Below are positions 1-64,000 of a stretch of DNA of 64,000 nucleotides, piece by piece; positions within the stretch are counted from its first letter, which is position 1, and every line of letters starts with the position of its first letter. Source of the DNA: an uncultured virus (IMG/VR IMGVR_UViG_3300044723_007864) (Duplodnaviria; Heunggongvirae; Uroviricota; Caudoviricetes); IMG/VR virus record IMGVR_UViG_3300044723_007864. One strand, 5' to 3'. The position numbers and the translations under genes are program-made. The notes under the pieces were generated by a model, which did not search any database, was not told the origin of the DNA, and saw only the letters and a list, made by a program, of their open reading frames with translations.

Positions 1-65
1 ATTTTATCCTTATTATATTTCAAAACATAATTAACACCACAGTTACCTAACCCAACGATGTTCAT
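1..65 (-). CDS. 5' end of a gene running off the window (MNIVGLGNCGVNYVLKYNKDK...)
   Basis: ATG at 65-63 on the minus strand, open to the window edge; the GxGxxG-like start is Rossmann-like; continues the minus-strand cluster. Confidence 0.35.
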   Translation of the reverse strand, partial: MNIVGLGNCGVNYVLKYNKDK

Positions 66-121
66 AAAAAATTAATTTTGAAAACTTAAACTCTCTTCAC
101 ACATTGTATTTGTATTTTTAT

Positions 122-667
122 TTATTTTTTCTTGGCGCCTATTCTCCTTATAGAATATTCTTGACCCTCTTCTTGTATTTCTTTTATTTCTTCACTACTA
201 TCAAACCAATCAGGAAAATCTGACCATTTATGAAGAATTTTAAGATTAAGCTTTTTCGCTAAATCTACTTGAATAATATCTGGAGATGATATTAGATCTG
301 AGTAATCTAAAGAATAAGTGATGTATTCAGGAAATTTTGAAGCTTGTCTCATACAAGCCTCATATCTCTTCTTAGTTACCCATCCATTACAACTTTTTAG
401 AGTATCTTTTTTATTTCTAGTGACATTAATAATTTTTATATTGTTTTGTTTGATAATTTTAAATTGTTTCTTGAGTACCCCCGGCTTAAGCCAATTACTA
501 AACGCACTATCAATCGTACGTTTACCCACTTCAAATTTTGAATCAATAAACTCCTGCAGAGAAATTTCTTTTTTATTATAAACCGTTAATTCAAAAGCAT
601 TGAATAATCTTCGAACTAAAGTTGTTCCTGTCTTGGCACAACCTGTGATGAATATTTTATTTTTCAT
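122..667 (-). CDS. Sulfotransferase-family / P-loop protein
   Basis: N-terminal IFITGCAKTGTTLVRRL resembles the PAPS-binding 5'PSB loop of sulfotransferases; ATGA overlap with the upstream gene. Confidence 0.6.
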   Translation of the reverse strand: MKNKIFITGCAKTGTTLVRRLFNAFELTVYNKKEISLQEFIDSKFEVGKRTIDSAFSNWLKPGVLKKQFKIIKQNNIKIINVTRNKKDTLKSCNGWVTKKRYEACMRQASKFPEYITYSLDYSDLISSPDIIQVDLAKKLNLKILHKWSDFPDWFDSSEEIKEIQEEGQEYSIRRIGAKKK

Positions 668-1713
668 GATTTTCTATAAAATTTTTCTATAATTTCTATT
701 ACTTTCATTCCCTCGAAATAGTTACATGTGATTGGTTTGTTATTAGTCAGCACATCATAAACATTATTGTAGACATAACAATGATTAGCTGCAGACCCTT
801 TGTACAAACCGTAATCATTCGCTTCATTTGTAGGTTCTAATTCCGGCATGTTATAATGCTTTATATTACAATACTCAACTTCATTCATGTATTGACCACC
901 AATTTTTACTGTGCCATTTTCAGCCACAACAGTTATGTTGCTCTGTAAATTCGTATCGTAAACAGATGTAGTGAATGTAAAAACACCCATACCACCATTA
1001 ATAAAATCAAAAACAAAGCTACCTGTATCTTCAAAATCTGTTAATTTCTGGTGATTGAAATCTCGTGTTGTTCCTTTGATGTTTTTTATATCACCAAAAT
1101 ACCAATACATCAAATCTATAAAATGTGAGAATTGTGTGTATAAACTACCACCATCAAGAGCTACATCACCATGCCATGTATCTTCATGATAGTACCTCGC
1201 GTCTCTATTCCACATGCAATTGAGCTGCACAAGATAGATCTCACCTAATATTTTTAAGTCAATCAATTCCTTGAACCACACAGAAGGAGGTGAATATCGA
1301 TTCTGCATCACACAAAAAACCTGTCGTTGACTTTTAATAGACATCTGTATAATATGCTCAGCTTGCTGTCTTGTAAAACACATTGGTTTTTCCACTATTA
1401 CATGATAACCATTCTCTAAACACATTAAGGTTTGCTCGTAATGTAAACCATTTGGTGTAGCTATTGTAATAACATCTGAGTATTTTTTTAAAAATTTCTC
1501 GTTTTGTATAAAATTAAACAAATCAGTATAATATGTAGAATTATATTTTTCTGATAATGAAGCTTTGACTTGTGTATCGATCATCGCGCTCAATTCCAAT
1601 CCATCATGCCGATGAATCATTTCGATGTGTCGTTGCCCTATATGACCACAACCACATACAGCAATTTTAATTTTATTGTTAGGTTTTTTTATTTCTGTGG
1701 AGCCACTAATCAC
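664..1713 (-). CDS. Gfo/Idh/MocA oxidoreductase (WbpB/WlbA-like NDP-sugar 3-dehydrogenase)
   Basis: GCGHIG Rossmann motif, IATPNGLH, HVIVEKPM, QNRYSPP, DGGSLYTQFSHFIDL. Confidence 0.85.
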   Translation of the reverse strand: MISGSTEIKKPNNKIKIAVCGCGHIGQRHIEMIHRHDGLELSAMIDTQVKASLSEKYNSTYYTDLFNFIQNEKFLKKYSDVITIATPNGLHYEQTLMCLENGYHVIVEKPMCFTRQQAEHIIQMSIKSQRQVFCVMQNRYSPPSVWFKELIDLKILGEIYLVQLNCMWNRDARYYHEDTWHGDVALDGGSLYTQFSHFIDLMYWYFGDIKNIKGTTRDFNHQKLTDFEDTGSFVFDFINGGMGVFTFTTSVYDTNLQSNITVVAENGTVKIGGQYMNEVEYCNIKHYNMPELEPTNEANDYGLYKGSAANHCYVYNNVYDVLTNNKPITCNYFEGMKVIEIIEKFYRKS

Positions 1714-2000
1714 AGTTTAATCTTGCCTCGTATAATATCGAAAAACATTCTCCAATCTGATAATTTCGCCATCCATGGATTTTTAAATGCAGCTGGTTTA
1801 TTTTTCTCAAAAAAGAAGTGTCCGCTCCATGCAAATGGATAAACAACAAATGGAACTATTGGTATAGCATACCAAAATCGATATTTTACGATCAAAAAAA
1901 TCGTCAAGAGTGTGAACCATTGACCAATAAAGTGAAGCAATCTACAAATTCTGTTCTGATGTAGATTTAGATATTGTTGGTAATATTCAGAAAATCTCAT
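1710..2000 (-). CDS. DUF962/Mpo1-like small membrane protein
   Basis: YLNLHQNRICRLLHFIG...FAWSGHFFFEKNKPAAF signature; start at 2000 gives an ATGA overlap. Confidence 0.75.
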   Translation of the reverse strand: MRFSEYYQQYLNLHQNRICRLLHFIGQWFTLLTIFLIVKYRFWYAIPIVPFVVYPFAWSGHFFFEKNKPAAFKNPWMAKLSDWRMFFDIIRGKIKL

Positions 2001-2812
2001 TGGCAATTATCGTGATCATCACGCATAGTGTTTCTCTCGTTTATGCATGCGTTTATAATAGAGCTCGGTGTTTCTTTTCGTTTCATAAACTCATTTAGAG
2101 CGTTTGTGTCTTTAGGAAAACACAGCCCACCATAACTTATTTGACCATCAGGTCCAGGTACTGCTGTATGCATGGGATTCACCCAATTGTTTCTTATTAA
2201 AATCTGTTTAGCTACATTGTAATCGCAGTTTATTTTTTCACATAGTAAGTATATCTCAGTGAAGAATTGAACTTTGACGGAATAAAAATTATTTGCTACA
2301 AGCTTTGCAGTTTCTGATTCAACACTCTTACATGTTGTTATATGTGCCCATGGGTAATGCTTACTATGAAAATCTACAACATTATTAAATATTCCCACAC
2401 GGCAGTTTTTAGTTTTGCCAAGAACTATATGTTTTTGATTATGATAATCATCATTTGCAGTTCTCGCGGTCAGGAACTCCGGATTGTGAATAATATTCAA
2501 TGAAGTGTAATTTTCAGAAATTTTTTGACATGTGCCTGGTGTTACCGTTGATTTAATAACAACCGCTCCAGTGTATTTATTTTCACATAAAACACTACAC
2601 GTCTCTTCTATTGCTTGTGTGTTGTATGATGATGTGTCACTATTATATGGTGTAGGTAATGTTAAAAAACATATATCTGATTTTAAAACATCACGCAGTT
2701 CATGAGTACATGGCTTGAACTTATCATATAGAATGAGATTAATATTTTTTATTTTAAAACTATTCATCATCGCGGAGCCGACAAATCCTAAGCCTACAAT
2801 TGCAATTGTCAT
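1997..2812 (-). CDS. UDP-glucose/GDP-mannose dehydrogenase family protein
   Basis: IVGLGFVG, LPTP, IKSTVTPGT, NPEFL, GGLCFPKD catalytic motif; start set at ATG 2812, 5 nt after TAAATA. Confidence 0.88.
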   Translation of the reverse strand: MTIAIVGLGFVGSAMMNSFKIKNINLILYDKFKPCTHELRDVLKSDICFLTLPTPYNSDTSSYNTQAIEETCSVLCENKYTGAVVIKSTVTPGTCQKISENYTSLNIIHNPEFLTARTANDDYHNQKHIVLGKTKNCRVGIFNNVVDFHSKHYPWAHITTCKSVESETAKLVANNFYSVKVQFFTEIYLLCEKINCDYNVAKQILIRNNWVNPMHTAVPGPDGQISYGGLCFPKDTNALNEFMKRKETPSSIINACINERNTMRDDHDNCQ

Positions 2813-2834
2813 GCGTTTATTTATTGTTACAACA

Positions 2835-3491
2835 CTACGAATCAATATCTACACGCTTACCCCTACCACCGTTGTTACCAGTATTAATAACGATCATATC
2901 AAGCCACTGTTTGTGAGGTATTGTGTCGTGTAAAGCGCGAATAACACGATAATCCGACATCTGCCAAGCATCCCATTTTATATAATCTTTCCATTTGCTA
3001 TGAACACAAAGACAACTACCACCTATCCTACATGGCATTGGTTCATTGTTGAAGCATGTAGAGTGTGGAAAAACACGACCATCAGGGAATTGTATCTTCC
3101 AGTAAAACAAAACGTCATTCGAGTGTATATGGTTCACAAACTTTTCGATAACTGTAGGTCCTGCTAGATGGTCATCATCGTCAAGATACATTATCCATCC
3201 TTCATTAATAAACTGATTTGCTGTGTTTAAATATAGATTGTGAGGGAACAGCCCAGGTGTGTTCAAACCAGCCGGAACACCTGTACGATTCACGCTGGAT
3301 AGAATCTCCGTTTTGTTGATATAAAAATATTTAATATCATATTTCTCGAGATACACTTTGCTCGACATGTCATCAGTTATGACAACATGATTAATATTAT
3401 CGTATGTTTGACTAATTATCGATTCCTTAGTTTTTCTAAAACCATTAGGTCTACGCGATGTCCTGGTAATGATATTAATCAAAGGTTTCAT
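2835..3491 (-). CDS. Glycosyltransferase family 2 (GT-A)
   Basis: INIITRT start, WIMYLDDDD DxD motif, IGGSC; paralog of the adjacent gene. Confidence 0.8.
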   Translation of the reverse strand: MKPLINIITRTSRRPNGFRKTKESIISQTYDNINHVVITDDMSSKVYLEKYDIKYFYINKTEILSSVNRTGVPAGLNTPGLFPHNLYLNTANQFINEGWIMYLDDDDHLAGPTVIEKFVNHIHSNDVLFYWKIQFPDGRVFPHSTCFNNEPMPCRIGGSCLCVHSKWKDYIKWDAWQMSDYRVIRALHDTIPHKQWLDMIVINTGNNGGRGKRVDIDS

Positions 3492-4156
3492 ATATCTACT
3501 CGTGAGCAACTTCCTGGTATCGGCGCCTCAACAACAACACAATTGTACCATGCTTTGGTTGGTACAATATCATACAGAGCTGAAAAAAATCTATAATCCC
3601 CGCACTTCCAATTATCCCATTGTACTCTGTTTAAAAATTTTGTATGGTACGTGAAACAACTACCACCTATACCACATATTTGAGGCTTTTTACCGGTTCT
3701 CATTATTGAATCATCCGGTAGTGTTTTACCACCCATCCATTTCATTTTAAACATAATCAACGTATCGCGGTCACAATTATTTATAACTTTCTTAACAATC
3801 CTCTCTAGAGTTGTTGGACTCGAAAGATAATCATCGTCATCTAAATACATGATCCAACCAGGATCAACAATATCATGAATATGATTAAAATATAAATTAT
3901 ACGGGACATGAGGACCAGTCCCAGGGTCACTTATACAACCAACACCACTGTTTATAATCTGATTTAAATCGAACTGCACCACACACATACGCTCATTTTT
4001 GTTGATATAATCCAATGTTGTGTTTTTATCCGCGATAATAATATGCTTGTAGTTTGTGTATGTCTGAGACGTGATACTCTTGACATTGCGCGTAAAAGAT
4101 CTGGGTCGATCACATGTTCGTGTGATAATGTTAATAACCGGATTTTTCAGCGACAT
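3488..4156 (-). CDS. Glycosyltransferase family 2 (GT-A)
   Basis: INIITRT, GWIMYLDDDD, IGGSC, WDNWKCGDYR; tandem paralog; start set at ATG 4156. Confidence 0.8.
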   Translation of the reverse strand: MSLKNPVINIITRTCDRPRSFTRNVKSITSQTYTNYKHIIIADKNTTLDYINKNERMCVVQFDLNQIINSGVGCISDPGTGPHVPYNLYFNHIHDIVDPGWIMYLDDDDYLSSPTTLERIVKKVINNCDRDTLIMFKMKWMGGKTLPDDSIMRTGKKPQICGIGGSCFTYHTKFLNRVQWDNWKCGDYRFFSALYDIVPTKAWYNCVVVEAPIPGSCSRVDI

Positions 4157-4166
4157 ATTATCTATA

Positions 4167-4195
4167 ATAATATACACAAATGCATTAAAGTGCAA
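4167..4195 (-). promoter_or_regulatory. Sigma70-type promoter TTGCAC-N17-TATTAT for the GT2 pair
   Basis: Read on the minus strand; -10 box lies 10 nt before ATG 4156. Confidence 0.5.
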
Positions 4196-4208
4196 TAAAT
4201 ATACATAT

Positions 4209-4958
4209 ATGTCTCGATTAAAAACTCGTAAACGAGCAGCTAGTGTTGATGACACAGTTGTTCACGACATTAACGTTAAACTAGTAAAAAATGCTGATAC
4301 TAACTTCAAGATTGTTCAGAAATATAAACTAACAGATACACATAAAAGTTTCGTAGAATTAGGGTTCATAGACTCAACAAAAATGATGTTTGTTGATGGT
4401 CCTGCTGGTACGGCAAAAACATATTGTGCATCATTACTAGCTTTGAATTTATTGAAGAGCCATCGAATGAGCGAAATTGTTTACATAAGAAGCATAGTTG
4501 AATCTGCAAGTAAAAGCATGGGATCATTACCAGGTGAAGTAGATGATAAATTTTTACCATGGACTTTACCTCTTATGGAGAAAATGAATGAACTGCTCGA
4601 GCCTGGTGAAGTGAAATACTTGTTTGAAAAAAACATAATAAGAGCTGTGCCAGTTAATTACGTGCGAGGATTGACATTTACAGACAGTGTGGTGATAGTA
4701 GATGAAGCTCAAAACCTCACATTTAGTGAATTAACCACGATATTGACAAGGTTTGGTGACAATACAAAAATGATTGTGATTGGTGACACCAAACAATCTG
4801 ATATAAACGGCAAGAGTGGGTTCAAACCAATGTGTAAATGTTTTGATGATTCTGAGAGTGAGCAAAACGGTGTCTTTTGTTTCCGTTTTACAGACAAGGA
4901 CATCATGAGAAGTGAGATCCTGAGATTTCTGGTTCGGAAGATACAAACAAATAAATAA
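4209..4958 (+). CDS. phoH: PhoH-family ATPase
   Basis: GPAGTAKT Walker A, GSLPGEVDDK, YVRGLTF, IVDEAQN, LTRFG, GDTKQSD; start at 4209 after TAAATA (4196-4201). Confidence 0.93.
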   Translation: MSRLKTRKRAASVDDTVVHDINVKLVKNADTNFKIVQKYKLTDTHKSFVELGFIDSTKMMFVDGPAGTAKTYCASLLALNLLKSHRMSEIVYIRSIVESASKSMGSLPGEVDDKFLPWTLPLMEKMNELLEPGEVKYLFEKNIIRAVPVNYVRGLTFTDSVVIVDEAQNLTFSELTTILTRFGDNTKMIVIGDTKQSDINGKSGFKPMCKCFDDSESEQNGVFCFRFTDKDIMRSEILRFLVRKIQTNK

Positions 4959-4962
4959 TTAT

Positions 4963-5265
4963 ATGACCAACATCCCGACATTTGAAAACTTTCATAGCAG
5001 GCAATGTAATGTTGATGCTAATGAACTCAAACCAGGTGATGTGATAAAAAATATAAATAAGGATTGTGACCATTTTCAGAGCAAAGGCCAGGTTGTTAAG
5101 ATTACAAAAATAAAAAACGACCATGGTAAAAACCTCGGAAATCTATGTACTTACAAGGTGACTAACAACAGCGATGATTTAGATCCAAGCACACTGAATG
5201 GAACATTTAAACCCGGAGATATATTAAAAAAGACAGAAATACAACTCAAGAAAATAAATGAATAA
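4963..5265 (+). CDS. Hypothetical protein with two KPGD (KOW/SH3-like) motifs
   Basis: ORF preceded by TAAATA (4952-4957); LKPGDVIK and FKPGDILK. Confidence 0.6.
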   Translation: MTNIPTFENFHSRQCNVDANELKPGDVIKNINKDCDHFQSKGQVVKITKIKNDHGKNLGNLCTYKVTNNSDDLDPSTLNGTFKPGDILKKTEIQLKKINE

Positions 5266-5656
5266 CTTTTATAGTTACAGCTCTAACTTGTTACTAGAGC
5301 GTGTGTTTGATCGCGACTGTGAATCAACATGTAAGGATTTTGTTCAATTCTGTAAAAAGCATTTAGATTTGAATGATCGTGTCAAGATTCAGTTTATAGA
5401 CGAACACGATCCAGATATAACAACTGGCTGCTATATACCGGATAAGAGACAGATAAAAATACTTGTAAAGGATCGCGGATTAATAGATGTGTTACGTAGT
5501 ATCGCTCACGAGATGGTACATCAATATCAGCACGTCACCGGGGCTTTGAATGACAAATCCGGAGAGACTGGATCAGAGCACGAGAATGAAGCTCATGCTG
5601 TAGCTGGTATCATAATGAGATTGTATCAAACCAACAACAAAGATAAAATCTATTAA
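5258..5656 (+). CDS. Zinc metallopeptidase-like protein (HExxH)
   Basis: RSIAHEMVHQYQ with a downstream ENEAHA third-ligand motif. Confidence 0.7.
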   Translation: MNNFYSYSSNLLLERVFDRDCESTCKDFVQFCKKHLDLNDRVKIQFIDEHDPDITTGCYIPDKRQIKILVKDRGLIDVLRSIAHEMVHQYQHVTGALNDKSGETGSEHENEAHAVAGIIMRLYQTNNKDKIY

Positions 5657-5919
5657 CGCACTAGAAAAGGTATAGCTTTTTGCAATGCCATTGTGACCTG
5701 CTTAGGATCTACCTTAGATGTGATTTGATTACCATCTTCATCTTCTTCAATGACCGGACTGGTCAGTCTTTTGAATTCTAGCTTGAGAGACTTGATAAAT
5801 TGTTCGCTTAATTTGTTTTTTAAACCTCTAGGGAATCGTTTGATACGAGTCTCTTTCATTTGTCCAAAATTGTAGCCTTCATATATATTTTTGTATGCAG
5901 AATCAAAAGTAAGTTTCAT
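5653..5919 (-). CDS. Hypothetical protein (putative virion internal protein)
   Basis: Start at ATG 5919, 7 nt after TAAATA; N-terminus MKLTFDSAYKNIYE. Confidence 0.55.
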   Translation of the reverse strand: MKLTFDSAYKNIYEGYNFGQMKETRIKRFPRGLKNKLSEQFIKSLKLEFKRLTSPVIEEDEDGNQITSKVDPKQVTMALQKAIPFLVR

Positions 5920-5929
5920 ATACAAGTAT

Positions 5930-6601
5930 TTAGTCTTTACTGACTTGTTCTTGCAAAGAAACCATATCTGGATCGATAATATCACTGATAGATGTGTCGT
6001 TAATAACATTACCATCATCATCGATATACATGCCTATCATCTGAAGTCTCTGTTGTGTGTTACCAAATATTTCAATGATCGCTGGTTGATCATCTTTTGG
6101 GAGAAACTGACAGCTACCAGTGAGGTATTGTTGGTGTAAAGCATCATATAGATGATGAATCTCTTTGTCTTGTTCTGTCAATTTACGTTCTGTTTTATCT
6201 GCTTTAGTGAATGGTAGTAAAAAAACTATATCTAAATAGCTCATAGATTCACGTATAAGAGGTACACACATGTCAATAAATTTCGAATCAATATCAGCCA
6301 CGTCACCAGCTTTCTCCATGATATATAATGAATAGATTATGTTGTCGAGCGGGCATCCATAAAACAACACATCATCATCTCTGTTGTATTTTTGCATGGT
6401 GTCAATCATATAGTTCAAAATATTCCACTGTATATCTTTACTTGATGTGTCACGACCATCTTTAGTATTTTTTTGGTGAATCGCTTCTATCACGTGTTTG
6501 TACGTCGTGTCTGGTGTGCTATAGTTTGGATACTTATTTAAAAACTTTTTGGTGAAGTCTGTCTTGCCTATGTTGCTAGTCCCGGATATTGATATTCTCA
6601 T
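5930..6601 (-). CDS. P-loop NTPase, nucleotide-kinase/AAA_28 (NadR-kinase)-like
   Basis: MRISISGTSNIGKT Walker A at the N-terminus; YGCPLD resembles the DRxxxD kinase motif; ATGA-coupled to the upstream PRT. Confidence 0.6.
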   Translation of the reverse strand: MRISISGTSNIGKTDFTKKFLNKYPNYSTPDTTYKHVIEAIHQKNTKDGRDTSSKDIQWNILNYMIDTMQKYNRDDDVLFYGCPLDNIIYSLYIMEKAGDVADIDSKFIDMCVPLIRESMSYLDIVFLLPFTKADKTERKLTEQDKEIHHLYDALHQQYLTGSCQFLPKDDQPAIIEIFGNTQQRLQMIGMYIDDDGNVINDTSISDIIDPDMVSLQEQVSKD

Positions 6602-7101
6602 TTGTCGCTTGGTTTAATTTCATCTGATTCCCATGGAAAAATAACCCACTCATCATTCTCTACAACTAGACCATTCCATGTAGGGTCAAAATCTGTATGT
6701 GGTTTTTTACACACGGTGCATGTATGAAAATTTATATCTGATTGATCGAATAATTTCATTGTGAGTTGATTTTTTACATAACCTAGAGACTCTCCGCGAT
6801 CTGATATATCATCAACGATGAGCACATGCTCTCCGGAAATATCTCCCGCGCCGCAGTGTTGATATGTCATAACATCACCACCTGTCTTGTTGCTATATGA
6901 TCTAATACCATATGAATAAACCCGTGATACTCCTAGTTGATTAGCAATCATCACAGCGGGTACAAGACCCCCTCTGCTCAGCCCTAGGATACTATCGAAT
7001 TGTATATTTGACGAAATGATATCATCACATATTTTGTCTACTGATTTTGTGATATCATTCCAGTTGAGGGCTCGTGTTTTATGTTTGACACTCACGCTCA
7101 T
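6598..7101 (-). CDS. Purine phosphoribosyltransferase (Gpt/XGPRT-like)
   Basis: LGLSRGGLVPA, PRPP-binding VLIVDDISDRGESL, C-terminal WVIFPWE; start 7101 overlaps the queE stop (ATGA). Confidence 0.88.
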   Translation of the reverse strand: MSVSVKHKTRALNWNDITKSVDKICDDIISSNIQFDSILGLSRGGLVPAVMIANQLGVSRVYSYGIRSYSNKTGGDVMTYQHCGAGDISGEHVLIVDDISDRGESLGYVKNQLTMKLFDQSDINFHTCTVCKKPHTDFDPTWNGLVVENDEWVIFPWESDEIKPSDK

Positions 7102-7880
7102 ACACCGGTTGTTTGATCCCACGCACTCACGTGCAATCTCGTTAATGCCCTGTAGCCATATTTTTTACCCATTTCCATACAGAATTTCGTACGCTCGTGA
7201 TAATCTTTCTGCTTATCTAAGCCAGGCATCATGAGTATATTTTTTGATGGTATATCAAAAGGCTCAATAAAATCTCGCTCAATTTCTCTCAGACAATCTT
7301 CAGTGCTGATTACGAACTTGAACCAGTAATTATCGTGTTCCATTATCCGTTTGATAGCTTCTGGATTGATTCTTCTATTCTTGCTCATGCCACTGTTTTC
7401 GAGTTTAACACTACAATTGATTTGAGATAAATTTTTAAACAGCTCATCTTGTATGTAGATAGTACCGTTAGTTTCAATTTCATTAAACAAATTGAGCTCT
7501 ATATCAGTCTCTTCTTCTTTTTTGATAAAGGTATCGAACCAGTTAAGAAACGATACAATAGCTCGCTGATTCTTAGGTATTGTAGGTTCTCCACCTGTCC
7601 AGATCAAGTTGACACGACCGTCAATAACCCACGGTAAAATATTTTGTTCGAGCCATCTATCTATAAGATAATCAAAAGGTTTTTCTAAACCTTTTTTCCA
7701 CACGTACTCGGTATCACACCACCATGTGGCCTTTCCTTCCTTAACCAAGGATCCATCTGTCCCGCCGCACATCAAGTTACAAGCTTTGAGCCTGATAAAA
7801 TAAGCCGGTACACCGCTGGTATGGCCTTCACCTTGGACACTGTAAAAATCTTCTGATATGTTTAAAGTTTCAATTTTCAT
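7098..7880 (-). CDS. queE: 7-carboxy-7-deazaguanine synthase (radical SAM)
   Basis: SEDFYSVQGEG, FIRLKACNLMC...WCDT, TGGEP, IETNGT, SVKL, RLHV. Confidence 0.9.
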   Translation of the reverse strand: MKIETLNISEDFYSVQGEGHTSGVPAYFIRLKACNLMCGGTDGSLVKEGKATWWCDTEYVWKKGLEKPFDYLIDRWLEQNILPWVIDGRVNLIWTGGEPTIPKNQRAIVSFLNWFDTFIKKEEETDIELNLFNEIETNGTIYIQDELFKNLSQINCSVKLENSGMSKNRRINPEAIKRIMEHDNYWFKFVISTEDCLREIERDFIEPFDIPSKNILMMPGLDKQKDYHERTKFCMEMGKKYGYRALTRLHVSAWDQTTGV

Positions 7881-7922
7881 AAACCTATTTTTTAAATATG
7901 TCTATATGATAAACCTATTTCT

Positions 7923-8537
7923 TTAAAATAGCCACGAATTTTTCGGAGCTTTTGGATCAACCCATTTATTTTTTACTTTATTAGTGTTTGAGCTGATGTT
8001 GTTTGTCGGTTTGTTCTTCACTGGAGATGCCACAACCGGTGCTGGTTTTACATCTTTGTTTCCCATAAAATCCGTTAATGCCTGCTCACTAACGACCGGC
8101 TTTGTAGTTGGTTCATAAATAGCTGAATTGTTTTCATGTTCAAATACTTCTACTTTGACACATCTGCACCTATTGTTAGTTAATTCACTTACATGTTGAT
8201 TCGCTGCTCGGTGACACCATTCTGCAAATTTTTCAATACCAACACCATCCATGATTCTTAAATCACATACACCTGCTTGTTCTAAACGTTTAAACTCATC
8301 AAGTTTAGGATCAACCCTAGAGATACAGGTGGTGTGATCAAATTGACTTTGCAAGATACTCTTTAATTCTTTCAAGCCACCAAAATCAACAACCCAATTG
8401 TTTTGATCTAGAGATTCAGCTTCAAACCAGAACTTTGCGGTTAATCTGTAACCATGTAAATATTTGCAATGTGATTCAGCGGTTGGTTGTCTGAACGCAC
8501 AACTACCTAGCTCGATAATTTTTGTACTTTTAAACAT
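7923..8537 (-). CDS. queD: 6-carboxy-5,6,7,8-tetrahydropterin synthase
   Basis: HCKYLHGY, WVVDFGGLKELK, FDHT, VEVFEHENNSA; extra low-complexity C-terminal tail. Confidence 0.9.
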   Translation of the reverse strand: MFKSTKIIELGSCAFRQPTAESHCKYLHGYRLTAKFWFEAESLDQNNWVVDFGGLKELKSILQSQFDHTTCISRVDPKLDEFKRLEQAGVCDLRIMDGVGIEKFAEWCHRAANQHVSELTNNRCRCVKVEVFEHENNSAIYEPTTKPVVSEQALTDFMGNKDVKPAPVVASPVKNKPTNNISSNTNKVKNKWVDPKAPKNSWLF

Positions 8538-8549
8538 GATATAATTATA

Positions 8550-8822
8550 TTATACCTTGTTATCTTTTTCAAGTTTTATTTCATACCACTGAATGACTGC
8601 GACGACTGAATCAGCAAACCAGCACACGCCAGAGCTAGCCAATGGTAACAATATGTTGTTAGTGTGACATCCAATCATGACACCAGACCAAAACCCCAAA
8701 CACAAGCTACATTTGAACAACTCTTTAAACAAGGCTACACGACACAGTACTGATCGCACCGGAGTGAGTATGGTGCCGTACTTGAGTATAAATGTCAACC
8801 CGACACAGGCGAGTAGCTCCAT
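8550..8822 (-). CDS. Small membrane protein (DUF1360-like)
   Basis: ELFKCSLCLGFWSG CxxC motif within hydrophobic segments. Confidence 0.6.
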   Translation of the reverse strand: MELLACVGLTFILKYGTILTPVRSVLCRVALFKELFKCSLCLGFWSGVMIGCHTNNILLPLASSGVCWFADSVVAVIQWYEIKLEKDNKV

Positions 8823-9013
8823 TATTCTTTATCGTTAGGCTCTGATTCTAACAATTCATCAATCTTATCACCGATGATACGTGCTTGTGATAATTTCATT
8901 GTAACAGTGTTACCATAATCGTCTTTTATATGGACACTATCATCCTCGTTAATAGTGAGTTCTGGACATCCTCGATTTGTACCACAACATAAAAGTATTG
9001 TACGTTCCTTCAT
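8822..9013 (-). CDS. Hypothetical protein
   Basis: 63-aa ORF, TATAAATA 5 nt upstream; CCGTNRGCP motif. Confidence 0.55.
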   Translation of the reverse strand: MKERTILLCCGTNRGCPELTINEDDSVHIKDDYGNTVTMKLSQARIIGDKIDELLESEPNDKE

Positions 9014-9035
9014 ACAGTTATTTATACATGTAGGT

Positions 9036-9458
9036 TTACTGTTCTACTTTTATTAGAGACAATTTTTTTGGTTCATCAATATTCTTCAACTGCATGTGAC
9101 TTATTGTGAATTTACTGTCAACTGTCCCATTTTTATCTTCAATGACAACGTTGAAAACTCCTGGTGTGTCTGATGTGATATGTATACGTTTTTTAATATT
9201 ACTATCAACCGCTGTCAAGCTCATAGCACTGCCTGTATCACTGTAGGATATAACTTTACCGTTGTAACCCTCAACAAAATCACCATCACCCTTCTTTATA
9301 TGTATTGACACTCTATTGTATTTGAAGTCTTCAACTGGTATTGATATTTTCTTTTCCTCAACCACAATAGGAGCACTATACACATGTCTTTGTGTTATTC
9401 TGTTTATATCATTATACAAAGAGTATAAATTATTCATGTCTGTTTGTAATTCACTCAT
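9036..9458 (-). CDS. Hypothetical protein
   Basis: ORF coupled to the upstream gene. Confidence 0.55.
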   Translation of the reverse strand: MSELQTDMNNLYSLYNDINRITQRHVYSAPIVVEEKKISIPVEDFKYNRVSIHIKKGDGDFVEGYNGKVISYSDTGSAMSLTAVDSNIKKRIHITSDTPGVFNVVIEDKNGTVDSKFTISHMQLKNIDEPKKLSLIKVEQ

Positions 9459-10228
9459 CTCAACAGTATATCAACAACCTTATCTTTCACATCTTCATCA
9501 CCTGGTAGATTTTTTCTGATCGATTCAAAATCACCACGTGATAATGACCCTGCGAGTATTTGCTCACGTATATCATTTGAGGTTTTAATATCTTTTTTCT
9601 TGAAAGACGATACATGTGGTCTTATACCGCTTGCGCTAGCCAACCTTTTGTTTAAACCTTTTTTAACACCCAATACATTAACCCCTGTGTATCGTTTAAA
9701 CTCATCTTCTACATCAAACGGAAACCCACTATACCTCCCGGAAAAATCTTCTTTACCTGCATAAACTGTCACATTATATTTGTCATAATTATTCATACTA
9801 TCATATATTTTTTGAGCTACCGGATGCGCGGATGTGAATCTACCAGTGGAAGAGTATTCCCCACCGGTGTTTAACAAATGCACGACGTCATATGTTGCTG
9901 TTAATACTGTGCCAATTGCACCAGTGTCTTGATCTCGAAAGTTAGGCACAGTGACAACCTTTAATCGATCATCTCCATTGTATTGCTTATACACGTCCCA
10001 TATTTCTCGAGATTGTTCTGCTGAAATCTCCCCAGAACCTTCACCTCTCGACTGACCGGATATCATTACAACAACCACGTCGTTTTGCTTTAATGCTGCT
10101 AGTGCAGCTTCATAATGACCGACATGTGGTGGTTTGAACGCACCGGGATACAAACCAACATTCAAACTGCTAGACAATTGCTCGAACACATTAACATGCT
10201 CTACTAACCAGTCGTAATCTCTGTTCAT
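9455..10228 (-). CDS. HxGH nucleotidyltransferase (cytidyltransferase-like)
   Basis: YPGAFKPPHVGH signature and C-terminal SASGIR motif. Confidence 0.75.
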   Translation of the reverse strand: MNRDYDWLVEHVNVFEQLSSSLNVGLYPGAFKPPHVGHYEAALAALKQNDVVVVMISGQSRGEGSGEISAEQSREIWDVYKQYNGDDRLKVVTVPNFRDQDTGAIGTVLTATYDVVHLLNTGGEYSSTGRFTSAHPVAQKIYDSMNNYDKYNVTVYAGKEDFSGRYSGFPFDVEDEFKRYTGVNVLGVKKGLNKRLASASGIRPHVSSFKKKDIKTSNDIREQILAGSLSRGDFESIRKNLPGDEDVKDKVVDILLR

Positions 10229-10641
10229 AACAGTGCGGCTTTAAAAATATCTAATATTTCTGTATCAACTAATCCACAACTACGTAATATGGTTTCAACA
10301 CCATTAACACATGGTGCACTTAACAATTCTTCAACAAGTTGTTGTGTTTCACAAGATAGTAATCCTTTGTCCATCAAATATCTAATCGAGTGTTGTTTGA
10401 CAATATCTAACGGACACACATCATCTTGCTCAACCGCGTCTTCATATTCCCCGGGGTCTAAACTTACCAAACTGTTTTCATATTCTTGATCCTCTGGTGC
10501 AGATACAACATATATGATCGCACCATTTTCATTTTCTTCTAGAACAAACCCTTCGAAGCCATTAAGATATGTAACTTTTACACGTTTCAGCTCAGATGTT
10601 TTCAATGATTGCTGATATTTTTCATAAAATTTTGACGTCAT
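10225..10641 (-). CDS. Hypothetical protein
   Basis: TAAATA 6 nt upstream; N-terminus MTSKFYEKYQQSL. Confidence 0.6.
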   Translation of the reverse strand: MTSKFYEKYQQSLKTSELKRVKVTYLNGFEGFVLEENENGAIIYVVSAPEDQEYENSLVSLDPGEYEDAVEQDDVCPLDIVKQHSIRYLMDKGLLSCETQQLVEELLSAPCVNGVETILRSCGLVDTEILDIFKAALL

Positions 10642-10656
10642 TTTAATTATTTATCG

Positions 10657-10685
10657 TTGAAATGTGTAATATATTACTATATAAT
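10657..10685 (+). promoter_or_regulatory. Sigma70-type promoter TTGAAA-N17-TATAAT for folE
   Basis: Exact 17-nt spacer; ATG 7 nt after the -10 box. Confidence 0.75.
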
Positions 10686-10692
10686 TGAAGAT

Positions 10693-11337
10693 ATGACAGA
10701 TTATAAGTTACCTTTTGCAAATGGCAATCATCCTAGAACCGAAGAGGAAAAAGAACAAATCATCAACAACGCTGCAAAAGCGTACGAAGCATACATGGAT
10801 GCCCTAGGGTTTGATTGGAGATCGGATCCTAATAGTGCTGATACACCTCGCCGCGTGGCGAAAGCATTTGTGAACGATTTAGCGGTTGGTTGCTATGATC
10901 AGCCCCCGAAAATAACAACTTTCGATAATGTGGATCATTATGACGGGTTAGTATTCCAAGGTAATATTAAAACAAATAGTTTTTGTTCTCATCATCACTT
11001 ACCTTTCATTGGAAACACACACGTGGCATATATACCCGGTAGAGATGGAAAGGTGATTGGTCTGAGCAAGTTGAATAGAATTGTCGAGTGGTTTTCTAGA
11101 CGACCACAAGTTCAAGAAAATCTAACCATGCAAATTCACAAATATATTGATGAAGTATGTGAAGATAACAAAGGTGTAGCTGTGCTTGTTGAGGCTAATC
11201 ATACATGTGCTGGTTTACGAGGTGTGAAACACGATAGTACCATGAAGACCGCGAGGATGAGTGGTGCTTTTCTTGATAGAGAGGATATAAACACACGTCA
11301 AGAGTTTTATGATTTTGTAAGAGATTTGAGGAGATAA
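10693..11337 (+). CDS. folE: GTP cyclohydrolase I
   Basis: DTPRRVAK, SFCSHHHLPF, IGLSKLNRIV, RPQVQENLT, HTCAGLRGVK; start set at ATG 10693. Confidence 0.95.
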   Translation: MTDYKLPFANGNHPRTEEEKEQIINNAAKAYEAYMDALGFDWRSDPNSADTPRRVAKAFVNDLAVGCYDQPPKITTFDNVDHYDGLVFQGNIKTNSFCSHHHLPFIGNTHVAYIPGRDGKVIGLSKLNRIVEWFSRRPQVQENLTMQIHKYIDEVCEDNKGVAVLVEANHTCAGLRGVKHDSTMKTARMSGAFLDREDINTRQEFYDFVRDLRR

Positions 11338-11342
11338 ATATT

Positions 11343-11477
11343 ATGGATAAATTAAATTGCATTAATGGATTGTGTAATCACGCTAGCCACTCATACAATA
11401 GTGTGTGGTGGTTATTAACATGTGTTGCATTAACAGTATTATACTATAAATATAGACATGGCGTTAACCGAAATTGA
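11343..11477 (+). CDS. Possible 44-aa membrane protein (MDKLNCINGLCNHASHSYNSVWWLLTCVALTVLYYKYRHGVNRN)
   Basis: Read manually; fills the intergenic gap and has one hydrophobic segment; below the ORF-track cutoff. Confidence 0.3.
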   Translation: MDKLNCINGLCNHASHSYNSVWWLLTCVALTVLYYKYRHGVNRN

Positions 11478-11775
11478 AATACAAAAAATAAATCAGCTAT
11501 ATACGACTATTGATATCAAAGATAGTGATATTGAAAAACTTAAAGCAGTTAATGACACACTTACCGAGAAAGGTAAGTATTATGAAAACTTAATTACTAA
11601 ATTAAAGGCAACTATCAACGAGAGACAGTCCGAAATTGTCCAGTTAAAAGAACAAATTAAAGACACTAATCATGCAGGTTTACGAGAAACACAGGTGGCC
11701 ATTGAAAAAATGCAACAAGACATATCTACAATTGTAAAAAACACCACACCAAAAAAAAGTTACTCAAAAAAATAA
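11458..11775 (+). CDS. Coiled-coil hypothetical protein
   Basis: TATAAATA (11445-11452) 5 nt upstream; heptad-rich sequence. Confidence 0.6.
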   Translation: MALTEIEIQKINQLYTTIDIKDSDIEKLKAVNDTLTEKGKYYENLITKLKATINERQSEIVQLKEQIKDTNHAGLRETQVAIEKMQQDISTIVKNTTPKKSYSKK

Positions 11776-11782
11776 ATTTATT

Positions 11783-11959
11783 ATGGATCAAGTACACCAA
11801 CAAATAATCGAATCATTTAATGCATATGTCGAAGAAAATCAAAAATTCGCCGACAAGGGTAACAAGGCTGCCGCCACACGAGCGAGGAAAGCTTTGTTAG
11901 AACTTAAAAAATTATGCGGTGATCGACGGAAAGAGATTATTGAAGCGAAAAAAGCTTAG
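11783..11959 (+). CDS. Histone H1-like (Hc1-family) DNA-binding protein, 58 aa
   Basis: Manual translation MDQVHQQIIESFNAYVEENQKFADKGNKAAATRARKALLELKKLCGDRRKEIIEAKKA; GNKAAxTRARK is the Hc1 signature. Confidence 0.78.
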   Translation: MDQVHQQIIESFNAYVEENQKFADKGNKAAATRARKALLELKKLCGDRRKEIIEAKKA

Positions 11960-11960
11960 A

Positions 11961-13481
11961 TTATCTAGCTTTTTTAAATCTAAAAAAACCATTAAGCTCG
12001 TTCAATGCCGGAAACGAGCCTGTCAATTTATAAACAGAATGTGTTTTTGTACCTGGCTTTTTATATGTGAATAAAATACCTTCTGTAGGTACAATTTTAT
12101 CAAGACCACCGGCTCTTTGTATCACATCAAGATATCCCTGTATTTGATCTATATGATCAGGATTTCTCGATTCTCTGACACGTTTCATAACACTCTCTAT
12201 TGATCTTTTGATCTCAGCACTTGATTGTTCTTGTGTACCTAGAGCTAAATAATCACTCATGTTGTTAATTACTGTGATACCTAGATCCATGATTAAATCA
12301 ATCACTGGTTGCTTCACTCGTCTCATCATGTGACGATTTGCCGAACCAGTGTTTTGTGAATCTACCCACTCTTTAAACATGACATCTGGACCAGCACCAG
12401 GTGCTGTATCATTTGTAGTTATGTTTTTTGTAGGTACAATTTTATCGCGAATTTGTTTAATGTCTGGTTTTTTCACCCCATGGAGCCATCTATCAACCAA
12501 CATGTTCACCACATCACTTGGTACCTGGTAGCCGATTTCTTCTGCCGCTGTGTAAATCATATTCACCAACCGCCCGGTGTAGTAATCACCTAACGTGTTT
12601 CTATCTGTGAGTGAAAATTCTTGTTGTATTTTTTTTATCTCACTTAAAAACTCCTCGCGACTCTCTTCAAAATCTTCTATTGTTATAGACCTCCCTGGTG
12701 TGACTAATCTATCCCAACGTTTGTTTATATTAGGTAGAGACGCCACATCAAAATATCGCTGATTTTGAGCTCCTACATTTCTTAATTGCTCCTGCACGTC
12801 TGTCGCAAATTGATTAAAATCACTAGTTACTCTTTTTTTACCGAACTGATCATACGCTACATAATTATGTAACACGATCATTCTATGGTTGTATGGTATA
12901 ACATTTGTAGTTTCCGGCCAGACAATTTCAAAATGTAGCCAGTTTTTAACACGAACTGTTTCATACACAAACTCTCCACGTTTATCTTTAATTGGTTCTC
13001 CTCGTTTGTCAATTTTAGGCACCCTCTTGTCACTAGAGAAGAAACGATCTCGCCTCACAACCGCTGGTAGTTGATTTATAGCTGCAGTTAAATCTTTAGC
13101 AGCAAACGTGAATGCTTTGATCAAATCTCTTCTCGCCGCACGTTCTGCTGGACTCACATCACTAAATTTTGAATGCACATGTTTCCATGACTTCAATGCA
13201 CTTTCTCCGAAGTTCTTCACATTACCAACATTTCTAGCAAATATGATATTATCAACATTATCTTCATCAATTGACACGGCTAGTGCTTGCCCATCAATTT
13301 TCTCTTTAATTTCACCGTCAATTTCTCCTTTGAGTAATCCAACCACCATTTGATTGAGAGCTTCAAATGGAAGGTCTAAATCTTCATATATATGACACAT
13401 GTGACCATACAAACCACCTTCAAGTAACAATCCGGGATTTTTATGATATGTTGCGAAATCGTTTGTAATACTAACCTTCAT
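11961..13481 (-). CDS. Ligase-like nucleotidyltransferase (DUF6267-like phage protein)
   Basis: GHMCHIYED, then EKIDG (motif I KxDG), HFEIV, TEGILF and YKLTG in the order of ligase motifs I/III/IV/V. Confidence 0.55.
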   Translation of the reverse strand: MKVSITNDFATYHKNPGLLLEGGLYGHMCHIYEDLDLPFEALNQMVVGLLKGEIDGEIKEKIDGQALAVSIDEDNVDNIIFARNVGNVKNFGESALKSWKHVHSKFSDVSPAERAARRDLIKAFTFAAKDLTAAINQLPAVVRRDRFFSSDKRVPKIDKRGEPIKDKRGEFVYETVRVKNWLHFEIVWPETTNVIPYNHRMIVLHNYVAYDQFGKKRVTSDFNQFATDVQEQLRNVGAQNQRYFDVASLPNINKRWDRLVTPGRSITIEDFEESREEFLSEIKKIQQEFSLTDRNTLGDYYTGRLVNMIYTAAEEIGYQVPSDVVNMLVDRWLHGVKKPDIKQIRDKIVPTKNITTNDTAPGAGPDVMFKEWVDSQNTGSANRHMMRRVKQPVIDLIMDLGITVINNMSDYLALGTQEQSSAEIKRSIESVMKRVRESRNPDHIDQIQGYLDVIQRAGGLDKIVPTEGILFTYKKPGTKTHSVYKLTGSFPALNELNGFFRFKKAR

Positions 13482-15213
13482 ATGTAATTTGTATACCTTT
13501 ATTTTTATCATCCAGTCCCATGTCGATATTGTAGTTATTTGTAATAAACTCGTTGTAAATATCGTTTAATGTAGTCGCCGGATCGTCTTGATATGTCGGT
13601 ACAACCCGCCCATTGAGTGTACCGACATCATTTGCATCATTTATAAACAATGCTCTGTTGAAACCGTCATGACAGCAGTAACCTGTGAACTGAATAGCTG
13701 CGATCAATTTACTCAATGAATCTTTATCATATACTATCTCTCTGCCTTGATTCTGCAAGAGGGTGTAGATAGCGTCTTCCAAATCATCAGCATATTTAGG
13801 TATTTTATCTGATCGTGTGTTGACTAGAGCTTTCGCGAGATCGACATCGCTCAGCTCTGCGTTTTTAGCAAACCAGTTGAAGAACACAGTAACCATTCTA
13901 CCCCACGTGCCTATATTCAATATGTTTTCTACATCACGTAATGAATTTCTATTCGCTACATAAAAAGCAACACCTGCAGATGTGTCTTTCGATAGGGCCG
14001 TGTATATGTGACTAGGTAACTGTGTTTGGTTTAAAAATTTACGTTTGTCTGCATCTGCTAAATCTGGATTTGACTCGATTTTTTTAGCGATACCTCTAAG
14101 CCATTCCTCCAACACACTCAATTCATTTTTAAATTGATTCACAACCGCTTTAGAGTCTTTTGATGACTGTGTGTTCACAATTTTATCCATTTTTTCTAGA
14201 AAATATTGTATAACATCTCTAGAGCTATTCTCTGTTGTGCCGCTGTTGGCGCTAATGATTGGCCTGTTTTTAAATGTTGTGTTGAACCAGTTCCTTACAT
14301 CTTCCCATTTTTTTGTAATGGTTGAACCGTAAAGAGTATATTGTATGTCATCAATCTCTGCAGTGCTCAGTGTTTTTTTGTATTTTTTAACTATTTTTTC
14401 TAGTGTTTTGCTCAAACTGTGAGCGTGATTACCACCACCTGGTCGACCACCTCGACCTTTGACTTCAATAGACAGCTCATTGTTATCATCAGTTAGTTTA
14501 TATTTAACATCACCTGGTTCACCTTTGAACCCGCGTGTCAGTAGAGAAATAGCCATCTCACCTTTACCTATACCAACACGTTTGCTCTGTTCTGTTATTT
14601 TCCAAAAATCACGGATCAGTTGCTCCGGATCACTAGCTATAAAATAATTTACAACCGGTGTTAGTTCTTGAATAAAATTAATATCACTAGCCATATCACT
14701 TGATAATATGTCATACACTGTATCCTGTATAGATACTGCATCACTTCCTTTCTTCCAGTCAATGAATTGACGAAATTCTCTCAAATCTTCTGCACCCTTT
14801 AAATCATTATCGAATAATTTATTCAATAAACTCTCGTACGTGACACTGTCAATTTTGCCTTTTGTGGATACAGCTAACCATTCATGTGCGTATGACTCTA
14901 TAGTTTTCCCTCGGAATCTCCTCTCAACTTTTGAGAAATAACTAGCAGGTATATGAACTGGACCGTCACCTCCGAGTTCACGAAACTGAGCAACTATTTC
15001 ATCTGTTAACATGTGTGTTGGTATATGAAACACCGCTACTCTGCTCTCATCACCACCGGAACCTGGTGCAATACCCTCGAGTTCTTGTTGTGTGTCCTCG
15101 AGAAACATGTTCTTATAAACACCAGAGAGATTGTATCGCCGCGGAGCTCCTTCACGTTGACCGCGTATTACATTATCGGTATATATATCAGATAAGTTTT
15201 TCCAGGCACTCAT
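13471..15213 (-). CDS. Large hypothetical protein with a PD-(D/E)xK nuclease-like core
   Basis: GIGKGE...PGDV...IEVKG pattern. Confidence 0.45.
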   Translation of the reverse strand: MSAWKNLSDIYTDNVIRGQREGAPRRYNLSGVYKNMFLEDTQQELEGIAPGSGGDESRVAVFHIPTHMLTDEIVAQFRELGGDGPVHIPASYFSKVERRFRGKTIESYAHEWLAVSTKGKIDSVTYESLLNKLFDNDLKGAEDLREFRQFIDWKKGSDAVSIQDTVYDILSSDMASDINFIQELTPVVNYFIASDPEQLIRDFWKITEQSKRVGIGKGEMAISLLTRGFKGEPGDVKYKLTDDNNELSIEVKGRGGRPGGGNHAHSLSKTLEKIVKKYKKTLSTAEIDDIQYTLYGSTITKKWEDVRNWFNTTFKNRPIISANSGTTENSSRDVIQYFLEKMDKIVNTQSSKDSKAVVNQFKNELSVLEEWLRGIAKKIESNPDLADADKRKFLNQTQLPSHIYTALSKDTSAGVAFYVANRNSLRDVENILNIGTWGRMVTVFFNWFAKNAELSDVDLAKALVNTRSDKIPKYADDLEDAIYTLLQNQGREIVYDKDSLSKLIAAIQFTGYCCHDGFNRALFINDANDVGTLNGRVVPTYQDDPATTLNDIYNEFITNNYNIDMGLDDKNKGIQITYEG

Positions 15214-15603
15214 TTATGTAGTTTGGTTATAATTAACAGGTTCTGTTTCAACGGCATCATCATGAGTAATAATCCTACTGATCACATCAATAACTGTTTT
15301 AACATCTGTATCAGAATTTATAGACCGCTCTAAAATACTCTTATCTCCAGGATCAATATCTCCACTATACAATAAGGCTCCAACCGCTAGCTCAGCTAAA
15401 TTTTTCTTTTCTATATCTAAATCTTTTTCTGGTTCTTCTGGGACCGGTGCTGGTGGTTGAGCCATCGCCGGATCCACCGGTGCTCCTCCAGCTGGATCCA
15501 TCGGCGCCATTGCAGGATCCAGTGGTGGTTCTTGTTCGTTAATAAGATCTCCTGTTTGATTCATGAAGGAGTTCATTATGATTCTATCAAATTTACTTGT
15601 CAT
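15214..15603 (-). CDS. Proline/acidic-rich hypothetical protein
   Basis: MTSKFDRII...LINE leader; DPAMA repeats. Confidence 0.6.
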   Translation of the reverse strand: MTSKFDRIIMNSFMNQTGDLINEQEPPLDPAMAPMDPAGGAPVDPAMAQPPAPVPEEPEKDLDIEKKNLAELAVGALLYSGDIDPGDKSILERSINSDTDVKTVIDVISRIITHDDAVETEPVNYNQTT

Positions 15604-15604
15604 T

Positions 15605-16096
15605 TTATCGTGGTGGTTTAATATTTAAAGGTTTTGTTGCTCGTGGTGGTTTGTATGATTTAATTTGTTTTTCTCTAGGTGGTCGAATTACACTAGGTGT
15701 ACTCCTAGACGGCTCAATCTCTCGATGCCCAACCGGCTCATGTGATTGTTTTTTACTCATAGTGTTAATGAGATCTTGTATTTCTTTCTTGTTCAAATCC
15801 CATCGCTTCCCACCATGTTCAACTTCTTTCTTGCCTTGTTTCTGAGCTTGTTTTATTTTTTTGAGCAGGTCTTGTTTAGGTCTCCTCCCGAATAACAATT
15901 CTAACCATGCTTGATCCGGTTGCGATTGTGCCATTCTGTTCATTCTATCAGACCAGTCTGATGCTCTGTTGTATGGTTCTGCTATGGCTTTACGTAAAGA
16001 GCTTCGTATGCCTTCTGTAATGGTCTCTAAATCCTTAGTGAGAGGTGCTCTGTATTGTAATGCACTCTCTAAAAATGTCTTGTCAAATTTATTCAT
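15605..16096 (-). CDS. Basic hypothetical protein
   Basis: TAAATA 7 nt upstream; MNKFDKTFLE leader; (K/R)PPR repeats at the C-terminus. Confidence 0.6.
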   Translation of the reverse strand: MNKFDKTFLESALQYRAPLTKDLETITEGIRSSLRKAIAEPYNRASDWSDRMNRMAQSQPDQAWLELLFGRRPKQDLLKKIKQAQKQGKKEVEHGGKRWDLNKKEIQDLINTMSKKQSHEPVGHREIEPSRSTPSVIRPPREKQIKSYKPPRATKPLNIKPPR

Positions 16097-16106
16097 ATAC
16101 TTATAT

Positions 16107-16673
16107 TTATTTATATAATAATGCTTTCACTTTCACCTTGTTGAAATATTCTTGGGACATGTATGTTAAATTGTATGTTTTTATGAATTTATTTAACCGT
16201 TCGAATGAATATGGCTTGTTCTTTTTTTTATCATTAAACTCACTCATGGATAAAATAACATCACGCACATCACCGTCGCTCGTGAAGTCTGAAATTTTAT
16301 CGAAACAAAGGACCGTGGTTTTGTAAAATAATAATGGTAATATGTTGTTAAACTTATTCACGGCACGTGAAATGAATTTACCGAACATTTGATCAGATGA
16401 CAATTTACACGAGGTTAAATCATATTCAGACACACACTCTTCATTATAAAAAAACATGCATTTGTTGTCGCTCTTGCTGTTAATCACTGCATCGCACACG
16501 GCTTTAAATATATAGAAATAGTAAACGATCTGAACATTTTTTTTATTCAAGTTCAATTCATTCCTTAACCCGTAACTATCCAGGTCTCTCATGATTTGCA
16601 TCTCGCAGTCTGAAACTATACTCAAAAAATCTATAACATACAATCTATACCTATCAATATTAGCAGTGAGCAT
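16107..16673 (-). CDS. Hypothetical protein
   Basis: 188-aa ORF with its own sigma70-type promoter. Confidence 0.6.
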   Translation of the reverse strand: MLTANIDRYRLYVIDFLSIVSDCEMQIMRDLDSYGLRNELNLNKKNVQIVYYFYIFKAVCDAVINSKSDNKCMFFYNEECVSEYDLTSCKLSSDQMFGKFISRAVNKFNNILPLLFYKTTVLCFDKISDFTSDGDVRDVILSMSEFNDKKKNKPYSFERLNKFIKTYNLTYMSQEYFNKVKVKALLYK

Positions 16674-16681
16674 ATACTTTG

Positions 16682-16710
16682 ATTTTAAGCATCAACTTAT
16701 ATTTTTGCAA
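16682..16710 (-). promoter_or_regulatory. Sigma70-type promoter TTGCAA-N17-TAAAAT
   Basis: Minus strand; ATG 16673 lies 8 nt after the -10 box. Confidence 0.55.
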
Positions 16711-17190
16711 TTATTTCTTGAAATTGTATATGGTTGTTTTATTTTTTTCAAAAAAGCTATCATAGGATGCGATTGTGTATGTTTTGTATTTACAAAAATT
16801 ACCAATGGAAAATTCATGATTCTCATCATAACACACAAATGAACCACATCTATTGATTTTAAAAATTAAAAACCACAATTTATCATCGCTTTTCGCTTGT
16901 TGTATCCATTTGTCAAGCTGTTTACACTCAGAAAATAATTGATGAAACGAAAGACCAGCGTAACTCTTACACTCGAGTTTCAAAAAATTTAGCTCATCCG
17001 GAACAATTATATCACCTTCCGTTAAAAGTATTTGCGACTCGGATAGTGTTTTCATCCTAAACATATTCATACCACCAACATACGCACCGGAATTAGGTGT
17101 GCGTGTAAAGCTTAACTGGAAGACATCGGATAGATGGTTTGCAACGGCTCGTTCAAAAGCTTTACCTTTTTCTTTATTTCTATTAGCGAT
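16711..17190 (-). CDS. Holliday junction resolvase-like PD-(D/E)xK nuclease
   Basis: Frame is open from ATC at 17190: (I)ANRNKEKGKAFERAVANHL...RTPNSGA...GDIIVP...LECKSY; the ORF track captured only the last 119 aa. Confidence 0.75.
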   Translation of the reverse strand: MANRNKEKGKAFERAVANHLSDVFQLSFTRTPNSGAYVGGMNMFRMKTLSESQILLTEGDIIVPDELNFLKLECKSYAGLSFHQLFSECKQLDKWIQQAKSDDKLWFLIFKINRCGSFVCYDENHEFSIGNFCKYKTYTIASYDSFFEKNKTTIYNFKK

Positions 17191-17194
17191 AGTT

Positions 17195-17926
17195 TTATTT
17201 AATTTGCGTTTTTAACTGGTTCAAGCCTTGCATTATTTTTTGATACACCTTGTCAAAATTCGCTTTATCTAAGGAAGCTAGTGGTGCTATAGCCGCGCCA
17301 GCCAGCGTGTCAACCTGTTTCACATCCATCTGAGGTGCTTGGATGTTTGGATCTACAGCCTGCATCTCTGCATCAGTGCCCAGGGCAGCTGCAGCAGTCT
17401 GCGCTCCGGTAGCAGCAACCGCATTCCCGGCTTTAGTAGCAAGTGTACCAGCACCTTGCAACGCTTTTCCACCTACCGCCAATGCCCCGCGGCCATAACT
17501 TTGCAACGCTTTTCCAGCCAATTTAGCTCCACCGAGAGCGGCTTTACCAGCTAATGCTCCTCCTTTTGCCAGTATAGGTAATGCAGCTTGTATAAATTCT
17601 TGTTGTATTTCACCGTCTTCTTTAATATGCTTACCACGTCCAGGCATCATTAAATCGGTAGGAAAATTTCTAGTTTGTACTGGTCCGAAACTTGGATTAC
17701 CGGTTTCTTTCATTTTGGGAAGCTTTTTGATTTTCTTTTTTTTCTTTCTCTTCGCACCTAATATTTCGGGTTTCCTGTCATCTCCGGGCGCGTATGTGTC
17801 TTGTGCTGGTCCAACATGCGCGCCTCCATCGACTTTTCCACCACCATTAGGCCCAAACGCGCTAGCCGCCCCACCTGCAACGTTAGTCTCACTTAACATG
17901 TTGTTGTATAGTTTTTCAAAATTCAT
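17195..17926 (-). CDS. Gly/Ala/Lys-rich hypothetical protein (putative internal head protein)
   Basis: MNFEKLYNNMLSE leader; poly-Lys tract; GKAL repeats. Confidence 0.6.
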   Translation of the reverse strand: MNFEKLYNNMLSETNVAGGAASAFGPNGGGKVDGGAHVGPAQDTYAPGDDRKPEILGAKRKKKKKIKKLPKMKETGNPSFGPVQTRNFPTDLMMPGRGKHIKEDGEIQQEFIQAALPILAKGGALAGKAALGGAKLAGKALQSYGRGALAVGGKALQGAGTLATKAGNAVAATGAQTAAAALGTDAEMQAVDPNIQAPQMDVKQVDTLAGAAIAPLASLDKANFDKVYQKIMQGLNQLKTQIK

Positions 17927-17928
17927 GA

Positions 17929-17957
17929 TTGATTTTTAGTGCAATATAAGCTATAAT
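17929..17957 (+). promoter_or_regulatory. Sigma70-type promoter TTGATT-N17-TATAAT for the uvsY operon
   Basis: Exact 17-nt spacer; ATG 10 nt downstream. Confidence 0.7.
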
Positions 17958-17967
17958 TATTTATTAA

Positions 17968-18366
17968 ATGAAGGATATTTTAACAGACTATCTTGATGAA
18001 GCGGAGCGAGATGCAGTTCTGGATGTATTTACTGTAAAAGATGTTCAGAGTAAACTTCCCGCTATAAAACATAAATGGGTTGGTAGGTTGATAAGATCCA
18101 AGAGAAAGTTGAATCTTTTGTATGATCAGCGCGCTCAGATCAAAGATGATCTACTTAAAAAAGCCAAAGAACAATCAAAGTACAAGGTAGCAGATAATGT
18201 CTTGGAAAAAAGTATAATTAAAACTACCGCTGTTGTTGCTGTCGATCAACAAATAAAAGAATATAAACTGGTGATAGAGTTTTTAGAGAGAACAGAAAAA
18301 ATATTTAGCAGCATGACTTTTGACATTAAAAATCTAACAGAAATAATGAAAATTGAAACCTTATAA
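17968..18366 (+). CDS. uvsY: Recombination mediator UvsY
   Basis: Size, helical character, C-terminal TFDIKN motif and position before uvsW. Confidence 0.65.
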   Translation: MKDILTDYLDEAERDAVLDVFTVKDVQSKLPAIKHKWVGRLIRSKRKLNLLYDQRAQIKDDLLKKAKEQSKYKVADNVLEKSIIKTTAVVAVDQQIKEYKLVIEFLERTEKIFSSMTFDIKNLTEIMKIETL

Positions 18367-19811
18367 TGAAACTCAATTTATTGTTTGATTATGATGCTAA
18401 CCGCCGCGTGGGGTTGATATCTGGTAACTATTTTGATCAGATACGAGATATATTTTCTGTAGAGAATGATGCCGCTAAATTTGCCAGGCACTACGGTAGG
18501 TTCATGGCCAAGAGAAAATATGCAATAACACCCACAGGAAGATTTGATCCTTGTTTGTATTATGAGATACGAAAATATATTAAGTCAAACAAAATTGATG
18601 TCAAAATACATGAAACAGAGCTTTTTAAAAAAATTGTCTTACCAGCATACACAACCAAAAAAATACCAGAGTTGTCACTCCCGTTGCGTGATTATCAGCG
18701 TAGTGTTGTCAATACATGTTTGAGTGTCGGTAGGGGTGTGACTGTTTTAGCCACTGCCGGCGGAAAAACACTAACGATAGCAACATTGATAGAATCTATA
18801 TATCAATCAGATAATAACATAAAAGGCTTGATCATTGTACCGGATTTGATGCTAGTAAATCAAACATATGGTGATTTTATCAATTACAAGGTAACATTCT
18901 CATTCAGTAAATGGACAGGTAATAACAAGCTCAATTTAGGATCAAATATTATTATAGCAAACACCGGTATTTTGCAGAGTAGTAAAACAGATATATCATG
19001 GATTGATCATGTTGACTTGCTCATCATTGATGAAGTTCACAAGTTGAGAAAGAACAATAAAATAAACAAAGTGATAAAAAATATACGCACAAATCATCGT
19101 TTTGGTTTCACTGGTACCATGCCCGAGAACGCTGAAGATCAATGGAACATAATAGGCAAGATAGGTCCTATATTGTATGAAAAAAATAGTTTTCAGCTAC
19201 GCTCAGAAAAATATATTGCCAATGCTGAGGCGTTGATACTCAAACTATCATACAAAAATCCACCACGACACTTTCTCAGAAGAGCGACAGACCCGGGCGA
19301 GCGCTATCGAAAAGAGTCGGAATTTTTACGAGGAAACGCTTTCCGGAACAACACCATATCAACATTAGTTAACAATTTTACTAACAATGGTTTAATACTA
19401 GTCGATTACATCGAACATGGTGAAATTCTTGAGAAGCACTTAAAACAGAAGTGCAAAGACAAGCAGATATATTTTATCAGAGGTGATGTACCGGTGGAAG
19501 ACCGTGACAAAATAAAGCAATTGATCGAACAGAAAACAAATGTTATATGTGTCGCAATATCGAAAATATTTTCAACAGGCATCAGTATCAACAATTTACA
19601 TTATATAGTTTTCGCTGGTGGTGGAAAAGCCAAAATAAAGATATTACAATCAATAGGTCGTGGTCTCAGAAAACATAAAGATAAAAAGAAAGTCATGATT
19701 ATAGATATTGCTGATCAGCTATATTATGGTATAAAGCATATGAACAAACGACTATCGATCTACAAAGAAGAAAATTTAAATTATGGAACCAAAAAAATCG
19801 AAGAAAAGTAA
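18366..19811 (+). CDS. uvsW: SF2 DNA helicase UvsW
   Basis: LRDYQ, ATAGGKT, IDEVH, GFTGT, FSTGISI, QSIGRGLR. Confidence 0.92.
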   Translation: MKLNLLFDYDANRRVGLISGNYFDQIRDIFSVENDAAKFARHYGRFMAKRKYAITPTGRFDPCLYYEIRKYIKSNKIDVKIHETELFKKIVLPAYTTKKIPELSLPLRDYQRSVVNTCLSVGRGVTVLATAGGKTLTIATLIESIYQSDNNIKGLIIVPDLMLVNQTYGDFINYKVTFSFSKWTGNNKLNLGSNIIIANTGILQSSKTDISWIDHVDLLIIDEVHKLRKNNKINKVIKNIRTNHRFGFTGTMPENAEDQWNIIGKIGPILYEKNSFQLRSEKYIANAEALILKLSYKNPPRHFLRRATDPGERYRKESEFLRGNAFRNNTISTLVNNFTNNGLILVDYIEHGEILEKHLKQKCKDKQIYFIRGDVPVEDRDKIKQLIEQKTNVICVAISKIFSTGISINNLHYIVFAGGGKAKIKILQSIGRGLRKHKDKKKVMIIDIADQLYYGIKHMNKRLSIYKEENLNYGTKKIEEK

Positions 19812-20238
19812 AAAGGAGAAAAAACCATACTACGTTAATAGTAAAGAGTTTAAATTAGCACTACAAGAGTATTACGATAGCGGTGATGTGGATATCAGTG
19901 AACAGCTCGGTGATTATATATATAAAATTGCCACCGGTTTGTCATACGCTCCGAATTTTATAAATTACACATACAAGGAAGACATGGTTGGAGACGCCAT
20001 CTACAAAATGTTATTAGCTGTTAAAAATAAAAAATTCGATCTCACATCACAATACAATCCGTTCTCATATTTCACAACAATAGCATTTCATGCATTTATC
20101 AATCGGATAAAAAAAGAGAAAAAACAGAGAGAGATAGTCAGTGAATATCAAGAAGCTGTTTATGATGATTTGATGTCCTCTGGAGAGATGTCAATCTATT
20201 TGAAAACTAACACCGAATCTACAGAAGAAACGACTTAA
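19783..20238 (+). CDS. gp55: Late transcription sigma factor gp55
   Basis: YYVNSKEF, PNFINYTYKEDMVGDA, NPFSYFTTIAFHAFINRIKKEKK. Confidence 0.92.
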   Translation: MEPKKSKKSKKEKKPYYVNSKEFKLALQEYYDSGDVDISEQLGDYIYKIATGLSYAPNFINYTYKEDMVGDAIYKMLLAVKNKKFDLTSQYNPFSYFTTIAFHAFINRIKKEKKQREIVSEYQEAVYDDLMSSGEMSIYLKTNTESTEETT

Positions 20239-21284
20239 TGTTATTTCGTAAGAGTAGAGTATGTTGTGTATCCGACATACATGTCGGTGTGCATCAAAAC
20301 ACAACGTTATGGCATGACATAATGATTGACTGGGCGGTGTGGTTGAAAAAAGAACTAACTGCAAAAAACATAACCGATATAGTAATTTCTGGAGATTTAT
20401 TTCATTATAGAGATGAAATAGCCGTCAACACAATACATGTGGTTACAAAAATAATGACCATATGGAAGCAGTTCAACATAGTGATATTAGTTGGTAATCA
20501 CGATTCATACTATAAAGACAGAGTGGATGTAAACTCACTATCTATATTGAGCGGTTGGAATAACATAACAATTTTTGAGACACCAGAAGTTGTGAACTGC
20601 TACGACAAGAAGATCATGTTTTGCCCATGGGGCACGCGTGTAGAAGAGCTTGAAAAATGCGATATAATGTTCGGTCACTTCGAAGTTCAATCATTCAAGA
20701 TGAATCAATACAAGGTGTGCACGGATGGTATAAAATCTGGTGAGTTGCTCAAACATTCCCCACTAGTAATAACAGGTCACTTCCACTTGCGGGATGAGAG
20801 GCAGTATAAAAAAGGCACGGTGCTGTATCTAGGAAGCCCGTATCAAATGGATTTTGGAGATGTGAACAGTACTAAAGGCTATTACTTGCTCGATATAAAA
20901 AACAGTAGCTATAAATTTTACGAAAACAACATATCCCCTAAGCATAAAAAAATAACGTTATCGGAACTAGTAGGTCATGACGGTATAACTGATGATGTTA
21001 AAAATATGTTTGCAAACAACATAGTAAAATTAATAATAGACTTACATATCTCACCGGATGAAATTGACTTTTTATTATCAAAATTATCCGTGCTTGACCC
21101 AATATCGATAAACACAGACTATGAGATTAATTTTAATAAATTTGGTATAGAAGAAAACGATGATATTGATATTTCCGGAATTGATATACCAGCAGCAATT
21201 GAAGAATTTATTAACATGTTAGATGTTGACGACAAACAAATTATAATAAATGAAACACTAGATATATACGCAAAATCTAAATGA
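20238..21284 (+). CDS. gp47: Recombination endonuclease subunit (Mre11/SbcD-like)
   Basis: SDIHVG, GDLFH, VGNHD, GHFE, TGHFH metallophosphoesterase motifs. Confidence 0.92.
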   Translation: MLFRKSRVCCVSDIHVGVHQNTTLWHDIMIDWAVWLKKELTAKNITDIVISGDLFHYRDEIAVNTIHVVTKIMTIWKQFNIVILVGNHDSYYKDRVDVNSLSILSGWNNITIFETPEVVNCYDKKIMFCPWGTRVEELEKCDIMFGHFEVQSFKMNQYKVCTDGIKSGELLKHSPLVITGHFHLRDERQYKKGTVLYLGSPYQMDFGDVNSTKGYYLLDIKNSSYKFYENNISPKHKKITLSELVGHDGITDDVKNMFANNIVKLIIDLHISPDEIDFLLSKLSVLDPISINTDYEINFNKFGIEENDDIDISGIDIPAAIEEFINMLDVDDKQIIINETLDIYAKSK

Positions 21285-23092
21285 AATATATAGCGTTTAA
21301 AAACTTACATATAACAAATTTTCTCTCCGTAGGAGACACACCTGTCGAAATACAATTCAACAGAGGCTTGAACATAATCACTGGATTGAACCGTGACAAA
21401 GAGGATCGCCGAAATGGTGTAGGGAAATCAACAATTGCTGATGCAATTTATTTTGCCGTGTTTGGTAACACCATCCGCGAGCTAAAAAAAGAGCATATTG
21501 TCAACAATGTAACACAAAACAGGTGTGAGGTAGTTTTAGAGTTTGACGTGCATTCGAACAACCAAACCACGCCTTACAAGATCGTAAGAACACTCTCACC
21601 TACAAAATGTCATTTGTTTGTTGATGGTAAAGATGAGACACGTGACTCTATTTCTAATACAAATGAGTTGATAGGTAGTGTAATAAATAGCTCACCAGAT
21701 GTTTTTCAGAACTGTGTTATAATGACTATTAACAACACAACACCGTTCATGGCGAAGAAAAAAATTGAGAAGCGTAAATTTATTGAAGGTATATTTAACT
21801 TGCAGGTGTTTAGTAGCATGTTGAATAATGTACGCAACCGATCCAATGAGATATCAAATAACTTTCATGCAGAGTGTGTGCGATATGAAGAGACATCAAA
21901 TTCTCTCGTGTCATATAACAAGCAGCAAGAAGAGTCTCAAATATACATAAATGCACAAGAAGCAAAACTTAAAAACCGGAAGCAAAATAATAACGATAAA
22001 ATAAACGAAAACAATTCAAAGCTTGAATCAATAAAACTAATTGATGAAAAAACATGTAATGATAAACTACATAAGTTATCTGATGCTCGTGATCGTACAA
22101 GAGAGAACATAACAAAGAGACAGGACAAAATTGTTCAGCTATCCACGAAAATTGATATACATAATGAAAATTTACAAACAATAGGTACAGAACAAGCAAC
22201 ATGCCCGGTCTGCTTGAGATCAATTGATAAACATGATCAGCAGCATATTGAAGACGAAAAAAGAAATATAAATCAACAACTGAACCAATTGTTGAATGAC
22301 CGTGATGAAATCAACACAATCAAACAAGATTTAGAGAAAAAACTCACAGCAATTAAAACAGCAATCAAACAATTAGAGTCACGGTTATATAAAAACAATC
22401 TCAACAAACAAGAGATAATCAGCATCAAATTTAATATAAAGCAATTGAAAGAATTGAACGAGCAGATAGACGATGATATAAAAAACATGAAGCACGACAA
22501 CACGAGCTTGAGTGAGACAATAAAACAGACTGAAACTAGATTGTGTGAGATACAAACACGTATAGATGAACTCAAGAAGCAAATAAACACATACGATGTA
22601 ATAAAATTTATTGTGTCCGAAGAAGGTGTCAAGTCATACATTGTTAAAAAGATACTTCAGCTATTCAACAGCAAGCTAGCGTATTATCTGAAAAAAATGG
22701 ACGCAAATTGTATTTGTGTTTTTAATGAATATTTTGAAGAGCAAATAATTGATGAGAAGGGTAAGATATGCTCGTATTTTAATTTTAGCGGCGCGGAGAG
22801 AAAGAATATTGACCTCGCGTGCCTGTTCGCATTTATGGACATCCGTAGGTTGCAAGGTGATGTGGCTTTTAATTTCAGTATATATGATGAGCTGTTTGAT
22901 AGTAGTTTAGACGAGAAAGGTGTTGAGCTGGTGACAGAAATATTGAAAGAACGAGTAGAAAAACACAACGAATGCATCATGGTGATAAGTCACCGTAAAG
23001 AGAGTGTCAAGAGCGCGACTGGTGAGATTATTTTCTTAGAAAAGAAAAACGGCATAACCAGTCGCATTCCACCAGGAGAACATATAAAATAA
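21281..23092 (+). CDS. gp46: Recombination ATPase subunit (Rad50/SbcC-like)
   Basis: NGVGKST Walker A, CPVC zinc hook within a coiled coil, FSGAE signature, DELFDSSLD. Confidence 0.94.
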   Translation: MKYIAFKNLHITNFLSVGDTPVEIQFNRGLNIITGLNRDKEDRRNGVGKSTIADAIYFAVFGNTIRELKKEHIVNNVTQNRCEVVLEFDVHSNNQTTPYKIVRTLSPTKCHLFVDGKDETRDSISNTNELIGSVINSSPDVFQNCVIMTINNTTPFMAKKKIEKRKFIEGIFNLQVFSSMLNNVRNRSNEISNNFHAECVRYEETSNSLVSYNKQQEESQIYINAQEAKLKNRKQNNNDKINENNSKLESIKLIDEKTCNDKLHKLSDARDRTRENITKRQDKIVQLSTKIDIHNENLQTIGTEQATCPVCLRSIDKHDQQHIEDEKRNINQQLNQLLNDRDEINTIKQDLEKKLTAIKTAIKQLESRLYKNNLNKQEIISIKFNIKQLKELNEQIDDDIKNMKHDNTSLSETIKQTETRLCEIQTRIDELKKQINTYDVIKFIVSEEGVKSYIVKKILQLFNSKLAYYLKKMDANCICVFNEYFEEQIIDEKGKICSYFNFSGAERKNIDLACLFAFMDIRRLQGDVAFNFSIYDELFDSSLDEKGVELVTEILKERVEKHNECIMVISHRKESVKSATGEIIFLEKKNGITSRIPPGEHIK

Positions 23093-23098
23093 TAACAC

Positions 23099-24331
23099 AT
23101 GCTAACATACAGACCAGGCACGGTTTACGGTTCATCTAAGCCACAATTCAATGCATATGTTGGACAGACACCACGTGTGCCAGTTAATCAACAACCCAAC
23201 CAAAATATAACACGAGCACCTCAGCTACCGAGAGCACTAAATTATTTAGCAGATTATAGTGGTTGTGGTTATTGGAGAATGGGGTGGCCAGAGCAGGGTC
23301 TAACCGCGTACCAAAAAATGATCATACATGGATCTACATGCATGATCAAAGACAAAGATTATTATGGTGGAGTGAAATCTATTCGCGTCCAGCGGCAAGC
23401 CAGTCCTCATCAAAAAATGTTTTTTAATTTTCTCCGCAATGTATCAGAAGAGATTGGTTTTAGGTTGATATATGAAATAGACGATATAGTTTTTCACGAG
23501 GATATACCGGATTACAACAAATACAAACCCGCATTTGCAGACCCGCAAACACGTGATAATATTATTTCGATGATGTGTGCCTCTGACGAGATTACATGCA
23601 CGTGTGATTTCATGAAAGACTATTATCAAAGTAAAACCGGAAATCCAAATATTACTGTGGTGCCAAACTACCCTCCACGGTGGTGGCTTGATGGGTTTTA
23701 CGACGAGGAGAGGTTGCAAATAAACTACGACCGCCATGTGAAGAAACGGAAACAACCACGTGTTTTGTGGGCCGGTAGCGGAGCCCATTTTGATACAGAC
23801 AACCGCGCCAATCAACAAGATGATTTCTCCATGATAACAGACGTTGTTATTAAAACACGCAACAAGTTTAAATGGGTGTTTGTCGGTGGTTATCCGCGAG
23901 TGTTACATGATTTAGTAAAGTCCGGTCATGTCGAATACCATGAATGGCAACCACTATATGATATACCACGGTTCATACACTCATTAAAGGTGAACGCGAT
24001 GATAGCCCCATTAATTGACAATACATTTAATAGAGCTAAAAGCTCTATCAAGTATACAGAAGCATGTGCGTATGGCTTGCCGATATCATGCCAGGACATG
24101 GTGACATATAATGATGCTCAATTCAAATTCAACACACCACAAGAGATGGTGGATCAGTTAGATTATTTTTTCAAGGACAAGCAACACTACATGAAGCTAT
24201 GTCGGAAAGCTCGTCTGGCAATTGAAGATCAATGGTTAGAAGATCATCTAGATGAGTATGTTGAGCTGTATACATTACCGTATGCTCATCCTGATAGAAA
24301 AAATCTTAATAAGATTAATCACATTAAATAA
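23099..24331 (+). CDS. Glycosyltransferase (GT-B-like)
   Basis: SGCGYWR, IYEIDD, VVPNY, LWAGSGAH, IAPLIDNTFNRAKSSIKYTEA motifs typical of phage GT-B enzymes. Confidence 0.72.
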   Translation: MLTYRPGTVYGSSKPQFNAYVGQTPRVPVNQQPNQNITRAPQLPRALNYLADYSGCGYWRMGWPEQGLTAYQKMIIHGSTCMIKDKDYYGGVKSIRVQRQASPHQKMFFNFLRNVSEEIGFRLIYEIDDIVFHEDIPDYNKYKPAFADPQTRDNIISMMCASDEITCTCDFMKDYYQSKTGNPNITVVPNYPPRWWLDGFYDEERLQINYDRHVKKRKQPRVLWAGSGAHFDTDNRANQQDDFSMITDVVIKTRNKFKWVFVGGYPRVLHDLVKSGHVEYHEWQPLYDIPRFIHSLKVNAMIAPLIDNTFNRAKSSIKYTEACAYGLPISCQDMVTYNDAQFKFNTPQEMVDQLDYFFKDKQHYMKLCRKARLAIEDQWLEDHLDEYVELYTLPYAHPDRKNLNKINHIK

Positions 24332-24360
24332 TTGCCACATTTATACAAATGTGATACAAT
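24332..24360 (+). promoter_or_regulatory. Sigma70-type promoter TTGCCA-N17-TACAAT (extended TG) for the DNA polymerase gene
   Basis: GTG start 6 nt after the -10 box. Confidence 0.7.
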
Positions 24361-24366
24361 AGTGTT

Positions 24367-26937
24367 GTGTATAGAAATGTATATTATGATCCCCGAGAAG
24401 AGATAGTAAAACTTTTCACGTGGGACAAGAATGGTAACAGAACCGTTTTAGATTGTTCATACAATCCATATCTCTGGATCGAGAGCAAGGGCGTCACAAA
24501 TGACAAATCACTATTCAACACAAGCGTGATCAAAAAAGAATTTTCCAATCAATGGGACCGGAGCAAATACATAAGAGAGTCTGGTCGGACTCGTATTTTC
24601 GAGAACATAAGCTGCGAACATCAATTCATAATTGACATGTTTTGGAAAGAACATCAACGTGATGATTTTTCAAACAACCCATTGAAAATATGTTATATTG
24701 ATATAGAGACGTACAGTCCGGATGCATTTCCCATACCGTCTGAAGCCAAAGATGTTATCAACGTGATAACTATATACGATTCACTCAAGAATAAATTTAT
24801 AACATGGGGTCTTGGAAAATTATCTAAATCAATCGACAATTGTCATTATGTTAAATGTGATAGTGAGGTTGTGTTGCTGAGCAAGTTTCTAGAGTATTTA
24901 GAAAAGGATCACCCCGACATCATAACAGGATGGAACACTGAATTTTTCGACATACCATATATAATAAACAGAGTGCGTAATATCTTAGGAGAAGAAGCTG
25001 TAAAAAAGCTATCACCCGTGCGTAACGTGTTCAAGCGAACAATAACCGGTCAGTTTGGTCGTGAGCAGGACAAATATTATATAAAAGGTGTATCATGCTT
25101 AGATTACCTAGATGTGTATAAAAAATTTAGCCAAGGTCTTCGAGAGTCGTATAAACTAGATGCTATTGGAGAATATGAACTAGGAGAGAAAAAAGTAGAT
25201 TTTGGTAATACAAATCTATCTAGCTTGGCAGATAATGATTGGCAAACATTTGTGGAATACAACATCCAAGATGTTAATCTGATTGTGAAAATGGAAGACA
25301 AGTTGAGATATCTAGAGCTATTAAGAATGCTCGCGTATGTTGGGTGCACGACATTTGAATCAGCCATGGGTACATTGAGCACAATAACAGGTGCTGTTGT
25401 GATGAAAGGCAGAGAACAGGGTATGATTATACCGACATTTGTCAAAGACTCTTCTCACCATCAAAGGTATGAGGGAGCGTATGTCGGTGAACCACAGCGA
25501 GGTTTTCAGGAAAATATATTATCGTTTGATGCTAATAGTCTGTATCCTAACACCATGATATCATTGAATTTATCTCCAGAGACAAAAATAGGCACAATTG
25601 TTAATAAAACAGACACCACTATAACAATTAAACATGTTAATGGTAAAACATTCAACCTCAAGCATGATGCATTTTCAAAATTTGTTAGTGATGAAAAAAT
25701 AGCCGTATCAAAAGCGAAAGTGTTATTCACACAATCTAAAAAAGGCATTGTACCTGAAATTGTTGATAGACTGTACCAACAACGTGTAGAGATAAAAAAG
25801 AAACTCAAACAGTGTAAACTAAAACTGTTAAAGCTCGACAAACACACACAAGAATATAAAGAAACTAAGAGGACAATTGATCGATTAGACATCAAGCAAT
25901 TCACAATCAAGATTTTGATCAACACAGTGTATGGATACTTTGGTAACAAGCATGCACCTATTGGAGATAGTGATATAGCTAGAAGCATAACACTAACCGG
26001 GCAAGCTGTAATCAAGCAATCGAATGTGATATTAAAAGAGTATATAAAGCAAAAATCTAATGGTAGTGAAATTGACCCTATAATCTATAATGACACAGAT
26101 TCAAGCTACATATCGATCAAGCCAATAATCGATACCCATGGTATCACGTTCAATGATTCGAATGGCAATGTATCACAAGACGTGTATGATGAGGCTCAAA
26201 AAATAGAGGACTATCTCAATAAAGAAATAACGAAATGGTCTAGAAAATCAATGAACAGCCTGGATAGTAGATTTGTTTTCAAGAGAGAATGTGTTTGTGA
26301 TGTTGGTGTGTTTTTACAGAAAAAACGCTACGTGTTACACGTACTTGATGATGAAGGTATTCCTGTCAACAAATACAAGTACACCGGTGTCGAGGTGGTT
26401 CGTAGCACCATACCAAATGCAATAAAACCGTACGTAAAAGAGATAATCGAGACGATGCTCAAAACACAAGACCTGGCAATGACAGACAAAGTGTTTCTTG
26501 AAGCATATGATACGTTTAAACAACTTCCGGTGGAGGATATAGCGTTCGTTATGGGTGTGAAAGACTACACTAAATACGCCTCTAGATGTGAGGATTACAA
26601 CACAGTCAAGAGCATGCCTATACACACAAAAGCGGCTTACTTTTATAATCTGATGATCGATAAATTCAACATAACAGCTGATTATGAAAAGATAGACACA
26701 GGAGACAAGGTGCGTTATTTTTACGTGAAGCAACCAAATAGATATGGATTATCAATCATGGGATACAAATATTATTTACCAGATCAGTTTAAAGATACAT
26801 TTTTACCAGACACGGAGCTAATGTTTGAAAAGGTCATATTCAGCATAATTGAACGCTTTTACGAGTCTGTAGGATGGTCTATCAAACAACCCGGTAAACA
26901 GATACAGACAGATTTGTTTGATTTATTGTGTGAATAA
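24367..26937 (+). CDS. gp43: Family B DNA polymerase
   Basis: Exonuclease DIET, GWNTEFFDIPY, YNIQDV; polymerase DANSLYP, KILINTVYG, YNDTDS, KKRY. Confidence 0.96.
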   Translation: MYRNVYYDPREEIVKLFTWDKNGNRTVLDCSYNPYLWIESKGVTNDKSLFNTSVIKKEFSNQWDRSKYIRESGRTRIFENISCEHQFIIDMFWKEHQRDDFSNNPLKICYIDIETYSPDAFPIPSEAKDVINVITIYDSLKNKFITWGLGKLSKSIDNCHYVKCDSEVVLLSKFLEYLEKDHPDIITGWNTEFFDIPYIINRVRNILGEEAVKKLSPVRNVFKRTITGQFGREQDKYYIKGVSCLDYLDVYKKFSQGLRESYKLDAIGEYELGEKKVDFGNTNLSSLADNDWQTFVEYNIQDVNLIVKMEDKLRYLELLRMLAYVGCTTFESAMGTLSTITGAVVMKGREQGMIIPTFVKDSSHHQRYEGAYVGEPQRGFQENILSFDANSLYPNTMISLNLSPETKIGTIVNKTDTTITIKHVNGKTFNLKHDAFSKFVSDEKIAVSKAKVLFTQSKKGIVPEIVDRLYQQRVEIKKKLKQCKLKLLKLDKHTQEYKETKRTIDRLDIKQFTIKILINTVYGYFGNKHAPIGDSDIARSITLTGQAVIKQSNVILKEYIKQKSNGSEIDPIIYNDTDSSYISIKPIIDTHGITFNDSNGNVSQDVYDEAQKIEDYLNKEITKWSRKSMNSLDSRFVFKRECVCDVGVFLQKKRYVLHVLDDEGIPVNKYKYTGVEVVRSTIPNAIKPYVKEIIETMLKTQDLAMTDKVFLEAYDTFKQLPVEDIAFVMGVKDYTKYASRCEDYNTVKSMPIHTKAAYFYNLMIDKFNITADYEKIDTGDKVRYFYVKQPNRYGLSIMGYKYYLPDQFKDTFLPDTELMFEKVIFSIIERFYESVGWSIKQPGKQIQTDLFDLLCE

Positions 26938-26941
26938 AGGG

Positions 26942-26970
26942 TGGATTTAAAGATCATTATATGATATAAT
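26942..26970 (+). promoter_or_regulatory. Sigma70-type promoter TGGATT-N17-TATAAT (extended TG)
   Basis: ATG 26977 lies 6 nt after the -10 box. Confidence 0.6.
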
Positions 26971-26976
26971 ATTTTT

Positions 26977-27342
26977 ATGAGTAACGAGAAAAAAATTGAT
27001 GTATTTATCGATAGTGTAGGGCGTACAATTGTTGGTAATATTCTGAATAAAAAAGCAAGTTATACTGAAGTTGGTAATCCAGCTATTGTGAATATCGAGG
27101 TGCGCCAAGACACTGGTCAGATTGCTGTTCAGTTGGTACCATATATATTTCGCGAGTTTGTAGCAGCAGACGAGAGAGATGATGAACTGGTTTGGAAATT
27201 TAACAATGACAATATTGTGACTTGTTCCAATCTAGTGGTTGATCAAGCATTGATCAAACAATATGAGAATGTGTACAAACCATCTCAGCCAGCGCCAGCA
27301 GCAGAATCGGAAGATATTAAAGTGTTTGATGACAGCGAGTGA
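26977..27342 (+). CDS. Hypothetical protein
   Basis: 121-aa ORF with its own promoter, upstream of uvsX. Confidence 0.65.
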   Translation: MSNEKKIDVFIDSVGRTIVGNILNKKASYTEVGNPAIVNIEVRQDTGQIAVQLVPYIFREFVAADERDDELVWKFNNDNIVTCSNLVVDQALIKQYENVYKPSQPAPAAESEDIKVFDDSE

Positions 27343-28417
27343 CACAAAACTAAGCAAAGACATATTAAGTGTCTTTACTAAGCTCGACAAACTCAATCCA
27401 GATGCAAGTGTGTTGTCAGAGAATGTGTTATCGAACGTTGATAGTTGGATTGATACAGGTTGCATGGTGCTAAATGCTATCATTAGTGGTAGCTTGTATG
27501 GTGGAGTACCTGCTGGTAGAATCACTGGATTCAGTGGGCCAAGTGCCGCGGGCAAGACATTTATAATAAACAAAATTTTAGCCAATGCTCAGAAGCAAGG
27601 AATAACACCGGTTATATTTGACACGGAGGCAGCTATTGACAAGAGTAGCACCACCGGTGTGGGTCTAGACCCAGCGAAAACAAAATATGTACCTGTGCAA
27701 ACAGTTGAAGCATGTCGCAATCAAATATCTACATTTCTTGATAGTGTGATCGAAGCCGGCATGCAAGGAAAATTTATTATCAGTATTGACAGCCTGGGTA
27801 ACCTGGCTAGTCAGAAAGAACTGGATGATACTGAGAAAGACAAGAGCGCTATGGATATGGGAACCCGCGCCAAAGGTCTGAAAAGCATGATGAGGTTGTT
27901 GACATTCAAAGCTGCTCATGCCGGTGTGACTATATTGTTCAGCAATCACACATATGATGATCCCGCTGCAATGTTTCCTACATTAGTGAAACAACAAAGC
28001 GGTGGCAAAGGCCCGGTTTATTTATCTAGTGTGTTGGTACAACTCGCTAAACGTGACGAGAAGCACGATAAAACAAACACCGGTGATGAAATTTTACCGG
28101 AAGCTAACAAAGTTAGTGGTACAACTCTACGCGCATTGACTGTTAAGAATCGCTTTGTACCGCCATTTTTAGAGTGTGAGGTGTATTTAAATTTCAAAAG
28201 AGGATTGGATCGTCTCAGTGGTTTAAAAGAAATGGCTGTGAACCATGGTGTTGTGATACAAAATGGTAGTACATACGCACTACCAGGTAAAGATGGTGCA
28301 GATGGTCAAAAGCTTGGTTATTATAAAAATTGGAAGGATGATGAAGCTCTTTGGAACGACACCATCCTCCCTGCTCTTGAAGAAAAATTAAAAGTCAGCT
28401 ACAAATATAGTGATTAA
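27329..28417 (+). CDS. uvsX: RecA-like recombinase UvsX
   Basis: WIDTG, GPSAAGKT, FDTE, IDSLGNL, DMGTRAK, SGGKG, KNRF; start set at ATG 27329. Confidence 0.93.
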   Translation: MTASDTKLSKDILSVFTKLDKLNPDASVLSENVLSNVDSWIDTGCMVLNAIISGSLYGGVPAGRITGFSGPSAAGKTFIINKILANAQKQGITPVIFDTEAAIDKSSTTGVGLDPAKTKYVPVQTVEACRNQISTFLDSVIEAGMQGKFIISIDSLGNLASQKELDDTEKDKSAMDMGTRAKGLKSMMRLLTFKAAHAGVTILFSNHTYDDPAAMFPTLVKQQSGGKGPVYLSSVLVQLAKRDEKHDKTNTGDEILPEANKVSGTTLRALTVKNRFVPPFLECEVYLNFKRGLDRLSGLKEMAVNHGVVIQNGSTYALPGKDGADGQKLGYYKNWKDDEALWNDTILPALEEKLKVSYKYSD

Positions 28418-28698
28418 CCTCGTCTGAGCAACCGCTTTAGTAAAATCTTGATACGAGATCTTTTCGCTGCAATATCCGGGTTACTCTCACTAGCAGCTTC
28501 GATTTTATCACCATCTACCATCTTTTCTATCATCTCTACATATTTGTGAAGTGATAACAGCTCTTCATTAGGCAGCTTAGGTTCATGAGTCAGTGCAGTT
28601 TTAATAGCTTGCTTCGCACTATGTAAATTTTTTTTAGTCGCAATACTTTCTGTGTACGATTCCCAGAGTTTGCTCTGTTCGGTGTTAAGATGCTTCAT
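28414..28698 (-). CDS. Hypothetical protein
   Basis: Coupled to the upstream minus-strand gene; leader KLWESYTE. Confidence 0.55.
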   Translation of the reverse strand: MKHLNTEQSKLWESYTESIATKKNLHSAKQAIKTALTHEPKLPNEELLSLHKYVEMIEKMVDGDKIEAASESNPDIAAKRSRIKILLKRLLRRG

Positions 28699-30074
28699 TA
28701 GAAGTTACCCCAGCGTTTACTCATGAAACCAACCCCTCCTAGAGGTGTGTTATATTCTTTTAAAGGTAATTGCGATTGACTCGCTCTTTTTTCAACTTCC
28801 GCTTTCATCGCTGGTGGTAAGCCATTGGTTACAACATTAACATCTTCTCCGTTTTTGATTCTTGTTACATATTCAGATATTTTATCTTCAGCTCCTGCAG
28901 CTACAGCATTTCCAAAATTATTAAGTGCACCTGAAATTTCGCTTTGATCTTCACTTTTAGGAGCCGGAGGCGTTATAACAGTAGGTTCAATTTCCCCCTT
29001 TTGATCAACCTGTGCTTGTTGTTGCTGATCACCTGCATCGATAACATTAGTCTGAGTAATGTTATCTCCAACTGAAGGTTCTGTTGTACCTGGCGTGATA
29101 GGCTCAGCCTCAACTTCTTCTACGTCCTCACCCGGTGTTTTATCTGATTCCCCGGGAATTTTAGCTAGATCATCCATAGTAGGTAAATCTTTTGGATCAG
29201 CTCTTTCTTGACCACCTTGTTGCTGTTGCTGCTGATCGCTTTGTTGCTGTTGCTGCTGATCGCTTTGTTGCTGTTGCTGCTGATCGCTTTGTTGCTGTTG
29301 ATTGCTTCCTCCGCTGTTACCAGAGTTAGATTTCGCTAGATCTTCTTTTCCCATGTTGTTGACATAATCAAAACTTTTTTTAGTACCACCGGCTATACCT
29401 CCAGCGAAACCACCTATTAAATTACCAACACCACTACCAATTTTCTTCAATACCGATGGGTTTTCACTTCCTGATTGGACTTCAGTCTCTCCACCAGCCG
29501 GAGCTACTCCATTACCACGTGGATTTTTTATTTGACCACCACCAGCAACAGGTTGACCACCACCAGCAACAGGTTGACCACCACCAGCAACAGTTTGACC
29601 ACCACCTTGCATGGGTGTATATCCACCCGCTGCTCCAGAATTAGCTGCGTACCGACCGGAGGCTTTTATACCTGCCGCTTCCCCTGCAGCTGGGAACAAC
29701 ATGTTTCTCGCGTCTTTAACCTTGACTGCTTGACCTGGTTGAAATTTAGAAAATGTTTTGATTTGATCTGGATCAACACCATATGCATTACCGATGATAT
29801 CCATCACTTGGCCTGCATCCACTTGATCATTGTCACCGAGTTGTTGTGTTAGCTGACTGAACACGGGCATGATGTGCTGTTTAACAAATTGCTGCGTCTG
29901 TATACGTGCGCCTGCCTTTCCTGCCTTGTTTGGAGCTAACATCCCGGCTTTACTTACTAGTTTATCTCCAATACCACCAGTACCAAAACCGAGCACTTCA
30001 TCTAGTTGCTCACGTCCCTGCACTGTTGTATATGCTTCTGCTAACATTTGATAGTCTTTTTGATCACTTCTCAT
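28698..30074 (-). CDS. Gln/Gly-rich low-complexity protein (putative internal head protein)
   Basis: TAAATA 6 nt upstream; MRSDQKDYQMLAEAY leader; two tandem repeat tracts. Confidence 0.65.
   Translation of the reverse strand: MRSDQKDYQMLAEAYTTVQGREQLDEVLGFGTGGIGDKLVSKAGMLAPNKAGKAGARIQTQQFVKQHIMPVFSQLTQQLGDNDQVDAGQVMDIIGNAYGVDPDQIKTFSKFQPGQAVKVKDARNMLFPAAGEAAGIKASGRYAANSGAAGGYTPMQGGGQTVAGGGQPVAGGGQPVAGGGQIKNPRGNGVAPAGGETEVQSGSENPSVLKKIGSGVGNLIGGFAGGIAGGTKKSFDYVNNMGKEDLAKSNSGNSGGSNQQQQSDQQQQQQSDQQQQQQSDQQQQQQGGQERADPKDLPTMDDLAKIPGESDKTPGEDVEEVEAEPITPGTTEPSVGDNITQTNVIDAGDQQQQAQVDQKGEIEPTVITPPAPKSEDQSEISGALNNFGNAVAAGAEDKISEYVTRIKNGEDVNVVTNGLPPAMKAEVEKRASQSQLPLKEYNTPLGGVGFMSKRWGNF
29217..29300. 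repeat. 24-bp tandem repeat x3.5 (TTGTTGCTGTTGCTGCTGATCGCT), encoding SDQQQQQQ
   Basis: Directly visible, perfect copies. Confidence 0.9.
29532..29606. repeat. 21-bp tandem repeat x3.5 (TTGACCACCACCAGCAACAGG), encoding PVAGGGQ
   Basis: Directly visible, one mismatch in the third copy. Confidence 0.9.
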
Positions 30075-30097
30075 TAATAATATTTATTATCAACATG

Positions 30098-30126
30098 TTG
30101 AAAAAACGCTGTTAGTATGTTATAAT
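30098..30126 (+). promoter_or_regulatory. Sigma70-type promoter TTGAAA-N17-TATAAT (extended TG) for the queC operon
   Basis: ATG 7 nt after the -10 box. Confidence 0.75.
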
Positions 30127-30133
30127 AACATGT

Positions 30134-30841
30134 ATGGTTAAAAAATGTGTATTACCTCTGAGCGGTGGCCTGGATTCAACGGTTATAGCTCACATGGCTC
30201 ACGCGGAAGGTTTCGAGATATACTCGTTAACTTTTCATTATGGTCAGCGACATTACCGTGCAGAGTTAGGATGCGCCCGGCGTCAAGCAGAAAAACTAGC
30301 CAAGCATCATAGATTGATTGAAGCTGGATTTGTCCGAGATCTTGCTAGCACAAGCGCTCTCACAAATGATACAATCAAAGTCGCGAAAACAAAAGACGTA
30401 CTTGGGGATCCACAGACCGTCAATTATGTGCCCAACAGAAACATGATGTTGCTGAGCATGTGCACGGCATATGCTGAGACTGTAGGAGCCAGTACCGTGT
30501 TTCATGGGGCCGCTTTAGTGGATAGCCAGGCAGGATTTTGGGATGGAAGCAAAGAGTTTTTACATGCAATAAACAATGTAAACAAGCTGAATCGTCGCAA
30601 CGTTGTGGAGATTGTAGCTCCATTGATACTCAAGAGCAAAGCCGACATAGTGAAATGTGGCGTGGATCTAGGTGTTGATTTTTCTAAAACATGGACATGT
30701 TATGAAGGTCAAGAGCAAGCCTGTGGTGAATGTACTGCCTGCAGCAGCAGAATAAAAGGGTTTATAGATGCAGGCTATATTGATCCGGTAAAATATGCAA
30801 TAGATATACCGTGGGAGAAATACAATTGTAAGAATATATAA
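30134..30841 (+). CDS. queC: 7-cyano-7-deazaguanine synthase
   Basis: LSGGLDST, FHYGQRH, YVPNRN, zinc site TCY...ACGECTAC..R. Confidence 0.92.
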   Translation: MVKKCVLPLSGGLDSTVIAHMAHAEGFEIYSLTFHYGQRHYRAELGCARRQAEKLAKHHRLIEAGFVRDLASTSALTNDTIKVAKTKDVLGDPQTVNYVPNRNMMLLSMCTAYAETVGASTVFHGAALVDSQAGFWDGSKEFLHAINNVNKLNRRNVVEIVAPLILKSKADIVKCGVDLGVDFSKTWTCYEGQEQACGECTACSSRIKGFIDAGYIDPVKYAIDIPWEKYNCKNI

Positions 30842-30846
30842 TAAAC

Positions 30847-31512
30847 ATGTGTGGTATATTCGGAGCTAAAAAATTTCATACATTTGATCGATTGTATAGT
30901 GCGAACAAAGATCGAGGTACATTTTCTCATGGCTTCATGTATTTGAAAAAAAATGGAATCATGCACCTCAAGAGGAGAAAAGGCATTACAACACTCACCG
31001 GTCAATATGGTTGGCAGTATCAACTTGATTATGATTTGTATCTAGGTCACACACAAGCACCGACATCATCTGTCAGGCATTACAGGGCTAAATACTCTCA
31101 CCCGTTTGAGCATGGTAATTTTATTGTGGCACACAACGGTGTATTGGAAAACCATCTAGAATTAGCTGAAGAGCATCGAATCGACCCAAATATAATAAAA
31201 GTGGATAGCCAGATAATACCGATGTTGCTGGATGATTTATTTGTGGGGAGTGATGTACTGGCTATACAGGAAGTGTGTAATCTATTGAAAGGTATATTCA
31301 GTTGCTGGATATATTGCAAAAAGACCAAGCTTACATATGTTGTGCGGAGCGGATGTACATTATACACAAATGACAATCTAACAACATTTTCATCTATAAA
31401 GTTTAATAAAACGAAAAACGAACTTGACCAGGGAATTATATATTGTTTTACACCTGAAGGACTGACTAATGTGGGTACATTTGCATCTGATAATCCGTTC
31501 TTTGTTTTATGA
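30847..31512 (+). CDS. Standalone class II (Ntn) glutamine amidotransferase
   Basis: MCGIFG N-terminal nucleophile, GHTQAPT, HPF, HNGVLEN, VDS. Confidence 0.85.
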   Translation: MCGIFGAKKFHTFDRLYSANKDRGTFSHGFMYLKKNGIMHLKRRKGITTLTGQYGWQYQLDYDLYLGHTQAPTSSVRHYRAKYSHPFEHGNFIVAHNGVLENHLELAEEHRIDPNIIKVDSQIIPMLLDDLFVGSDVLAIQEVCNLLKGIFSCWIYCKKTKLTYVVRSGCTLYTNDNLTTFSSIKFNKTKNELDQGIIYCFTPEGLTNVGTFASDNPFFVL

Positions 31513-32216
31513 AAAATAACAAAATATTAGTTGTTTCAGCTACACGCTCGAGCACCACAAAAAACACATTGCTTTCAAAATCATTACAGGCTATGTCTCA
31601 CAACAACAAGATTGTAGACAAACAATATGATGTCAAGTTTCACACAAATAATACACAGCCATTACCGATTGTGTACAATCAATACATAAATGATAAAACT
31701 CTCAAGAGATATAAGATTGTGTTGTTCGTGCATGATGATGTGTATATTGACGACCTCGGGTGTTTTGACAAGATAAACACAAACGTACACACCTACAAAA
31801 ACGACATAATAGGACTAGCGGGAGCCACTAGTGTAAAAATTCAAAAACCGACTTTATGGCATTTGATGTCTGAAAGAAAAAATCAAACCGGGGCGGTGGC
31901 ACATTTTGATTCCACTGGTACATTACTGAGTACCACATGTTTCGGTCAATATCCGAAACGATGTCTAGTACTAGATGGTTTGTTTTTAGCTGTCAATATT
32001 GAATCAGCATTGAAGGTTGGTTGGAAGTTTAATGAATCATTTCGATTTCATCATTATGATATTGCATCATGTTTAGATGCCAATAATCTTCGCATGAAAA
32101 TGAGCACCTGTAATATACATGTGGTACACGCTTCTCCAGGTCTTGCGGATTACAATGATAAAACTTTCCAACAATCGCAAGATATTTTCTTGCAAAAATA
32201 CGGACCATCTACATAA
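31509..32216 (+). CDS. Glycosyltransferase (GT-A-like)
   Basis: VLFVHDDVYIDD, IIGLAG, LDGLFLA, FHHYDI; ATGA-coupled to the amidotransferase. Confidence 0.7.
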   Translation: MKNNKILVVSATRSSTTKNTLLSKSLQAMSHNNKIVDKQYDVKFHTNNTQPLPIVYNQYINDKTLKRYKIVLFVHDDVYIDDLGCFDKINTNVHTYKNDIIGLAGATSVKIQKPTLWHLMSERKNQTGAVAHFDSTGTLLSTTCFGQYPKRCLVLDGLFLAVNIESALKVGWKFNESFRFHHYDIASCLDANNLRMKMSTCNIHVVHASPGLADYNDKTFQQSQDIFLQKYGPST

Positions 32217-32224
32217 TCAAACAT

Positions 32225-33553
32225 ATGAGCAGCATCGATTGGGATTTTTATGAAAATATTATTGTATACAATGCACTGACAAGCAGAGACTACCTGGCAA
32301 GTATAATTGATCAAACAGATCCGCAATATTTTAACAGCAAGGACATCCGGTGCGTGTTTGATATAATTACAAATTTTTTCACAACACGTAATGAAATACC
32401 AACATTAACAGAGGTGAAGAGTTATTTAACAACACCAGAAGCAAAAGACGCGTTTAGAAAAGTTGTGAGTAAATTCAAAGATATCGGTAAGCAATACAAC
32501 AGAGACGAGTTGTATGAGAATACTGAGAGGTTTCTAAAAGAACGCGCGGTGTATACAACCATGCTAGATGTTGCTGATCAATGCTCAAAAGATAAAATAG
32601 ACACAGGAGAAATTTACGATAAATTTCACAAAGCCTGTAATGTGTCGCTAGCAATCGACAAGGGACATGATTACTTTAATGATATTGATGCTCACATTGA
32701 AGATCTGCTCACAATAGATAGTACCATATCATCAAATTGGCCGTGGCTGGATGAAAAAATAGGCGGAGGTTTTCTAGAGAATGGGAGAGCCATCTATATA
32801 TTTGCCGGAGAAACTAACATAGGTAAATCAATATTTCTAGGTAATATAGCCACTAATATAGCTAAGTCTGGTAAAACCGTTGTATTGATCACACTTGAGA
32901 TGAGTGAGATGGTTTATTCTAAAAGACTGAGCAGTGATATTACAAAAATACCAATAGGAACATTACACACCATGACCGATGAATTGAAAAACCGGGCATT
33001 AGATTTTCAGCAGAAAACTAAATCCGGTATACTTGTCAAGGAATTTCCACCCAACACAATTACATGTAGTCAGGTAAGATCATTTATAGAGAAAGTGATA
33101 AACAGCGGTATAGATGTAGGTGCTATTGTGTTAGATTATGTAAATTTATTGAAAAGCAACCGCGGTACTAATTCGTACGAGCGTGTTAAATATGCTACCG
33201 AGGAACTTCGAGCTCTTAGTTATACATTCAAATGCCCGATCATAACAGCAACACAACTCAATCGATCTGGTTATAATGAAGTTAGTCCAGAACTTGACAC
33301 GATAAGTGAGAGTATAGGTCTAGCTGCTACAGCAGATGCTATATTCGGAATTTGGCAAGAAGAGGAAGATGCAGAGCTTGGAATTATAAAAATCGGCATG
33401 ATGAAAAATAGATTCGGTCCTAATTTCGGAAGCACTACACTCAATATCAATTACAACACATTAACAATAACTGATGATTTTGAAAAACAAACAGAACACA
33501 GCACTGCTGATATAAACGCAGCAACATCAGCATTAAACTTGTTAGCAGATTAG
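32225..33553 (+). CDS. gp41: Replicative DNA helicase (DnaB-like)
   Basis: GETNIGKS, ITLEMSE, VLDYVNL, TATQLNR, SESIGL, KNRFG. Confidence 0.93.
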   Translation: MSSIDWDFYENIIVYNALTSRDYLASIIDQTDPQYFNSKDIRCVFDIITNFFTTRNEIPTLTEVKSYLTTPEAKDAFRKVVSKFKDIGKQYNRDELYENTERFLKERAVYTTMLDVADQCSKDKIDTGEIYDKFHKACNVSLAIDKGHDYFNDIDAHIEDLLTIDSTISSNWPWLDEKIGGGFLENGRAIYIFAGETNIGKSIFLGNIATNIAKSGKTVVLITLEMSEMVYSKRLSSDITKIPIGTLHTMTDELKNRALDFQQKTKSGILVKEFPPNTITCSQVRSFIEKVINSGIDVGAIVLDYVNLLKSNRGTNSYERVKYATEELRALSYTFKCPIITATQLNRSGYNEVSPELDTISESIGLAATADAIFGIWQEEEDAELGIIKIGMMKNRFGPNFGSTTLNINYNTLTITDDFEKQTEHSTADINAATSALNLLAD

Positions 33554-33591
33554 CAGTTGTAAATCAAAGAAATATACACTAAATACAAACA

Positions 33592-34500
33592 GTGTCAAAA
33601 AATAACAAACATTTTGTGTTTACAGATTGCGATCTTGATGGGGCTGGCAGCTATCTGATGTGGAAATGGTTCACTGGTCAGCAACCGGATAGATGTGCTG
33701 TAAGAGTAAATGATTTTGAAGATAAATACACCGCATGGATAGCCGCAGGTAATTTGAACAAATATGATAGAATTTTTATTCTAGATCTTGATATCTCTAG
33801 ATTGAACTGCTTTGATTTAATAGACAACGAGAAAGTGACAATAATTGATCACCACACGTCACATGTTGAATATGTTGATAAGTACAAGCATGCTAAAGTG
33901 CATGTGGAGGATGAAACTAGCTGCACAAAAATGGTGTATAATCTTTTCAAAAAAACCGGGAAAGACTTATCCGATAATAAAAAGACTCTTGTAGCGTTAA
34001 TTGATGATTATGATAGTTACACACTGAAAGTACCATATTCATATCACTTGAATTTACTGTTCTGGAACTATCAAGGCGATCGGGTAGAGAAATTCATCAC
34101 GGAATTCGGCAACGGCTTCAACGGATTCACATCAGAACAAAATCAAATAATATCTTTTTATATCAAAAAGTTTGAGAATATTAAGAGAGAATTAGAAGTT
34201 CATTACGCGTACATACCCATAAAGGATAAAAAATACAAATTTATCAGTGTATTCGCTAATGAATGTGTAAATGAAATAGCTTCGTATATAATAGACAATT
34301 ACAAAGCCGATGTAGGAATGGTCGTTAATGTTAATAGTAACAAAGTGAGTGTGCGTAAGAGTAAAACATGTGATTTGAATCTCGGAAAGCTTTGTGAAAA
34401 CTTATTTGATCAAGGAGGAGGTCATGATAATTCCGCCGGTGGTATATTGTGTGAAAAATTTCTTAAATTTTCTTCTCTATTCAAGTCGATGAAAATATAA
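33592..34500 (+). CDS. DHH/DHHA1 phosphoesterase
   Basis: DCDLDG, ILDL, IIDHH, GGGHDNSAGG. Confidence 0.85.
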   Translation: MSKNNKHFVFTDCDLDGAGSYLMWKWFTGQQPDRCAVRVNDFEDKYTAWIAAGNLNKYDRIFILDLDISRLNCFDLIDNEKVTIIDHHTSHVEYVDKYKHAKVHVEDETSCTKMVYNLFKKTGKDLSDNKKTLVALIDDYDSYTLKVPYSYHLNLLFWNYQGDRVEKFITEFGNGFNGFTSEQNQIISFYIKKFENIKRELEVHYAYIPIKDKKYKFISVFANECVNEIASYIIDNYKADVGMVVNVNSNKVSVRKSKTCDLNLGKLCENLFDQGGGHDNSAGGILCEKFLKFSSLFKSMKI

Positions 34501-34808
34501 TGAACAATGTTGTAACAAACATAAAAAAACTTGATCCAGTTGACCGCGTGTATAAAAAAGAATACATGCATCAATTTCTCAGCTTCTGTTCATTCGTCTG
34601 CATTTTAAAACAAAAAAAACTCAACCTAGCCAACATATTCATAATAATGTTGCAAGATCCGAATATGTTATCTATATTTAAAAATATGTGCGAGATAGAT
34701 AGTAATTACGAAGCAGTAAAGAAATTCTTAGAATATGATGCATCGCTACACAAATCAAAATACATAAAAAATTTTTTAGAATCCAACAACTTAAAACTAA
34801 CCTGCTAA
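34500..34808 (+). CDS. Hypothetical protein
   Basis: ORF coupled to the DHH gene. Confidence 0.55.
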   Translation: MNNVVTNIKKLDPVDRVYKKEYMHQFLSFCSFVCILKQKKLNLANIFIIMLQDPNMLSIFKNMCEIDSNYEAVKKFLEYDASLHKSKYIKNFLESNNLKLTC

Positions 34809-34817
34809 TTTTAAAAG

Positions 34818-34846
34818 TTGAAAAAAACAACAACCCAGTATATAAT
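34818..34846 (+). promoter_or_regulatory. Sigma70-type promoter TTGAAA-N17-TATAAT for gp32
   Basis: ATG 12 nt after the -10 box. Confidence 0.72.
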
Positions 34847-34858
34847 AGATTATAAATT

Positions 34859-35752
34859 ATGAGTACATTCACATCAACCATGTTCGACAGTATCAAGCAA
34901 GCCTTGAACAAACAACCTAAATCCGGAGGCATTGGAGACATCCTCAAGACCACACCAGGTAACACATATGAAGTTCGTTTGTTACCATGTGTAACCAATC
35001 CAGATAAAACATTTTTTCATTATTTTTCTCATGGATGGACGTCGTTCGCTACAGGTCAATATGTAAATGCTTTGAGTCCGCAAACCTGGGGTGAGAGGGA
35101 TCCGATTTCAGAGATGAGATATCAACATTACCGTTCTGGTTCTCCAGAAGAGAAAGACAAAAGCCGGAGCATCTTACGATCCGAAAAATGGTTAGTAAAT
35201 GTATATGTTGTGAATGACCCATCATCACCTGAAAATAATGGTACAGTGAAAGTGTTAAGATTTGGCAAGCAACTACACAGCATCATCATGGATGCGATTG
35301 AAGGTGATGATTCGGATCAATTCGGTCCGCGTATCTTTGATTTGAGTAAAAATGGTTGTAGTTTCAGAATCAAAGTAGACAAACAAGGTGATTTTCCGTC
35401 TTATGTATCAAGCAGATTTTTGATGCCGGCAGAGATCCCCGGCATATCTAAAGAGCGCGCTGAGTCAATTTACGATAGTGTTCATGATTTAGAAGAAGTT
35501 CTACCGCGAAAAAATCAACAAGAATTGACAGACATGTTAAATGAGCATTACTTGTGTGTTGATTCACCAGTACAGACCACACCATCGCCGGCTCCCTCAC
35601 CAAGCTCCACACCAGTTACCACCGGTGCTGCGGCAGATCCTGCTCTTGAAGAAGATGTACCTTGGGGTGAGTCTGAGACTGGCACTAGCGGTAGTGACGA
35701 TATTGATGATGATACTATCAAAAACTTACTCGATGGTTTAGATAATGACTGA
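34859..35752 (+). CDS. gp32: Single-stranded DNA-binding protein
   Basis: VRLLP, VNVYVVNDP.SPENNGTVKVLRFGK, FDLSKNG, SYVSSRF and an acidic C-terminal tail. Confidence 0.88.
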   Translation: MSTFTSTMFDSIKQALNKQPKSGGIGDILKTTPGNTYEVRLLPCVTNPDKTFFHYFSHGWTSFATGQYVNALSPQTWGERDPISEMRYQHYRSGSPEEKDKSRSILRSEKWLVNVYVVNDPSSPENNGTVKVLRFGKQLHSIIMDAIEGDDSDQFGPRIFDLSKNGCSFRIKVDKQGDFPSYVSSRFLMPAEIPGISKERAESIYDSVHDLEEVLPRKNQQELTDMLNEHYLCVDSPVQTTPSPAPSPSSTPVTTGAAADPALEEDVPWGESETGTSGSDDIDDDTIKNLLDGLDND

Positions 35753-36275
35753 TGAGCAACCACAACCTGAGCGCCCGGTTATTGATATATCCAGGCATGA
35801 GCAAGAGTATAATTTGCAACAAGAAGATATATCAGACATAACAGGGTTGATAGCAGTTGTAGGTAAAGAATTAACCACAATTGATAAATTTGGAGCCGGT
35901 ATGAGCACACGGAAGGCGACACAGTTGAGTCAGCAAAAAATTTTTAATAAAAAACCTACACCACGATCAACACAGCCATCAGATCAGCCATCGATTGATA
36001 ACAAATTACAGGAACTCAAGCAGCAAGTTGTTTCTAACAACACACAACCAGCTCCTGCACCGCAACCAGCTCCTGCACCGCAACCAGCTCCTGCACCGCA
36101 ACCAACATCTGCACCGAAAATAGTATCTACAGTTATTCCAGAAAAACTCGAGAGTAAATTAAATGATATTGAAAATAAAATTGATAAATTGCAGGACGTT
36201 TTTGATAGTCTGCTAACAAAAATATCTAAAAATACAAAACGCATAACTTTGACATTAAATGATAGTAAAGATTGA
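35745..36275 (+). CDS. Hypothetical protein with QPAPAP repeats and a C-terminal coiled coil
   Basis: ORF lies in the operon between gp32 and gp45. Confidence 0.6.
   Translation: MTDEQPQPERPVIDISRHEQEYNLQQEDISDITGLIAVVGKELTTIDKFGAGMSTRKATQLSQQKIFNKKPTPRSTQPSDQPSIDNKLQELKQQVVSNNTQPAPAPQPAPAPQPAPAPQPTSAPKIVSTVIPEKLESKLNDIENKIDKLQDVFDSLLTKISKNTKRITLTLNDSKD
36045..36116. repeat. 18-bp tandem repeat x4 (CAACCAGCTCCTGCACCG), encoding QPAPAP
   Basis: Three perfect copies and one degenerate copy. Confidence 0.9.
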
Positions 36276-36993
36276 TAATCTAGATCAGTTTGTTAGCTGC
36301 TTCTTATCATTAATATCCAAGGTATGTGACAATATATGTCTAAAAATAGATGGTGATAAAATTTTTAGCATAACGAACAGCAGCGATAACACAATTGTGG
36401 TATTGTCAACATTTAAGCAGACAAACACTATTGATAATACAATAAAATTAAACATACCTGACATAACACGGTTTTTACGTGTCATGAGTTGTATAAGCAA
36501 CACCACCGCAAATCTTGATATTGATAGTAATTGTATAAAATACAAATCATCCAATGCTCGGTTTAAATATCATTTGCTTGAGGATGGTATAATAAAAGTA
36601 CCTGGTGTGAGCATGGAGAAAATTAAAAAACTATCATTCAAGCATACATTTTATTTGAGTAAAACCGCGGTGTTATCATTGATAAAAGGAAGCTCTCTTG
36701 TGACAGATATTGATAAGTTATACTTTTTTGTTGAAGATGGTAGTATATTTGCCGAAATAACCGACAAGGAATCAAGCAATGTGGATTCATACACCCAAAA
36801 AATATCAGATGATTACACTGGTGAAGGTGTGTTTGAACAAATGGTTATCAATTTTGAAATATTGAGAATGATAAGCAGTTTGAAATTTGATAAAATCAAA
36901 GTGAAAATAAACACAGATGTTAATGTGTTGATATTTGAAGTTGAGATTGAGAACACGAAGCATAATTTTATATGTACAACGTACGTTAGATAA
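36259..36993 (+). CDS. gp45: Sliding clamp
   Basis: 244-aa two-domain alpha/beta pattern (LNIPDITRFLRVMS, FKYHL) in the replication cluster. Confidence 0.65.
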   Translation: MIVKIDNLDQFVSCFLSLISKVCDNICLKIDGDKIFSITNSSDNTIVVLSTFKQTNTIDNTIKLNIPDITRFLRVMSCISNTTANLDIDSNCIKYKSSNARFKYHLLEDGIIKVPGVSMEKIKKLSFKHTFYLSKTAVLSLIKGSSLVTDIDKLYFFVEDGSIFAEITDKESSNVDSYTQKISDDYTGEGVFEQMVINFEILRMISSLKFDKIKVKINTDVNVLIFEVEIENTKHNFICTTYVR

Positions 36994-37385
36994 TGACAAA
37001 ACAAACAAAAAAGAACAAAATATCAACAATGGGGTATTTCATCAAAAGACTGAAAGACAATGACTTTGTTGTGTGGAAAGTTTTCAACAAGTATGGGCAT
37101 CATGATCATCGATTGTGGACAGTGATGGTAAATCCCGGAGAAGAATCTGTATATATAACATGCTATGTGAACACAGATGAGCTTGGATCCGCCCCGGTGT
37201 TTGAAATTCAATCAGGTTCATCGCTTTTTAGAAATTATGCAAAAATACAAACACGTAGCATGGAAGTTATAATCAGCCATCTCCTCAAGAGAGGTGTACA
37301 ACAAAACAGCGAAACATACCGAGTCACTACCAATACAATAAATACTAATGAAACACATGTCAAAAAAACAGAAACAACAACCTGA
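36993..37385 (+). CDS. Hypothetical protein
   Basis: Coupled ORF. Confidence 0.6.
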   Translation: MTKQTKKNKISTMGYFIKRLKDNDFVVWKVFNKYGHHDHRLWTVMVNPGEESVYITCYVNTDELGSAPVFEIQSGSSLFRNYAKIQTRSMEVIISHLLKRGVQQNSETYRVTTNTINTNETHVKKTETTT

Positions 37386-37683
37386 TGGTGATAGTGAAAT
37401 ACCTGCTGGGATGCTCAACATCGAAAAACAAATAGGTGAGTATGTCAAAAGATACAAACAAAACAAACAATTGAGTCAAGAGAATGTCGATATAATATCT
37501 TCGTTCATTGAAGAGTATTTACAAGCTTTTATATTGATTGGATACAACTACGATGGAGAGTTTATAACACACGCGCATAGTAAATCTCCGCTACAATCAG
37601 ATGCTCTAAATACCGGACTACATAAATTTTTAATAAAAGCGTTGGGTAGAAACTCTCTCCCGCCCGGTCTACCACACGAATAA
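37348..37683 (+). CDS. Hypothetical protein
   Basis: ORF in operon. Confidence 0.55.
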   Translation: MKHMSKKQKQQPDGDSEIPAGMLNIEKQIGEYVKRYKQNKQLSQENVDIISSFIEEYLQAFILIGYNYDGEFITHAHSKSPLQSDALNTGLHKFLIKALGRNSLPPGLPHE

Positions 37684-37938
37684 ATGAAAACTGGCAGCAT
37701 TTATGCTGTGTCTACTGGAACATACTTAGGTGAGTTTTTTGTGTATATAGGCCAGGCTAAAAATAAAAGAAAATTTCTCTCTTTACCGAAAATGATCAAT
37801 AGAGAGATTGAAAATAAAAATGTTGACCATGCCCTAGAAAAAGGCATTTTAGAGTTTCAAGAAGTGTTACCTGTAGATATAATAAATGTATGCAAGCAAC
37901 AGTTCCAACAAAATGAAAAAACTATACATCGACGGTAG
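37684..37938 (+). CDS. Hypothetical protein
   Basis: ORF in operon. Confidence 0.55.
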   Translation: MKTGSIYAVSTGTYLGEFFVYIGQAKNKRKFLSLPKMINREIENKNVDHALEKGILEFQEVLPVDIINVCKQQFQQNEKTIHRR

Positions 37939-38812
37939 CAACTTAATTCATAGATCACACTGGGTGAGCAAATCAGCCAAAGTTAATAGTGTGTATCTTT
38001 TTTTAGCTAGTATTAAAAAATATGCTACTATGTTTGATAGCACGGATATCTACATTGCGTGGGATGATCGTCGAGATCAAGAGACACCAAACTTCCGGAG
38101 ATTGTTATTAGGTAAGACATACAAAGGTACGAGAGATAAACAAAAGAATTATGAAGCATTCAAGAGTGCTGATGATGCAGCTAGAGTGTCATCTAGCTTG
38201 GGCATAAAAAATTTGTATCCTAACACCCTTGAGGCAGATGATATAATAGCGTGGTTGTGTATGAAAAAATTTCCAGACCAAGACAGTGTTGTGATATCAA
38301 CAGATCAAGACATGTTGCAACTAGTCAATGAAAACACGCAAGTGTACAGTCCTACTAAAGATTTGATTATCGATGTTGAAAACTTTGAAGATGTGGTAGG
38401 CGTAAACAGAGAGCGATACATACAATACAAAGCCATACGAGGTGACAAATCAGACAATATCGATGGTATTCCTGGTGCTGGCCCGAAACGTGCATTAAAA
38501 ATACTTGATGAAGGTGTATCCAATCTATCTGAAGAATATCACGAGCTGGTTGAACGTAATGTAAAAATAATGTGTCTTACTTTTAGTCTAGAGACAAATC
38601 CACAAGAATGTAAACATTTGCAAGAGCATCACGATCACGTCATTAATGAATGCAAAGTGGATATGAAACAATTTGAGAATGCATGTAAATATTACAACAT
38701 GGTCAACATTATTAATCATATGAACGTGTGGAGATCTATTTTCAACAAAAAAGATACATCTATGATGAGCGCAATCGGAGATATAGATTTTTTATCTGGC
38801 TTTGATAAATAA
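37913..38812 (+). CDS. rnh: 5'-3' exonuclease / T4 RNase H
   Basis: YIDGSNL, YKGTR, LEADDIIA, STDQDMLQL, GDKSDNIDGIPGAGPKRA. Confidence 0.92.
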   Translation: MKKLYIDGSNLIHRSHWVSKSAKVNSVYLFLASIKKYATMFDSTDIYIAWDDRRDQETPNFRRLLLGKTYKGTRDKQKNYEAFKSADDAARVSSSLGIKNLYPNTLEADDIIAWLCMKKFPDQDSVVISTDQDMLQLVNENTQVYSPTKDLIIDVENFEDVVGVNRERYIQYKAIRGDKSDNIDGIPGAGPKRALKILDEGVSNLSEEYHELVERNVKIMCLTFSLETNPQECKHLQEHHDHVINECKVDMKQFENACKYYNMVNIINHMNVWRSIFNKKDTSMMSAIGDIDFLSGFDK

Positions 38813-38818
38813 TATTAT

Positions 38819-39028
38819 ATGAATTTTGTAACAGTTAAAAATATTGCATCCCCTCTCACTGGTGGTCTGAGTAAACCACGTATAATGAAGTTTGAAAGAG
38901 ATGGGAAAATCTATGAAGAAGCTCACTGGTACTGTCCTGATTCTGGTCAATTCATTATGAAGGGTGTTGTTTCAATAACTGAAAAAAACAACAAGCCCAC
39001 TCCGGATAAAGTTGAAAATCCAGAATAA
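38819..39028 (+). CDS. Small hypothetical protein
   Basis: TAAATA 7 nt upstream; WYCPDSG. Confidence 0.6.
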   Translation: MNFVTVKNIASPLTGGLSKPRIMKFERDGKIYEEAHWYCPDSGQFIMKGVVSITEKNNKPTPDKVENPE

Positions 39029-39040
39029 TTATGATATAAT
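39012..39040 (+). promoter_or_regulatory. Sigma70-type promoter TTGAAA-N17-TATAAT (extended TG) for the primase gene
   Basis: GTG start 6 nt after the -10 box. Confidence 0.72.
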
Positions 39041-39046
39041 GATCCT

Positions 39047-40042
39047 GTGGTAATACCTCAGGAATATATCATACATAAATTCTATCAATACGCTGGTTAC
39101 CCGCGTTTAAAAAAAAGTACAGCCGTTTATGAAGGTGGCTGCTGCATGTGTAGAGAAGGTAACAGCTGGGGTAGAAAAAGACGACTGTATTTTATAACAA
39201 AAGATAATGTGATATGTTGTCACAATTGTGGGTGGTATAGTTCCCCGGGAGATTGGATAAAGCATGTGACAGGCATGTCCTGGTCGGAGATTTTTAGAGA
39301 AACAGAGGAATATGATATCATACCTGGATTAGAAAACTCATTTGAACAAACCATGCGACATGAACCGGATCTCCCACATGACAGTATTGATTTGTTTGAC
39401 ACACATCAGTTAAGTTACTACAGTGACAACAAACATGTTAAAGCATGTTTAGATATGATCGCATCTAGACGATTGGACACTGCTGTCAATCGCCCGAAAT
39501 CACTATACATGTCACTCAATGACAAAACACATAAAAACAGAGTGATAATACCGTTTTACAACGTGAATGGCAAGGCGTCTCACTATCAATCCCGTAAGAT
39601 TAGCAATGACCATACACCCAAATATCTATCTAAAACAAACAGCGAGAAAACGTTGTTTAATGTTGATAAATTAAAGACACCAGATCATATTTTTATTTTT
39701 GAAGGACCTATAGATAGCTTTTTCGTGAAAGATTCTGTTGCTGTCGCTGGTATACAAGACACATCTCGATTATGCTTCACTGACTCGCAACAATCTCAAT
39801 TGGATGGATTTGTGTTGAGTAAAAAAATATGGGTATTAGACAATGACACAACCGGTAGAGACAAGAGTAAAAAATTGTTAGAACGTGACGAATGTGTTTT
39901 TATCTGGCCACGACAGCTGAAACAATTCAAAGATATAAATGAATTATGCGTCCGGACAAAACGCGATGAGGTTAAGAGAGAATTTATCCTAGATCACTCT
40001 TATTGTGGAATGAAAGGACTTGTTAGATTAGCAACTAATTAA
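39047..40042 (+). CDS. gp61: DNA primase
   Basis: CCMC...CHNCG zinc finger, RVIIPF, FEGPIDS TOPRIM, LDND..G, KDINE. Confidence 0.92.
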   Translation: MVIPQEYIIHKFYQYAGYPRLKKSTAVYEGGCCMCREGNSWGRKRRLYFITKDNVICCHNCGWYSSPGDWIKHVTGMSWSEIFRETEEYDIIPGLENSFEQTMRHEPDLPHDSIDLFDTHQLSYYSDNKHVKACLDMIASRRLDTAVNRPKSLYMSLNDKTHKNRVIIPFYNVNGKASHYQSRKISNDHTPKYLSKTNSEKTLFNVDKLKTPDHIFIFEGPIDSFFVKDSVAVAGIQDTSRLCFTDSQQSQLDGFVLSKKIWVLDNDTTGRDKSKKLLERDECVFIWPRQLKQFKDINELCVRTKRDEVKREFILDHSYCGMKGLVRLATN

Positions 40043-40488
40043 AGATTCTCTTTAGCTGTTTGTTTGCGTCCAGCAGCTGCGATGTACTGATTCAAAGATT
40101 GCTGCAGAGCGGATAATTCTTGTGCAATTCTCGAAATTTTCATATGTTCTCCGCGGTACACATCAGCCATGATACTATCACAATCGGATCGACTCAGTTC
40201 TGAACTCATGCTCCCACTGCCTTCAGCCGGATCATTGAGTGTTTGTACCCAGTTTCCTATGTTTTCAACCCAACCGGTCAATTTACCTATTGTTGCATTC
40301 GCTTGCTGTTGCTTCAGACCATCGATGTTGACCGGATTGTCAGGTACATCATCAAATTCATTCGGACTGGTATCCTTATCGAGCCCGTCATTAAATGCAG
40401 CTTCATCATCCAATCCACCGTCTATTGGTTCGGGTAAATCTTCCGGAGCTTCTAATATTTTAAGAAATTTTTTCTGAAATGTACTCAT
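40039..40488 (-). CDS. Hypothetical protein
   Basis: TAAATA 9 nt upstream; MSTFQKKFLKILE leader. Confidence 0.6.
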   Translation of the reverse strand: MSTFQKKFLKILEAPEDLPEPIDGGLDDEAAFNDGLDKDTSPNEFDDVPDNPVNIDGLKQQQANATIGKLTGWVENIGNWVQTLNDPAEGSGSMSSELSRSDCDSIMADVYRGEHMKISRIAQELSALQQSLNQYIAAAGRKQTAKENL

Positions 40489-40530
40489 AGATGTAATTAT
40501 TTAGTTTCTAGCAATAAATATTTACACACA

Positions 40531-40974
40531 ATGCAACAGAAAAACAAATTTAATACAGCGTATCAAGAGATATTACAAGAAAGCCCTACACTTGGTGGTG
40601 GTCAATTTTCAAATCTACGCAACGCTGAAAATGGTGGTGGAATGAATGTCGGTGGCATGGGAGGTGAAAAGCAAAAACATGTGTCATTGCTCGATATTCT
40701 TAGTCAGGTTGAGCAACAGAGAAGAAAGCAGCGACCGGATTCTCCTATCATAACGTACCCTTTGCAAAACAAAATACCGGACGATGTATCAGAATTGGTA
40801 CGCCAAGTGGCTGATATAACTGGTTTGTTTGTACAGGCAAAAGAATCTCCTGTATTCAAAGCAAATGACAAAGGAACCAAAGCATGTGAGCAAGCCATAA
40901 AAAAACTCAAAAAAGTTGGCGCTATATTGATGTCATTACGTGATAATTTCGACGATTTAGTTGTTGATTATTAA
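40531..40974 (+). CDS. Hypothetical protein
   Basis: TAAATA 10 nt upstream; MQQKNKFNTAYQEILQE leader. Confidence 0.6.
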   Translation: MQQKNKFNTAYQEILQESPTLGGGQFSNLRNAENGGGMNVGGMGGEKQKHVSLLDILSQVEQQRRKQRPDSPIITYPLQNKIPDDVSELVRQVADITGLFVQAKESPVFKANDKGTKACEQAIKKLKKVGAILMSLRDNFDDLVVDY

Positions 40975-40992
40975 GCTATATTAATTTATAAT
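40964..40992 (+). promoter_or_regulatory. Sigma70-type promoter TTGATT-N17-TATAAT
   Basis: ATG 40999 lies 6 nt after the -10 box. Confidence 0.7.
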
Positions 40993-40998
40993 ATTAGC

Positions 40999-41433
40999 AT
41001 GCTACTGATACTTAGATCATTACTGATCACATGTTCAATTGCCGCGGTTGTAGCAACTGTTTTCTGGTCAACCGGTGGCGATTTCTCCCGGCCTTTTATA
41101 CTGACAATAGCCATACAGATAGGTGTGTCGTGGATATACACATCAATATCTAATCGATATTTTAATATAAAACAACAACAAGTAGACAATGAACGTATAA
41201 AAGAATTTACAAAACAAGGTATAGAAGTTGAGTGCGCGTACTGTAAAACACCTAATTTAATACCTGTCCGTTTTGATGATGATAATGATTTTACATGCAT
41301 AAATTGCGACAAAGAAAATGCGACATATATTAACGTGACAATCACACAAAAAACAGCCCCACTTAACATGAGCCCACTGCTAGTGAATACATTAAATGCA
41401 AATGAACAACAAGCCATTGACAGACTCGGTTGA
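40999..41433 (+). CDS. Two-TM membrane protein with a C-terminal zinc ribbon
   Basis: Two N-terminal hydrophobic helices; CAYC...CINC. Confidence 0.65.
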   Translation: MLLILRSLLITCSIAAVVATVFWSTGGDFSRPFILTIAIQIGVSWIYTSISNRYFNIKQQQVDNERIKEFTKQGIEVECAYCKTPNLIPVRFDDDNDFTCINCDKENATYINVTITQKTAPLNMSPLLVNTLNANEQQAIDRLG

Positions 41434-41848
41434 TAGGATACCGGCCAAACAAGTACCAGCCACTAGTGTGACTGCTACACCGAAACCATCACCAATAGTT
41501 TGTCAAGACGTTATTGACATGATCGACAGCTATTTATCAAAAGATGATATAACATATCATGCAAAGACATATTTTAAAAAAGGTGTTATGAAGGCCGCTC
41601 CAGGTAAAATGAAAGTACACACGGTTATTCAGTCACTGAATAACATCATGCAAGATTTTATTTTTGAAGAGAATGATATGAAAATAACTACATGTTCATC
41701 AGTCCGTAACTATTTTGAGGGGGTTAGTAAAATATGCCAAGTTTTAGACAACAGCGAAATAAAAGTTGCTGATGATAGATTGTTATGTTATATTATTGGT
41801 TATATGCTGAAATTATTAAAAAAACATCAAGGAGGCGCTGAAAATTAA
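41402..41848 (+). CDS. Hypothetical protein
   Basis: ORF in operon; start uncertain. Confidence 0.55.
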   Translation: MNNKPLTDSVDRIPAKQVPATSVTATPKPSPIVCQDVIDMIDSYLSKDDITYHAKTYFKKGVMKAAPGKMKVHTVIQSLNNIMQDFIFEENDMKITTCSSVRNYFEGVSKICQVLDNSEIKVADDRLLCYIIGYMLKLLKKHQGGAEN

Positions 41849-42120
41849 TGACAACACCTATAACTGAAATAGACAAAAAAGGTATGTCGAAAACCGTAAC
41901 GTTACCGATTAAATCAAAAGATAATAATCAAATGACACTTTATGAACTGTCCAGATGGTGTGCACTGGTGGATGCTGTTACTATTATTGATAAGAAGATG
42001 GCTACTATATCAGGAGAAGTATCAAATTGGGTCAAACCAATCGCGATTCAAAAATACATTGATGATAAATATCAGGATATATTACACGAGATGATCGAGA
42101 GAGATAAAATGTTGGATTAA
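41848..42120 (+). CDS. Hypothetical protein
   Basis: Coupled ORF. Confidence 0.55.
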   Translation: MTTPITEIDKKGMSKTVTLPIKSKDNNQMTLYELSRWCALVDAVTIIDKKMATISGEVSNWVKPIAIQKYIDDKYQDILHEMIERDKMLD

Positions 42121-42890
42121 ACATATCCTCCATAAACATCATCATTACTTTCCGAAAAATCACCGTAGTCAAAAACACTTTTTGATAAATTATTAGTACT
42201 CTCACCATACGTTTTGTCCGGGCTAGCGGGTTGAGTACCACCTGGGAGTAACCCAGTGGATACATCATCGTACACTTGTTCCATCGCACCTTCCGGAAAC
42301 AAACCAGGTTCGTAGCTATGATCATAACGTTTCGCTTTGATTAACCATATGTAATGACCGATCAGCGGATTTATCTTGCTAATATCTTGCTCCACACGAT
42401 CTGTTATCTCGAATATTTTTCCATCTCTACCACCAACACGATCCAGAGAACCGTATTCGGTCAATTGAAAAACATCCCCCGATTTTGGTTCTGGGGTTGA
42501 TATGTCTTCAGATGATAGCTGCCGATAAAAAGTATCAATAGCGATATATCCCGTTATTTCATCATCTCCGACTAGCCCAAATTTGTTCAACACAATAGCT
42601 GATTCATTCAATTCAAACGCTATCACTAGTTTTTTCGGTTCTTGGAATCGTTGAGTAGGCTCTTCACCGTATAACGAATCATGACCACTCAAGCTGTAAC
42701 TGTTGACAAAATAATCAACTTCCGTGCCAAATTGAAACAATTGTTCTTGCCACCAACCATTATAAAGACTACGTTCATTTTCGTTGATGTCTTTGTGTAG
42801 ATACCTGACTTGACCAGTTGTATTGCGCGGCAATATACCACCATCACTGTAAGCGTTACCGAAACTAAAAATATTGTTTAAATCCACCAT
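42117..42890 (-). CDS. gp14: Neck / head closure protein
   Basis: EQLFQFG.EVDY, LYGEEP...F, LNKFGL..DDE, PKSGDV, IFEITDRV. Confidence 0.75.
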   Translation of the reverse strand: MVDLNNIFSFGNAYSDGGILPRNTTGQVRYLHKDINENERSLYNGWWQEQLFQFGTEVDYFVNSYSLSGHDSLYGEEPTQRFQEPKKLVIAFELNESAIVLNKFGLVGDDEITGYIAIDTFYRQLSSEDISTPEPKSGDVFQLTEYGSLDRVGGRDGKIFEITDRVEQDISKINPLIGHYIWLIKAKRYDHSYEPGLFPEGAMEQVYDDVSTGLLPGGTQPASPDKTYGESTNNLSKSVFDYGDFSESNDDVYGGYV

Positions 42891-42895
42891 TATAC

Positions 42896-42907
42896 ATAAA
42901 TATTTAT
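42896..42907. promoter_or_regulatory. Palindromic bidirectional late promoter ATAAATATTTAT
   Basis: Perfect 12-bp palindrome giving TAAATA on both strands between divergent genes. Confidence 0.55.
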
Positions 42908-42925
42908 TGATACGCAGCATTTATA

Positions 42926-43405
42926 ATGAACACAAAAGACAACAAACTGATATATGAAGCTTACCAACCGGCGTCCAATAATGATGCGGTTGTGGATGCG
43001 GTTGTAGAATTTTTAATGAGCACCGGAAAACAATCATTCACACAGCAAGAAATGCAAGACGCTGTGGAATATTGGGTGAGTAGATTAATGCCAAATGGTC
43101 TGGAAACAACCGATCAATTGACGTATATAATGAACACCGCTGCCAATCAATTACGTAGTAAAGGGTATGAAGCACATGGCGGTACATCCGATCATTATGC
43201 TAAGATAGAAGCTGGCGCTTTGAATCAAGCAGCTGGAGAGTTGAGAGATTGGGATGTCAATATACCGGGAGCGGCTCAAAGCAAAACAGGAGTCAATTGG
43301 AAAACCGAACAACTGCCTGATACATCAGATTATCCGGGAAGAAAACCTAGACCCAAACGTGAGATTGATCACGAACTTGATAGAGACCCTAACAACCCAC
43401 GATAG
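42926..43405 (+). CDS. Hypothetical protein
   Basis: MNTKDNKLIYEAY leader. Confidence 0.6.
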   Translation: MNTKDNKLIYEAYQPASNNDAVVDAVVEFLMSTGKQSFTQQEMQDAVEYWVSRLMPNGLETTDQLTYIMNTAANQLRSKGYEAHGGTSDHYAKIEAGALNQAAGELRDWDVNIPGAAQSKTGVNWKTEQLPDTSDYPGRKPRPKREIDHELDRDPNNPR

Positions 43406-43415
43406 AGGCATATCA

Positions 43416-43808
43416 CTATTTAACTATAACGTAGGCTTGTCCGCGTGGCATTACCCGCATGCCGGTCGTACCGAGGTCTTTACCTGTAGATAGGTATTTC
43501 TGTGCCATCTGCTGGACATTGTTTATGTTGCAAGGCTCTTGATCACCCTGCTTGATATATGTGTTAATTATATGGATTAAATCTTGTGGTGTACACACGT
43601 GAGATGTGCCGCCGTTGTTTCTCAGATGCTCGATAGCATTGTTATCTTCACCACTAGCTTTATGAACAACAGGTATGAAGTTTTGATGCACTCTATCAGC
43701 ACCTGTTTTTACGTTCCTATGACGGTAATCATGCCCGCCTTTTTTATACAACACAACATCATCAACATCATCGCTCAATAGTTTTTTAAACCTAGCTTCA
43801 AAACTCAT
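43416..43808 (-). CDS. Hypothetical protein
   Basis: TATAAATA 8 nt upstream of ATG 43808; MSFEARFKKLL leader. Confidence 0.6.
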   Translation of the reverse strand: MSFEARFKKLLSDDVDDVVLYKKGGHDYRHRNVKTGADRVHQNFIPVVHKASGEDNNAIEHLRNNGGTSHVCTPQDLIHIINTYIKQGDQEPCNINNVQQMAQKYLSTGKDLGTTGMRVMPRGQAYVIVK

Positions 43809-43828
43809 CGTATATATATTTATACAAT

Positions 43829-44602
43829 TCAATCGAAATCAACGGTGTATGGTGTGTGGTGTAGAGGTACTTTGTGTTGCCATTTGCTCCAATCAACTTT
43901 TCCTGCGCTTATGTCCCAAGGGCGAAACTTTTCAATCTGTCGTCTCACGGCATTGTTTATAAACACAACATCTACCTGAGACAACTGACCATAGTAATAA
44001 CCAGGGTCACATATATCAAATATCCGGAAACCACGTTTGTGTAGATTGAGTATTCTATTGGCAAACTGCTCCGAGTCCCCCACTGACATTTCAACAATAA
44101 CAAAACACGCAGCTGGTACACAATCCACCCCTCCATTGATTATAGCATCTTCATGACCGTCTACATCTATTTTGATAGAAAACCTATATTGCATATCAGG
44201 TGTCATGTTGTTCCAGTAATATTCGTCTAGTGTTGTTGAATCGACAGTCTCGATCCTTTTCACGTGAGCCATGTTTTCATCCGCTACAAAGTTCAAGTAT
44301 GTGTGTGTTATCTTGTCAGAACCGTCCTGTGATATGTGATGTAAATACATTTTTCTCGGTTTGTTTGACAAGGGCTCTTGTATGACAACATGATCAATTC
44401 CTTTACCGGTGTAATAGCTGATCAATTGATCATGATACACACTACATGGTTCGAACAATATGTGTTTTGACTCTGGAAATGTATCCGCTAAAAAATCCGT
44501 TTGTTTTTGAGCTCCTACATCGATTATGGTTTCAAAACACTCCGGAGCTATTTGTTTTATTATGCTCAAGCTTTGATATAGTGATGGCGTCCTCTTTTCC
44601 AT
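43829..44602 (-). CDS. FkbM-family SAM methyltransferase
   Basis: IIDVGA, LFEP, TTLDEY, IKIDVDGHE, QVDVVF; start ATG 44602, 5 nt after TAAATA. Confidence 0.82.
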   Translation of the reverse strand: MEKRTPSLYQSLSIIKQIAPECFETIIDVGAQKQTDFLADTFPESKHILFEPCSVYHDQLISYYTGKGIDHVVIQEPLSNKPRKMYLHHISQDGSDKITHTYLNFVADENMAHVKRIETVDSTTLDEYYWNNMTPDMQYRFSIKIDVDGHEDAIINGGVDCVPAACFVIVEMSVGDSEQFANRILNLHKRGFRIFDICDPGYYYGQLSQVDVVFINNAVRRQIEKFRPWDISAGKVDWSKWQHKVPLHHTPYTVDFD

Positions 44603-44638
44603 ACTTGTATTTACAAAAAAACAACACACGCTCAACAC

Positions 44639-44670
44639 AAAAAAAAACACGGCCGAATGACCGTGTTTTT
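44639..44670 (-). terminator. Intrinsic terminator
   Basis: Minus strand ACACGGTC-ATTC-GGCCGTGT stem-loop followed by a long T run, just downstream of 44691..45554. Confidence 0.8.
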
Positions 44671-44690
44671 AAAAAGAGCTAAGGTTTAGC

Positions 44691-45554
44691 TCAACCCCAC
44701 TCGAGGTCGGCTACTTTGTTGCTACCCTTAGGATTGGAAAGATGTTTGTTAGCACCTACATTACAAGCTTTGGGGCTTCCGTCCCCATCTTGTCCGCTGG
44801 CACCACCATCAGCACTCCCGCCTTTAGGCTTCACGGTGCTTTTGACTTCGTGCTTTTTGCTCTGCAGAGTGGCTTTACCGTCTGTAGCTGCTTTTGGCTT
44901 GCCACCATCTTCCATACCAGAAGCTTTAGTTTCTCCAGCTTCCATTAGAGACTCTTCACTATCAAAATCCAATTCATCATCACTATCGTCTCCAAGATCA
45001 TCAAACTCTTCATCGTCACCACCGAGTTGTGACATAAGAGCGTCATGGAGCTTCTCTGCGATGTCTCGAGGAAGGCTCAGCGTTATTTCATCACCACCAG
45101 CATCATCCTCAATACCCAGGTCATTAAGATCTTCATCCGGGGATTGCTCATCTCCCAGGCCGTTTTCGAGATCCACTTCCTCAAGGTCCTCGGCTTCCAT
45201 GATGGTTGCGTAAAGTTTATCGAATATATTAGGTCCTTTGTTACTCATGTTACTATTATTTATGCTCTTTTCATTCAAATTCTCTGATTTTTTTTCTTCT
45301 TTTTGATTTTGTGTGATGTTTTGATTCGAGATACCCTCTTCATCATTATCACCGTTATCAACCGGTGACTGCAAGCCGGACACATTGGGTCCGCTATCTG
45401 CTGGTGCTAGCCCCGCGGCATCATTGATGTTGGATGTCATTGGACTGACCTCAACATTTTCGTTCAAAGTATTACTATCCCCGGTCTGTGCTCCCTCATG
45501 AAGGATGCCATCGACATAGAGGTTAGCTAGATCGTTAATGTATTTTTTTTTCAT
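44691..45554 (-). CDS. Acidic protein, probable prohead core/scaffold or internal protein
   Basis: Very acidic, several L/I-x-E sites, own late promoter (TAAGTA) and terminator, divergent from the terminase gene. Confidence 0.5.
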   Translation of the reverse strand: MKKKYINDLANLYVDGILHEGAQTGDSNTLNENVEVSPMTSNINDAAGLAPADSGPNVSGLQSPVDNGDNDEEGISNQNITQNQKEEKKSENLNEKSINNSNMSNKGPNIFDKLYATIMEAEDLEEVDLENGLGDEQSPDEDLNDLGIEDDAGGDEITLSLPRDIAEKLHDALMSQLGGDDEEFDDLGDDSDDELDFDSEESLMEAGETKASGMEDGGKPKAATDGKATLQSKKHEVKSTVKPKGGSADGGASGQDGDGSPKACNVGANKHLSNPKGSNKVADLEWG

Positions 45555-45557
45555 GTG

Positions 45558-45565
45558 TATAAATA
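45558..45565 (+). promoter_or_regulatory. T4-type late promoter TATAAATA for the terminase gene
   Basis: Exact T4 gp55 consensus; overlaps TAAGTA on the opposite strand. Confidence 0.7.
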
Positions 45566-45579
45566 CTTATATATTTGAA

Positions 45580-47280
45580 GTGAAAAAAACAAAACAAACA
45601 GGTTATTATCTCGGTAATAAAAATTTACCAACAAAAGATGCGGAATTTGAATGGACACCGCAGATGGTGAAATCCATTAAAAAAAGCGCAGCCAATCTAC
45701 TACACTTTGCTGAGGAGTTTTTTACAATTGTGAATCTCGACAAAGGCCGCGACAAAATAAAATTACACAAATGTCAAAAACGCGTGTTACGAGCCTTACG
45801 AGACAATAGATTCAACATTGTGTTAGCCAGCCGGCAGATAGGAAAAACAACCATGATGTGTATATATGCACTGTGGACGGCTTGTTTCAATGATGATCAG
45901 AGAATATTGATCGTGGCCAATAAAGAACAAACCGCGATCAACATATTCAAGCGTGTGCGTATAGCATATGAAGAGTTGCCTAATTGGCTCAAGCCCGGTG
46001 TGGATGAGTATGGTAAAACCAGCATGTTGTTATCGAACGGTAGTAGTGTAGGCATCAGCACTACCAGTAGTGATGCAGGAAGAGGGGACAGCTGTAACGT
46101 GCTGATCCTGGACGAGCTAGCGTTCATTGATGATCATTTGGTGCAAGATTTTTGGAAATCAGTATACCCTATCATATCCAGTTCCAAAAAGAGTAAAATT
46201 TTTATTGCTAGCACACCTAATGGCACCACAAATCTGTTTTATGATTTATACAGCAAAGCTCTCAAAGGAGCCAACAACTGGAAAGCGAGCCGGGTTGATT
46301 GGCATGAGATACCTGGTCGTGACGAACAATGGAAAGAGGATACAATCAAATCACTTGGTAGCAAGCAAGCATTTGATCAAGAGTTTGGTAATCAATTCAT
46401 CGAGCCTGGTGAAACCGCGATCGCGGACGCGGCTATCGAGAAATTTAAAATAACAGTTTGCGAGCCAAAATACGTGTTTGACGAAGGTGATTATCTTGTG
46501 TGGTCGGAACCGTCTCCTGAGAAAATATACTGTGTGGGTGTGGATGTAGCGGAAGGTGTTGGTGAGGCGGCTAGTGTGATCCAAGTGATGGACATAACCA
46601 ATTTGACAAACATACAACAGGTGGCTGTTTATAGAAACAGCAACATCATACCACACAAGTTCACATCCAAACTGTTAGAGATACTCGGTAACTGGGGCAA
46701 CCCGGTAGCCGCGGTGGAGCGTAACAATTGTGGTGCCCAAGTGGTTGATTCGTTGCGTAACACGCATGGATATGAAAACCTGGTGCACTTCGCACCTGGT
46801 CAAGACAAGGAAAAGTACAACAGACCTGGAGTGATCGCACACACCAACACAAAATACAAGGGAGTGACCAACATGAGATACTGGGTGAACGAGCTAGCCG
46901 CCGTGTCCATTCGTGACAAACACACAGTTGATGAGCTCAAAACATTTGTCAGGTACCCGAACGGTACATGGGCGGCTCAGAGAGGAGTGGATTCTAGAGA
47001 CGATCGTGTGATGGCCATGATATGGTCTCTGATAGTGTTAGAAGCACCCTTGACAGAGAAATATTTCGATGTTGTGACACGTGATGATAATGAAAAACCA
47101 TTACAGCTTCAACAATTCAACTACGGTCCTCGCGAATTTTCCAATCCTCTAACATTATATAATACAGAAAACAACACCGAGCTAGGCATGCCTCCTCCGA
47201 TGCTCATGAGCAACACCGGAGGACCAGCACTGCCCGGGGATATGGATGATCTGTTAGCGAATGGGTATGAGCTGTTATAA
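45580..47280 (+). CDS. gp17: Terminase large subunit
   Basis: YLGNKNL, ASRQIGKTT, LILDELAF, STPNG, FDQEF, GVDVAEG, VERNN, DDRVMA; probable GTG start at 45580. Confidence 0.96.
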   Translation: MKKTKQTGYYLGNKNLPTKDAEFEWTPQMVKSIKKSAANLLHFAEEFFTIVNLDKGRDKIKLHKCQKRVLRALRDNRFNIVLASRQIGKTTMMCIYALWTACFNDDQRILIVANKEQTAINIFKRVRIAYEELPNWLKPGVDEYGKTSMLLSNGSSVGISTTSSDAGRGDSCNVLILDELAFIDDHLVQDFWKSVYPIISSSKKSKIFIASTPNGTTNLFYDLYSKALKGANNWKASRVDWHEIPGRDEQWKEDTIKSLGSKQAFDQEFGNQFIEPGETAIADAAIEKFKITVCEPKYVFDEGDYLVWSEPSPEKIYCVGVDVAEGVGEAASVIQVMDITNLTNIQQVAVYRNSNIIPHKFTSKLLEILGNWGNPVAAVERNNCGAQVVDSLRNTHGYENLVHFAPGQDKEKYNRPGVIAHTNTKYKGVTNMRYWVNELAAVSIRDKHTVDELKTFVRYPNGTWAAQRGVDSRDDRVMAMIWSLIVLEAPLTEKYFDVVTRDDNEKPLQLQQFNYGPREFSNPLTLYNTENNTELGMPPPMLMSNTGGPALPGDMDDLLANGYELL

Positions 47281-47283
47281 ATA
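47276..47283 (+). promoter_or_regulatory. T4-type late promoter TATAAATA
   Basis: 8 nt before ATG 47292. Confidence 0.7.
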
Positions 47284-47291
47284 TAAACGAC

Positions 47292-47879
47292 ATGGCTGAG
47301 CAAATTTCAACAATCCGGCAATCGATATTAAACAAAGCTAAAAAGGACAAGTTTTTACTTGTGTTCACACTACCTAAAGCTTTGAGAATGGTGAACACAC
47401 GAGACAACTCTAGTCGGTTAGATGAGAAACTCATACATGATTCATTACAGTTCAGTATATTCGGTACGATCATACCTGCCATAACCGTGAACGCCATCGA
47501 GGAGACATACTCAGGGCAAGTGTTTAAATTTTCCGGGCACCATCGACCATCATACGGCAACATAACCGTTAATTTTGTTATAGACAATCAATTCAACAAC
47601 TACTGGGTGATATACAAGTGGATCAATTTGATGAATCACAACAAAGAAGCCTTTTTCCACAAAGACCAGATGCCATTGAAAGACGCACCTTTTGAAGATT
47701 ATGCTACAAATTTCACTGTGTTTGGATTGGATGAGTATGACAACAAGAAAATACAATTTGATTATATTGGAGTGGTGCCGGTCAGTCTAGGTTCGATAAA
47801 TTACAATTACCAGGATCCCACACAAATCGATTCAACATTTGAGTTTAGTTTTAGTCAACTAACGTCACAACTTTTGTAA
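47292..47879 (+). CDS. Tail completion / tail tube terminator (gp3-like)
   Basis: Tube-fold pattern IPAIT...YGNITVNFVIDNQFNNYWVIYKWI...PVSLGSINY; precedes the sheath gene. Confidence 0.65.
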   Translation: MAEQISTIRQSILNKAKKDKFLLVFTLPKALRMVNTRDNSSRLDEKLIHDSLQFSIFGTIIPAITVNAIEETYSGQVFKFSGHHRPSYGNITVNFVIDNQFNNYWVIYKWINLMNHNKEAFFHKDQMPLKDAPFEDYATNFTVFGLDEYDNKKIQFDYIGVVPVSLGSINYNYQDPTQIDSTFEFSFSQLTSQLL

Positions 47880-47928
47880 ATCTTGGGTCTTGAGAGACTA
47901 AATATCTATAACAAGGAGATATATTTAT

Positions 47929-50487
47929 ATGCGTACTATACAAAGTCCAGGTGTTGAAATTAGCGAAGTCGATCTTTCATTGAGACCGTCACTACCGGTG
48001 GGTACAAACATTTTGATCCCCGGGTTCAGTTCCAAGGGTCCAACAGAAGAGGTGATCGAGATAACCACGTTGAGCGAGTTTGAGAATGTGTATGGCATGC
48101 CTTCAAATGCAGCGGAGCGATATTTTTACCACACATTCAAAGCGGCCAAGCAGAGCCCAGGCAACACATTTGTTTACAGGTTACCATACGGAGGAGAGGA
48201 TGATCTTGGTGATGTGAGTGACAAATACAGTGCACTGGTGTATCCAATTGTGGCGTTGAGTGGTCAGAGACATGATGCCGGTGACCCACATGCTAACTTT
48301 TACAAGGAAAATAGTTTCACAGACTCCACTCCCGGTGGGGAGGCATCTACCGAGTTGAAGGATGTAAAGACCAATCCAGGGAAGATCCACTGGAGTGACG
48401 GTGTAGTGTATTACATTGGTGAGCCTCAAAATTATTACATCTCCGCGCAAGAATATGATGATTTCAAACAAGGCACTTATGAATGGTCCGTATCATCGTT
48501 CGAGGCCACCAACAGTGGAGACACCACACCGTTTGGTACAACTTTCAAAACAGCAGTAGAAGGTGGAGCTGGTATGGTCATCATCAATTCCAGAAAAAAC
48601 ATCATAAATGAGAAGATGGAAGGATTTTATGTGGGTGTTATAGACAACACCAATTTGAATCCCGCCACAGATTATGATGGATGTGAAGGTATCGAGACGG
48701 TCACCAGGAAATTGAGCGGTAGCAATCCTACAGGTGGTGTCTCACTAGATAAATATCTAAGCATTCCCGGAAGTCGATTGAACTTCGACATGACCGGATC
48801 CGCCACACCAGTTGCTGGCGCGAACAGCTCCGGTAAATCGAGTGGCGGTACATCGGTGAGTGAGGTGCTTGAGAACCTGAGTGATATCGAGCTTGGCACG
48901 CAAGAGTTTGATGATACCATATGCATTGGATTGTTCAAGGTGCGTGAATCCGTGCTTGCTGCTGACACATCAAAACTGGATTTTATACTGGCTGAAAGCT
49001 ACGTCGGCTCGCTGAACGGTTTCAAACGTGTCAACTCACCACTTGGTGGTACAGCACAATCTCATTTTATCGAAGATGTAGCTTCTGCAAAAGTGGGCAC
49101 ACCAAACATTGAAATTTTTATCAATCCATACATCAGTAACGCGCAAGGTGATTGGTTTGACAGCACACATTCTGTTTCTAAAAAGAAAGTACGTGTTCAT
49201 ACAAGCAAGAGCCATACTAATGAATTGATATACATAAACGAAACAGAATTCCAAGCGACCAGCGGTTTCAGAAAAGCTTTGAATGCTGATGACGCTGGTG
49301 ATGATACAGGCATAGAGGCTGCCAACTCGTTGTACCCCGCTGGAGTGTTCAAGGACACCAGTGTTCGTACGATCAAGGTAGGAGCCATACCAACAAAACT
49401 GGAGCGTATGTTCGAGGTTGTCGACAATTACGAGCTGTATCCATTGGATCTGGTGTTGGAAGCTGGCTTGGGAACAGTTTATGTAGGTACAGAAGGTGGT
49501 ACGACCAATGGATTTGATGATGAGAAGCCATGGGACATGGATGGCACCGGAGTAGGAAAAGACGACATGTACCTGACCAAAATAAATGAGAATTTACAAA
49601 CATCCGGTACCGTGCTCAATTATCGTTTCGTGAATGACGCGTTCATCAATTTCTGTCAAAACAAGAGAAAGGATATATTGTACATATCTGACAATTTGAG
49701 ATATGTTTTTGTGAACGGGAAAAATTCAAAAACACTCAATCAAGAGTTCACTGAATTTGACACCACTAAAAACAAAAATGTCACAACCAAGAAATATTTC
49801 TCCAAACACATTTACTGGCCACTCCGTCACCTGCAAGGTAACGCTAACAGCAGTTACGCTTGTGCGTTCGGTAATTGGGTGAAAACGTTTGACGGTACAC
49901 TCAACAGAGGCATCTGGGCCCCATTCAGCGGATTCGCCGCATCATTGATGGCCAATACAGATGCCAACTTTCAACCATGGTACGCACCAGCTGGTTTCAC
50001 ACGCGGTGTGCTGAGCAACGTGAGTGACCTCGCGATTTATCCAAAATTAAAAGAACGTGATCAGCTGTACAAGATCAATCAAAATCCGGTAGCCAACTTC
50101 CCTAATGATGGATTTGTGGTATTCGGGCAGAAAACACTGCAGAGAAAACCAAGCGCGTTTGATAGAATCAATGTACGTCGTCTGTTCTTGTATCTAGAAA
50201 AAGCCACACGAGCCACCGTGAAATATTTCGTGTTCGAACCCAACACGTTGTTCACCAGGACCCAGGTGGTGAACGTGCTCACGCCAATTTTTGAGAACGC
50301 TAAAAACACAGATGGTATGTACGATTACTTGATCGTGTGTGACGAGCGTAACAACACTCCAGACGTGATCGATCAAAACGAGATGGTGATTGACATTTAC
50401 ATCAAACCTGTACGTGCCGCTGAATTCATCTTGGTCAACTTCTACGCAACCAGAACAGGTCAAGACTTCAATGAATTAGTAGGCTAA
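47929..50487 (+). CDS. gp18: Contractile tail sheath protein
   Basis: SPGVEISEVDLS, PWYAPAGFTRG, FGQKTL, SAFDRINVRRLF, FEPN, IYIKPVRAAEFI; SD AAGGAG at 47913-47918. Confidence 0.96.
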   Translation: MRTIQSPGVEISEVDLSLRPSLPVGTNILIPGFSSKGPTEEVIEITTLSEFENVYGMPSNAAERYFYHTFKAAKQSPGNTFVYRLPYGGEDDLGDVSDKYSALVYPIVALSGQRHDAGDPHANFYKENSFTDSTPGGEASTELKDVKTNPGKIHWSDGVVYYIGEPQNYYISAQEYDDFKQGTYEWSVSSFEATNSGDTTPFGTTFKTAVEGGAGMVIINSRKNIINEKMEGFYVGVIDNTNLNPATDYDGCEGIETVTRKLSGSNPTGGVSLDKYLSIPGSRLNFDMTGSATPVAGANSSGKSSGGTSVSEVLENLSDIELGTQEFDDTICIGLFKVRESVLAADTSKLDFILAESYVGSLNGFKRVNSPLGGTAQSHFIEDVASAKVGTPNIEIFINPYISNAQGDWFDSTHSVSKKKVRVHTSKSHTNELIYINETEFQATSGFRKALNADDAGDDTGIEAANSLYPAGVFKDTSVRTIKVGAIPTKLERMFEVVDNYELYPLDLVLEAGLGTVYVGTEGGTTNGFDDEKPWDMDGTGVGKDDMYLTKINENLQTSGTVLNYRFVNDAFINFCQNKRKDILYISDNLRYVFVNGKNSKTLNQEFTEFDTTKNKNVTTKKYFSKHIYWPLRHLQGNANSSYACAFGNWVKTFDGTLNRGIWAPFSGFAASLMANTDANFQPWYAPAGFTRGVLSNVSDLAIYPKLKERDQLYKINQNPVANFPNDGFVVFGQKTLQRKPSAFDRINVRRLFLYLEKATRATVKYFVFEPNTLFTRTQVVNVLTPIFENAKNTDGMYDYLIVCDERNNTPDVIDQNEMVIDIYIKPVRAAEFILVNFYATRTGQDFNELVG

Positions 50488-50501
50488 GAATAAATAATTA
50501 T

Positions 50502-51050
50502 ATGCCAGACGTAAAACAAACAATCAGTGATTTCTACAGAGTAGCTCAAGCGCGGGATTTCTCGCGTGATTTTCAATTCAGAGTGTTGAGCATTCAATCA
50601 GATGCTACAGATGCGATCATAACAGAAGACGATCTCGTGTATATCCAAGGAGGTCAGATACCAGCACGTACAATCGCCAGTACAGATGTGAGTTACATGG
50701 GTCTAGCATTCAAGGTACCTGGTGCCGCACAATATGCCGGTACATATAACGCGACTTTTTATGCGGATGGGCAAAGCGCAATCAGGCGGTTGTTCGAGAG
50801 ATGGTCTCATGATACATTTGATGATGAGGATAGCACCGGTAATTATTACGTACCACGTGCCACCTCAACTGTTGATCTGTTACAGCTTGACCCTCAATTA
50901 AATGCAATCGCACAGTATCAATTGGTAGGTGTTTTTCCATCCAGCATCGGTGAAGTAGCGTACAACATACAAGGAACTGGTGCACCTGCTACATTCAGCG
51001 TCACATTAAATTACCATTTTTGGAGACGAGTCAAGCCAGAAAAAGACTAA
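50502..51050 (+). CDS. gp19: Tail tube protein
   Basis: Follows the sheath gene; IPARTI...YMG..FKVPG, FERW, GVFPSSIGEV, FSVTLNY. Confidence 0.85.
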   Translation: MPDVKQTISDFYRVAQARDFSRDFQFRVLSIQSDATDAIITEDDLVYIQGGQIPARTIASTDVSYMGLAFKVPGAAQYAGTYNATFYADGQSAIRRLFERWSHDTFDDEDSTGNYYVPRATSTVDLLQLDPQLNAIAQYQLVGVFPSSIGEVAYNIQGTGAPATFSVTLNYHFWRRVKPEKD

Positions 51051-51070
51051 TCGTACATAAGTAATTATGT

Positions 51071-52015
51071 ATGAACTTCGCAGGTGATTTATTAAGGTCA
51101 GCCGGTGGTGCATTAAAAGGCGCCGCGAGTAGTGTGCTGCAAAACCCCGCGGGCGGTGCAATAGAATTGTTTGGTACCAATGTACCACTAGTACCATTGG
51201 TTAGTTACAGAAACCACTTTCTCCGCATGCTCTCCACATGGTCTGGTAGTATACCAAACCAGTTCATGTGGTTGTTACTAATAGATCACATACCACCAGT
51301 TGTGAGTACAGCCATGTTGCAGACACTCGAACCAGTAGGTGATGGTGATAAAATAGGTAACAACATAGATAAAAACCTTAGAACCACATCAAGCTACATG
51401 TATCAAAAAATAGCCGGGTGTTATTTTGCCCAAGGTATAAACTTACCAGGAGAGAGTGCATCGTATAAATACATGGGGACACCGAAAAACCGTGGTTTTA
51501 TTGGTGGGTTATACGCCGAGCCACGCGCTCCACTGGCTCAGCTTGACATACAATTTTTAGAAACAAACACATCTTTTCTAGATTTTGTGATCAGACCGTG
51601 GATAATTACAGCTTCACATCTAGGGTTGGTAGCTAGGCCAGGAGATGATCCAGAATCTGGTGCCATAGATCCAATGAATATCAAAACAAACATGACAGTT
51701 ATTCAATTAGCGAAAACATATCAGAAAAGATCTTCAGTTCAGAGAAAGGTTTTCCGTTTTTTCAATTGTGTACCATTTCAAATGGCGGCACAGAACAATC
51801 CAACGAACGCGTCCGCACCACAACTCATCAGCACACAATGGAATTACACACACTACACAGTAGGTGGTATACCTTTCATTCCTGTTGAAGAGATAATAGA
51901 GTCATTCTCATCCGGCTCCATACCTAACATAATTAACGGCGTCACACAAGTCACTGGAGTAGACGTGGTCGGTAAGAGCATCAACGCTGCTAAAAAGGCG
52001 GTTGGTTTAGGTTAA
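51071..52015 (+). CDS. Baseplate tail-tube initiator (gp54-like)
   Basis: Tube-like fold (INLPGES, IQFLETN, FFNCVP); TAAGTA 7 nt upstream. Confidence 0.5.
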   Translation: MNFAGDLLRSAGGALKGAASSVLQNPAGGAIELFGTNVPLVPLVSYRNHFLRMLSTWSGSIPNQFMWLLLIDHIPPVVSTAMLQTLEPVGDGDKIGNNIDKNLRTTSSYMYQKIAGCYFAQGINLPGESASYKYMGTPKNRGFIGGLYAEPRAPLAQLDIQFLETNTSFLDFVIRPWIITASHLGLVARPGDDPESGAIDPMNIKTNMTVIQLAKTYQKRSSVQRKVFRFFNCVPFQMAAQNNPTNASAPQLISTQWNYTHYTVGGIPFIPVEEIIESFSSGSIPNIINGVTQVTGVDVVGKSINAAKKAVGLG

Positions 52016-52035
52016 TATATTTGATAAATACAATC

Positions 52036-52944
52036 ATGAGCTGTGAGGAGTTCCTGTATCCTGTGTATATACCAAGCGCAGCAGAGTATATCAATGCAAA
52101 AGAAGTAAAAAACAAGCATGTCGTTGTGATGTCTAAATATATAGCTAACAATGATGACCCCGGGTTGGATTCATATTTTCATCGATTGCTAGATCATATC
52201 ACCGGTGGTTATAAAAATTTAAACAAAGTGGACAAGTTTTGTGTGTTACTCACCGCGAGAATCGTTAGTATGGGACCGGAAATCAAACTAACCATGACAT
52301 GTGAAAAAACTTCTCAAAACTATAACGGAGTGATTGATTTGAACACCGTCCTGCAATTGGTTAGTGATGTCAAATACAATCAACCACGCATGATCCGGTT
52401 GAATAAAGAATATAGCGTCACAGTAGGTACACCAACTAACATGTTTCACAACACATCATTGACATCATTAGACATGTTTATAGACATTGTGCAAGAGATC
52501 ACGATCAAAGATCAGGTGTTTGATATGAAAAAATTGACACTTGAACAAAAAAACAACATTATGAACAATATCCCCGGTGTAAATTTTAAGAAGATATTAC
52601 AAGCTGGTAATGTGTATTACAAAGGATTTCACGATCTAGTGTTTTTTACCGATAAAAACCCTCACGATGAAGATTCTAAAGAGAAAAAATACAAACTAGG
52701 CATTTATGATAAGACAATGTTTGATCTAGTGAAAATGTCATACAATTATAGCTTAAACGACATGTATACTACAATGTATAATTTGTGTAATGTTATGAAT
52801 TTTGACTCAAAATATGCATTTGAAATGACACCAATAGAGACATCAATTTATACACAACGAAAAGCTAGAGAAATTGAGGAGCAGAAAAAGGCCAACGAAT
52901 CTAAAACACCTCAGATAGGAGCCAAACCACCTGGTGGACTTTAA
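52036..52944 (+). CDS. Baseplate hub assembly protein (gp26/gp51-like)
   Basis: LLTARIVSMGPEIKLTMTC and C-terminal MTPIETSIY; start ATG 52036 after TAAATA. Confidence 0.55.
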   Translation: MSCEEFLYPVYIPSAAEYINAKEVKNKHVVVMSKYIANNDDPGLDSYFHRLLDHITGGYKNLNKVDKFCVLLTARIVSMGPEIKLTMTCEKTSQNYNGVIDLNTVLQLVSDVKYNQPRMIRLNKEYSVTVGTPTNMFHNTSLTSLDMFIDIVQEITIKDQVFDMKKLTLEQKNNIMNNIPGVNFKKILQAGNVYYKGFHDLVFFTDKNPHDEDSKEKKYKLGIYDKTMFDLVKMSYNYSLNDMYTTMYNLCNVMNFDSKYAFEMTPIETSIYTQRKAREIEEQKKANESKTPQIGAKPPGGL

Positions 52945-52967
52945 CATCAATAACATTAAATATATCA

Positions 52968-53762
52968 ATGGCAACTAAAAAAAATGATTACAATAGCATT
53001 ATTGACGCTATAAACAAAACGAACAATTCAAATTTTGTTGACATATATGTTCCATCGATTGACAAGACTGTCAAATTCAAGCCATTAACTGTGCAGCATC
53101 AGAAAAAGATAATAACAGCGGCACTTGAAGCAACTGCGGTGAACGCGACACATTATGCCATTCTGACCAGTAATTTGATAAAAGAGAGCTGTGTTGATCC
53201 AGATATAACATTTTCATCCATTGATAGATTACCTGTTTTGGTAGGCCTCCGCGTGAACACGCTCGGATATGATGTACCCACTCTGAACTCATCCGGAGAC
53301 AAGGTATTTCACAATATAAAGTCACTGCATAATAATTTTCAATCATTCAAGATACCCAAAGGCATGCTTGAACCGAAAACTATAAAAGCAAATAATATTG
53401 CTGTTACCATTCAACCACCAACACTCGATGTTGATATAGAGGTTAATAACAAAGCACTACCTGTTGTATCAAAACACGCAAAAGATTCAGACACATTCAA
53501 GAATATTGTTGGGGAAGCTGTCGTGTATGAATATGTCAAATATATTAAATCATTAAAAATTGAAGATAAACTTATAGAGTTCAATCACAAGCATGCGACT
53601 AAATTGACTCAAATTGTTGAAGCACTGCCAATGACTGTGGTTAGTGACATTGTACAAGAGATTAATAAAATAAAGGAATATACTGATCGCTTCACCACTT
53701 TAAAACACGGAGACAATGTATTTAACATCATTACTGACGCTAGATTCTTTAGTAGTGATTAA
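52968..53762 (+). CDS. Baseplate hub assembly protein (gp26-like)
   Basis: VPSIDKTVKFKPLTVQHQK and IDR..LVGLR resemble gp26. Confidence 0.55.
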   Translation: MATKKNDYNSIIDAINKTNNSNFVDIYVPSIDKTVKFKPLTVQHQKKIITAALEATAVNATHYAILTSNLIKESCVDPDITFSSIDRLPVLVGLRVNTLGYDVPTLNSSGDKVFHNIKSLHNNFQSFKIPKGMLEPKTIKANNIAVTIQPPTLDVDIEVNNKALPVVSKHAKDSDTFKNIVGEAVVYEYVKYIKSLKIEDKLIEFNHKHATKLTQIVEALPMTVVSDIVQEINKIKEYTDRFTTLKHGDNVFNIITDARFFSSD

Positions 53763-53770
53763 ATAATTAC

Positions 53771-55714
53771 ATGATCCCCGGGCCTTCCGAAAATAAATCT
53801 CAAATAGAGGGTGTCAACATTGACACAGATGGAAATTTAAGGTATTTAGATGAAATCTTAAAGACTTTAAAAACCTGCTGTATTAAAAATGGTGATAAAT
53901 CATATAGGGAATCAAACCAAGGAGGTCTCCCTGGAGGACCATCCGAGTGGGATAAATTTCAAGCAGACGCGAACAAACCTAGGCAGGTTGTAAAGGACTC
54001 TACACCGGTGGATATCACCGGTATGACACCAAAGACGCTAGACAATCTTGCTGATGCTGTTGGTAGAGGTTTCGAAGCAGTCACACCATCCATGAAAGAC
54101 TTGAAAGAAGGTTCATGGTTGGATGGGTTGTTAGGTACAATAGGAGTCCCACTATTGGCTTTGGCAGCTGGTATGACAGCTCTGTTCACAGCTGCAAATA
54201 TCGATTGGGATGGCATGGAAGGCACAGTTGACGCGATTGGTAAATATGGATTGATGGGTGGTTTGAAAGTGTTTTTAGCTCCGTTCGCCAAAATGGCTAG
54301 TAAAACATTTTTGAAAAGAATACCTGTGATTGGTGGCATTGTCAGCTTCTATTTCGCGTATGAAGACTTTAAAAATAAAGAGTGGACCGGCATGGCATTA
54401 AATTTACTATCAGGTTTGTTAAACTTAGTTGGTACGTTCATTGCCCCTGGATTAGCCAATGGTCTGGCGATAGGTGTTGATATATTGAATGCATATCTTG
54501 ACACACAGACGCAAGGTATGGATGGTGAGGTAAAAGCAGAGGCCAAGAAAGATTTGTTATTTGAGATGGCCGCCGGTGTGTGGGAGAAAATAAAACCATA
54601 TGCTGAATATATACCTGTTATTGGTAGTTTGTTTTTATTTCAAAAAACAAAAGAAGCTTGGGATAATGACGACATACCAAATACACTTTTATTCGCAGCA
54701 CGAGGATTAGTCAATCTAAAACCGGGAGCCGGTACCATATTGAATCTAGGCCTCGGTATGGTGCAATCATTCATGGATCCAAACCAGAGAAAGGATGATA
54801 AAGTGGGCGGTGTAGCTGTTGATTTTCTAAAGCAATTCAGTGAACCATTTGAAAAGTATATCAGCAAATATATACGCATGGTACCTTTTATAGGATCCTT
54901 ATGGTATGTTGGAGATTTTATTCAACACTGGAGAGATGGTAAATATGGCCTGGCTGTAGCAGATCTGGGAATGGCTTTCATTGGATTAGTACCAGGCTGG
55001 ACCATGCTCAACCCGGTTATTGGTTTTTTCCGCGGTATGTTTGATGAAGAATATGCAAACAAATCCGCTGACGGGCAGCTTGGAGCGGCAGCATTTGATT
55101 GGATTGGTGAAATAGCAACTGCCATGAAAGACTGGGTTGTGGGTATGCTGTTTTCATTAGTTGATATGTTGCCGGATTTCTTAGGCTGGGGAGTAGAAGA
55201 ATTTCTAGGCATGATGGGAATGACTCGCAACTCAGGTACAAAACGCGAAAAACCCGTGTATCACGTGGATAAACAAGGGAACACACGAAAACAATTCACA
55301 CAAGCTCAGATTGAAGAATTAGATGAAGATATTTTAAAAAGCTTGAGAGACAGAGGCGACATAAGCGCTAAAGAACGGGAGATGATTGATGATGAGTTGG
55401 ATTATTGGTTATGGAGAGCAGATGGCGGTCCAGTACCAAAAGGTCAACCCACTATAGTGGGAGAAAAAGGACCGGAGGCTATTGTACCAACACAAGATAG
55501 TTATGTGCTTCATAACGATGTTTTTGAAGAAATGATAAAATTACTCGCGCAAAACAACGTGATATTAAATCGATTATCAGAAGAGATTGTAATCGCTGTC
55601 AAAGAAACTGGCACGGTGTTAAACAACACTGTTATACCTGCAGGAACAACACAATCTAATGTTAGTAATGTGCAATCGTTCCGCGAAAGTGTTAGAGATC
55701 GGTGGTTCTCATAA
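53771..55714 (+). CDS. Tape measure / baseplate hub protein
   Basis: Amphipathic repeats IPVIG/VPFIG; C-terminal RADGGPV...IVGEKGPEAIVP motif; position in the tail module. Confidence 0.65.
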   Translation: MIPGPSENKSQIEGVNIDTDGNLRYLDEILKTLKTCCIKNGDKSYRESNQGGLPGGPSEWDKFQADANKPRQVVKDSTPVDITGMTPKTLDNLADAVGRGFEAVTPSMKDLKEGSWLDGLLGTIGVPLLALAAGMTALFTAANIDWDGMEGTVDAIGKYGLMGGLKVFLAPFAKMASKTFLKRIPVIGGIVSFYFAYEDFKNKEWTGMALNLLSGLLNLVGTFIAPGLANGLAIGVDILNAYLDTQTQGMDGEVKAEAKKDLLFEMAAGVWEKIKPYAEYIPVIGSLFLFQKTKEAWDNDDIPNTLLFAARGLVNLKPGAGTILNLGLGMVQSFMDPNQRKDDKVGGVAVDFLKQFSEPFEKYISKYIRMVPFIGSLWYVGDFIQHWRDGKYGLAVADLGMAFIGLVPGWTMLNPVIGFFRGMFDEEYANKSADGQLGAAAFDWIGEIATAMKDWVVGMLFSLVDMLPDFLGWGVEEFLGMMGMTRNSGTKREKPVYHVDKQGNTRKQFTQAQIEELDEDILKSLRDRGDISAKEREMIDDELDYWLWRADGGPVPKGQPTIVGEKGPEAIVPTQDSYVLHNDVFEEMIKLLAQNNVILNRLSEEIVIAVKETGTVLNNTVIPAGTTQSNVSNVQSFRESVRDRWFS

Positions 55715-55724
55715 ATATTTATAG

Positions 55725-57032
55725 ATGAAATTAAACTTGAGCAAAGGTCAATTGATCACCGGTGGGGTAGCAGCCGCCGGGGCGGTAGCTAGCAAGCTGC
55801 TCAAAGGGTTAGATTCTTCTGGAAGTGAACCAGCCGGGCAAAATCAGTCATACATATGGAAATTTGTCGAACACGCGAGTATTTATGACAGCGAAGAGAC
55901 AGATTGCGCGAATCGAAAGCGAGGATATGGACCAGCCCCGGATTTAGCTGGTGTGTCTCAGCAACCAGGGTCAAACACAATACAGCATGTTGATGTGATA
56001 AATGATTTTCCATGGACCCAGTCACCTAAAACAGCGCGATGGGACGTACCTACATTGATGCTCCGTGAGAAAAGAATACAGGTAAATCCACAAATCAATC
56101 AAATTGCTAACAATCTGTTTGTCGCTACAGAAAAAACCGGACGAGGTGCGGAGCAAATACTTGATAATGAGACTCCGCAGCAATTGTTAGAAAAAATTAA
56201 ACAAAACGAAGCTAACCCGGAGAATGAATTTGGTAAAAAAATATTACAGGGCTGGAAAACAGTAGGGGAGACCGCGGATCAATTAGCATCTGGCTCCGGT
56301 GTGATGGCTCCATATGATGATTTATACTACACAAAAGATACAGGTTTTGTGTATTCATTACCATATTTACAAGAGAAAAGCAGAACCATTCAAAATTCAT
56401 TTGGTGGAGACGAAGGCATGGGTTTGTTGAATATGGCTGCGAATCTCACAGAGACTGCCGCGGGATTGGCTAAATCGCTCAACTTAGCCGATCCGGGATC
56501 GTACATTGAACAACCAAAACTTTTCAAATTCACCGGTAGAGAAAATTCATACACACTAGAGTTTCCGTTGATAAACACCGGATCATTCAGAGATGTTATC
56601 AAAAACTGGCAATTGTTATTTTTGCTCACGTATCAAAACTCACCAAATCGTTTGACCAGAGACTTGATCGATCCACCATGTATCTATGAAGCTAATCTGG
56701 ATGGTACATGGTACGCAAAATACGCATATATCGCAAACATGACCGTTTCTTTTGTAGGAGCCACCCGTAAAATGACAATACCGGTGCCTACTGAGGTGAA
56801 AGATGATGGTTCCGGTGATAAATCACAAGAACAATTCAATGTTGAAACAATAATTCCAGACATGTACAAGGTGAACATGACGGTTACAGAGATATTCGGT
56901 GAAACTCAAAACTCCATGTTCACATCTATAAATCAACAAAATCGACAAGTGACAGTGCAGAGATCAACAATTGAAGACACAACACCAGACGCTGTTAAAC
57001 AAGGCCTGGCGCCATTTAGAAAGATCGGATAA
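55725..57032 (+). CDS. Baseplate tail-tube cap (gp48-like)
   Basis: Position before gp53; YTLEFPLINTG, PPCIYE, YIANMTVSF. Confidence 0.45.
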   Translation: MKLNLSKGQLITGGVAAAGAVASKLLKGLDSSGSEPAGQNQSYIWKFVEHASIYDSEETDCANRKRGYGPAPDLAGVSQQPGSNTIQHVDVINDFPWTQSPKTARWDVPTLMLREKRIQVNPQINQIANNLFVATEKTGRGAEQILDNETPQQLLEKIKQNEANPENEFGKKILQGWKTVGETADQLASGSGVMAPYDDLYYTKDTGFVYSLPYLQEKSRTIQNSFGGDEGMGLLNMAANLTETAAGLAKSLNLADPGSYIEQPKLFKFTGRENSYTLEFPLINTGSFRDVIKNWQLLFLLTYQNSPNRLTRDLIDPPCIYEANLDGTWYAKYAYIANMTVSFVGATRKMTIPVPTEVKDDGSGDKSQEQFNVETIIPDMYKVNMTVTEIFGETQNSMFTSINQQNRQVTVQRSTIEDTTPDAVKQGLAPFRKIG

Positions 57033-57391
57033 TGTTTCAAAACGAACAGCCAGATCTTCCTACAATCGCACCAACACGGTTTGAGAATATACTAAGCATC
57101 CACAAAACAGAAACCAATGGGTTTCATTTTTACAACTTACTGAAAACCGTGAGATTCAACATCGATGACATGGATACCAGGTTTTATTACTTTCATAGAG
57201 TTAACAGGCTCACACCGTATACTGTATTAAGCCATTCTCTATATGGTGACATGCATTTGTGGTGGTTGATATGTGTGTCTAACAACATAGACAACCCTGT
57301 AGAATTTATCGAACCTGGTAGCACTTTAAAAATCATTAAAAAGCAATATATAAGCAATGTGATAAGTGCTATTAAACAGCAACTTCGATGA
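57032..57391 (+). CDS. gp53: Baseplate wedge subunit (LysM-like)
   Basis: LSHSLYGDMHLWWLICVSNNIDNP...PGSTLKI. Confidence 0.8.
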   Translation: MFQNEQPDLPTIAPTRFENILSIHKTETNGFHFYNLLKTVRFNIDDMDTRFYYFHRVNRLTPYTVLSHSLYGDMHLWWLICVSNNIDNPVEFIEPGSTLKIIKKQYISNVISAIKQQLR

Positions 57392-59019
57392 GCTGTTATA
57401 AAACAACAACTGATGGGCGCCTGGTCAACGCTTCAAACTCTAGTAATGAAGGCAGTGCTGGCTCACAACCATCCACTTCACCTCTCACCACTAACAACTA
57501 TTTAAACGGTGAACCATTTAAATACCAAGTGTTCTTTTGGAACAATGATGGTAGAACGACAAAACTTTTACCTGGAGCTATAGAAGAACTAGTATTAGAA
57601 GACAACATATGTTGGTGGTACCATTCCGGTCATGTGTTGTTTAAGAACACTAAAGATTGCTTTGAAAGAGCATCATTAAAGTATATCGCTGGTGAACCTA
57701 TAGACCTAGCACCGTATAGATTTCGTAATGATGGCCGTGATTATATATTTATTGAACTTGACGTGCCTGTTGAGGATGACATACAGAGCACTTTGTCTCT
57801 CAACAATCATGTGTTTACCATTCGCATGAATTTTGCAGTGACACAAGTTGAAGATGTTATAGGAAATGACGGACAAAAGTTAAAAAAAGTGTATTTTTGG
57901 GATTATCGGCAGCAATTATTAGCTGAAAAAAACATATGCTGGTCCTCCCCACTAGCGCTCAAGAGACAGTCAAACACAGGTATATTCAAATCACTATATC
58001 TTGTGGATGAACCTGAAGCTTCTTTATACTCTGGTGATTGTATCAAAGACATCATAACAGAAACACTAAAAACACCCACAACCACCCCAGTTTTTGAAGA
58101 TGATTTTAGTAAAGGTGGAGAAAAACTGTTTTATACCTCACCGACAGATAGTAAGGCGTATGATGATCTCGCGTATGTGCTATCATTACACACACATGAT
58201 ACAGAAACGATGGAACCATGCTTGCTCCGATGCGATAGATTCACGGACAAATGGTCTTTAACACCCATAGGAAAATACTTTAGAGATGCTCATACACAAT
58301 CTGATGAAGGACCTGGCTTCCCTGGTGTGAGAACACGTGATAGGTTTTACATAGCCGATGAATCAGACAACAGATCAGATGAGACAAGCGTGTTTCAGAA
58401 CGAACACAGGACCAGTCCTCATCATTCCGCATTGAATAATTTTTGGATACCACAAAACACAATTAATAATTATATGTTTCATGAGGCAAGCTCATTGGAT
58501 TGTATAGATGTGTTGAACACATCTATGGTAAATTTATATAACATAAAGGATAAACAATTTTACGTACATATGGAAGGTGGTGATATATCAAATGTGAGGA
58601 AGTACTTAAAAGAAAATGTGTTTTCAACCCTAATGGGTGGCGAAGGCGGTGCAGAACCTAGTTTCATACTCAATAATGCGAAAATAACCAACAGAACATA
58701 CAAGAGTTTCTCCACTCCAGTTGCTACTAAATGTAGAGAAGCTTTAGAGGGTCGTAATCGTATAATAATGGATGCAATATTGAGAGGAAACACCATGGAG
58801 TTCTCCGTCCCGGGCATGCCCTCCAGGCAAGCCGGTGCATTTGTAGCTATCGATCGCCGTGGTGGTTTCCAAGAGAATGAATATGACGACAAGCTGTTAG
58901 GCTATCACTTGACAGTGTCTGTGCAGCACGTGATTAAGAAGAACACTTACACGAATAACGTGCTCACTGTCAAGCCATACAGATACAAACCGGCAGTATT
59001 TAACGACAAGATCGACTAA
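57388..59019 (+). CDS. Baseplate hub protein (gp27-like)
   Basis: Follows gp53; C-terminal FSVPG..SRQAG.FV...LLGYHLTVSVQH pattern. Confidence 0.5.
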   Translation: MSCYKTTTDGRLVNASNSSNEGSAGSQPSTSPLTTNNYLNGEPFKYQVFFWNNDGRTTKLLPGAIEELVLEDNICWWYHSGHVLFKNTKDCFERASLKYIAGEPIDLAPYRFRNDGRDYIFIELDVPVEDDIQSTLSLNNHVFTIRMNFAVTQVEDVIGNDGQKLKKVYFWDYRQQLLAEKNICWSSPLALKRQSNTGIFKSLYLVDEPEASLYSGDCIKDIITETLKTPTTTPVFEDDFSKGGEKLFYTSPTDSKAYDDLAYVLSLHTHDTETMEPCLLRCDRFTDKWSLTPIGKYFRDAHTQSDEGPGFPGVRTRDRFYIADESDNRSDETSVFQNEHRTSPHHSALNNFWIPQNTINNYMFHEASSLDCIDVLNTSMVNLYNIKDKQFYVHMEGGDISNVRKYLKENVFSTLMGGEGGAEPSFILNNAKITNRTYKSFSTPVATKCREALEGRNRIIMDAILRGNTMEFSVPGMPSRQAGAFVAIDRRGGFQENEYDDKLLGYHLTVSVQHVIKKNTYTNNVLTVKPYRYKPAVFNDKID

Positions 59020-59020
59020 T

Positions 59021-60094
59021 ATGAGTCATATAAACAACAACATAAAAAACCATGTGTCAGTGCTGTGTTCGAACATATACGCAGCTACTTATATGGGTGT
59101 GTTAAACAAATTGCTTGTGTATACGACTTTAAATGAAGCAAACCGGTATGGTTTATTACCGGAATTACGAAAACACTACCTCGAAGCTGAGCAATACACA
59201 CAAAACGTTGATGAATTATTAATCAAACTGTTTGATGATGATAAAGATCACGTTTCTTACTTGTTAAACTCATCAAACAAATACGAGTCACAATATTTAA
59301 CCACTGTAGGTACTGGTGATACACAACATACACATATAAAATGTTACGATCATGCGTTTAATTTGTATTGTTGCGTGGTAAAATCTCCAGATTTTAAAAA
59401 AGCATATCAAATAATACAATCAGCTAGTAGTGATTGTGTGATACAACAAACTATTGATGCGTTTGACGCATATTTTGGAGATTCCGAGAGAATATCCACA
59501 AAAAACAACCAATCTCTAACAGCATGGATAACTTCAAGCTTTCCTGGAGGTGGGGAATCCACCACATTGACATCTCTTGTAAATGCCGGTGAAAATACTG
59601 TTGTGTGTAGTGAGCAATCGATAATATCTTCAACCACAACACAAATAACAGGTGCTAGTGACGATAAAACAGCAAGTAAATCCGCTAAATCTACCTTTCC
59701 CGGAGGATCCGCAAGATTAACTACCAATAGCTCGGGTGAACAGTTTGAAAAAAACAATTCACCGTATTATCAATCTTTATCAACTGCAGCTACAATGTAC
59801 ACAACGCTGATGATGTCAAATGTCAACGATGTTGTGTTTTCTGACACGATATCACACACACGTATAAATAACACATTGAAGCAACTCGAGACGGATTGTG
59901 ATGCTATTGAAAAAATCGCTTTATTGTTCACTGTAGGTGTGAGATCACTCGATCACGTGTTCACAGAACAGGACAGCATAAAATTATACAATAGATTTTT
60001 ACTCACACAAATTGGTAACAGGGGTATTGTTACTGATAATAACAACAAAGCGATAACAAGAGACAAACCAACCGATGAAACAGCTACAAACTAG
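59021..60094 (+). CDS. Hypothetical protein
   Basis: 357-aa ORF; internal duplicated S(S/T)FPGG motif. Confidence 0.6.
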   Translation: MSHINNNIKNHVSVLCSNIYAATYMGVLNKLLVYTTLNEANRYGLLPELRKHYLEAEQYTQNVDELLIKLFDDDKDHVSYLLNSSNKYESQYLTTVGTGDTQHTHIKCYDHAFNLYCCVVKSPDFKKAYQIIQSASSDCVIQQTIDAFDAYFGDSERISTKNNQSLTAWITSSFPGGGESTTLTSLVNAGENTVVCSEQSIISSTTTQITGASDDKTASKSAKSTFPGGSARLTTNSSGEQFEKNNSPYYQSLSTAATMYTTLMMSNVNDVVFSDTISHTRINNTLKQLETDCDAIEKIALLFTVGVRSLDHVFTEQDSIKLYNRFLLTQIGNRGIVTDNNNKAITRDKPTDETATN

Positions 60095-60863
60095 AACAGT
60101 AAAAGCAGACGACGCCACCGGTCAACTGAAAGAGACTCAAGAATGGCTTGACACACACGTGCTTACCGATCTCAGCAATCGTGTAATACCTGAAAAATCA
60201 GTTATTAAAGATGTGGACCCTGTAACAACAGATGGTCCTTGGTATATATTGTATTGGTTAGATCAGTATCACTACCTGCATCCGAGGATAAAAGAAAGAA
60301 TACAACAAACGAACCCGAAGCCTGATTATTTTAAGGACTTTAGTGACTCAATCGCATGTTTATTAGGTATTGAGTTTATAAAAGATAATTCAGTCATACC
60401 AGTATCTGATATAGCTAATAATATATCTGGATACACATATAATCGGGTGCTTGATTTTATACAAACTCGGCATAGCAAAGAACTACATCATGAATTGAGT
60501 GTTAAAACATCAAACATATTTAAATTTAACATGCTGAGTATAAAGGATGACGATTTAATACCAGATAAATTGAGCACCGACTCTCATGGAAAAAATCTAA
60601 TAACAGATTCTGCACACTACACACGAATGGCTGCTATAATTTCTGATCTTGAGGCTTTGATCGCGAGCAAAATTGGTGATTTGTATAGAGTGTTAAAATT
60701 TATTCAAGATAATGTAGATCATGTGGAGTTTATCAAGTGGCGCGGACAATTCGCAACAGAATATAGCTACCGACATGTTGATATAAACGGTAATTTGATA
60801 TCAAACCGGGACAATTCTATAGATATTGGCAGGTTAGATGGTCAGAATTTACCGGTTAATTAA
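60075..60863 (+). CDS. Hypothetical protein
   Basis: 262-aa ORF in operon. Confidence 0.6.
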   Translation: MKQLQTRTVKADDATGQLKETQEWLDTHVLTDLSNRVIPEKSVIKDVDPVTTDGPWYILYWLDQYHYLHPRIKERIQQTNPKPDYFKDFSDSIACLLGIEFIKDNSVIPVSDIANNISGYTYNRVLDFIQTRHSKELHHELSVKTSNIFKFNMLSIKDDDLIPDKLSTDSHGKNLITDSAHYTRMAAIISDLEALIASKIGDLYRVLKFIQDNVDHVEFIKWRGQFATEYSYRHVDINGNLISNRDNSIDIGRLDGQNLPVN

Positions 60864-61321
60864 TCTTCTTCTGGTTGCACATCGATCACGTCCGCTTTTT
60901 TGAAAAGTTTGTTAACTATTTCTTCTCTACTAGCAATAATTTTTGCCGTGTCAGCTGCTTTCTCAGCTATTTGCTGACGTGAATCTATATCCATTTGTTT
61001 GGCGGTTAATGTTGTGAGTGTCCGCTTGTCTTGTATCAATATTTTGTTGAGAGCTTCAACTGTGTTTGTACTAGCTTTGAATAATTCGGACAGACTCGCA
61101 ACATCATCTGGCTCAGCTGCACCAGCTACACGTTCTTTCACTATTTCAATCATGTCTAAACTGTCTTGAACTAGTCTTCCCGAGGTATTTAAGATAAACT
61201 CTTCTAGTTGTTCCTTTGGTAATTTAAATTGTTTGTTACTTTTTAAAGCCTGGTTGTTAAAAGCATTATTGTCTTTCAATTGACCAAGTAAATCATCTAA
61301 AATATCATCTTCATCGCTCAT
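60860..61321 (-). CDS. Possible terminase small subunit (gp16-like)
   Basis: Helical 153-aa protein with AEPDDVASLSELFK and IIASREEI in the positions of gp16 motifs; TAAATA 6 nt upstream. Confidence 0.4.
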   Translation of the reverse strand: MSDEDDILDDLLGQLKDNNAFNNQALKSNKQFKLPKEQLEEFILNTSGRLVQDSLDMIEIVKERVAGAAEPDDVASLSELFKASTNTVEALNKILIQDKRTLTTLTAKQMDIDSRQQIAEKAADTAKIIASREEIVNKLFKKADVIDVQPEED

Positions 61322-61334
61322 ATTAATTATTTAT

Positions 61335-61363
61335 TTGATTTCAATACAGTATTATACTATAAT
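61335..61363 (+). promoter_or_regulatory. Sigma70-type promoter TTGATT-N17-TATAAT
   Basis: ATG 61370 lies 6 nt after the -10 box. Confidence 0.7.
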
Positions 61364-61369
61364 AATATT

Positions 61370-61519
61370 ATGGTAACAATAACAATACAAGGTCATGGCA
61401 CTTTCACCATCCCCTCCGCTAAATTAAATGAATTGCTCAAGTGGTTGCGTGAAAATTCTGTAAATTTAGAGTCAGGGAACACACAAATCAGTGGAGATCA
61501 AGTGATCCTGAATGGATAA
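61370..61519 (+). CDS. 49-aa hypothetical protein (MVTITIQGHGTFTIPSAKLNELLKWLRENSVNLESGNTQISGDQVILNG)
   Basis: Read manually; promoter directly upstream; overlaps the dUTPase start. Confidence 0.6.
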   Translation: MVTITIQGHGTFTIPSAKLNELLKWLRENSVNLESGNTQISGDQVILNG

Positions 61520-62102
61520 TAATGATATGCATGCAAAATTTTTAAAAACACACGAAGATGCAGTGCTACCAACTGCAAACAACAAGACTTCTTTGACTGG
61601 TGATTCTGGATATGATTTATACGCGGTTGAGGATGTAAATATTCAGTCTTATAGTTCAGCTACAGTACCAGTTGGATTGACACTTGCCGACATGACACCT
61701 GGCTACTGGATAAGAATTGAACCACGAAGCGGTTTAGGTTTCAAGCATAATATACAACCGCATTTAGGTGTGATTGATAATGGATACAGGGGAGATCTAG
61801 CGGTTAAACTATATAATTTTGGAGAGGGTGATTATTCAGTAAAAAAAGGTGCTAAAATTGCTCAGCTTGTGTTTTACCCCTTAATCCAACCAGAGATCTC
61901 GTTTGCAGATCAAGTGACGCAAACCGATAGAGGTGACAATGGATTCGGTAGTTCGGATGCTGTCGCTACGTCTGAGCATATGACAATACCTCCAAAACCT
62001 GCTGATTTGAATTTTAAAAATATTGAGGAGTTGCGTGAATTTGCTAAACAAACTAAAATGCCTTCCGTTGTATTCGATCAACTCCGGCGGTCGATCAAGT
62101 GA
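61512..62102 (+). CDS. dut: Trimeric dUTPase
   Basis: DSGYDL, PRSGLG, GVIDNGYRG, IAQLV, RGDNGFGSS. Confidence 0.94.
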   Translation: MDNNDMHAKFLKTHEDAVLPTANNKTSLTGDSGYDLYAVEDVNIQSYSSATVPVGLTLADMTPGYWIRIEPRSGLGFKHNIQPHLGVIDNGYRGDLAVKLYNFGEGDYSVKKGAKIAQLVFYPLIQPEISFADQVTQTDRGDNGFGSSDAVATSEHMTIPPKPADLNFKNIEELREFAKQTKMPSVVFDQLRRSIK

Positions 62103-63019
62103 AGCCATTCGAAAACTTATGGGTCGAGAAATACAGGCCCAAGACAGTTGATGATATAGTATTATCTCCTGAAAATCGGAGAATTGTTGATAAATTTATA
62201 TCAACACAAGATATACCACAGTTGTTATTCATCGGAAACGCCGGCATTGGAAAGACATCTCTAGCTAAAATTATCATAAATGATATTTTAAAATGTCAAT
62301 ATCTATATATAAATGCTAGTGATGAAAATGGTATAGAAACAATTAGGAGCAAAGTTACAAGTTTTAGCAAGACAAAAAGTTACGATGGTAGTGTGAAAGT
62401 GATAGTGCTAGATGAAGTAGACGGGCTCACGTTAGATGCACAGAGATGTTTGCGTAACACTATGGAAGAATACTGTGAGTTTACACGCTTCATATTAACA
62501 GCAAATTATAAACACAAGGTGATTCAAGCATTGCAAAGCAGATGTCAGTTGTTAGACCTCGTACCACCACTGGATATGTACATTGATCGGTGTTTATATG
62601 TCTTAAGCAACGAGAGTGTAACTTTGTCAGATGTAGACAAGGTAGATGTAAAGATTTGCTGTAAGCAATCCTATCCGGATTTGAGAAAAGCGATCAACGA
62701 GATACAATTGAGAGTGACTGCTGGTAAATGGTCACATAACACCACGCAGAATATCGATAATTTTGTTGAAGGTGTATATCAGGTTGTAAAAACCGGAAAA
62801 ACATTAAAACTTCGCAAACATATCATTGAGAATGAAACAAAGTTTAACAGCGATTACCCGGAATTATTAAAATCTTTATTTGATCATGTGCATCATGTTG
62901 ATATACCAGCGGATGTCAAAAGAAAACAATTATTAGTAATTGCCGAACACATTTATAGGTCAGCATTTGTTGCTGATCAAGAGATAAACTGTTATAGTTG
63001 TTTGCTCGCGTTAAATTAA
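62099..63019 (+). CDS. gp44: Clamp loader large subunit
   Basis: LWVEKYRP, GNAGIGKT, INASDENG, LDEVD, LQSRC. Confidence 0.94.
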   Translation: MKPFENLWVEKYRPKTVDDIVLSPENRRIVDKFISTQDIPQLLFIGNAGIGKTSLAKIIINDILKCQYLYINASDENGIETIRSKVTSFSKTKSYDGSVKVIVLDEVDGLTLDAQRCLRNTMEEYCEFTRFILTANYKHKVIQALQSRCQLLDLVPPLDMYIDRCLYVLSNESVTLSDVDKVDVKICCKQSYPDLRKAINEIQLRVTAGKWSHNTTQNIDNFVEGVYQVVKTGKTLKLRKHIIENETKFNSDYPELLKSLFDHVHHVDIPADVKRKQLLVIAEHIYRSAFVADQEINCYSCLLALN

Positions 63020-63576
63020 CGCATGTAAACCGCAGTAGTTATGTTATCAACACTATCTGCTGGTACACCGGGCGTGTCAGTTGTTGTTAATGATTTGTCT
63101 CCTTGATCAATTTTTGTACCAAAACCAGCATTGGTCTCATCTTGACCAACTTCCGGTACAAATTCTACAGGTTCGATGTGTGAGCGATCATCGGCTCTAA
63201 AACTATCAGGAATTGGTGCAAGATTTCCTTCCGTATCAACTACCGCAATCATGTTGATTGGTACAGTCATTAGATCTGTAAACAATCCCGGTGCTCTTTC
63301 GAGCGCTATATCGCAATAATAATCATCCACTTGCTGATCTTGCTGCACCCCACCTCCTGCCGCTGGTCGCTTGGCGAAAACAGAGGCGATACGTATGTTC
63401 AAATCTGTATCTAAAATTTCTTGTATCTTGTCTTTAATGGTGTTAGTCTGATTTTTCAACCACTCATGTTCGAGCACATTGTCAATAAATTTAACAACAT
63501 CTCCTGCTAGCACGCCACCGGCTTGAAATCGTTGAAAGTTGCTTTCGAATATTTTTGTAAATTTGTCCTGGTACAT
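63016..63576 (-). CDS. Hypothetical protein
   Basis: Start ATG 63576, 7 nt after TAAGTA; MYQDKFTKIFES leader. Confidence 0.6.
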   Translation of the reverse strand: MYQDKFTKIFESNFQRFQAGGVLAGDVVKFIDNVLEHEWLKNQTNTIKDKIQEILDTDLNIRIASVFAKRPAAGGGVQQDQQVDDYYCDIALERAPGLFTDLMTVPINMIAVVDTEGNLAPIPDSFRADDRSHIEPVEFVPEVGQDETNAGFGTKIDQGDKSLTTTDTPGVPADSVDNITTAVYMR

Positions 63577-63648
63577 TTGTAAATACTTATTATTTTTAAT
63601 GTAATTTACCAACATTTTAAATACAATGTTCAAGCATAAATACTTATA

Positions 63649-64000
63649 ATGCCTACAATCACACTAGATAGCTTCTCAAAAACAAGAACCGCGGAGTCAT
63701 ACACATACACTGATTTGCATCTTGATCTCAAAGAAAATAACATATTAACAGGTAAAGGATTGTACCGAGAACCGACATCTGTAGATATTGAACATGACTA
63801 CGATGAAGCCGCGATTAAAAACTCTCTTAAAAATTTGTTCACAACCATGCCAGGTCAGAAACTTCTCAATCCGGATTATGGTCTGAATTTAGCGCAGTTT
63901 CTTTTTGCACCAGCAAGTACCACCATGGCTAGAATGATTGGTAGTCGTATTGTCGAAGGCATTGAGAAATATGAAAACCGCGTGTCTGTTGTGAATGTAA
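63649..64000 (+). CDS. gp25: Baseplate wedge subunit, runs off the window
   Basis: Manual translation MPTITLDSF...YTDLHLDL...DEAAIKNSLKNLFTTMPGQKLLNPDYG...IEKYENRV; TAAATA 6 nt upstream. Confidence 0.85.
   Translation, partial: MPTITLDSFSKTRTAESYTYTDLHLDLKENNILTGKGLYREPTSVDIEHDYDEAAIKNSLKNLFTTMPGQKLLNPDYGLNLAQFLFAPASTTMARMIGSRIVEGIEKYENRVSVVNV

Follow-up and report, generated by a model that had tools for sequence, protein, structure and literature searches.

A queD–queE operon with a purine phosphoribosyltransferase and a kinase-fold gene in a T4-like phage probably belongs to a DpdA3-type 7-deazaguanine DNA modification system

According to the published model, phages acquire every 7-deazaguanine of their DNA once replication is over, through a DpdA; biochemical proof of this does not extend to the DpdA3 class, in which all G is replaced. 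As described in PMC10516641, DpdA3 phages replace all G and DpdA3 is presented as the inserting enzyme; its activity was never demonstrated, and tests in Escherichia coli failed. In an operon in a 64,000-nucleotide stretch of DNA from an uncultured T4-like phage (hereafter the window), genes for a 7-deazaguanine precursor run into genes for a purine phosphoribosyltransferase (PRT) and a kinase-fold protein. A sequence-only reading of the window had proposed that the last two genes bring the modified base into the dNTP pool before replication, independently of any DpdA. We asked whether this lineage does without a DpdA and by which route its modified base would reach DNA.

A precursor operon that overlaps a PRT and a kinase-fold gene

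The window is part of a 99,915-base linear viral contig with a CheckV completeness of 46%. The operon (5930–8537, minus strand) encodes, head to tail, QueD, QueE, a Gpt-class PRT and a protein with a P-loop kinase fold. The queD gene (7923–8537) specifies a 204-amino-acid (aa) homologue of 6-carboxytetrahydropterin synthase (PF01242, E = 2.2e-18; phrog_2389, 2.3e-34) with a low-complexity C-terminal tail of about 60 aa. The radical SAM protein encoded by queE (7098–7880, 260 aa), a homologue of 7-carboxy-7-deazaguanine synthase, is recognized by phrog_2076 (8.9e-45); it had no Pfam match at E ≤ 0.01, and its matches to the NCBIfam QueE models, the best at 5e-18 and the others weaker, all fell under the cut-off. 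The PRT gene (6598–7101, 167 aa; PF00156, 7.4e-16; phrog_8995, 1.9e-18) is followed by the kinase-fold gene (5930–6601, 223 aa), which was placed in the AAA_28/dNK/TMPK group by a sub-threshold AAA_28 match (9.7e-4), matches of its family and a predicted model. ATGA stop/start overlaps join queE to the PRT gene (7098–7101) and the PRT gene to the kinase-fold gene (6598–6601), and both are present in the sequence. The gene identities and operon structure proposed at the outset are borne out.

The other precursor genes lie elsewhere in the window, on the plus strand: folE, for GTP cyclohydrolase I (10693–11337; PF01227, 3.6e-47; phrog_2197, 3.9e-58), and queC, for 7-cyano-7-deazaguanine synthase (30134–30841; PF06508, 1e-56; TIGR00364, 1.1e-51, over the cut-off). 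By homology, the set for synthesis of the free base preQ0 (FolE, QueD, QueE and QueC) is complete within the window. Immediately 3′ of queC, a class-II glutamine amidotransferase-like gene (30847–31512, plus strand; PF13522, 6.7e-7; phrog_14519 and phrog_4736) is the likely source of ammonia for QueC. An exact copy of the promoter-like motif TTGAAA-N17-TATAAT stands immediately 5′ of queD (8544–8572, minus strand; 11 of 12 consensus positions match) and, as the sequence-only reading had noted in more general terms for these two genes, further exact copies stand immediately 5′ of folE (10657–10685, plus strand) and queC (30098–30126, plus strand). Five exact copies occur in the window against 0.09 expected, the remaining two being 5′ of the SSB gene and the primase gene. 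A phoH-like gene (4128–4958, plus strand; PF02562, 1.9e-48) is a conserved neighbour of the queE–kinase locus and its commonest one, flanking it at 66 of the 80 related loci. Searches against isolated phages with the operon (blastn) and with the kinase (tblastn) gave no match.

The PRT is of the Gpt class

The automatic open-reading-frame call begins the PRT at GTG 7122; the N termini of its homologues agree with ATG 7101. The protein has a type I PRT domain (PF00156, 58 bits against a cut-off of 26). In an alignment of 20 sequences D97, D98, D101, G103, W152, F155, P156 and W157 are invariant, and the family retains the PRPP-binding acidic loop and a C-terminal W-x-x-F-P-W motif, both of which the window PRT has in common with E. 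coli Gpt and archaeal purine PRTs (PDB 1A95, 1NUL, 1VDM and 4Z1O). The family profile matched E. coli XGPRT and purine PRTs from archaea at 7e-27 to 3e-21; the best sequence matches among solved structures, at 7e-27 to 5e-21 across the full length, are of these two kinds. Because the score against the NCBIfam xanthine PRT equivalog NF006613 (70.8 bits) is about half the cut-off of 138, the protein is not a xanthine PRT orthologue. Judged by its sequence, it is a Gpt-class 6-oxopurine PRT, an assignment from which the substrate cannot be told.

The queE–PRT–kinase order recurs in the closest relative (G006), whose PRT and kinase are 90% and 93% identical to those of the window, and in 10 of 80 metagenome loci. 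A clear Gpt-like PRT is present in 12 relatives, every one of which has DpdA3 as well. A complete, DpdA3-positive relative with both kinases (G001) has no Gpt-like PRT, only a PRPP-synthetase-like gene, which fits an accessory role of the PRT. As for isolated phages, the PRT gene adjoins folE in Flavobacterium phage immuto_2-6A and Brevundimonas phage MaInes; in phiST its neighbours are genes for a dNMP kinase and RNR, and both lie near it in MaInes. QueE, QueD and FolE are missing from the neighbourhood of 79 of the 80 nearest cellular PRT homologues. One relative of the phage PRT, at 32% identity, is L121, the product of a TubE-type gene from a tubercidin-like cluster. A quick PRT tree, which has long branches, put L121 in a polytomy with the phage PRTs, outside the archaeal housekeeping clade, and supported no grouping of TubE-type with phage PRTs; as the tree is unresolved at depth, it is silent on substrate.

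The closest relative carries DpdA3 beyond the end of the contig

The sequence-only reading had seen no TGT/DpdA-like open reading frame in the 64 kb, and this also holds for the rest of the 46%-complete contig. Neither phrog_887 nor phrog_19058 matched any gene in the window or the remainder of the 99,915 bases, phmmer searches of the contig with three DpdA3 references found none, and PHROG scans of 98 of the 103 contig open reading frames of at least 50 aa gave no DpdA/TGT-like gene. A search with PF01702 (TGT) returned nothing in this contig or in five relatives; its control also missed the DpdAs of 9g, immuto, phiST and CP220, so these negatives were set aside and phrog_887 and phrog_19058 were used.

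In G006, positions 33,362–63,352 are colinear with positions 682–29,606 here, at 72–89% nucleotide identity; for the contig as a whole the figure is about 88%. About 27 kb downstream of its kinase, this relative encodes, in order, DpdA3 (12,458–13,258; E = 3e-52), a PurN-like formyltransferase, a phrog_2107 kinase and QueF (TIGR03138, 7.7e-73). Because the DpdA3 group maps about 20 kb past the left end of our contig, the DpdA-free route is probably an artefact. Across 27 related records, 17 have DpdA3 (phrog_19058 or phrog_20335), including all three complete genomes; the DpdA1 family phrog_887 has no match in the contig or the relatives. With the predicted DpdA3 model (pLDDT 87) as query, Foldseek returned tRNA-guanine transglycosylases for nearly all of its top 50 matches (E = 1e-7, TM 0.6–0.67). 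The DpdA3 sequence profile found no relative among solved structures and no similarity to the DpdA1 of 9g; the relation to TGT is visible by fold comparison only.

Taken together, the DpdA3 gene of the colinear relative, with its predicted TGT fold, and those of the three complete relatives speak against the proposal of a DpdA-independent route in a lineage free of any DpdA/TGT-fold gene. The gene set most likely belongs to a known system, the published DpdA3-type system of immuto_2-6A. That the system depends on DpdA3, which for this genome is deduced from synteny, we regard as highly probable. RNR-like genes are also present in all three complete relatives. The same three genomes gave no match for dGTP-clearing HD or MazG enzymes in a search that was run without a phage positive control and with a tool that had missed known phage DpdAs with PF01702.

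The kinase-fold protein has a paralogue beside DpdA3

The window kinase has a Walker A motif, GTSNIGKT, at residues 7–14. Its only Pfam match is AAA_28, at 19.8 bits (9.7e-4) and under the gathering cut-off of 27. Within its family, at E ≤ 0.01, AAA_28 is matched by all 19 members (best 1.9e-15) and dNK by 6 of 19; the kinase matches the M. mycoides deoxynucleoside kinase 2jaq at E = 0.005. The top fold matches of its predicted model (pLDDT 83) are TMPK, dAK, dCK and NadR. Sequence and model together point to the AAA_28/dNK/TMPK fold group and to no recognizable NMP kinase of the guanylate/adenylate type.

The Asp-Arg motif that follows strand 2 was located by alignment with the DR of the M. 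mycoides dNK. In its place the window protein and that of G006 have Tyr-Gly; 75 of 80 relatives have DR there, and nearer homologues DG or EG. A tie between PRT adjacency and loss of the Arg was ruled out by two loci (L211 and L212) that have queE–PRT–kinase with DR intact. The kinase gene is near queE in 63 of 80 loci, and a paralogous phrog_2107 kinase gene directly follows DpdA3 in six of eight loci; this arrangement occurs in three distant phage groups.

Possible routes of the modified base into DNA

We tentatively read the operon as the precursor and salvage arm of DpdA3-type 7-deazaguanine DNA modification, with the PRT recycling guanine. FolE, QueD, QueE and QueC, with the adjacent glutamine amidotransferase, would by homology produce the free base preQ0, and DpdA3 would join the modified base to deoxyribose, releasing guanine. 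With PRPP, the Gpt-class PRT would turn the displaced guanine into GMP. The substrate of the dNK/TMPK-fold kinase would be a nucleoside or nucleotide of the guanine type, and GTP would flow back to FolE. Given dependence on DpdA3, we lean slightly towards recycling of guanine by the PRT over activation of a deazaguanine; TubE-like activation has, in our view, perhaps one chance in three. The closest relative supplies QueF and the PurN-like formyltransferase in the gene order of immuto_2-6A, which favours the salvage reading, as do the Gpt class of the PRT, its absence from G001 and the absence of HD or MazG matches in the three complete relatives. Against it, the start of the PRT gene overlaps the stop of queE, which encodes the CDG synthase, and the system has tight linkage to a pair of paralogous kinases, both of which pure guanine salvage would hardly need. 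A nucleotide-level route would also better suit total replacement of G and a report, cited in PMC10516641, of the ADG nucleoside in infected cells.

Such a route, which we consider possible but doubtful, would act before replication: the PRT, like TubE or ToyH, would join CDG, preQ0 or preQ1 to PRPP, the kinases and an RNR would convert the product to a dNTP for incorporation by the T4-type polymerase, and DpdA3 would be auxiliary or itself work at the nucleotide level. Extended to DpdA3-type phages in general, and held with the same reserve, it would mean that the modified guanine is made as a free nucleotide before replication. DpdA3 would then swap the base on a deoxynucleoside or deoxynucleotide and not on DNA, the two paralogous kinases would lead towards the dNTP, and the PRT would recycle the released guanine or, TubE-like, activate the deazaguanine. 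The ATGA coupling of queE, PRT and kinase, in the same order in G006, speaks for this route, and TubE is a proven CDG-specific PRPP transferase of tubercidin biosynthesis (Liu et al. 2018, PMC6112128) whose type is represented in the PRT family by L121, outside the archaeal housekeeping clade and in the unresolved zone of the quick tree shared with phage PRTs. Furthermore, Gpt-like PRTs occur in exactly those isolated groups that are reported to replace all G (Campylobacter CP220, Cellulophaga phiST and Flavobacterium immuto); the dNMP kinase and RNR genes beside the PRT in phiST and near it in MaInes fit as well, as do the RNR-like genes of the complete relatives. However, the complete G001 has DpdA3 and both kinases without a Gpt-like PRT, in most relatives the PRT has neither queE nor the kinase beside it (1 of 80 loci does), and it is DpdA3, not the PRT, whose predicted fold appears made for 7-substituted deazaguanines. 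The missing tree support between TubE-type and phage PRTs and the lack of an HD or MazG match in the three complete relatives also weigh against it.

The pre-replicative idea survives only in this DpdA3-dependent form. As originally put, with a phage devoid of any transglycosylase and the PRT–kinase pair alone placing the base in DNA through the dNTP pool, it is very improbable: 99.9 kb contain no DpdA-like gene, but the contig is 46% complete, DpdA3 lies past its end in the colinear G006, and all three complete relatives have it. That PRT and kinase are ordinary nucleotide-salvage genes with no specific tie to DNA modification would agree with the housekeeping-type relatives of the Gpt-class PRT, the rarity of QueE, QueD or FolE beside its cellular homologues and the wealth of nucleotide-metabolism genes in T4-like phages, to which the frequent phoH neighbour adds. 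This is nonetheless improbable given the presence of DpdA3 in each of the 12 relatives whose Gpt-like PRT is clear, the recurrent position of the kinase near queE and of its paralogue after DpdA3, and the start/stop overlaps with queE. Least credible is that the preQ0 genes raise host tRNA queuosine to aid translation and leave DNA unmodified, as proposed for DpdA-less phages (PMC6884629); the relatives here carry DpdA3, QueF and a DpdN-like gene, ordered as in a phage whose DNA is fully modified.

Across DpdA3 systems, Gpt-like PRTs and kinases of the dNK/TMPK fold are common companions. We found no paper commenting on this association, although such genes may appear in Supplementary Data S1 of PMC10516641. 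The locus adds a lineage whose pathway has a purine PRT and small kinases of its own built into it, here with overlapping codons, which keeps more than one route to complete G replacement in play.

Comparison with known systems

Phage immuto_2-6A, also a large-genome myovirus, resembles the present phage in its clustered QueD, QueE, PRT and FolE, and its gene order of DpdA3, PurN-like formyltransferase, phrog_2107 kinase, QueF is that of G006. By contrast, the window PRT, only 29% identical to that of immuto_2-6A, is flanked by queE and by a second, paralogous kinase, its codons overlapping those of both, DpdA3 is absent from the contig itself, and the polymerase is of T4-type family B here and of family A in immuto. 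The genomes of the CP220 group (dADG, with all G replaced) and phiST (dDG) likewise hold P-loop kinases together with DpdA3 and a Gpt-like PRT. In CP220 a phrog_2107 kinase comes next after DpdA3; in phiST it is the PRT that a dNMP kinase follows. These phages differ in that, according to PMC10516641, they stop at CDG-derived bases, without QueC or QueF, and in that their genes are scattered, not in a single operon, with PRTs 24–28% identical to ours. The radical-SAM gene beside the CP220 PRT had no match to the window QueE at E ≤ 1e-3.

In the TubE/ToyH systems, too, a PRT gene adjoins FolE, QueD and QueE homologues. Their product, however, is a secreted nucleoside antibiotic and not DNA, and in the phage system a TGT-fold enzyme could perform the attachment. 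DpdA1-type systems, such as those of Enterobacteria phage 9g and CAjan, make the base with FolE, QueD, QueE and QueC (or Gat-QueC), as here. However, 9g is not one of the 30 phage records in which a PRT match was obtained, and replacement in DpdA1-type phages is partial, reaching up to about 30% according to PMC10516641.

The deazaguanine operon and its candidate promoters

The queD–queE–phosphoribosyltransferase–kinase operon is real and was well described by the sequence-only reading. ORF, Pfam and PHROG matches place all four genes on the minus strand: queD at 7923-8537 (PF01242, 2.2e-18; phrog_2389, 2.3e-34), queE at 7098-7880 (phrog_2076, 8.9e-45; NCBIfam QueE matches fall below cut-off, and no Pfam match was found at E ≤ 0.01), a type I phosphoribosyltransferase of the Gpt class (PRT) at 6598-7101 (PF00156, 7.4e-16), and a P-loop protein, here called the kinase, at 5930-6601, whose sole match, to AAA_28, is sub-threshold (19.8 bits versus a cut-off of 27). 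The proposed ATGA stop/start overlaps at 7098-7101 and 6598-6601 can both be read in the sequence, and folE (10693-11337) and queC (30134-30841) were confirmed elsewhere in the window. queC is directly followed by a gene resembling class-II glutamine amidotransferases (30847-31512); together the two resemble phage 9g's Gat-QueC fusion in split form. Homology shown by FolE, QueD, QueE and QueC along with the adjacent amidotransferase indicates that the phage is able to make preQ0. A glycosyltransferase-like gene (31509-32216; PF13712, 4.9e-9) overlaps the amidotransferase-like gene and might hint at further base or DNA decoration.

The sigma70-type promoters remarked on earlier are better founded than a generic scan implies: sigma-70-like sites overall are not enriched in the window (25 versus 24.5 in shuffles), whereas exact TTGAAA-N17-TATAAT occurs five times versus 0.09 expected. 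Copies lie directly before queD (8544-8572), folE (10657-10685) and queC (30098-30126), and also directly before the SSB gene (34818-34846) and the primase gene (39012-39040). The motif may represent an early or middle class of promoters. It precedes all three deazaguanine transcription units and is shared with the SSB and primase genes, so the pathway is probably turned on together with replication genes. Upstream of queD, a 257-aa protein (9455-10228, minus strand) carries a HIGH-type nucleotidyltransferase motif and weakly matches NMN and pantetheine-phosphate adenylyltransferases; its position is kept in the closest relative, contig G006, as well as at three metagenome loci, L197, L198 and L211.

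Relatives of the phage encode DpdA3

The operon had been proposed to serve a DpdA-independent route. PHROG scans of the full contig, an IMG/VR record whose initial 64 kb make up the window (99,915 b, linear, 46% complete by CheckV), covered 98 of its 103 ORFs of at least 50 aa, the other five being 53-69 aa, and detected no DpdA family. A profile search of this contig and five relatives with the Pfam TGT model PF01702 also gave no match; these negatives are void, because the same search misses the described DpdAs of phages 9g, immuto_2-6A, phiST and CP220, and any claim of a phage without TGT based on it is unreliable. We therefore used family models drawn from the phages themselves, namely phrog_887 (DpdA of 9g), phrog_19058 (DpdA3, a putative transglycosylase-type base-inserting enzyme, of CP220 and immuto) and phrog_20335 (DpdA3 of phiST). 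With phrog_887 the control was detected, and no gene was found in the contig or in three complete relatives. With phrog_19058 there was none in the 99,915-b contig, whereas G001, G002 and G003, the three complete relatives, yielded a single gene apiece (E 1e-45 to 1e-64), with matches in 4 of 5 further records and 10 of 19 fragments, so that 17 of 27 relatives carry DpdA3. The observation that the window holds no recognisable DpdA/TGT gene is therefore upheld for a contig that is 46% complete, while the DpdA-independent route is very unlikely, as the nearest relative and all complete relatives have such a gene.

The nearest relative, G006 (63,393 b), encodes a PRT and a kinase 90% and 93% identical to those of the window, and its positions 33,362-63,352 are colinear with 682-29,606 of our contig (nucleotide identity 72-89%); our contig therefore starts at about G006 position 32,700. 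The G006 DpdA3 homologue (12,458-13,258) lies about 27 kb downstream of the G006 kinase, a position that maps about 20 kb past the left end of our contig, and synteny suggests that the phage's own DpdA3 gene would lie there, outside the contig. Beside it follow a PurN-like formyltransferase (DpdN-like; TIGR00639, 3.8e-12), a phrog_2107 kinase and QueF (TIGR03138, 7.7e-73), the order of Flavobacterium phage immuto_2-6A. No relation of DpdA3 to TGT was seen by sequence methods alone; the top 50 solved structures matching the G006 DpdA3 model (pLDDT 87.2) are almost all tRNA-guanine transglycosylases (E 1e-7, TM 0.6-0.67). By homology, the relatives can proceed to preQ1 and have DpdA3, the preQ1 probably being formylated. 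The locus most likely belongs to the already known DpdA3-type system, and it most likely looks DpdA-free only because the contig is truncated and the enzyme family divergent.

The kinase and the phosphoribosyltransferase

The kinase family comprises 327 IMG/VR loci. In the 80 examined, flanks of up to 10 kb contain queE (63), queD (53), folE (38) and phoH (66). AAA_28 matches all 19 aligned members and dNK 6 of the 19; no thymidylate-, guanylate- or adenylate-kinase model matches them at E ≤ 0.01. Among solved structures, the M. mycoides deoxynucleoside kinase is closest in sequence (E 0.005), and the structural model (pLDDT 83) is about equally similar to thymidylate, deoxyadenosine and deoxycytidine kinases and NadR (TM 0.5-0.6); nucleoside kinases and NMP kinases are not told apart by this predicted fold. 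The phrog_2107 kinase, of which the window kinase is a paralogue (hhalign 96.4%, E 1.1e-9), directly follows DpdA3, with or without an intervening DpdN, in 6 of 8 loci and in immuto. Of 80 relatives, 75 retain an Asp-Arg motif aligned to the DR of the solved kinase, whose Arg presumably matters for catalysis. Tyr-Gly stands there in the window kinase (residues 81-82) and in the G006 protein, while nearer homologues have DG or EG; the window kinase may have an altered substrate or have lost activity.

A profile of the PRT family, built from 20 sequences, gives full-length matches to archaeal purine PRTs and to E. coli/Yersinia XGPRT (7e-27 to 3e-21); the acidic PRPP loop is kept, as is the C-terminal W..FPW motif, and the score against the xanthine-PRT equivalog is 70.8 bits where 138 are needed. 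A tblastn search of isolated phages returned 30 records, every one below 36% identity: Campylobacter 14, Cellulophaga 5, Flavobacterium 4, Brevundimonas 2, unnamed 2, and Escherichia, Salmonella and Synechococcus one each. PMC10516641 reports the Campylobacter, Cellulophaga and Flavobacterium groups as fully modified and DpdA3-bearing, and Brevundimonas phage MaInes has a DpdA3-like gene too (hhalign 88.6%, E 2.6e-6). That gene encodes a 266-aa hypothetical protein (L009:1658-2458, in the MaInes locus) between queE and DNA polymerase; the phage also has dNMP kinase, FolE and PRT in a row, with RNR adjoining. A clear Gpt-like PRT occurs in 12 of 27 relatives, all 12 DpdA3-positive. In most relatives it lies 3-19 kb from DpdA3, and it is beside queE in only 1 of 80 loci. 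G006 shares the queE–PRT–kinase order, as do 10 of 80 metagenome loci, including L193, which stops after its PRT; PRT identity goes down to 35%.

Probable recycling of guanine or possible activation of a deazaguanine

The system very probably depends on DpdA3, which, judging by its model, would alone among the components have a fold suited to 7-substituted deazaguanines. DpdA3 would attach the modified base, swapping out guanine; the PRT would most likely turn the displaced guanine back into GMP; and the kinase would phosphorylate a guanine-type nucleoside or nucleotide, yielding GTP that feeds FolE again. Within such a system we lean towards guanine recycling by the PRT, in keeping with family-level substrate preferences, with a PRT adjoining folE in immuto and MaInes, and with its absence from one complete genome: in G001, DpdA3 and the two kinases occur without a Gpt-like PRT, and there is only a PRPP-synthetase-like gene (288 aa; L111, G001:12805-16071, ORF 1363-2229, minus strand).

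Against recycling stand the codon overlap of the PRT with queE, the two dedicated kinases, the complete replacement seen in characterised DpdA3 phages, a report of an ADG nucleoside from infected cells and unsuccessful attempts to demonstrate DpdA3 activity in E. coli (these three from, or cited in, PMC10516641), as does the precedent of TubE, described as the CDG-specific PRPP transferase of the tubercidin pathway (PMC6112128). It is plausible, though less likely, that the phage PRT likewise activates a deazaguanine. Of the 80 cellular proteins most closely related to the phage PRT, 79 lack a QueE, QueD or FolE neighbour. One of the 80, in Actinomycetota MAG locus L121, is 32% identical and sits inside a tubercidin-type cluster (L121:4934-11849: QueD, radical SAM, FolE, GMP reductase, PRT, Nudix, UbiD, flavoprotein, PfkB kinase); in a quick tree built from 104 sequences it joins neither the archaeal nor the Brachyspira clade and falls, on long branches, into the unresolved zone that also holds the phage PRTs, where no pairing is supported. 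A pool-level route is weakly disfavoured in that no HD or MazG-type dNTP-clearing enzyme was found in the three complete relatives, in searches without a phage control; all three carry RNR-like genes. The locus itself does not discriminate between modification before and after replication.

The literature search returned nothing joining 7-deazaguanine, phage, phosphoribosyltransferase and DpdA, and, in listings and abstracts, no phage PRT or kinase within a 7-deazaguanine pathway. The term 'DpdA3' retrieved only the 2023 paper (PMC10516641) and unrelated yeast papers; the main text of the former lacks 'kinase' and has 'ribosyl' solely in the context of PurN.

Genome context

By PHROG scans the phage is a distant T4-like myovirus, with a family-B polymerase, UvsX, UvsY, gp32-like SSB, helicase, primase, gp46/47-like nuclease, a late sigma factor and a clamp loader, along with sheath, tube and baseplate wedge genes. 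The contig also has two sugar-handling clusters, unusual in phage. One (window 122-4156) comprises a sulfotransferase-like gene, a GFO/IDH/MocA oxidoreductase, a UDP-glucose dehydrogenase-like gene and two GT2-like genes; the other, at contig 91.9-99.4 kb (extracted loci L002:13939-18454 and L003:8504-9418), comprises a GT47 exostosin-like gene, a DXD glycosyltransferase, a CAP59-type mannosyltransferase-like gene and a nucleotide-sugar epimerase.
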